Below, in pieces: positions 1 through 64,000 of a stretch of DNA of 64,000 nucleotides. The translations under genes were made by a program, and so were the position numbers. This DNA comes from Amoebidium appalachense. Its lineage: Eukaryota > Protista > Ichthyosporea. A model generated the notes under the pieces. That model was not told the origin of the DNA, made no database searches, and saw nothing but the letters and a program-made list of their open reading frames with translations. Within the stretch, counting starts at the first letter, position 1. Each line of letters opens with the position of its first letter. The stretch spans positions 6,709,943 through 6,773,942 of the forward strand of contig CAVNZM010000002.1 in NCBI GenBank assembly GCA_963693365.1, in the 5' to 3' direction.

Positions 1-540
1 GATTTTGGATAAGCAGCATGCAGAGGCTAGCATCATGGTAGCTCTGAGAATAAGTTAAGACACCGTATCACAATATCATACTGTGCAGCATTAATAAGGT
101 GATCAAGAATAGTCATTTCAAAACGGATATCATGATTGAGGCAGAGAGGCAGAAAAGAGAATAAATCCGCCCCTAACCTCCGGTTCTATTACGTTAGTTA
201 GCTAACATGTCACACTTGTCGATAGATATGCATCCGCGAGTAAACCGCCGGCCCCCACACAGATTACACATACGGACAGGAGACACCAAAAACGATTATA
301 CCGACACGACATAATCGATCTTTGCGTGTTTATGCCACACAACATCATGAATAAACGAATCTATGTAGGAACGAGACGTGTGCTCTAACCGTATCCGCCA
401 TACTGAGGCTATCAGTAGTTGGTGTTTTTGCTGTCCTAACACTGGAAGAGACTCACTCGACACCGTAAAGTAAAAAGATATCTAATATTATCAGCCATAG
501 ACTTAAAACTACTCATATTCACACTATGATCCAGCCGTAC

Positions 541-648
541 CTCCGGTGGGGTCGCCAGCCAATCCGCATATCTCTCGACAATGGGCAGAGACGAAGTGGA
601 TGGGAAGAGGTAGAGGGGCGAGTCCGGCGGGATGTGTGTGCACACTGC
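541..648 (-). CDS. Candidate internal exon of an unidentified gene running toward the left edge
   Basis: 108-nt segment between acceptor tacag and donor gtacgg, open as AVCTHIPPDSPLYLFPSTSSLPIVERYADWLATPPE; no family recognised and flanking exons not resolved. Confidence 0.3.
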
Positions 649-1315
649 CTGTACATGTATTTGGCCAATACACACAAATGAACATACACATATGATTGCT
701 ACTCTCCCAACGCATGTGCCCACACACTCAAAACACATATCCAGATTTTTCTTAATTTTATTGTTTGTAAATCTAGGCCGTCAGCCAAAGAGCACAGCCC
801 CCCAGCCGGCCACTGAACCGACACCACCCATATCGGGTGCTAGCGACTACTCAGAAGGAAGTACCAAAAAAACACGTGTAAAGGCCAGTATAAATAATCC
901 GGAATTTGAAAGCAGAACCACAAAAACATTAGAATGATGTGCCCGAACACAGCGCACACCATGTACATGTGTGTACTGCGCTCACAGGCACCACACGAAA
1001 CACACCATGCACGTTGTAATAGTAAATAAATTAATAGCTAAAAAGTATCTGTAACAGCCCTCTCTGGAGCCGTTGACTCAACACTTGCAACAAAACTGTG
1101 TCCTGACGCATCCATAAGGACAACCGTATCCCCATAGGCCATCATAAACAAAATTTTATGTTTTCGCATTATCGCCCTATGACAGGCGTGGAGCAAAGGG
1201 TATGTGTGCATATGTGTGGGGAAGGCAGGAAGAGGGAGAAGGTTCTGTTACCCCCCCCCCCCCCCCCCCCTCTCTCTCTCTCCCCGCCGCCCCCCTCCCT
1301 CTTTGTGTGGTTGAT

Positions 1316-1916
1316 TTAGCGAGTGAACTGCCTGCCATCACCGCCCTGGTTGCTGCGTTTGAATATTTTGCCCTTTTCCCTCTTGTCGTCACCTGCACAG
1401 CACAACAATATTATGAGTATCCATACACCATGTGTACAGTGCACATCCAGCTTGCAGGTTATGCACATACCCGAGAGGTTTTCCACGTACTTGGCGGGTT
1501 GTAGTGTTCGTACAAAACACCACCACCCGTGCTGGTTTACAAAAATAGAGCAAAAAATCCACATGTTTATATCTCATGCCTACCAATGTGTGCCTAATAC
1601 TCAATGGGCGGCCAGGCCCCATCAGATGGAGCACTGTGATCCACTCCTTCATATGCATGTGTGGTGGGTGTGGATAAACGAGGTTACGTAAAGAGAAGGG
1701 GGGAGGGGGAGGAGACAGGGAGGGGGAGGGGGAGGGGGGGGGGGGGGGGGTTAAAAGCAAAAATCATAACAACGCAAAGAGAGAAAATGTACGTGTATGT
1801 CTGTGTGTGTGTGTGTGTGGGTGGTGGTGGTGGTGGTGGTGGGGGGTGGTGGGGGGGTAAAGCGCAAGTGCGAGCTCTGTGTGTTGTGTCTGCGTGCGCG
1901 CATGTGTGTATGTATG

Positions 1917-1972
<56 letters not shown>

Positions 1973-2535
1973 TGTGTCTGTGTAACTGAGCGCGCATCTG
2001 CGTACGCGCGCGCATGTGTATGTGCGTGTGTGTCTGTCCATGTAAATCTGTGTCCCTCTCCCTCTCTCTCTGTGTGTGTATCTCTGCCTGTGTGTGTTTC
2101 TGTGCATGCATGTTCTCCACTTACCCCAGTTGCTGCGCTGTGTCTTGCCCTTGCTAGCATGCACATTAAGGTTGACACTTGGGGGCACACGGAACCCAAA
2201 GGCCTTTGCAACCCTCACGAGGTCTAGCGTCTGCACGTTGAAGATGTTCTGGGGCGGGGGGATGGGAGCGTTGGCATGTGTGCACACAACTACGACACAT
2301 ACGCATTCATGACGGGTACATGTGCACACATATGTGTGAAGGATACACGTGCACACGCATGCATATGGGTACACGCACAAACTATGCATGATGGGTACAC
2401 GCACAAACTATGCATGATTGGTACACGTGCACACACACGCACGGAACAGCTTTACGGGTGGGCACTTCCGGGCACAAACATGCAGACGCATGAAAATGCA
2501 CACAACATCCGTAACACATAGGTGGTCGACCCCCG

Positions 2536-2608
<73 letters not shown>

Positions 2609-3929
2609 ACCACCACACCACAAACACACACACACACACACACACACACCCTACCTTGTGGGAGTGTGATGCGTATGCCTGCAGGTATGACCTGTATGCA
2701 TCCTTGCCGCTCTTGTGCAAGTAGTAGTTCTTCTCGATCAGCTTCTCAAGCTGCAAAACATTGTGTCAGGCTACAATCCCACACACACACACAAAAACCG
2801 CACACAGACACACTAAAACCGCACACAGACACACTAAAACCGCACACAGATAATCTAAAACCGAACACAGACACACTAAGACCGCACACAGGCACACTAA
2901 AACCGCACACGGACACACTAAAACTGCACACAGACACACTAAAACCGCACACAGACAATCAAGAACCGAACACAGACACACTAAGACTGCACACAGACAA
3001 TCGAAAACCGAACACGGATACACAAAGACCGCACACAGGCACACTAAAACCATGCCCACAGCCTGAAGTTCAAAACAAACAAAGCAATAGCAAAACTAAC
3101 TAAGATGATTAGGAGATATCACCATCAGAATCCAAATAGTGCCCCCCCCCCCCCCCCCCCCCCCGGGGACTTAACCTGTGCCCCGCATCCTTTGCACCTT
3201 TTATGGAATACCCCTCCTCCCCCCCCCCCCTCTTCACACACCACACCACCAGTTAACATCTTTTCTTTTCCTTGCGCAATATCTTCATGCGTCAAACCTC
3301 TTCTTTCCCCCCCCCCCCCCCCCCTCCCTTCCCCCTGCTCCTTTCAGGATGTACCCACCTGGCTCTGTACGTTAGAAATCTTGTTATGAGGGAAGACAAA
3401 CTCGTTGACGGGGATCTTGGCCTGCTTGAGGTAGCGCAGGAACCCGATCTGGAAAAACACTCAGGTCAGCACACAGACACACAGAGGACACATTTCAGCT
3501 TGTGTATGCGCTCGGTTGCAAGGAAAACGCACGACCCTTCGGCACATAAACAGAACAAAAAAAAAAAAAAGATACTGTGTTGGCGCCTTTGACATATACA
3601 GGTTAAATCTTTAAAAATTAACACTGTTATGCCCTTCGGATAAAAGATGCAAGGTCTTTTAGATCTACACAATATATCTCTTTGGATATATGCCTTGACA
3701 CCCTTTATATAGAGCTCTGCTTACAACCCCATAAGTATATACACCCGCCAGCTGTTTCCCCCCCCACCACGACCCATTCTTCCTCCTTTCCTGCACACGT
3801 TATTCGACGCATCTGACTGAACACCCCAGTTTTTTTTATCTGCATCCTTTCTCCCAGCTAAAATACAACCAGCAAATGTGGTGGTGGTGTGCGTACAGAG
3901 GGGAGAGGGGGAGGGGCGGAAGGGGAGGT

Positions 3930-3963
<34 letters not shown>

Positions 3964-5238
3964 CTGATACCTCCTCTGGCAGAAGGAACATGAGGGCCTT
4001 GCCCCGGGTGTTGGAGCCACGTGCAGTACGACCCACACGGTGGATGTATTCCTGTGTACGTGGGTGTACGTGTGTGCGTGTGTGTGTGTGTTTACGTGAG
4101 TGGGCACATGTACATGTGGGCACATGTGGGTGTACGTGTGTGTACGTGTGCGCATGTGTGTGAACATATAGTGTATGTGGTAAAAAAAAAAAGCCTTTAT
4201 GCTTAGGCAGGTGGAGGGAGGGGGGAGGAGGGGGGGAGGGGGGGGGGGGGGGGGGGGGGGGATGGGCAATACAGTCAGATACGACACCCTGCCGCCACAA
4301 ACCCACATCCCCAGCCACCCATCCTCCACAAGCTCTCCCCCCCTCCCCCCCCCCCACACACCCTTCCCTCCCCACAGGCCCTCCCCCTAGCTTCTACCCC
4401 CATCCACCCTCCCCACCCCCACCTTCTACCCCTCATCGTCCCCCCCCCCCCCAAAAAAAAAATAAATAAATAAAATCCAGCCACCCATCATTCCCTCAAC
4501 ACCCTCCTTAGCACTCCCTAATCTCGCTCTCTCTCTCTCTCTCCCCCCCGCCCCCCCCCCCCCCTCTCTCCCCCCCCCCCCCTCTCTCTCTCTCTGTGTG
4601 TGTGTGCGTGTGTGTGTCTGTCCGTCTGTCTGTCTCTCCCTCCCCCCCCCTCCCCCCCCCCCCTTCCTCCAACCCAAACCTTTCCCACACACACACACAC
4701 ACCTTCGGGTCATCTGGGGGGTCGAACTGAATGATCCAATCCACAGCAGGGATATCCAACCCACGTGCAGCCACATCAGTGCATAGCAGTATGCCACTGT
4801 CTGCCTTGCAGAACTCATAGAAGGTAGTGGTGCGCTTCTGCTGCTTCTGACGACCCTGTACACGTGCAAGGAAAGAGAGGGGGTGTAAGGGGGTGCGGGT
4901 GGTGGGGGTGAATGGAGAGATGGGGAAGGAAGGACGAAAGGGGGGGGGGGGGGGGGGGGGGGGTTTACTCGTTGAGATGTAAAAAGGTAAGGGAAAGGAT
5001 GGAAGGAGGGAGGGGGGGGAGGGGGGGGTGGGTGGGTGGGGGGAAGGGGGGAGAGGGGAAAGGGGGAGGGGGGGGGGAGTGCGTTGATCGGGGGGATCCC
5101 GAGAAAACGGTGTGTTGGTTGACTGAGCGAGCCAGGGTGTGTATTTGTGCGTTTATGCTGCAGCCGTACCCATACGTGTGTGGACACAACCACAGATATT
5201 GATGGTAGTGGTTGAGAGAGGCACGGGGGATGAGGCAG

Positions 5239-5270
<32 letters not shown>

Positions 5271-5397
5271 CATAATCATTCATGCACATCATGTGCATGT
5301 GTGATTGCAAGAGGACATAGAAAACGGAACGGCTGAGCCAAGTATGTCTGCGGCGCATTCAGACTCTGCAAGAAGCAGAGGGAATGTGGAGAGGGAG

Positions 5398-5465
<68 letters not shown>

Positions 5466-5557
5466 GATCGTACGTGGATGTCCATGACGGGGATATCGAT
5501 GTAGTTGAGCAGCTCGGCATGGAACTTGACACTGTTGCACGAGGAGAAGAACACCAT

Positions 5558-5606
<49 letters not shown>

Positions 5607-7642
5607 ATGGGTGCTGGGCTTGGCGGTTGTGTAACAGGGGCCAGGCACAGAAAGGGGGAGAGGGAAGGGTGGTGGGTGGGTGGGTGGGTGGGTGGGGGGA
5701 GGGGGAAGGGGGGAGGGGGAGAGCAAATTATTTTGTCAATTTGCATGACAACGGTTGTCTGGGCATCAATAAAGAGTCCCCCCCTCCTCCCCCCTCTCCT
5801 TCTCCCCCTCCTCCCCCTCCCCTCTGCTTCTCCCTACCCACCTTCCCCACCCCCCCCCCCCCCCCACCCCTCCTCCACATTGTCCCCTCCCACCTTCCCT
5901 CCCTTTTTCTCGTTAGAATACCCAATTCCCTTCCGTAGCCATACCCCCTTCCCCCCCTCTTTCCCCATCCTCCCCCCACCCAAACACCCCCCCCCCCCCC
6001 CCGCACCCACACCCACGCCACACCCACACCCACACCCACCCACCAATCCCCCCCCCCCCCCCCCCCCCCCCCCTCCCCCCCCCCCCGCACCCCCACCCCC
6101 TTCCCCCCCCACCCACCCACCCACCCACCCACACCTTTTTCTTCAGATTCTTCTTGAGGAAAGTAAACAGCAACAGGAACCGTGCCTCACTCGGGCACGT
6201 AACATAACCCTGCTCCAACCCCTCCACCGTTGCATGCTGCTGGTTATCGTGCACACCAATGTAGAGGGGGGCCTTCTTGAGGGACACACGTGCAAGGTCT
6301 TCGACGTTTTTGGTCTGTGTGGCGCTGAAAAGGAGCGTCTGGCGTTTCTCTGTTTGATGGAAGGGGAGTGTGGAAGGAAGGTGGGGGGGGGGGGGGGGGG
6401 GGGGGGGGGGAGGAAGGGGAAGGTGGGGCGGGTGAGAGGGGAGGAGAGGGGGAAGGGAGGAGGAGGAGGAGGAGGGGGGGTTGGGGGGGGGGGGGGGGGG
6501 GTGAGGGTGAGGGGTTGCTAGCATGTGCTACAGAGTGCGAAGTATGAATCAACGACGGACAGCACAATGCAGAATATGAGAAGAAGAGCACAAGAGGAGT
6601 ATGCGCCAAAGGGGAAGCCCAATCTCAGGAACGTACACCCACATCCATGCATGCACGATCTCATGATGCACACACGCACGCATCCGCACACGTACAAACA
6701 CGTACATGAAAGTACACGCACACACACGTAAGCGAGTACGCACGAACACACAACCACACACACCGCACACACAAGTCCACACACACACACGTACTGGGCA
6801 GCAGGCGCACAATCTGCTTCATCTCCTCCTCGAATCCAATCTCCAGACAGCGGTCGGCCTCATCGATAATCAGTGCCTGCATGTTTTTGTACACAAACCC
6901 ACGTGTGCTCTGCGCAGAGCAAATGTCAGCATTCTGAATGGAATAATAATCCATCATACACCCTATTCGGATGTTATATATGTTTACGGGAACCTCTCTC
7001 TCTCTCTTTCTCTCTCTCTCCTCTCTCTTTCTCCTTCTCCCTTCCCCTTACTTCCCTCCCCCCCCCCTCCCCCCCCCCCCCCACCACCACCACCCCCTCT
7101 CTCCCCTTCCCCCTTCCATCCTCTGTGTGTCCGTGGGCCTGCACTTGTATGTTGTGTATATGCATGCATGTGCATCTGTCAGTGTGTCTGCGTGCCCGCA
7201 TATGTCTGTGCCGCACGCATCTGCTTATATGTGCCTGCCCCTGTGCCTGCACATGTACGTGCCCGTCCACCCCCCTACCTGCAGGTGGTCCAGCAGTCTA
7301 CCGGGGGTAGCTATGAGTATGTTGACTCCCTTGGCCAGCTTCTCCGCCTCGGCCTTGCGGTTGGCTCCTACAAACAAACAGTCAATACCCTCACTCTACC
7401 CCCCCCCCCCCCCTCTCTCCTCCTCTATCTCTCTCTACCCCCCCCCTGCCCCCCCCCACACACACACAAAGAAAAAGAACCAACCTCTCCCTCTTTTTCC
7501 TATGCAGAGGTGTTTGTAAACACAAGCAGTCCCTTCTCCAACCCCCAGCCCCCCCAGGAACCCCGTCACCCATTTGCACATGTTGACGAGCCAGAAAAGT
7601 ATACGGCTGTATCGTGTCGTGAATGAGGGGGAGGGAGAAGAG

Positions 7643-7681
<39 letters not shown>

Positions 7682-7780
7682 CGTCTTGTGTGTGCGCGTG
7701 CATGCATGCATGCATCGTGGTGGTGGTAAGGGCGTGCGCACATTGCTCACATGTGTGCTTGGGGTGATGGTGGTGGTGGT

Positions 7781-7813
<33 letters not shown>

Positions 7814-8935
7814 GGTTGGTTTCAACGCACCTCCCATGACGATACCAAATGTCTGTGAGTGATATTTAAGCAAATCACGCGCGACGCCCAAAATCTGGAG
7901 CGCAAGCTCGCGTGTAGGCGAGATCACAACGGCACCGGTACCATTGCGAGGAGTGAACTTGAGCTTGTGCAGGAGCTCGATGGTGGGGAGGAGGAAGGCT
8001 ATGGTCTTGCCTGAGCCTGTACGTGCGGCTGCAAGAACGTCCTGTGGGTATAAAAAGGGCGCCGGGCGGAGGGGGGTTGGGGGGGATGTTGTGTGAGATA
8101 CGAGAAACAAGGACAAGTAGCAGGTACAGTGCAGGTCCTAGAAGGCAAGAACCTGAAAAAGGGCAGGGAAAAAGGGGACAGGGGTGAGGGGGAGGGCGGA
8201 AGGGGGAGGGTGGAGGGGGGATTTAAATGTGTTATGGAGTACCAAGTACACAGTCATGACGGACAAAACAATGCAGATTTTGCAGAGCACACACAAGAAT
8301 ATGCATCATAAGCAGAGCCCATCCTTGAAGGGGTCTAGAAGAAGGGGAGCAGGGAGGGGGACGGGAGGGGAGGGCGGGAAGGGGGGGGGGGGGGGGGGGG
8401 ATGGTGGTTGTAGTTTGGGGGATAAAGGGGATTTGCATACATGCCTGTGTGTGTGGGTGGGTGTTTGTGTGTGTGTGAGTGGGTGGGTGTGCGTGTGAGC
8501 AGATGTGCATGTGCCTGTGCTTGCGGGAAAGACGGGACCGGAGGGGAGGGGGGGAAGAGGGGGAAGAAGTTGCTTCTTGTGTCACCGTGTACAACGGAAG
8601 GGAAAGACACAAAACAGTGTAGCTGCATTCCGGGGGTATTGGCTGTGTTTGTGCAAGCATGCGTGCGTGTATATATGCATGTACATGTGCTGGTGCGCGT
8701 CCAGGGGGTGTTCGCCTGCACGTGTGCATGTGTGTGCCTGTGTGTGTGCACATTATTTGGATGTGTGTTTGCATGTATGCACATGTGTGCATAATGCACA
8801 TGCCTATTTGTATGTGCATGCAAGAGTGTAGATGTGTGTTTGCATGCACGTGAGCACCCACCTTGCCCTCCAGCAGGTGAGACACTGTGCGCCTCTGCAC
8901 CTCAGTCATTGTTGTGAACCCCATGTCCTTGATGG

Positions 8936-8984
<49 letters not shown>

Positions 8985-9490
8985 AGCCCAGACTTCTCCC
9001 AACTATTTGTTTCCTTTTTCTTCTTAACAATTCATCACCCTCCTTTTTATATGGTACAGCTTGAGACCATAAGAGGCCGGGGAGGCCGGAGAGGGGGGGA
9101 AGGGAGGTGGGGAGGAGGGGACATGGGGAGGGGGTGGGGGGTGGCGGGATGGGGGGAAGATGTGTTACAGGCAGACGTTGCAGAGCACGCGTGAGTGAAG
9201 GGGGAGGAGGGGGGAGGGGGGGGAGGGGGGGAGGGGGGGGGGGGGGGGGGGGAGGGGTTGTGTGTGAACAGCATGCTGAGAACCACTATTGCTTTATCCC
9301 CACTATCCCTAATTGATTTGCACCTTGAGCCGCTTGGTAGCCACAACCTATTCCCTGAACCCATCTCCCCCCCACCCCCTTCTACCCCTTCTCCAACCCA
9401 CTCACACACCCCCCCCCAAAAAACACTGAAGAAACCATCCTGCCCAACAACACAAAAGACAACCAACTCACCCTGCAATCTCCCCCCATC

Positions 9491-9521
<31 letters not shown>

Positions 9522-10371
9522 GAAAGAAAGAAAGAAAGAAAGTCAAGGCACACTCACAAAAACACACCACAAACGGATGTGTGCCCACATGCACACACCC
9601 CACCACCCACCCATCCACACTCACACACATGCACACGTACCATCAAGTGTCTTATCCGACACCTTTCCTCTCAGCTGTTCGAACTCCGTAGGCCCCGCGT
9701 CATCTGCCAAATACACCGTCAGACACCATGCGCCCCCTCTCCCCCCTTTACCTTCCCCTCCTCCCCTCCCTTACCTTCCTTCTCCTCCCCCCCCCCCCCC
9801 CCCCCGGACCCCCCTTCCCCTGCCTCTCTTAGTAACTCCCTCCTGCATCTCACCATCTTTTGCTTCAGCACCATTGGTTACATTGTAAGAACAACTAATA
9901 ATATGTAATGGAGCACATATTGACCAGGTGCGGACCCTACCCACCTCCCCACGTCCCCCCTTCCCCCCCCCCCCCCTGCCTGTCCCCTAGCCAATTCCCG
10001 TTAGCCAACTCCCTTTCCAATCAACCTAAGACACTTGAAGCACACAACTTAGGCACCAAGAGAACCACAGAGGCGGCTTGTCTTCCACATCTCAATAATC
10101 CCAATCATTCTCCCACTACTGTACCTCCCTTTGCCCCCCCGCCCCCCTCCCCCCCCCCCCAAACCTCCCCCCTCCCCTCTTTACCCGAGATGTACACCCC
10201 CTTACGCACGCACATGCATACACACACTGGTGCAAGCACAGACACGAAACGACACCCCCCTCCCCCCCATACACACACACTCCTCTCTTCCATCCTCCAA
10301 GCCTCTGCACTAGCATTGTTTGCAGTCTTCCCCCAAGAAAACATATTCACACACACATACACACACACACA

Positions 10372-10412
<41 letters not shown>

Positions 10413-11432
10413 GCACACACACCTTCCTTGACCTCCGTCAGCTCCAACTTCTCGTTGTTCTCCCCCACCACCCCACTCTCACCATCCTCCTCATCCTCAT
10501 CCTCCCGTTGCCTCTTCCTGCTCTCCTCTTTCTTCTCCTCCTTCCCTGCGTCCTCGGTGGCACTATCACCAATCTTCACCTCCTCGCCCTCACTCTCTTC
10601 GACTCCATTCTCTCCATCATCCTCCTCCCCTTCCTCCCCGCTCTCTCCTTCCTCCTCTCCGCTCTCCCCCTCCTCCCCACTGTCACCCTCCTCCCTCTCC
10701 TCTCCGCTCTCATGTTCTTCCTCCTCCTCCTCCTCTTCCTCCTCCTTCGCTACTGCCTCCTTCTTCCCACTATCACCCACCACCATTTTTCTTCTTTGGA
10801 TGACTCTCATTCTCCTCCGCCGGTCTCTTTTCCCTGCCGGCTCCCTGCTGCTTTGCATTCTTCATCTTCATCAACATGGGCGTGTCCACAATAGGCTTCT
10901 TAAACACCGCCTCCTCCTCCTTTTTCCCTGACACCTTTGGCCTCGGTGTGTCAACGTGCATCTTCCCCGCCACCTGTGTGCCGTTTGCTACAGCTTTTGG
11001 TGCTGGTCTAGGTGTGTCTACGTGCTTGGGTGGTGCGGTTTTTCCAGGTCTGGGTGTGTCTGTGTGCGTTTTGGCGGGAGCTGGTGCGGCAGAAGGAACA
11101 GGGGCGGCCGTTTTTGGCTTAGGGCCGGGTCTGGGCGTGTCTTGGTGGACCTGTGACTTTGTGGGCTTGGGTGCCGGCCTGGGCGTGTCTTCGTGCACCT
11201 TTGTTTTCTTCGCCTGTGGCGTACCTGCCTCCTCGCTTGGTTTCTGTTTCTTTGCTGGTGTGGCGGGCTTTTTGAACGTGTCTGGTTTGGAAACAGGAAG
11301 GGGGGCTTTGAATCCATCCCCCTTGGATGCGGGAAGAGGGGCTTTGAAACCGTCTGTTTTCTTTCCACTTCCCCCCGTCGCCGGCTTTGTTTTGCCAGGG
11401 CGGGGTGTGTCACCGTGCGGCGGTGGCCCCAT
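1316..11432 (-). CDS. DDX18: ATP-dependent DEAD-box RNA helicase DDX18/HAS1 (14 exons; apparent 1-nt frameshift in exon 1)
   Basis: Phase-compatible GT-AG exons: 10423-11432, 9641-9703, 8862-8935, 7831-8041, 7279-7367, 6795-6909, 6135-6349, 5474-5560, 4703-4855, 3971-4051, 3359-3448, 2655-2750, 2125-2248, 1316-1392. Motifs: Q (GFTTMTEVQ), [50 protein letters not shown]. Has1-specific segments: [41 protein letters not shown]-terminal DGRQFTR*. Confidence 0.96.
2794..3052. repeat. 21-bp minisatellite (~12 copies) in a DDX18 intron
   Basis: Tandem AAAACCGCACACAGACACACT with variants, ending about 40 bp from the acceptor at 2751-2752. Confidence 0.9.
6518..6632 (+). repeat. ~120-bp dispersed repeat family, copy 1 (diverged)
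   Basis: Aligns by eye to 8221-8333 and 22661-22775 (GAAGTA..ACGGACA..CAATGCAGAAT..GAGTATGC..AGCCC..CTCAGG). Confidence 0.6.
8221..8333 (+). repeat. ~120-bp dispersed repeat family, copy 2
   Basis: Shares AAGTACACA, ACGGA, ATGCAGA and ATAAGCAGAGCCCATCCT with the copy at 22661-22775. Confidence 0.8.
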
Positions 11433-12968
11433 TTTCTACTGTTTTTGTGTGCGTGTTAAAATAGACTTTGCTATATCTTCTATCTAGTTGTGGCCTATGT
11501 TGAGGCGTACGTGTGTGTGTGTCTGTGCACGTGTACACACGAATGCACCGGAGATGTTCGTGAAAGCTCAGCCGGTGGGAGCCTTTACGATTCGGGTCAA
11601 AGATGCGAATCGAGTCCGCCTTATGATGAGAGAAATAAAGAGTACTACAATAGTGACGGCTGTAGACCTGACCCGGATTTCTTTAATCATTGTGGTTGTG
11701 GCCAAATGGGTTTTCTTTAACGGTATTTGGAGGGTCGTGATTGGCTTAGAATGCACCAGCGTAGTACACGTGTTCTCAGTGACGGTGCCGACGAGAGTTT
11801 ACACACTTTTTATTGCGTGGACACTGCCCACTTATTGACGCACATGGACACATGAACATTGGAGTGGATCCACACATCACAGATACAGGAACGTACACAA
11901 GACCGTGCGCTACATGATCATTCATTTGTTACACGCGTACGCCCACACTATATTAGCTCCGCCACATGCACCCGCAAGATTGAGAACCCTCACACCTACC
12001 GACCGGTACACATTCATATACACTTGCCACATGACCACCTGCAGGCAAAAACGCAAGCACAGATCCACGTACCCAACCACACACACCCCCACTGAAAAAA
12101 ACTGTAGGCAAAGCTGCAGCTGCACCAGGTATTTGACGCAGTTTCTGTCTTCATTGTTCTATTCCCACTCATTTTTCCCATCCTCCCCCCCCTTCCTCCC
12201 CACCCCCCAGCACTCTTCCTCGGCCTCATGACCTCTTCCCACTTCTCCCCTTCACCACCCACAGCCCCCCGCTATTGTTCGACTCCCTCCACACAGAACC
12301 TGAACCCTCTGTTCTATCTGGTTCACTCCCTCTGGTGCCCCTCCTGCTAAGTCTGCCCACATCCGTGTGATCCCCCCCTCCCCCCCCATGGCTACCTCGC
12401 CCCTGAAAATACACACACACACACGCACACACACGCACACACACACACACACACACACACGCACGCACGCACGCACGCACACCTGCATGATCAGCGGTGA
12501 AAGTACCATGGCCCTAGCGCGTCTCTCTTCACCACACACTCACAGATATGCAGGCTGCCCGGTTAATTTCTGTTCTTAGCTTTCCCTGACACACACACGA
12601 TCCCTCACATTCTGCACCCAGGGTTGAGCAATTTGAAACGCATAGTGTTGCGTTTCTTTGTGTACGGCAGACTTTCTTGTTAAGAAACTACTGAAAAAGA
12701 AAACTGAAATGAAGCCGCTAGATGCGCTACTATGTAGCTGTTGCTCTGGTGATGTAAGCTAAATTAATCATTGTCCTAAAACCTACCAATGGCTGTGCGG
12801 GTAATTATTTGCTGCAGCCATATATGGATGCAGGACACCTCAAAGCAGAATAAAATATGGGCCTAATATTTGAATCAATACTCAGTGTACTGTCATTCCT
12901 CCCCTCCCCCTCCCCCCCCCCCCCCCCGGGCCCTGCTCCCCCCCCCCCCCCCACACACACACACGCAT

Positions 12969-13015
<47 letters not shown>

Positions 13016-13161
13016 CAGCCTCCCTCCCCCCGCCCCCTTCCCCCGGGTGCCACACACACACACATCGAGGCTCCCCCACTTTCATGTTATGATGCTTGTG
13101 TGCAAGCGTGCCGCACACTCATATCTTGGAACACGCGTAACGTGATTTCCAAGGTTTGTAT

Positions 13162-13378
13162 TAGACATGTTTTACCATAACACATTTTGCATTTTGTTTC
13201 GAATATAATAAGTATATCTCAATATACTTATCATATACTATTTGATGTGCCTTTCGTATGAACGATATTCGAAAGTATATCGATTTCGAATATCTTTTTC
13301 GCGAGTTTACCAGATTAGGCAGGTCGGCGATATACTTATTATATTCGAAACAAAATGTGTTATGGTAAAACATGTCTA
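13162..13378. mobile_element. MITE (~215 bp) with ~50-bp terminal inverted repeats
   Basis: 13162-13218 is the reverse complement of 13329-13378 apart from a 7-bp internal duplication (CATTTTG) in the left arm. AT-rich and non-coding; the ends fit a TA target-site duplication (or ATT). Confidence 0.88.
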
Positions 13379-13776
13379 TTGAGAGCCTTGAAGAATTGTA
13401 TTTAGTTCGATGAAAAAAACGTGGGCGCGGGGGGAGGGGGGGGGGGAGGGGGTATATATATGGCAATCCCCCTCCCCCCCCCCCCCCCCCCCCCCCTCCC
13501 CATGACCACCTCCCCCAACGCCTTCCTGCTATATGTATTGCTGTTGCAGCAATTTTGATGGATCGGGAACCATTTGCAAGAAAAAAAGAGTCGGAATTTG
13601 CGCTTTTTGATGGGGCCGTGAGAGACCCCCGATTATTTGCTCGAGCTCTACTATTTAGTTTTTTGTAACACGCACGTTTAATTTCTATTTCATTCACTGG
13701 TTTGTTTTAGAAGGCTTGTGGTGTCTTGGCTTCCATGTTCGCCTCCCTTCATTGCATGGGTCTCCCCTCTCCCCTC

Positions 13777-13850
13777 ATGGCTTGCATTCTGCATCGTGTT
13801 ATCCGTTTGTTCTTGTGTACTTCATACTTTTTGACGCTTTCAAACCCCCC
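13777..13850 (-). repeat. ~120-bp dispersed repeat family, copy 3 (inverted, truncated)
   Basis: Reverse complement is nearly identical to 22655-22730; both read KYEVHKNKRITRCRMQA in the ORF track. Confidence 0.85.
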
Positions 13851-13923
13851 TCTCCACCCACAACGCACACACACACATACACATAAACGCACACAACACA
13901 CACACATATATATACATAATACA

Positions 13924-13981
<58 letters not shown>

Positions 13982-14322
13982 AAAAAAACACAGTATAAAC
14001 GTACGTACTTGACCGTAACTTGAAATCAATGTGATGGGACAAAAACTTGGGCCACATTCTGGTGGCCAGATTTCTATCTACTCCCCCCCCCCCCCCCCCC
14101 CCCCCCCCCCAACCCCCCCCCCCCCCCAAAAAAAAAACTTGGAAAGTTTCGTGGTATCACATTTTCCATGGCCAATTCTAACGTAAGCTCTCCTGTATCT
14201 CTCTCGCTCTCTCCCTCCCTCCCTCTCTCTCTTCTCGAGTCTCTCTCTCTCGTTCTTTCTCCATCTCGCCGTCTCTCTGCCTCCCTCTATCTATATCTCT
14301 CTCTTAGACTATCTCTCCCCCT

Positions 14323-14353
<31 letters not shown>

Positions 14354-14564
14354 CTACACACACACACACACACGCACACACGCACCCCCACCACCGCCAC
14401 CACCATCTCGCCCCGCGCTTCCTCCCCTCCCCCCCCCCCCCCCCCATCCTCCCCCCCCCCCCCCCCCCCCTTCCCCTCCCCCCACCACCACCACCACCAA
14501 CACCACAGGATAGACCCAATATATTGCGATAAGTATCCCCTCCCCCCCCCCCCCCCCCTCCCCC

Positions 14565-14596
<32 letters not shown>

Positions 14597-14721
14597 AAAA
14601 AAAAAAACAAAAGAAAAACAACTAAAAATGCAATAACTGGTCAGAAAAGTGGTATTTATAACAGCGTATACTGCGGCATATCCTCCACCCTCCCCCGGCC
14701 CTCCCTCCCTACCCCCCCCAG

Positions 14722-14781
<60 letters not shown>

Positions 14782-14816
14782 CCCCCACCCCACCTCCCAA
14801 TACACAAACACACACC

Positions 14817-14857
<41 letters not shown>

Positions 14858-15001
14858 CAAAGCTTGAATTACAGGGTCAATCTATAATTGCTCTGCTTTG
14901 TGACTCATGGCAAACAACACGATTGCCTTGCTCATGTGGTTGGACTTTGAGCTGTATGAATTATATTCGCGAAAAGAGTGACGGGATCTGCCCCCCCCCC
15001 C

Positions 15002-15040
<39 letters not shown>

Positions 15041-16048
15041 GCATCATTTGATTTACATACGTATACTCGTACCCGGCCAAAGTTCCAAGAAAAGAACAAT
15101 TGCTCTTAGCTAATCAAAATCATTCTCTTGGACTTCTGCCACAGGATGCGGGTGCGGGACCGGTGGGACCTTTTAGTTTCCCCGGCAGACTCTTTGCAAT
15201 CATGCATGCACATGGTAGGTCTTAGGCCAACCTTGCGATATTTATAAATTTTAAAACAATAAAAAAGTAGGAATATCGCTAAAAGACAGACGTCACTGCT
15301 ATTCAATGCATATGTAGCAGGGGCCGGTGGCACTCAGTTGCATGTCATTGGCGAGGCTTCAGCCTTTCTTTCAAATTTCGAGTGCGTGCACGTGCGAATT
15401 AGCGCACATTGTGTCACGCTTTTGCATGCCCACTTACCGTATTGCCACGTGTGCACGGTACTACGCATGCACGTGCACATGCTCATGTCCGTGTGTGTGT
15501 GCACGCGTTGGATCCATACGCATACGTGGCACATGTGCTGTGTTTGTATGTACCTGTATACGTGCACTTGTGTACACGTGTACGGGTTCGGGTACATCTA
15601 CAATAAAACGGTTTAAACACACCTCTCAGAGCTGGTGTGCTTAATTAATGTATATTGGCGTATGAAAACTTGTCCAGGAGATGATCCGTTGTGATCAACA
15701 TGAAGATTAACAGGGTGTAGTCGTAGTACCAGAATATATTGACCGTGCCCCACAGTAACTTGTTGCGGTGGGCTATATATAGGCTATATTCACGGCAGTG
15801 CCGAATATGTACAAGTGGTAAGGTGGTAGTGAGTGGATCAGGAGCTTTTTCATTCTACAACCACTTCATTCGTGATATTTATGAAAGTGCAATTTTCGAG
15901 GGTTATCTACATCCTACTTATATATGTATATATCTATCTATCATATCATATGATCTCGAAGTCTTGGATAGACGTAACGTAACTCCACAGGGTTCTCCTT
16001 TGTTATGCACATGGTTGTAATGTTGGCAGTGTGTGTACGTGTTTGTGA

Positions 16049-16128
<80 letters not shown>

Positions 16129-16271
16129 ATGTATGTGCATGTGTCTGTGAGAGCATGTGTCAGAGGTATCACACCAGTGGTCCCGATGGCCAACACAGCC
16201 TAAATTCCATCCCCCCCCCCCCCCACCCTCCCCTGTGCACAAACAACGATCCAACTCTCATCATACACGCC

Positions 16272-18187
16272 TCAGTTGAACAAGCTAAAAACCTTTCCCC
16301 CCTGCCTCCTCCCCCCACTCCTATGCAAGTGTCGCAGCACTAGCAACAGACAGGCAGCAAGCATCCCTTTGACCCACACATCCGCATGCCTCCATCTATG
16401 AACGACCTTATCCACGGGGGCCTGGGGTGGGGTAGGGTCCGACATATCATATACCCATACGTCATTATAGTACATATATGGGAGATAGCTATGCCCGCCA
16501 AACAGGTAAATCAATCCAGTGTCGCTACACACAGTCGAGTGCTTGTATCGTCCGTTCGGTACGCGGTGTGTGCTTGTCTCTCGTCCCGGCTCCGAAGGGT
16601 GGGGATCCAAAAGCGTCCATGTTCGCTTAGAGAAAGTGAAAGCCCACAGTTCATTAGTTAATTTGCACCCGTTATGACAGACCCCGCCCCCAAACACGTA
16701 CATCTTGTCCCCGTGCACGCACGCCGAATGCCACGCGCGGGGTGAGGGTTGGTGGTTGTCCGGGGTTAAGATCTGAGTCCATTTGTGGGTGGCGAGGCTG
16801 AAGGCCCATATGTCGTTGAAGTGTGTTCTCCCCTGACCTTTCCCCCCAAACACATACATAACATTGTTGTGGACCACCGCCGTGTGTCCCTGCCTGGCCG
16901 GTGGCATGTCTCCCACCACATATTCGACTTTTTCCATTCGGGGGGGTTCATTCGAGTTTGCAGCCGGTGCCGGTGCCGGGGAAGTCTCGGCAGGCTGCAC
17001 AAAATGGTTCTGAGGGGGGTCCGGGCAGTATTTCCACATGTCGTTTAAGAGGGAAGTAAGCCCTGGCTGGCCCGGGACATTGGGCCTCTCACCCACCAGC
17101 CCCCCAAAGACATAGAAGCACTGCTTCCAGAAGGCCATGGAATGCTCGGCACGTGACGGCGGCTTCTCGGTGCCGTTGGACACTGCATGCACCCATCTGG
17201 TGTCCTGCGGAAGAATCCAGAAGGGTCAGACGACTGCAGTTGGTAGACACTCGAGGCCCCCCCCCCCCCCCCCCCCCGCGGGAACATCCCCCCCCCCCCC
17301 CCCCTTTCCCCCACTCCCTCCACCTCCTCCCCCCCACACACGAAAGAGCCCCACTGCCTCCCCCCCGCCTCCCCCCCCCCCTCTCTCTTGTCCGTAGTGC
17401 GACACAAGTGCACGTTACACCACACGGCCTAACAAAGCAGGTGTACCGAGGCACATTTGCATGCACAAAACACCTCAGCTATCCCTCTGTCAACACATCA
17501 AAGCATTTTTTCATCTTGCGCCTCAGGTCTTATCCTCCTCCCCCCCCCCCCCAAAAAAAAAAAACAAAAACAAACCACCACCACCACCACACATTTTTAC
17601 ACATGCCCCCCCCCCCCCCAAAAAAAAAGAAAGAAAGAAAAGAAAAAACACACAAAACCATGCACAGGGCCTCCCCCCCCTCCCCCTCCCCTCCCCCCAC
17701 CCGTTCTTCCCCTTCCCCATCCACACCCGTCCGCCCACCATCTCTCCCCCCCCTCCCCCCTCCCCCCCCCTCTCCCCATAGACACACATAGACAAAAAGC
17801 CCCCCCCCCCCCTTCCCCCCCCACACATAGAAAGCGCGGGGGGGGGGGGGGGGGGGAGAGGGGAAACACCACCGTAGCTCTCTCCCTGCTCCCCTTTGCC
17901 TTCAACGAATGAATTCATTAAATGCATTTGTCCCACCTCCCCCACCATAAACACCCCCACCCCCCACCCTCCCCTGCCCCCCCCCCCCCCCCCCCCCCCA
18001 CAAAAAAAAAAAAAAAAAAAGAAAAGAAAAAAGAAAAGAAAAGAAAAGGGAACACACGTTACACACGTACACGTGTTCACTCACACACAAGCACACACAC
18101 ACACACACACACACACTTACTCTTTTTGTACGTAAACACATTCAGAGCCTACAAGGCGACACACACTCTTTAACACGAGCACACACT

Positions 18188-18252
<65 letters not shown>

Positions 18253-18918
18253 ACACACACGCACACACACAAACACACAAGAACGCATACGTACACACAC
18301 ACATACACCCACCTGCTGGCCACCTATGGACCTGCACCAAGTGTCGCCAAAAAAGTGCCCCAACGTATAGTTCCTTGCCCCATACCTCAGCCCTCCATCA
18401 TCCCCCCCGTGCATGCACAACTGTCCATATGTTGCGTTGAACATCCTCACGGTCAATCCATGTGAATTTCGTGGTTGTGGGGCGTCTGGCAGCGTATTTT
18501 CAGTCATTTGGGGGGTCCACAGGTTTGCGTTGGGGTCAAACGCCCACGTGTCCGCCAGAAAATGGGGCAAGTCATGCTCTCTGTCGTATCTATACCCTAA
18601 CGCAACCCACATACTCCCGGCCGCCCATACCGCCCTGTGACTGTACCGCGCCAGTGGCACATCGTCACTCGCGAACCTGAGTAATCTCCAACCTTTTACC
18701 TCTTCCTCCCCTCCGAAAAAGGACACAACCAAAAGGAAAAGGGTAACAAGGACACCCAAGACATAGAGTACTTGGCGCGTGCTCGCAACCGCGTGCCTGT
18801 GCAGGTGTTGCATGGCTACGGCATGGTCGCGCGGTGGGTGTTTGCGCGCGAAGCCGTCGGCCAGACAGTCTATCACAAAGTGTGCTTGCAAAACTTTGGG
18901 CACCATCAGTGTTAACAT
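16272..18918 (-). CDS. Kelch-repeat (six-blade beta-propeller) protein with an N-terminal transmembrane segment and a short hydrophobic C-terminal segment; 2 exons
   Basis: Exons 18313-18918 and 16272-17204 join in phase 0 (GGQQ|DTRW). Six repeats: ARYSH..WVALG, PRNSH..CMHGG, SRAEH..YVFGG, ARQGH..YVFGG, PRAWH..YVFGG, GRYKH..YLFGG, each followed by D/E-x-W. The true start may be the downstream MQHLH. Confidence 0.88.
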
Positions 18919-19750
18919 GCAAAAGATACTAGGGGTGGTTGCCGGGGTGCTGGCTTTGAGAGGGGACTCCGGAGAGAGGGTGTGTGTCTCGTGACTGTGG
19001 GGTGTAAGAGTAAATGACTAGGATGCAAAAAAACTCTAAAGGCTGTCGATGCCTCTGACGCTTTAAATATTATGATAAGCTAGGCACACGTGTTGTACAA
19101 CAGGTTGTCTCCTGCTAATGACCTACCATGCGAACATGCCTCTAATTAGTCCGTACCACGACCTATGTGCAGTTGTGGAAATGCCCGTACTGTAACCAAG
19201 CGCGCGTGAAGCAGGTGTACTGTATGCTCAGTACGCATTCATTAACATTTTTAAGCCCTCCTGTCTATTAATTAAAATTTCGCAAACAGCAACAGCCCGA
19301 GTCTGAGCTCTCGATGATAACCTGGAAACCCCTCCTCACACGCCTTGGGAGAGCGACGGTGACACGAGTCGCATGACTCTCATGAATCTCTTACCGTCAC
19401 TCTGCCGCATATTGATTGGCTTTCACGGAGGAATCAAAATGTTACAAATCCACATATGGTTAGTAAATCTACGATATGATTAGCTAAAGGTTCTGGTTGC
19501 CACCGTGGATTATATGATTGGCTACTGGATGAGCCACTAAACCAATCAGCACATTCCGTCCATGCATGAGCTCTGAGGAGTGCAAACGTACCTAGCATGT
19601 TTGTTAGTACACCGTACGATGCACAAACGCACGCAGATGCACGCGCATACCGGCATGCACACACACACAACACAAAAATGTACACACACACACACACACA
19701 CACACACGCACGCACACGCACGCACGCACGCACGCACGCACACACACACA

Positions 19751-19796
<46 letters not shown>

Positions 19797-20589
19797 TACA
19801 TACACACACACACACACGTACACACACCCACAACGTCACCCACCCTTCGGAGCCCACGTGGACCGGTATCTATCACTATGTATGCTCAAAGAAATTTCGG
19901 GAAACTGCCAGCACGCGTACATGAATGGACTTTAAAGTTGCCACTGTAACATTTTCCTTGCCGTCATATATGTTGAACTGAACACAGTAGCTATAGAAAT
20001 GTGTGATGGCAATGAAGCAAACCGGGCCTCATAGATCTGAATTTGGATGATCATCTTTGGCAATGGAACGTTAACCCCGAGTTGGGCGAAGGCTGAGTGA
20101 GTGATAAATGCCAAGTCGAGTGTACATAAATCAAAGCCACATTAGCAAACTGTATACATGTTTGTACTTCGCTCATTTTATTCCTGTTTAGAGTCCGATT
20201 TATCTTGGCAGTGCACATGCGTTCATGATTGCACAGCGCAAACCATGAGAACACATCATTATTATGTATTTGTTTGGGGGCCTGCCCTACATTTGTTTCG
20301 AATTACATTTATTATAGTGCTTTCCGTAGTGTTAACACAGCATGCGCAATAAAAGCACTTCTAAAAGTCTACCGTTAAGCCAAGAATTTTTAAGGAGCAA
20401 TACACATCATGATGGCACACAGTCAGCTAGTAGCATTGTGTTCGTATCTAAGAGATCCAGCAAAAACGGAGAAAAGCTAGCACCATAACACTGCCCAGTG
20501 GTGACATGCACACAGTACTACACGTGGGCCCCTAAAAACACCAAACACGTGGTGCAATTTTCACCACCTAACTTATGTCATTCGACTAA

Positions 20590-20624
<35 letters not shown>

Positions 20625-21023
20625 CGGGGGCCTTGGGTCAACACAACAAACCCATCGATTTTAAAAAGTAGCAAAGTGTACTGTGAAGAACAGTTGCCTT
20701 TTGGCCATAGAAGGCCGTCTACGTGGCAAAAAAGGAAACCGTTGCGACGCAAAATGCAAAAAGATCCAAAACCGAGGGTGGAAAGAGGAGTGAGATCATT
20801 CTATATCTGGGTGAACAGCAAAATTACGAGCATGGTGAGCAACCTACCACCAAGGAAACTCAGCAAGAATGCAGTGAAGAACAATCAGTTAACAAAACAG
20901 GTACAAATAAAACAAAAAATGCTCACAACCAAATAGCATTATGATCACCGAAAAACATGGACAAAAGAACTGACAATACAAACAGGGAATAGATAAGTTT
21001 GAACAAAAACCACACCAGTTTAC

Positions 21024-39644
<18,621 letters not shown>

Positions 39645-40083
39645 TTTCCTCTCCCTGCGGTCCCAAAGCACATATTCCACGTGCTAAACAGAAAATTTAT
39701 TTAGAACATGATCTCTTGTTGCGACTTCTCGAACGCCAAAACCACGTATTCCTTGTGAGCGTTTTTCCTGTGTGGACACGGTGTCTGTGTGGTCCACCTT
39801 TTCCGCTCATCACCGGCCCCGTTACATGAGCCGCATGTGATTCGTCCGGAACGCATCATTACGTAACAGCGAGTCTGCGGTCCAGGCGTATATGAAAATG
39901 TATGTTGTATGTCACGGTTGCTTTTTTGGTTTCATCTTGACTCACAGTTATTATGTACTATGTACATGAGGTGCAACTGTTACCGATTTTGTGGGGAGCG
40001 TGCACATCCACGCACGTGTGTGTGTGTAACTGGCCCGTGGCATGGGATGGTGGTACGGTGGTGGTGGTGATGGTCACGGTACG

Positions 40084-40119
<36 letters not shown>

Positions 40120-40201
40120 TCCACTGCGGCACAATAGAATGCTACGACGGAATTCGAAGAATTTGACATGTCGACGTCCACAATATCCATAACACTGCGA
40201 A

Positions 40202-41246
<1,045 letters not shown>

Positions 41247-41483
41247 TACATATTGGACGTTATTAATTTAGAGGCCCGGGATTGGATGTGAGTTTAAGGG
41301 AACCCGCCCTCTGTGTTTTACGGTATTAAAGGACTGGCTAATGACAAAAACATAAAATGCTGACAAAAAACCAATCGCAATCACCGCCGGCTAATTTGAT
41401 AAGCGCTAATCAAAGCCACGGGTCCTGACAGCAGCTAACGAGGTTTATTAGGCGTTTTCTTAGCTTAGAGTGCGGCGCGTTTC

Positions 41484-42100
41484 TGTGGTATATTATACCG
41501 GATATCTAGTATGGATGTACACAGGTTGAGATATACGCGCACGTGTACATGTATATATACCACTGTGTTTGATCTTAGGTAGGCCAGTATGCATGTCCCC
41601 CCCAGTCTTGTGCGCATGAGCATGGAGTTAAACATATGTGCACGTGCAACTTGCAGGATTATTCATGGGAAAACAGATATAATAGTCACATGGGACCGAC
41701 ACGTAGTAGTCTAGGAACCATGAGCAATAACTTGAAGTTATAGTTTTATCATGGGAAAATATGCAAGTAGCCGTGAGGTATGACTGTGGAATGCATCGAT
41801 AGTCAAGTACTGTCACCCGATTGGCTCACTAAGTTTATTGGAACCGTGATAGCCATGGGACAGAACCGTGAACCGTATGTGATTGGCTCGAAGCCAAAAA
41901 GCACATACCGATGCGCATGTCTGAGCCGCTGTGCGAGCTCCGATATAAGGGCATGTCGGGGGCTTCAGAGCTCACTCAGTGTGCTCGGCTTACTAGGTGT
42001 AAGTAGGACTAGCACGTAACTAAGCAAAGCGTGGTCTAGTCAACCCCGTTCATTTATAAACATATTGTTTGTCACAGACACACGATCTTATTATACAACA
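41484..42100 (+). repeat. Gypsy 5' LTR
   Basis: TGTGGTAT...ATACAACA; I count about 4 substitutions versus the 3' LTR. Confidence 0.97.
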
Positions 42101-42116
42101 GCTGAGCTACACCCCC
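42101..42116 (+). promoter_or_regulatory. Putative primer-binding site complementary to a tRNA-Ala-like 5' end
   Basis: GCTGAGCTACACCCCC directly abuts the LTR; its reverse complement is GGGGGTGTAGCTCAGC. Confidence 0.7.
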
Positions 42117-42432
42117 TGCAGCGCTAGTTCTTGCGCTGCAAGTGTGCTCGTATCAAGCAAGTACTATGTTTTTAGTTGTTTGGGTCCTAACATGTCTAAC
42201 CACCTTGGTGACGACAATGCCGGCCCTAGTGGCCTGCATGGGGGGGAAGCTAGAAACGCCGACCTCATTTTCCTTGAAGAACTCGGCTATAATGTTCCCC
42301 TTTCCCCCCCCGGCGCTTCACCGTGGCACCCTCCTGGAGCAGACATTCCGTTGCTCGACCGTGTCTACTTCCGTTCACACGACTTGCAACACGATCATTT
42401 TTATACAACAGCTGAGCTACACCCCCTACACA

Positions 42433-45036
42433 ATGTGTCCTGTTACCGTCAAGCACGACACCACCGTCAAATCTGGCTTTGGATGTGTATTACGTGCAAC
42501 GGTGCAGGTGACTGCTGCTGCTGCTGCTGCTGGCACCCTCGGTATCTTCGAGCCTACTCGTGAATTTCGAGATAAGTTCCCCCCCACCATCTGTGAAATT
42601 AGTGTGGATAAATCTATTGCTGTTGTGTGCGAAAATGGTGTGGGTCCGGATTTGAACGTGTTCGGTACCATCGGTCATTTCGTTCCTACGAGCCGACATG
42701 AGTACATACACGAACTGAGTGTTTTGCAAGCCGAACCCCACCCCAGTCGTACACAAACCGTCGTTGGTGCAATAGCGCAGTGCATCAGGTGGGCAACGGG
42801 GGGTGGAGAAGGTTGCCTACCCAATTCACCTCCGGCCGTGCCACCGGGCCGGGTGCCTACCGATAACATGTGTGGGCACGAAGGGCATGTGAGTGGGACA
42901 CGAGGCGGTCCGATACACTCACCGATCGACCAATCAATGTGTGCCGTTGATCATGAAACCCCCCCCCCCCCGCGAAAAATTTCGGAAATTTCGGGTGGGG
43001 GTGCACACGATGCCGGCCAGGCTCCCCACGGTTTTGATTGGAATAGGGTGCCTCAGAGTATGCTTCCGGATGTCAAGAAACTATTAGAAGCACACTCTCG
43101 TTGCTTCATCACTACGGACCCCGACGAATTTCCTCAGATGAAAGGATTCACCATGCACATAGACACGGGAGATAACCCACCGATTCGATTAAAACAGTGG
43201 AGGTTGGAACAAGTGAAAGAGCAGGCTGCAAAGGAGATCCTAGAGGATATGTGTCGTAGAGGGCAGATGGAACAAGCACACAGTCAGTATAATTCACCCA
43301 CCTTCGTAATACGAAAACCAAACGGAAAATACCGTCTGCTGACTGATTTTCGTGCTCTTAACAAGCAAATTCGAAAATCTGCCTGGCCCATGCCCAACTT
43401 GCAACAACAAATAGAGAAGTTGGCTGGGTATAAGTATTTCTGTAAAGCTGATATGTCGGGTGCCTTTTACCAAATACTGCTAGACGCTGAGTCACGTGAA
43501 AAAACAGGATTTTCTGTGGCTGGTGTGCAGTATCGTTATTGTGTGGCACCACAGGGGCTAAGTACTTCCCCGTCCCAGCTAGCATCTATCATGACACAGA
43601 TTTTGGCCCCTCTGGCCGATGACGTGGTGGTATATGCCGATGATTTAGCTGTGGGTGCACACACCGAAAAAGAATTAATACAGAAGCTTGACCGACTTTT
43701 CACCCTTCTCGGTGATTATGGAGTTAAGCTCGATGGGGCAAAGACATACATTGGGCTCACGGAAATACCGTTTTTGGGTTGGATTGTAGGTGTGAATGGC
43801 ATTCGGCCCGACCCGAAAAAGGTACAGGCAGTTAAAGATTGGCCGGTACCAAACACACTACACCAACTCCGGGGTTTTCTGGGTATTACTTCGTATCTCC
43901 GCCGTCACACTTTAAATTATGCAGAGCGAGCCCGACCCATGAATGCCGAGTGTTACGGAGAAAAACACCGACAGATAAAATGGACGGACGAATTAGATCG
44001 CTCGTTTATAGATTTAAAATCGGCGTTATCGGAGGAAGTGCTTGCCCTGCCCGATCTTTCCCCCACGGGGGGTCAGTTTCTGATTCGTTGTGATGCTAGC
44101 CGGTTCTCGGAAGGGGCTTGCCTGTATCAAAAACAAAAAGATGGCAAGTTCCGCACGGTGGCATATGCCTCCCGGATGTTTCAACCTTCCGAACGTAGGT
44201 GGAGCAACATCGAACGAGAAACGCATGCAATCTATTGGGCACTGAAAGAGTTTAGGGTATACGTGTATGGTCGAGTTATTACTATAATAATTGTGGAGAG
44301 TGACCATAAGCCCTGTCTTTCGCTTAAAGGTGTCAAACGGATAGCAAACGAACGGATGCAACGGTGGGCTTTGGAAATGCAGGAGTATGATTTCGATCTA
44401 TACTACCGTCCTGGCCCTACCATGCACGATGCTGATGGGTTAAGCCGTATAGGATATATTCTGCATGAGAACGAAAACATACCACTGGAAAAGTGGGATG
44501 TGAAAAAGGAATTACAAGAGGTTCTCACAGCAGATTTATCCGAGCTTAGCTCGAAACCAGCCGAAGTGTTTGTTGATTGGGGTGATGCATTCGAATTCGC
44601 ACACATTTTCGACCCAGACCGCTTGAAATGTGCACAAATTTCTGCACTCAGTCAAGCCGGCCTGCCCTCCCTTTCTGCACTCGGTGGTGCCGGTTATCAG
44701 AAGGAAGCATTTATGATGGCACAGGAGGGGGACAAAATGTGTAAGGATATAATCACGTGGCTCCGGTGGCTTGCCTCCCTCGATGCCGAAGCCAAACGGG
44801 AATGGCAGGCAGGGGGGGAACGAGCTGCACAGGGTCTTAATCTTGAGTATTTCGGATACAAAATGGTTAAGAAGATAGCACAAATGTGTGTGATAGAGGA
44901 TGACGTGCTTTATAATGTGGCTAAGGATGGTCGTCGTTGCCTGTATGTGCCCGAAATCCTTCGTGCTGATTTATTAAAAAGTGTGCACGACGGGGGGGCT
45001 CATACTGGCAATGAACGAACTTACGAAAGAGTACAA
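42433..45036 (+). CDS. Gypsy pol: degenerate linker, reverse transcriptase, RNase H, start of integrase
   Basis: YNSPTFVIRKPNGKYRLLTDFRALNK, PQGL, VYADD, FLG, CDAS, ERETHAI, SDHKP, ADGLSR, HDGGAH; the frame breaks at ~45037. Confidence 0.93.
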
Positions 45037-45037
45037 T

Positions 45038-46294
45038 TATTATTGGCCACGCATGCACAAAGATATCACTGCTTATGTGAATGCCTGCACACAGTGCCAA
45101 GGCCGTAACGATAACCCACACTTGAGAAGTAGGCCATTTGAACAGAGATACGAAAATTTAAAAATGTTCTCTCGTGTTTCTGTTGACCTTATGGGTCCGT
45201 TCACAGAAACGAAAAATGGTAATACTTTCATTTGTGTGTTTATGGATATGGCAACGAAGTATTTAATCACTGTGCCCATCCAATCTAAGCATGCCGTTAA
45301 TGTTGCACATGCACTCATGAATGTAATTTGCTATATACACGGCCCCCCTCGTACACTCTTGAGTGATCAAGGATCAGAATTTCTCAATGAGCTAATTGTT
45401 GAGATTTGCCGTATAGCAAATATTGCACAAGTGAGCACCTCTGCATATCACCCACAAAGCAACGGTTCCAATGAACGGTCTCATAGATTTATTAATAATG
45501 CACTCTCAAAGTACGTTAATTATGAGCACACTAATTGGGACACTCTGTTGCCGGTGGTTACACATGCATACAACACAACAACACACAAAATTTTGCAATG
45601 TACACCGTATTATCTTGTGTACGGGCAAGAAGCAACACAATTCCCTGACGTTGCCCTTCTTAGCAGTAACCACCCGGCACTCAAGGACCCAGAGTGGAAG
45701 GCATACCGGCGAGAGTTACTAGCCCGTCTGCCTCTGCTCCGTGCTGTGGTCCAGCAACGTGCCGTACGAGAGCCCCCAGGCCCCTCGGTGGCTCGTGAAT
45801 TTAAGAAGGGTGCACGGATACGTGTTCGGAATCAAGCCAAAAATATCGGTGCCTGGGATGTACGGTGGATTACGGGTTACGAAATCGTCAAAAGGGTCGG
45901 CCCGGTCACGTACGAGATCCGAAGCTTAGCAACTATGAAGAAATCTAAGTGGCACGTGGACGATATTCAGCTTGAATTGAGTGAGCAAAATAGAATTCGG
46001 CCTCAAGATCTCTCTCACCTCCCGGACACGGGCGATAGTCACAATTTCAACAAGGTTCTGCCGGACGAGTGGGTGGTGGAAAAGGTGCTTGACGTAAGAA
46101 TTCAGAAACGTCGCAAGCAATCCACCCCTTACAAGTGGTACCAGATCAAGTGGGCAGGCAAAGATGAATCATTCACCTCTTGGGAGTGTGAGAAAGACTT
46201 AGCCTGCCCGGACAAGATCCGAGAGTTCCACCAACGCAGAGGTGACCTTGCATCGTTCCACGGATACATTGACTCATTGTGTGGAGCATGGTGA
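45038..46294 (+). CDS. Gypsy integrase core plus chromodomain (frameshifted from upstream pol)
   Basis: YYWPRM..CTQC, VSVDLMGP, SDQGSEF, YHPQSNGSNER; C-terminal chromodomain EWVVEKVLD..YQIKWAG..SWECEKDL. Confidence 0.93.
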   Translation, partial: YYWPRMHKDITAYVNACTQCQGRNDNPHLRSRPFEQRYENLKMFSRVSVDLMGPFTETKNGNTFICVFMDMATKYLITVPIQSKHAVNVAHALMNVICYIHGPPRTLLSDQGSEFLNELIVEICRIANIAQVSTSAYHPQSNGSNERSHRFINNALSKYVNYEHTNWDTLLPVVTHAYNTTTHKILQCTPYYLVYGQEATQFPDVALLSSNHPALKDPEWKAYRRELLARLPLLRAVVQQRAVREPPGPSVAREFKKGARIRVRNQAKNIGAWDVRWITGYEIVKRVGPVTYEIRSLATMKKSKWHVDDIQLELSEQNRIRPQDLSHLPDTGDSHNFNKVLPDEWVVEKVLDVRIQKRRKQSTPYKWYQIKWAGKDESFTSWECEKDLACPDKIREFHQRRGDLASFHGYIDSLCGAW

Positions 46295-46334
46295 CGTATG
46301 TCGAGGATGACATACTTCTTTTTACGGTGGGGCG

Positions 46335-46951
46335 TGTGGTATATTATACCGGATATCTAGTATGGATGTACACAGGTTGAGATATACGCGCACGTGTACA
46401 TGTATATATACCACTGTGTTTGATCTTAGGTAGGCCAGTATGCATGTCCCCCCCAGTCTTGTGCGCATGAGCATGGAGTTAAACAGATGTGCACGTGCAA
46501 CTTGCAGGATTATTCATGGGAAAACAGATATAATAGTCACATGGGACCGACACGTAGTAGTCTAGGAACCATGAGCGTTAACTTGAAGTTATAGTTTTAT
46601 CATGGGAAAATATGCAAGTAGCCGTGAGGTATGACTGTGGAATGCATCGATAGTCAAGTACTGTCACCCGATTGGCTCACTAAGTTTATTGGAACCGTGA
46701 TAGCCATGGGACAGAACCGTGAACCGTATGTGATTGGCTCGAAGCCAAAAAGCACATACCGATGCGCATGTCTGAGCCGCTGTGCGAGCTCCGATATAAG
46801 GGCATGTCGGGGGCTTCAGAGCTCACTCAGTGTGCTCGGCTTACTAGGTGTAAGTAGGACTAGCACGTAACTAAGCAAAGCGTGGTCTAGTCAACCCCGT
46901 TCATTTATAAACATATTGTTTGTCACAGACACACGATCGTATTATACAACA
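46335..46951 (+). repeat. Gypsy 3' LTR
   Basis: Direct repeat of 41484-42100, preceded by a short G-rich tract GGTGGGGCG. Confidence 0.97.
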
Positions 46952-49028
46952 GTTTCTCCTTTGCTTGACTAGTAAACCTAGCCTGAAAATTGGCAGAGGG
47001 GGGTTTCTTGAGTGTATCTAGCGGCGTATGTAGCCGTTTTGTTCGCCTCCTGCGGGAAGTGACGCTTCCTCTTTTCACTAAGTCAGGTAACATGGTACGT
47101 CACGTAATAGTATTGGGAGGAGAAGAAAATCCCTACATACGCCACTTGATAATGAGGTTATATGACTCTCTGCCAATATTGGTTGCATGTTTATATATGT
47201 GGGTGATGTCACAACACGGTATAATAAGGGCTGCTTATAATCACGTTTGGCGGGTCCGGAAGTCCACACTCCACTCCACTCCGAAAACGTAGGGGGCCCC
47301 CCCGGCAGATTCGGCCTTCTTCCACAACCGGGCCGTTTGGTTGGCTGGCGCGGGGCCGGGGTTACGTAAGGCGGTGGGGTCGGGGGAGGCCAGACCACGA
47401 TATGGAGGTTTGGGGGGAGGCCTGCGCAGGGCCTTACGTAAGCCTTACGTAAGGCGGTCAGGCGGGGGCGGGCGCTAGGTAGAGCACGATACGGAAGGCG
47501 TGGGTCTGGGGAGGTTTATGTGGCGAATCGGGCTGCGCGGTTGTGAAACTTGCGCTAATGACGTCGTCAGTAGGGAACCAGTCAGATTCTTCGGTCGTGG
47601 AAGTTGCAGAAGTGGCCTCGTGAGCCGTGATAGTGAACCAGTCGGAGGGCCCGGTTGTGAAAGTTAGCTAATGAGCGTTAATTACACCTGTAGCTTGCAC
47701 AACCGGGCGATACCATTGGGTAGTGGTTTGAAGTTTTATGATTGGATAAAAACCATTCAATCCTTTTGGCGGGTATATATAAACGTAGATCTGGGGGTAG
47801 TATATAATGCAGCAACACGATATTTGACGCTCAGTTTTTATAATGCCGCCGAAGCGAAGCAGAGCAAAGCAGAAGAAAGTTGTACAGCCTCCTTGTGGTA
47901 CTAGTGAATATGCAGTTGCGAGCATAAGCCTGAACATAACCAATGCGGGTGGGAATGTGCGATACCATTTGGTAGGCCTTTTGAATGAAATGGTTGGGTA
48001 GGAATCACGGTATTTGTCTTAGCGGCTAGTGGAGAGGTATAAAAAGGGTGAACACGATATCGTCGATCACTTTGTGACGCAGCGCGGTGTGGAGCAGGGT
48101 ACTCAGAAGAAAGCTGTCTGGAGCGAGCCTTTTTCTTGTTAGTACTGCATAACAGTCAAACTCGAGTGTGGATATCTTTGAACACGAGTAGGAGGTTTCC
48201 TCTTTGTCGAAGTACTGTTTGTTGTTTTTTTGACAAATAGTATGTTAAGATAGTCGCAGAAGTTCTTTCTTTTTACAATTTTTTTATTGCGGACTGCGGC
48301 TCAGAGGAGCTGTCAATGTTAGGCACCTCATAGAATTATGGTCGGATCATTTTTCGAAGCTTGGTGAACATGAATTATTGGCGGCAACTGATCTGAGTGC
48401 GAGGTGATGGCGCTTCAAGCTGAGATTGGTCAGGGCCGGAATCGGATCCCTGACAGGTGCATTGTGGGTCGAAAGACGTAGGGCTACCTTTCGTAAAAAC
48501 GGTTTTTTGCAGTTTCCTTATATGGCTAATCGGATCGAACCGGATTCGATCTGGACCAATCATAAATACCCCTTGGCAGAGTTTCTCGTTACGACACGTA
48601 GGGCTACCTTTCGCGTGTGACAAACGTTGTTCTGCAATGCGGTGATTGGGTAAAACCGCACTAGGTTTCCCGCCAGTCACCGGGGGAGAGATTACGAAAA
48701 ATTACGATTAACGAAAGACCCCGATACGAATGAGGTTAGGGTGCCGTCGTAACAGCTTTCGTATCAGATGTATAGCATTATAAACGCTCTAAGGCCCCCC
48801 AATATCTAACTGTACCTAATTTTTTCAATATTTCTGTTCAAGAACATATCTACAGCGCTTCTCATGAGCAATATCGAACCCTGACAAGTGTCCAGGGCTT
48901 GTAATTGTGCGATACCTAATTTGTAAAAACGCGTATTTTGAGTTTTGTGACTGGAGGGGCGTTTTTAGCTGGGCTTGCAGACCCCAAGAACCCCCCCCCC
49001 CCCCCCCCCCCCCCCCCCGTTACGATTT

Positions 49029-49228
49029 TGGACTTCACTTTCACTTCGATCTCTTAGCTGTCACGTCAACTTTTTTTTCCTGATTCTTCACCATGGCAGG
49101 TATATAAAGGCTTTCGTTTCTTCTTTTTGTGGACTAATTCACTTTCACTTCGATCTCTTAGCTGTCTTTAACTTTTTTTCCCGATTCTTCACCATGGCAG
49201 GTATATAAAGGCTTTCGTTTCTTCTTTT
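49029..49228 (+). repeat. Tandem duplication of a ~100-bp unit
   Basis: TTCACTTTCACTTCGATCTCTTAGCTGTC...TTCTTCACCATGGCAGGTATATAAAGGCTTTCGTTTCTTCTTTT occurs twice head to tail. Confidence 0.92.
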
Positions 49229-49234
49229 TATGAT

Positions 49235-50031
49235 GGGAGGGAGTCCCACTCAGGGGAACGTGACTGCAGCGTGTGTGTGGTGTGGCCTGGTGTATTCCTA
49301 CTGCTGTGAGAGTGTGGGGGCATCTCCCTTTCGCGGAGTTTCTTGCTTGAGAAGTGGTTTCTTCAACGCCCTGGTGGTCCACTGCAACCTATGGTAACTT
49401 CTACACGCTGTCTACGCTTCTACGCGACTTATTGGCGGTGGGCGCCTGCTGCAACTTCTTCAGCTACTTCTGCGCTGCGTGGGTGGAGGGGCGGCTACTT
49501 GGTCGTCAGGGAGCTTTCTAAGTGACTGCCAGTCCTTAGCCTCCGGTCGTATGGCAATGACCGGGTTTGCTTGCATGCATTCTGTAATTGTGTTTTTCTG
49601 TGCGTCCTGCCACAACTAGGCCACCTTATCAGAGAGCTAGATGCAGTTTCTCCGGGTTATCTAGGGGCAGGGCCCGTTGGGATTGTTTTTTAGCTCAGAT
49701 TTGGTCTGCATTGATCTTTTCAGAGGCTGACTTGCTTGCTGTGCCTCGATAGATTTTGAGGGGGGCCTGTTGGGAAGGAGCAGTAATGATGTCTTCTTGC
49801 AGAGTGTGGTCTGGTCAACATCGATGCATACGACTAGTTGGAGCAAACTAGTTTCACGCATATACGTACACTTACTGTTTTGCCCGCTGGTGTCCTTTAA
49901 ATTTGTCACTTGTCGCGTTATTTTTATTTCGTAGCTTTGGCTTTTTCAGTTCTATTGGTGGTTATGTAGCCTGTGGCTGCACGTTGCCTTCATCAACGGA
50001 TCAATAAACCCGAGTCAAAAGAAAAAAAAAA
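49235..50031 (+). mobile_element. Poly(A)-ended retroposon/LINE-like 3' fragment, intron-containing copy A
   Basis: High identity to 63164-63626; AATAAA then an A-rich tail; possible degenerate ERxCxxC LINE-type C-terminal motif at the 5' side; 5' boundary uncertain. Confidence 0.65.
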
Positions 50032-51893
50032 GGAACTAGATATCACAGACCATATGGTATCGGGACTGAAAAAGGGGAGGATCGATTCTATGGGGATAGA
50101 TGGGTTTGTGTCAACCCCCGGCCGGTACCTGGTGCAAATCAGAGTACCTAAAACTTTTATAATGACTTTATTGATATGCTCAGCAAAGTAGAAGACCGAT
50201 ATCTCGGAGAAGAAAATACAATAGGCCTCACTCTCGGATATGGAGGAGATAACGACTTAAATAATCATACACCCTAGAAAGTACTCATTAAACATACCGC
50301 GGTTCAACAGATCGATAGTCAATAAACGTAACATCGGGATTATCTAAATAAGCCAGTCTTCTAATTTCTAACGGAATAATCTGAGATAAATATTATTAAA
50401 TACATCTATCTACGTGTTTACGAGAAAAAGATTCTGCACAAAAGTGGCACAAACATTTATGGAAACAAAGGTTACAGCGCCAAAATAAACATTTCCAAGC
50501 TATGTCACAAGGAGGGGTTAGAATTGCAAAATCGGTAAGTGTGGTAGGTTTACGAGAGGAAGGATAAATACCTTACGCGAGGTAAGTAGCTAATTTACAC
50601 AACGCGTACGATTGTAAAGAAAATAGACGAGTCTCTAATATAAAAAGAAGCACAGGCTCAAGAGCCCTACCATGATACTCTTTATCACAACGATGAAGCA
50701 AAGGATATTGAGTATGAAACCAAGTAACATACTGCTGATAACTAGTAGAAGAGAAAAATAAAGGAGATAAGTATTTATAAGGATATCCCGGAATGGGAGA
50801 CTCTGAGATTTGGGATAGGACATTTCGCACGAACGTTAGAGGGAACAGGTGCTAAAGAAGGAAAGAATTGCAACAAAGGATGATATAAGAAGGAAGCCTA
50901 ACCAAATGAAAACAAAAGCGAAGTCCTAATTCATTCATACGCTGGCGCGCCGCGCCGGGAGGGAGACCAAAAACACTAAACGTATATCCTGTTGTTAAAG
51001 GTTGGATTAGCTGCCAGGTAAAGCGTCTGACTCTGGTCTCCACGTTTTCAGGGTAGTCTATCCTATTTCAGCATAAACCATGTGATACTCAATGATTATC
51101 AAACGGTCACCATCCTCGGGAAGTACTGTGTCCGGTAGCCTGAGATATATATATAAGTACTAGTTAGTAAACATTATCTAGTACACAAAAATTTTATACC
51201 TAACGACCCTTTGTTTCAACTCCTGGGTATCAAACTGTGGTATCATCGACTATAATAGGATTCTTGTTCGGAATATTGGCCCAAATTCGGGATATGTTCG
51301 CAAGGTCCGGCTACATAGCTGCTCTCATGATGATCAGTCAGAGTGCAGCACCGTGACGGGAGAGCAACCACGGCCCTCCGGCACAGGCTGAACTTGGGCC
51401 ATTGTTGCAGAGGGCCGTGGAGCAACTCGGGGGCGGCGGCTTGCGGGCGGCCAGACTGAGTGGTTTGATGGCACGTGAGACAGAAAAGTAGCGCGCTGGG
51501 CACCGGGGACCCGCCGATATATCTCTCTCACGGAGTCGGAGTCAGCAGGGCACTCTGTGCCTACTCGGCCCGTGACTCCTGCAGTCGTTTTTCGTTGGCA
51601 GTTTTCTCCCTTCGTTGTGTTGTGAAGGCCGTGGTTCTGAGTCAAGTTAGTAAGTTAGCCGCCATCCGTGTGTGATTTTGAGAGCCTCGGTTTCTCAACA
51701 TCTCTCTCCCTCCGGCCTAGGCTATCTCTCTCTCTCTCTCTCTCGCTTCCTCGGAGTGACTGTCCGCTCCCTCCCTCCCTCCCTCCCTCCCTCCCTCCCT
51801 CCCTCCCTCCCTCCCTCCCTCCCTCCTTCTTGCCCTCCCTCCCCGCCCCTCCCTCCCTCCCTCCCTCCCTCCCTCCCTCCCTCCCTCCTTCCC

Positions 51894-52828
51894 TGTTATA
51901 ATACGTAGTATTTACATATTGTAAGATCTTCTCAGTTCGTGTTATGTTTTCATTCATTTACTTAATGAAAAAGATGTGCTCCTTGTACGTAAATTATGAC
52001 ATCGATCTCCAGTGTATTTGAGTACTTGTAATCGTGTTGTGTCGGCTATATTCGTGTGTTTAGATATCGATTACAGCAACTGATTATAGGTACACGAGTC
52101 TACCCAGTGAGGGAGACACGTGTACATGTTATGTGTACATGAATATCTTCGGTTATAACTGTGTTTTGCTGTTCGTGTTTTCTGTCCTGCTTTCTTTTCT
52201 TTTTCCTCTTTCTTCGTCTTTTCTTTTCTCTTTCTTTCTTCTCTTGTTTCCTTTCATTTAATTATATTTCTCTCTCACTAATATACGTTGAGTAGATTTA
52301 TATTACTCGTTATGTTTTGATTGGTAGAAAAACACTTAGGTTACACTTTAGCTTGTCAGGTATGATTCATAGCTTAGTCAACCACTTTTGTTTTGTGTGT
52401 TGCCGTACTATATCCAATCAGTGGACTTAGTCAGAAAATGTCTGAGTCTTTGTAGCCGATGATAGGTTAGAAACACCACCTCTTTCCTCGTTACTCTTCA
52501 CCTCTTTTCTTTCTTATAGCTGTGACCTATGGTGTGTGTTCCCGCGTCTCCGGATCTATTCGGGAAATAATCAGTTAATTATGATTGGTTATTTTAGACA
52601 TAGATCTGAATTCCGACTGGTCGGAAATCATGTATGGATTTAACTTAAGGGAATTTCAGGTATTTATTAGCGATCAAAATAAATTGAGTTTAGTCGTGTC
52701 TAAACATTGATGTCTGTTGTGTACACTGCTCCGATCGTTCCGTGTTTTGTTGTTGTGTGTGTCTGTGGTGTTTTCACACTGCACCACTGTGTCTCTGCTT
52801 ACATCCTAAATACTTATAGAATTTAACA
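51894..52828 (+). repeat. Copia 5' LTR
   Basis: TGTTATAA...ATTTAACA, repeated at 57741-58675. Confidence 0.98.
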
Positions 52829-52841
52829 GGTTATGCAGCCC
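52829..52841 (+). promoter_or_regulatory. Half-tRNA(iMet)-type primer-binding site with one extra base
   Basis: GGTTATGCAGCCC versus the copia/Ty5-type GGTTATG(A/G)GCCC. Confidence 0.75.
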
Positions 52842-52890
52842 TTTTGCACGCTCCCTACACACATCTAGAACTCGCGCTCGTTTTTCAATC

Positions 52891-53649
52891 ATGGATCCAA
52901 ACAAAACTGGCGTAAACAAAATCACCATGTGGAAAGGTGAAGGGAAGACTGGTCCCGATAGCAAAACTACCTATTTTCAATGGGAAATCATTTTTCTCGG
53001 CATGATGACCGGCACTAAAGGTGTCCGACTCGTGGATGTTGTCCTTGCTGACAACTACGTCCCCCCTACCACCGTCGCGGTTGACGGTGAACCCCCCTTC
53101 TATGGCTACGGCACTACCGCGGAACTCAAAGAGGCCCGCAATTGCCTCCTGCTCCATATGATACAGAACATCGACCCTTCCGTCCTCACCACCGTTGCCC
53201 AGTACCGTATTGGCATGGACCCTGAACGGGCCATGTGGAAATTCCGTCAACACTATCTCCAAGGCAAACCCGATCAGATCCGCATCCTTCACCGTCAGTG
53301 GGATGCCTGTGCCCTTCAGCCCGGTGAATCATTCACCACCTACCTGAGCCGTCTGCAGACCATCGTGAACCAGCTCCAGTCTCTCCAAGATGAGTCCATT
53401 CACTTCACTCGTCTAGCTGAGAAGTTCTTCAATGAACTCACCACCAGAGACGACCTCACCCCTGAGTTCAATCGTCTTATCGAAGACTATCACTTCGGTG
53501 ATAAGCTATTCCCCGACTTCGAGTCCCTCCATAACCACGTCAAGGGCATCGAGTTACGTCAAGACCTCAAGATGCAACTCCGGAACAACCGTGCCCACCG
53601 TGCCTCCAAGTCCAGCATGGCATTAAATGCCAGTGCTCCCCCCCCGTGA
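52891..53649 (+). CDS. Copia gag (N-terminal part)
   Basis: 252-aa ORF with Copia gag-like AMWKFRQHY and LQPGESFTTYLSRLQTIVNQL; ends at CCC CCC CCG TGA. Confidence 0.88.
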   Translation: MDPNKTGVNKITMWKGEGKTGPDSKTTYFQWEIIFLGMMTGTKGVRLVDVVLADNYVPPTTVAVDGEPPFYGYGTTAELKEARNCLLLHMIQNIDPSVLTTVAQYRIGMDPERAMWKFRQHYLQGKPDQIRILHRQWDACALQPGESFTTYLSRLQTIVNQLQSLQDESIHFTRLAEKFFNELTTRDDLTPEFNRLIEDYHFGDKLFPDFESLHNHVKGIELRQDLKMQLRNNRAHRASKSSMALNASAPPP

Positions 53650-56600
53650 TCTTCCTCGCCGTGACTTACGCACCCGACTTGACCGTACCTCTGGCACGGA
53701 CCTCCGAACTCGTCTCTCCCGTCAGCACACCCGATCCCGTTCCCCCCACCGGCCTGCCTTCCGGTCCACGTCTCGTTCCCCCAGTCGTTCCCGTTTCTCG
53801 GGTTCCCGTCGTTCTGATTCCCCGGCTCGTTCTAACACCCCGTCCGTGAAAGAATGCTCCTACTGCCACGAGCCTGATCACACGATCATCGATTGCCCTG
53901 AGCCGAAATGCCGTATGTCCAGACACAACCGTTCCCGTCAAGGCAGTGAGAAATCTGTCTCCTTTGCTTTCTCGGCATACAATGCTAGCTCCGTCCCCGT
54001 GTCCTCCGACCCTGCCTGGGATTCCGGGTGCAACATGACTGTTTGCCCCACCCGTGAGTTCTTCCATGACCTCACTCCCCTTCCGACACCGACTCCCGTT
54101 GCTGCCTTCAATGGCACCCCCGTCTTGGCCACTCACACCGGCCATATCGTCATCAACACCACCACCGACCATGGCACTACCACCCTAACCATTGAAGCCT
54201 ACTACACCCCGTCTGGCCAAGCCTTCCTCATTTCAACATCCCAAGCTGCTGCCGAATACATCAAGGGTGATTTGAACGATGCCTCCACTCCGTCATTCCT
54301 CTTCGACCGACTCACCGGCCGTCATCTCGTCAACCTCCGTCTACACAACGGTCTGTATTACTTCAAGGACTACACCATTCAACCACCCACTCGTCCTGTG
54401 GCTCTGGCTGCCACTACCAGTGTTAACCCATCCATCTGGCACCATCGTCTGGGGCACCGAGCTATGACCAGCATCAAGGACATGGTGAAACACGACCTTG
54501 TTATTGGTCTCCCCTCCTCTGTCCTCGACTGTGATGTTCCTGATTGTCATGGCTGCATTATGGGTAAGACCACCAAGGCTCCGTTCAGGGGTGACCGTCC
54601 TCACTCCAACATCCCCGGTCATGAATGGCATTGGGATTTTTTTGAGCCTACCACAACATCGTACGGAGGTTCCAAGGTTGCTCTCGTCACTGTCTGCCGT
54701 GCCTCTGGCCTCGTCAAGATCTACCCGATGGCCGACCGTACCACCACCCTGGATATTCTCACAGCTCACACCAACCTCGTTGCCACCCATGCCCCCTCCA
54801 AAGTTGGTGTTTACCACTTCGACTCCGGCTCTGAGTTCACCTCCAAGGATACCCGTGCTTTTTGCCTCTCCCAGGGCATCAAGGCCAGCTATGCTCCGGT
54901 GGACTGCCCTCAACTGAACGGCTATGTTGAACGACGTATGCGGTTCCTCCAAGAGATTGTCCGTTGCCTCCTCCATCAAGTCCAAGATCAGTCTCTGTCT
55001 CCCAAACTGTGGGCTGAGGCCCTCCAACATGCCGCCTACATCATCAACGTCACCCCGTCCACGACTGCCAATGGTCGTACACCATTCGAGGTTTTCTACG
55101 GTGTCAAGCCCGACATCTCCGAGCTCAAAGTGTTCGGTTGCCCTGCCTACACTCACGTGCCAGCCTCTAAACGGAACAAGCTGGCCCCCACCGTCAAACT
55201 CGGCATGTATATCGGCTATGATCTTCAATCACACTGCCACCGGATCTTCAATGCCACCACCCATCGTGTCGGCCTCTTCCGTGATGTGATTTTCGACGAA
55301 TCAGCTTATCTCCCGTCCGACATTCCATCAACCCTTCCGACCCCCGACACCACTGCTACCTCGACCACCCCACCCCCCACAGTTGACACTGAAGATGATG
55401 TTTGTCTGGTGTACTCTGGCCCCCCTCCTGCCATCGTCGTTCCCCCGACACCCCCCCCCACCGGCCCCCCTGCCCCCGTGCCCGTCCAGCCTGCCGACCC
55501 TCATCCTGCCCCTGGCAACGTCACACCCATCCGACCCGGCTCCCCCGACAACTTCCACTCGGCCCCATCCAGCCCGGAGGTTGCCCCCCCTGCACTTCCG
55601 AACTTCCAAGTTCCCCCCCCACCGTCTCCACCTACCCCGGTTCCTGCACCCCGTCGTTCTGCCCGTCTCCAGGGCAAGGTTGGACTTCAAGCCACCACCA
55701 CCCTGCCAGTCCCCCCCGATCCCCCCATCAACATCGACCAACTACCCAAACTTGTCCGTCAACTCTGTTCCGGACCCAATGGTGATCAGGTCAAGTCAGC
55801 CCTGACTGCTGAGTATCAAGCCTTCGTCGACAAAGACATCTTTGAACTTGTTGACCCTCCCCCTGGTGCTAACATCGTCGGCTTCAAGTGGATTGTCTCC
55901 GAGAAAACTCTCAACTCGGCTGGTGACACCAAGATCAAGGCACGTGGTGTTGCTCAAGGCTTCAGTCAGCAATACGGTGTTGACTATGAGTTGATTGAGA
56001 GCCCTGTCATCCGTCCGGCTGCTCTCCGTGCCATCCTAGCTCTGGCCGTTGTTGAAGGTCATGACATACATCAACTCGACGTGTCTACGGCCTTTCTCAA
56101 CAGCCCACTCACCGAGACCATCTACATGAAACAACCCCCGGGATTCATCACCATGGCCACACTTGGCAAGGTCTGGAGACTCAAGAAAGCCCTGTACGGC
56201 CTCAAGCAAGCCTCCAAGGCTTGGTACGACTTCCTCGACGGCATTCTTCTTGCCCATGGCCTGACCCGTACTAAGACCGACCCGTGCATCTACCTCCGGT
56301 TCTTCCCCAACAACGATGTGGTACGGGCTGGTAACTACGTCGATGACTCCACCATCACCAACACCCGGGGTTCTACTGCTGCCAGTGACCTGGCTGCCCA
56401 CATCAGCAAGATGGCCAGCTGTCGTATGAGTCCATTTGACCGTATGCTCGGTGTTGATTTTAATCACTCTGATCCCCATCACCTCCACATGCACCAGAGG
56501 TCTTACATCATGGATAACATCCACGACTTCAACCTCACCGATGCCAAGTCCAAGTCTACCCCCATCCCTGCAGGCACCACCGTCTCCCTGGCTGATTGCC

Positions 56601-57298
56601 CCCCCCAACCGTTCACCGTGCCCTACCGTGAGTTACTCGGCCGTCTCCTCTGGGTGGCACGGTGCACACGTCCCGACATTGCCTATGCCATCGGCTTCCT
56701 TGGTCGGTTCAGCACCAACCCCGGCAAGACTCACTGGGACCTTCTCCGTCGTGTGGCCCGGTACCTGCTCGGCACCATTGACCTTGGCATTGACTACAAG
56801 TACTCGGCCACCCAGTCCCCCATACTCGAATGCTACACGGATGCTGACTTTGCTGGTTGTGCCGACAGCAAGAAGTCTACCACCGGCTACATTATCGTGT
56901 TTGCTGGTATGCCCGTCATCTGGTACTCCAAGCTCCAGCCCATCACGGCCACCAGCACCACTGAAGCTGAGCTGATTGCTCTCAATGCTGGCACCCAAGA
57001 AGTTGCTTGGGTCCGTGACCTCTTCAAGGAACTCGGCTGTCCCATGCTTGCTCCGACTCCGGTGTACTGTGACAACCAGTCGACCATTGCCATCGTCAAC
57101 TCCACCGGCATCAAGCACCGTACCAAACACATTGCCGTCCGGTATCACAACACCAAGGACTACATTGCCAGTGGGGACGTGGTTGTCCACTACGTTGAGT
57201 CAGCCCACAACTTAGCTGACATACTCACCAAACCCCTCCCCGGCCCGAGTCATGTCCACCATCGTGCTCGACTTTGTTTACCGGATATTGTGGATTGA
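53627..57298 (+). CDS. Copia zinc knuckle-protease-integrase-RT-RNase H polyprotein (+1 frame relative to gag)
   Basis: CSYCHEPDHTIIDC, WDSGC, WHHRLGH..CHGC, D..DSGSEF..NGYVER, QLDVSTAFLN, KKALYGLKQA, YVDD, YTDADFAG, TEAE, CDNQS, ADILTKPL. Confidence 0.97.
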   Translation: MPVLPPRDLPRRDLRTRLDRTSGTDLRTRLSRQHTRSRSPHRPAFRSTSRSPSRSRFSGSRRSDSPARSNTPSVKECSYCHEPDHTIIDCPEPKCRMSRHNRSRQGSEKSVSFAFSAYNASSVPVSSDPAWDSGCNMTVCPTREFFHDLTPLPTPTPVAAFNGTPVLATHTGHIVINTTTDHGTTTLTIEAYYTPSGQAFLISTSQAAAEYIKGDLNDASTPSFLFDRLTGRHLVNLRLHNGLYYFKDYTIQPPTRPVALAATTSVNPSIWHHRLGHRAMTSIKDMVKHDLVIGLPSSVLDCDVPDCHGCIMGKTTKAPFRGDRPHSNIPGHEWHWDFFEPTTTSYGGSKVALVTVCRASGLVKIYPMADRTTTLDILTAHTNLVATHAPSKVGVYHFDSGSEFTSKDTRAFCLSQGIKASYAPVDCPQLNGYVERRMRFLQEIVRCLLHQVQDQSLSPKLWAEALQHAAYIINVTPSTTANGRTPFEVFYGVKPDISELKVFGCPAYTHVPASKRNKLAPTVKLGMYIGYDLQSHCHRIFNATTHRVGLFRDVIFDESAYLPSDIPSTLPTPDTTATSTTPPPTVDTEDDVCLVYSGPPPAIVVPPTPPPTGPPAPVPVQPADPHPAPGNVTPIRPGSPDNFHSAPSSPEVAPPALPNFQVPPPPSPPTPVPAPRRSARLQGKVGLQATTTLPVPPDPPINIDQLPKLVRQLCSGPNGDQVKSALTAEYQAFVDKDIFELVDPPPGANIVGFKWIVSEKTLNSAGDTKIKARGVAQGFSQQYGVDYELIESPVIRPAALRAILALAVVEGHDIHQLDVSTAFLNSPLTETIYMKQPPGFITMATLGKVWRLKKALYGLKQASKAWYDFLDGILLAHGLTRTKTDPCIYLRFFPNNDVVRAGNYVDDSTITNTRGSTAASDLAAHISKMASCRMSPFDRMLGVDFNHSDPHHLHMHQRSYIMDNIHDFNLTDAKSKSTPIPAGTTVSLADCPPQPFTVPYRELLGRLLWVARCTRPDIAYAIGFLGRFSTNPGKTHWDLLRRVARYLLGTIDLGIDYKYSATQSPILECYTDADFAGCADSKKSTTGYIIVFAGMPVIWYSKLQPITATSTTEAELIALNAGTQEVAWVRDLFKELGCPMLAPTPVYCDNQSTIAIVNSTGIKHRTKHIAVRYHNTKDYIASGDVVVHYVESAHNLADILTKPLPGPSHVHHRARLCLPDIVD

Positions 57299-57597
57299 CC
57301 CGACCTACTTCAAGAGTGATTTTCTCATGTGTACTACTTACTTTATCAACATCATTATATCATATGTATTGCCTTTGTGGGTATGCCCACTTAGGGTTTA
57401 TATATAAGGTTTGACCCGTACCATCACTCTACTCTATCTTTCACTGGTTTAAAACCCAGTTAATCAAACACCGCCTATACACGTTATATATATTCGTTGT
57501 TTTTGCCCCGGTTCCTTCCCCCCCCCCCCTCCCCCCCCCCCCTTCCCCCCCCTTCCCCCCCCCCCCTTCCCCCCCCCCCCTCCCCCCCCCCCCCCTC

Positions 57598-57632
<35 letters not shown>

Positions 57633-57675
57633 GAAAAGTACACACTTTCATTTTTTTTTTCCGTTTCTGTTCTCA

Positions 57676-57740
57676 AGTGGGGAGATTTCACTAGTTCAGT
57701 GGGGATATGATAACACAAACTTCAAAGTCTTAAGTGGGGA
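57676..57740 (+). promoter_or_regulatory. Copia polypurine tract, present in three copies
   Basis: AGTGGGGA at 57676, 57698 and 57733; the last abuts the 3' LTR. Confidence 0.7.
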
Positions 57741-58675
57741 TGTTATAATACGTAGTATTTACATATTGTAAGATCTTCTCAGTTCGTGTTATGTTTTCAT
57801 TCATTTACTTAATGAAAAAGATGTGCTCCTTGTACGTAAATTATGACATCGATCTCCAGTGTATTTGAGTACTTGTAATCGTGTTGTGTCGGCTATATTC
57901 GTGTGTTTAGATATCGATTACAGCAACTGATTATAGGTACACGAGTCTACCCAGTGAGGGAGACACGTGTACATGTTATGTGTACATGAATATCTTCGGT
58001 TATAACTGTGTTTTGCTGTTCGTGTTTTCTGTCCTGCTTTCTTTTCTTTTTCCTCTTTCTTCGTCTTTTCTTTTCTCTTTCTTTCTTCTCTTGTTTCCTT
58101 TCATTTAATTATATTTCTCTCTCACTAATATACGTTGAGTAGATTTATATTACTCGTTATGTTTTGATTGGTAGAAAAACACTTAGGTTACACTTTAGCT
58201 TGTCAGGTATGATTCATAGCTTAGTCAACCACTTTTGTTTTGTGTGTTGCCGTACTATATCCAATCAGTGGACTTAGTCAGAAAATGTCTGAGTCTTTGT
58301 AGCCGATGATAGGTTAGAAACACCACCTCTTTCCTCGTTACTCTTCACCTCTTTTCTTTCTTATAGCTGTGACCTATGGTGTGTGTTCCCGCGTCTCCGG
58401 ATCTATCCGGGAAATAATCAGTTAATTATGATTGGTTATTTTAGACATAGATCTGAATTCCGACTGGTCGGAAATCATGTATGGATTTAACTTAAGGGAA
58501 TTTCAGGTATTTATTAGCGATCAAAATAAATTGAGTTTAGTCGTGTCTAAACATTGATGTCTGTTGTGTACACTGCTCCGATCGTTCCGTGTTTTGTTGT
58601 TGTGTGTGTCTGTGGTGTTTTCACACTGCACCACTGTGTCTCTGCTTACATCCTAAATACTTATAGAATTTAACA
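57741..58675 (+). repeat. Copia 3' LTR
   Basis: Direct repeat of 51894-52828. Confidence 0.98.
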
Positions 58676-58812
58676 TTCCCTCCTTCCTGCCCTTCTCAGC
58701 CCCTCCCTCCCGCCCTCCCTCCCTCCCTCCCTCCCTCCCCTCCCCCCCCCCCCCCCCCCCTCAGGCCCCCCCTCTCTATCTCTCTCTTTCAGATCTCCCC
58801 TCCCCCCCCCCC

Positions 58813-58845
<33 letters not shown>

Positions 58846-58920
58846 GGCTCTCTCTCTCTCTCTCTCTCTCTCTCCGACTCAGAGTCTCTCTCTCCCCCTA
58901 ATTCTCTCTCTCCCTCCCTC

Positions 58921-59029
<109 letters not shown>

Positions 59030-60419
59030 CCTCCCTCTCCCTCACCCCCCTCTCTCTCCCCGCGTCCCTCTCACACTGTCCGCCAGTCTCTCTGACTCTG
59101 AGACTGGCCGAGGAGCGCTAGCTCTCCGAGGTGCCCTCTCTCTCTCTCTCTCTCTCTCTCGCGCCGCCGTTCCCCCCCTCCCCCCACCTCCCCCACTCCC
59201 CTGCCCCACCTGGCTCTCTCTCTCCGAGTCTTCTTCGCCTGAGGCTCTTCAAGCTCTCTCTGCGTCTCTCTCTCCAGGTCAGAGTCTCTAGTCACCGAAG
59301 CTCTCCGAGTGTTCGCTCTCGCTCTCCGGAAACAGAGCCTCTCTCAAGGCTCCCCTTTCTACCTAGTCTCTCAACTGAGAAACTCCGAGAGGCCAGGCCC
59401 CCCCGCCTACCACCTCCTCCCGGGCCCCCTCCAGTTCCCCCCCCCCCCCCTCCCCCCCCCCCCCCCCCCCCGGGGGGGCCAGGCCCCGCTATCCACCTCC
59501 ACCCCCTCCCCAGGTGGCGGCGGCCACCGAGAGTCTCTCTCTCCGGTGGTATGACAATGCCGCTTATTATAGGCCCTGAGTCAGTCCAACAAGTCTGCAG
59601 ATCTCCGGCGGAGTCTTCTTTTACTCGGACCGTTCCCTGGAACTCCACGGTGACCGAGGCCCTGAAGTCCCCCCCCCCCCACTGAGGCTCCCCCCTCTAA
59701 TATCTCAGAGCCTGAGGGTCACCATTTCATTGATAACGACCGTTTAACTTAGACGCGGCAAGAGTCTGCCACATGATCTTCGAAGGGCTTGAGTAAGGTT
59801 CGAGAGTCTCTGGGATAATCATTCCGACTGATGAATTCTCTCTCCGTAAGTTAGGTGACTGAATCAGATCTCTGTTTTTCTCGCTCTCAGACCGTTTCCT
59901 TCTCGTTCGGCCAATCCCCCCCCCCCCCCCCCCCCCCCCGGCCCCCCCCCCCCGAGGGGGGGGCCCTCTCTCTCTCTCTCTGGACTCTGAGTCAGTCCAG
60001 GGGCCTGTCCGAAAGTTTTTCTGTGACTGAGTCAGTGCCACGGTCCGTCTCCGAGAGTCATTTAAGGCCCGGCCTCAAAGGGTCTCCAGTCCGACTCAGT
60101 CCATGCCTTCAAAGTTCAAGTAGCTCTCAGACGATGTCGGGATTCTGCCGGGACTGAGTCTCAGCCTCAGAGTCTCTCTCTCTCTCTTTCCGAAGTCAGT
60201 CTCTCCCTCCCTCGTGCTCCATCCATCCATTCATCCCGGGCCTCCAGGACCTTATCCCTCCCTCCCTCTCGAGACTCCCTCCCTCTCTCCCCCCCCCCCC
60301 AAAAACCCCCCTTCCGCCTCCCACCCTCCCTCCCTCCCACCCTCCCACAGCCTGCCTGCCTGCCTGCCTGCCTGCCTGCATCCGGGCCCCTCCGTCCCTC
60401 CCTGCCTCCGCCGGGCCTT

Positions 60420-60712
60420 CCTCCCTCCCTCCCTCCCTCCCCGGCCTCCCTCCCTCCCAGCCCCCCTCCCTCCCTCCCTCCCTCCCTCCCTCCCTCCCTC
60501 CCTCCCTCCCTCCCTCCCTCCCTCCCTCCCTCCCTCCCTCCCTCCCTCCCTCCCTCCCTCCCTCCCTCCCTCCCTCCTTCCCCCCTCCCCCCTCCCCTCC
60601 CTCCCTCCCTCCCTCCCTCCCTCCCTCCCTCCCTCCCTCCCTCCCTCCCTCCCTCCCTCCCTCCCTCCCTCCCCCCCCCCCCCCGCCGTGTCCCTCTAGA
60701 CCCTCCCTCCCT
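60420..60712. repeat. (CCCT)n microsatellite
   Basis: Directly visible; related tracts at 51770-51893 and 58676-59060. Confidence 0.95.
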
Positions 60713-61256
60713 CAGAGTCATGATAACCACTCAGTGATCATAGCCCGGCACATTCTGTCTTTCGGCGGCGCGGTATATGATGGTGACCGCCGGGAAGGGC
60801 CAGGGTACCGTGACGGCACAGGCATGTCTGGAGGCTTGCTTGGCTCCCGGGCCCGCCGCTGCAGCCTGATATATATGAATTCGATGGGCAAACCGGGGGC
60901 CGGGCACCCAGTGCATTCACTGAGTTCAATCGCGACCGTCGGAGTCGCACGGTGTCAGCCTGCCGCGCTTGGTGCTTCACTTGTCACTGGCAGCTCAGTG
61001 AATTCGAAGAGGCATAGTCTGGGACCGTGACTGCAGCCGGTGACGGTGGCGGCCCCGCGGCTAGCTAGGCCCAGATGAATTCTGGCACAGTGTCAGTCAC
61101 CCACTGCCACTATTGTAGGCTATATGTAGAAGGCGAGTCTTCGGAAGCTTGAAAGTCACGGCGCGTCGCTGACTCCCAGCCACGGACCACGGCCCGTTGA
61201 CCAGAACGGTGACTCAGGCAGTCTGGCTGTGAGTGTCTCCGAGTATGCGTGATGAT

Positions 61257-61289
61257 CACGGCCATCTAGAGACTCTCTAGATGGCCGTG
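61257..61289. repeat. Perfect 33-bp palindrome (16-bp arms, 1-nt spacer)
   Basis: CACGGCCATCTAGAGA-C-TCTCTAGATGGCCGTG. Confidence 0.95.
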
Positions 61290-63165
61290 GTGATGATCCA
61301 GATCCGCTCACCACACGATCGTCGGCTGGCCGAAGCCAGTCCAGGAATGCACAGGATATAAATCCTCGGTCCCGGACAGCCATGATTGGTATGTGCACTA
61401 TTGTAGGGGGATCAGGCAATCGACGTATTTTTTTTTGTAGACGCAAGTTCAGGGACATTGAGGACCCAGCTTAATTGTCGCAAATTTGACACTTATAAAA
61501 GCTATTTAGAAAATTCGCAAGATGATTGATTACTGCTTTCTAAATTACGTTTAACGTACGGCCGGGATGCAAATGCACCCTCAGACCCTGGATGCTCCGA
61601 AGTTGGGGTATTGGGAGACTGTTCTTCTGGGCGGTGCACAACACATTCCAGCACCTCCTTAAACCCACTGCCTTTAATCCGCCTTGCCAACACGCCCTAC
61701 TCATCCGAGTCACTGTTACATAAATTTGTGAGGCATTTCGAACCTTCTCTTCAAAATCCTAGAGTTTATTCTTCACCCTTCTGTTTTAAAATAACGCTTC
61801 AAGTCATTTCGTTTTTAATGGAAATTATTTGTGTTTTGCAAAAAATAGAAAAGAAAAACATGGGAAAGGTTTTTGCCAGCACTGGCTTCGGACCATTGAA
61901 TCTTGAACTTTGGCATAAAAAATAGAAATCTCATGATCATATGCATGTGTCACGTGATTACACAATCACAGTGGGCCACAACATTGTAAAGCAAGTTACT
62001 GAATATCAGCGTATATTTACGGCCGAACTAATGTTTAATGAATTGTTCCCGGAGATATTTACAGAAATTTCTAAGCTTCAAAATTTTCGTGTTATATGTA
62101 TATTGCTGCTACTTTATTTTTACCTGAGTGCGTTGGTGGGCGAAATTTCCCTTGACGTAAATTCAGCCTACTTCCTCAATAAAAACAGTGCATCCCCACC
62201 AATTTCGGCCACCAACGCACTCGGTTATAATCAGCAACAAATTCATTACGCATACAAGGAAGATTAGATAATATTTATATATTATTTGACTTCTGGATCG
62301 CTTATTATCATCGCAATAATTTGCAGATTTGTACGTACGTGTTCGGTACAAGGCCTAGGGGACGTTTTGTATGCACCCAATCACATTGTAAAAACAAATT
62401 GCCCACGTAAATATTAATCTGCCCACGGGTCGTGCCACACTTTTACAATCGATTATTGTTAAGTTATTTTTAGAATTGATATAGTGAATTTTGCTGCAAC
62501 ATTTTACGTGGAACGTAAGACCAAGCAACCTGCATTGTATATACGTATATAGTATATAATCTGATTTTTGGATAGACTCCGAATTTCGGACGGTCCTTGC
62601 GTCACTACAATAGGCCACTCCGGATCGATCGCCGTCCGCATAAAGCGCACAATAGTCAGTGTTCAGTCCGACGCAGAGAGCACAAGGACAATAGAATATC
62701 TATAAACATTAATATATAAAAAGAACATTTAACATTTTGCTAACTACCATATAATACTTATGACAAATACGGTATGTTATACAATTACCACACATGCGCC
62801 GAAGTCATGAATCATGATATTCATTTGGGACTCCACCTTTAGATCCCAACTGATTGTGAACCAATAAAAAGGAGAGCAAGTAGCCGGCTGCGCCGCAGAT
62901 CTCGCGCCAGATGATAGATCATTGTATATGCCTTTTCAGCGCAGATAAGCGGAAGAATCATGAGAGCCCTTCAATCTATACTCTCATAGTTTTTCTTAAC
63001 AATTTTATCGAGTTTCAATATTCAGTTGTTTCAAGTTTTTGCTTTCGACTACCGACAACGATCTACAAACTCCTAGATCTGGAAACATTCATGCTGATAA
63101 CCCATCCCGAACTGTGACCGTGGCTCAGTGCACGTGAGTCAGGTTGCCTCGATACGTATTACCGG

Positions 63166-63644
63166 GCATCTCCCTTTCGCGGAGTTTCTCGCTTGAGAAG
63201 TGGTTTCTTCTACGCCTGGTGGTCCACTGCAACCTATGGTAACTTCTACACGCTGTCTACGCTTCTACGCGACCTATTGGCGGTGGGCTGCTGCAACTTC
63301 TTCAGCTACTTCTGCGCTGCGTGAGTGGAGGCCCTGGGGCGGCTACTTGGTCGTCGGGGAGCTTTCCAAGTGACTGCCAGTCCTTAGCCTCCAGTCAGTG
63401 TGGTCTGGTCAACATCGGTGCAGCAGCATATGACTAGTTGGAGCAAACTAGTTTCACGCATACACGTACACTTACGGTTTTGCCCGCTGGTGTCCTTTGT
63501 CACTTGTCGCTTTATTTTTATTTCGTAGCTTTGGCTTTTTCAGTTCTATTGGTGGTTATGTAGCCTGTGGCTGCACGTTGCCTTCATCAACGGATCAATA
63601 AACCCGAGTCAAAAGAAGAAAAAAAAGGGGGGGAAAAAAAAAAA
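63166..63644 (+). mobile_element. Spliced, 5'-truncated retroposed copy B with target-site duplication
   Basis: Matches 49318-50031 minus 49549-49802; AATAAA plus A-tail; TSD GTATTACCGG at 63156-63165 and 63645-63654. Confidence 0.9.
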
Positions 63645-64000
63645 GTATTACCGGATGTACGTGCACAAAAATAAGATATAAGTGGTGGTGCACCTACAGG
63701 GGCAACCGTGTGTTCTGCAAGGAGGAAACAAGTGTTGTAAGCATTGCTTTCGCATGTTATTTTGAACCTGCATAAAGTTTGAATAGTATTTGTTTTTTAA
63801 AAAAGACAGGTGACGTTTGGGTACCGTGGTCACCTGGATTGGCTTTCTAAAACCCCCCCGTGTCTAGGTTTTCCGAATTTTGGTATTGGGAATCATTTAG
63901 TAAAATGTCAGACTCTCAAAAGCTCCATCAGTAAATTTTCATCGAGAATCTTTTTTGTGTTTTCACGGTTACTTCTCTTACTAGAATCATATATCACAAA

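Follow-up and report, generated by a model that had tools for sequence, protein, structure and literature searches.

A chromodomain-containing Ty3/gypsy retrotransposon in a 64,000-nucleotide stretch of Amoebidium appalachense DNA (the window) probably uses the 5' end of an Ala-type host tRNA to prime its minus strand; a D-loop cut at about nt 14-16 would generate the primer. This reading, which rests on sequence comparison, is considered the best one because the match between the primer-binding site and a tRNA 5' end lies far beyond chance and because a close tRNA-Ala-like sequence is present in sequencing run X6. Priming by a 5' tRNA fragment had been proposed in an initial annotation of the window and gains from both observations, although the rival explanation of self-priming had been undervalued there. 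The main features of the element are the following:

41484..42100, forward strand: 5' LTR, TG..CA, 617 nt, with an 8-nt terminal inverted repeat that has one mismatch
42101..42116, forward strand: candidate primer-binding site, exact complement of nt 1-16 of a tRNA (Ala type), adjoining the LTR
42106..45108, forward strand: open frame encoding reverse transcriptase, RNase H and the beginning of the integrase
44978..46294, forward strand: integrase core and chromodomain, in a different frame past a break near 45030
46326..46334, forward strand: short purine-rich tract, its G run stopping 2 nt short of the 3' LTR
46335..46951, forward strand: 3' LTR, adjoined by the target duplication at 46952-46956

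The two LTRs (41484-42100 and 46335-46951) are 617 nt each with 4 differences between them, and the insertion is bordered by a 5-bp target duplication, GTTTC, with copies at 41479-41483 and 46952-46956; the element is young. Pfam domains follow the gypsy order RVT_1, RT_RNaseH, Integrase_H2C2 and rve, and the domain after the integrase is a chromodomain (PF00385, E 4e-9). The acidic residues of the reverse transcriptase (RT) and RNase H are invariant across 25 aligned proteins, query included. The copy itself is broken by the frame break near 45030 and by an internal deletion, at which family contigs hold at least 462 extra bases, and neither gag nor protease gave a Pfam match in this copy. 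The element was found whole or in part in 20 of the 24 listed runs; no RNA dataset is named as carrying it, and two RNA-like runs have a small share. In run X6, internal element contigs reach depths of about 1070-1380 against 40.5 for the flank contig, which points to a family of roughly tens of copies, depth not being the same as copy number. Since three distinct contigs of this run span across the insertion, joining 41447-41483 to 46952 onward, empty insertion sites exist and the target is either a repeat or polymorphic.

The DNA around the element is that of a repeat-rich eukaryote. GA, CA/GT and long runs of C or G are very abundant at positions 1-41200 and 58700-61000 of the window, where the GC content is about 50%, and 49318-49554 and 49803-50033 recur at 63164-63628 with about 92% identity as a dispersed repeat. 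Additionally, a young copia element occupies 51894-58675, with 935-nt LTRs that have one difference, a TTCCC duplication and an intact pol frame. Its primer-binding site starts GGTTATG, which is presumably of the half-tRNA-iMet type, and looks as if it had one extra base.

The bases directly 3' of the terminal CA of the gypsy 5' LTR, 42101-42116, read GCTGAGCTACACCCCC. TGG is absent from the 40 nt at the LTR edge, which bears out the earlier observation of non-TGG bases directly after the LTR and does not fit priming from the CCA end of a tRNA. The range first annotated, 42091-42117, contains the site but also includes the 10 terminal nt of the LTR. Matches to the reverse complement of 42101-42116 were found in 99 stretches of viral contigs; with ARAGORN at a relaxed threshold, 79 of them received a tRNA call, and in 77 of these 79 the match begins at tRNA position 1. 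Because so many of the tRNA-called matches start there, the 16-mer can be read as a tRNA 5'-end signature, on the basis of phage and prokaryote-type tRNAs. It is mostly that of tRNA-Ala (65 of the 77) and also that of other tRNAs. Many of the 20 viral matches that gave no tRNA call (L010, L016, L024, L032 and similar loci) look by eye like tRNA 5' halves broken at the anticodon, the pattern expected of integration scars.

The complementarity of the site extends up to tRNA nt 1 and no further. With 60 host tRNA ends and 4 offsets assumed, the chance of such a match was calculated as 6e-8, 3e-6 and 6e-5 for 0, 1 and 2 mismatches, respectively. The two retroelements of the window contain approximately 24,400 16-mers, both strands counted, and the two copies of the site (the second is described below) are the only ones that differ from a tRNA 5' end by 2 mismatches or fewer; here, the reference comprised 336 distinct 5' ends, in which the hit at 42101-42116 is built into the set, so that the remaining positions serve as the null. 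No tRNA or Rfam hit was obtained in the window.

Four sequencing runs were searched with the tRNA-Ala of locus L003, which carries the exact 16-mer, as bait. Run X6 yielded four contigs that align to nt 1-28 or 1-33 of the bait with 2-3 other letters, at depths of 687, 250, 75 and 38.4, which makes the tRNA-Ala-like sequence multicopy, with 2 differences within nt 1-28. A high-depth contig begins exactly at tRNA position 1. The contig at depth 38.4 has a unique flank and a depth similar to that of the element flank contig (40.5), which ties it to the same organism as the element without proving this. All four are distinct from the element's own site, whose complement leaves the bait after nt 18. 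Of the differences in these contigs, 0-2 may sit inside nt 1-16; one is probably located at nt 20, the position at which eukaryote-type tRNAs of the analysed loci depart from the bait. The alignments cover nt 1-33 at most, short of the anticodon, and the assignment to Ala is tentative. Runs X9 and X15 gave no contigs on this bait, a blank that is possibly false, and run X19 gave two with 6-9 differences, which look bacterial. A host tRNA with the matching 5' end, as called for by the initial annotation, may be represented by the multicopy X6 contigs, with the reservation of their 2 differences in nt 1-28 and of the two blank runs.

Conservation of the site within the family was proposed earlier as a check, and one family contig (record 17 of run X4, covering 41833-42185) shows the site unchanged, together with an 11-mer of the leader that is discussed below; the record departs from the element by 3 letters and one insertion, none of them within the site or the 11-mer. 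No site variant occurs among the 40 variant rows listed for run X6 (there are 74 further rows), and run X13 has 4 other letters relative to the element, 3 of them without a location. A second copy of the LTR end and site, overlooked in the initial annotation, is located inside the element:

42389..42427, forward strand: second copy of the LTR end and primer site, with 42395-42418 in place of the deleted internal segment

The inserted piece is bordered by microhomologies of 6 nt (42389-42394) and 9 nt (42419-42427). The internal site copy, 42411-42426, is identical to the primer-binding site and the neighbouring LTR piece differs; the last 8 bases of this copy are common to the sequence beyond the junction. 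The copied piece terminates at the end of the primer site. The arrangement of 42389-42427 is the one expected from an aberrant jump onto plus strong-stop DNA, and an RNA template switch fits too.

The LTR itself holds a second complement of the site, which was likewise overlooked at first:

41944..41948, forward strand: TATA-like box, predicted from sequence
41976..41980, forward strand: initiator-like TCAGT, predicted from sequence, with a start near 41978
41979..41989, forward strand: leader 11-mer, candidate self-primer or relic, pairing with 42101-42112

The TATA-like box and the initiator-like motif are presumptive. The 11-mer starts at the initiator-like motif, 34-35 nt past the TATA-like box, and pairs with 42101-42112 over 11 bp, with one G-U pair and one bulged base and with its 3'-terminal base opposite the first base of the site. 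This is the best anchored duplex in the LTR, and it was reached in 7 of 300 whole-LTR shuffles and in 1 of 300 shuffles inside a 25-nt zone that was picked post hoc. In the predicted fold, 11 of the 12 duplex positions form with a probability of 0.94-0.99 and the final 4 bases of the site stay single-stranded; the z-score of the leader is about -3. The initial judgement that self-priming finds only a partial complement in the LTR is contradicted by this 11-bp pairing next to an initiator-like motif. Pairing of the mRNA 5' end with the site over 9-11 nt had been named as an observation that would speak against tRNA priming; the 11 bp come close to it, with an imperfect duplex and a transcript start that is predicted. 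The leader complement and the tRNA complement are both non-random signals. The predicted tRNA duplex is about twice as strong as the leader duplex (-35.7 vs -16.5 kcal/mol) and would retain -29 to -34 kcal/mol with one change at nt 5 or 16; displacement of the cis fold by the 16-mer is predicted at -15 to -22 kcal/mol and would occur even with one mismatch.

The strongest competing explanation is Tf1-like self-priming, in which the transcript would start near 41978, its first 11-12 nt would pair with 42101-42112 and RT/RNase H would free them as the primer; the tRNA match would then be either left over from an earlier primer or recently captured. The position of the duplex at the initiator-like motif, its rank within the whole LTR, its fold score and the chromodomain of the element speak for this model. 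Tf1-type elements self-prime and fold into a pretzel of three duplexes (PMC4600332, 10.1101/2022.12.06.519325), and in the present element the flank downstream of the site can pair with LTR sequence after the 11-mer at a level reached in 25 of 1000 shuffles for one flank window but in 163 of 1000 with the window shifted, and the upstream duplex, at 187 of 1000, is not beyond chance. The imperfection of the leader duplex, with its G-U pair and bulge, counts against self-priming without excluding it, because the cis duplex of an unrelated sushi-like element, L231, is no stronger (-16.1 kcal/mol). Erasure of a self-primer mismatch by copying of the site from the primer was considered as strong evidence and dropped, as Ty1 and Ty3 do otherwise: in these elements the primer is not copied into the site (PMC7472051, PMC5371799), so that an imperfect self-primer could persist. 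Self-priming does not account for the stop at tRNA nt 1 or for the final 4 bases of the site, and the RT belongs to a clade of its own, apart from sushi-like proteins, a joining of the two not being rejected (AU p 0.07). The tRNA reading is favoured because its match is less likely by chance, perfect over 16 nt, 4 bases longer and ends at nt 1; self-priming is considered rather unlikely, with a chance that still deserves attention.

Two further explanations carry less weight. The primer could be the 5' end of RNA from a SINE-like, tRNA-derived repeat, or an intact tRNA could bind as a helper, with the 3'-OH supplied by another source. The alignment of the host sequence to the bait over nt 1-33 only, short of the anticodon, would suit this pair of explanations, and Ty3 uses additional tRNA contacts beyond the priming end (PMC5371799). 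The exact start of the high-depth contig at tRNA position 1 and the lack of any tRNA or Rfam hit in the window argue against them, as does the absence of TGG near the LTR. Two tRNAs, stand-ins for those of the host, were also compared with the transcript from their nt 17 on, and no second complement exceeded 8 nt. This pair of explanations is quite improbable. Least likely is a chance resemblance to tRNA in an element that uses some other priming mode, comparable to the unexplained polypyrimidine sites of Skipper. Rare coincidences do arise when very many elements are scanned, and Skipper elements have neither TGG nor self-complement (PMC5006619), but the probability per element is 6e-8 to 6e-5 and, elsewhere in the two elements of the window, every position has more than 2 mismatches to any tRNA 5' end.

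With regard to its relatives, word-based searches found proteins of at most about 39% identity, and a full HMMER search recovered closer unnamed ones at 39-44%. In a tree of 59 rows (19 of the 150 rows listed and 40 earlier rows including the query, one short row having been dropped), the RT groups with 10 environmental proteins (SH 99), apart from the classic chromoviruses. A 33-row tree agrees, placing the query in an 11-member unnamed clade (SH 99-100 over both trees), whereas earlier trees lacking these closer relatives had left the RT without a placement. The trees are quick ones, built without a mixture model and without Tf1 itself; joining the clade to the sushi-like proteins P0185 and P0189 is disfavoured at an AU p of 0.07, short of rejection. 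Going by these comparisons, the element behaves as a chromodomain gypsy element and is at most a putative member of the Tf1/sushi group. The members of the unnamed environmental clade are P0225, P0232, P0237, P0253, P0259, P0261, P0282, P0283, P0301 and P0308; chromodomain matches were obtained in 4 of the 8 relatives scanned and weak protease matches also in 4 of 8.

Relatives with accompanying DNA were sought as well. The RT query found none in viral or metagenome contigs, and alignment A3 found none in viral or prokaryote genome contigs, while the search with alignment A2 returned one distant sushi-like element with DNA. This is L231 (110-7082), a whole gypsy element filed among the viral contigs; it has a non-TGG site, and the imperfect self-complement of this site amounts to about -16 kcal/mol. 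The pattern of LTR end plus site occurred at 10 viral and at least 119 metagenome loci (about 180 in all, with flanks taken for 80), and none of 131 loci, namely the pattern loci listed and 2 further ones, gave an RT or integrase hit.

Under the preferred reading, priming from the tRNA 5' end, a host tRNA of the Ala type would anneal by its 5' end to 42101-42116 next to the LTR, and a cut in the D-loop at about nt 14-16 would supply the primer 3'-OH. The geometry would be that of Tf1 self-priming, in which an RNA 5' end lies on the site adjoining the LTR, with the tRNA given in trans. Tf1 RT/RNase H reportedly frees Tf1's own primer. An element-directed cut is the route we infer as preferable because of this Tf1-like geometry and the intact RNase H residues: an intact tRNA would be unwound onto the site and cut by the element's RT/RNase H at the end of the duplex. 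Alternatively, a ready-made tRF-5a of 14-16 nt could serve as primer. The primer 3' end would fall at nt 14, 15 or 16; the purine run falls 2 nt short of the 3' LTR, and trimming of the same 2 nt at the primer would put its stop at nt 14. The leader 11-mer could be a relic of self-priming or part of a fold that masks the site until the tRNA displaces it. The label 5'-oligo-G type, given to the candidate fragment in the initial annotation, is not confirmed by PMC9527309. Fragments of the tRF-5a class are 14-16 nt long and cut in the D loop region (PMC10988313), and the half-tRNA primer of Ty5 is made by host RNase P (PMC5371799).

Known priming systems resemble the present one in part. Like Tf1, Tj1, Tosmo and Tcn1 of the Tf1/sushi group, the element is a chromodomain Ty3/gypsy element with a non-TGG site adjoining the LTR and an RNA 5' end as proposed primer, and it too has an 11-bp leader complement. 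In contrast to that group, whose sites do not complement a tRNA, its site is a perfect (16/16) complement of tRNA nt 1-16, its leader duplex is imperfect and its RT falls in a separate clade; Tcn1 elements are described as having no tRNA-complementary sites (PMC6317226). The half-tRNA priming of copia, Ty5, Osser, Bryco, Bianca and fungal Helenus likewise uses a cut host tRNA rather than its CCA end (PMC6317226, PMC10886601, PMC5371799), but those copia-type systems pair with the anticodon arm, whereas the present gypsy site would pair with the acceptor 5' strand and D stem of a primer of 14-16 nt. In plants, half tRNAs are reported in the copia superfamily only (PMC6317226). Ty3 and other CCA-primed gypsy elements share the domain order and TG..CA LTRs, and Ty3 RT is the best solved-structure match of the element's RT (E 9e-50), but the element lacks their TGG. 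Dictyostelid Skipper is also a chromodomain gypsy element without TGG; its site, unlike the defined tRNA complement found here, is a degenerate polypyrimidine tract without an identified primer (PMC5006619).

A plant survey distinguishes three primer types, namely the whole tRNA, a half tRNA produced by a cut in the anticodon stem, and the self-primer, and reports 6% of elements without a detected site (PMC6317226); its per-element primer tables (Additional files 1 and 5) may hold tRNA 5'-end sites among that 6%. The sites treated in PMC10886601, PMC4139406 and PMC12471100 lie at the tRNA 3' end or internally, and PMC9527309 and PMC13191261 add nothing further on tRNA 5'-end priming. The literature searched, main texts with few subscription papers among them, yielded no description of a site that complements the 5' end of a tRNA. 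If the best reading holds, this variant of tRNA-fragment priming is new; self-priming from the same leader is a live competing explanation. A broader and more tentative scenario, somewhat doubtful as a whole, is that an unnamed chromodomain gypsy clade has turned Tf1-style self-priming outward, its RT annealing and D-loop-cutting the 5' end of tRNA-Ala as a fourth type of primer, and that the family keeps a decayed self-primer, the switch being caught in one leader. Since this leader holds a perfect tRNA complement and an imperfect self-complement, interconversion of self-priming and tRNA priming is testable in a single RNA. If tRNA priming is true, nt 1 to 14-16 of a tRNA would constitute the fourth primer type, very short 5' tRNA fragments would have a direct job in reverse transcription, and sites of this kind would escape tools that seek TGG.
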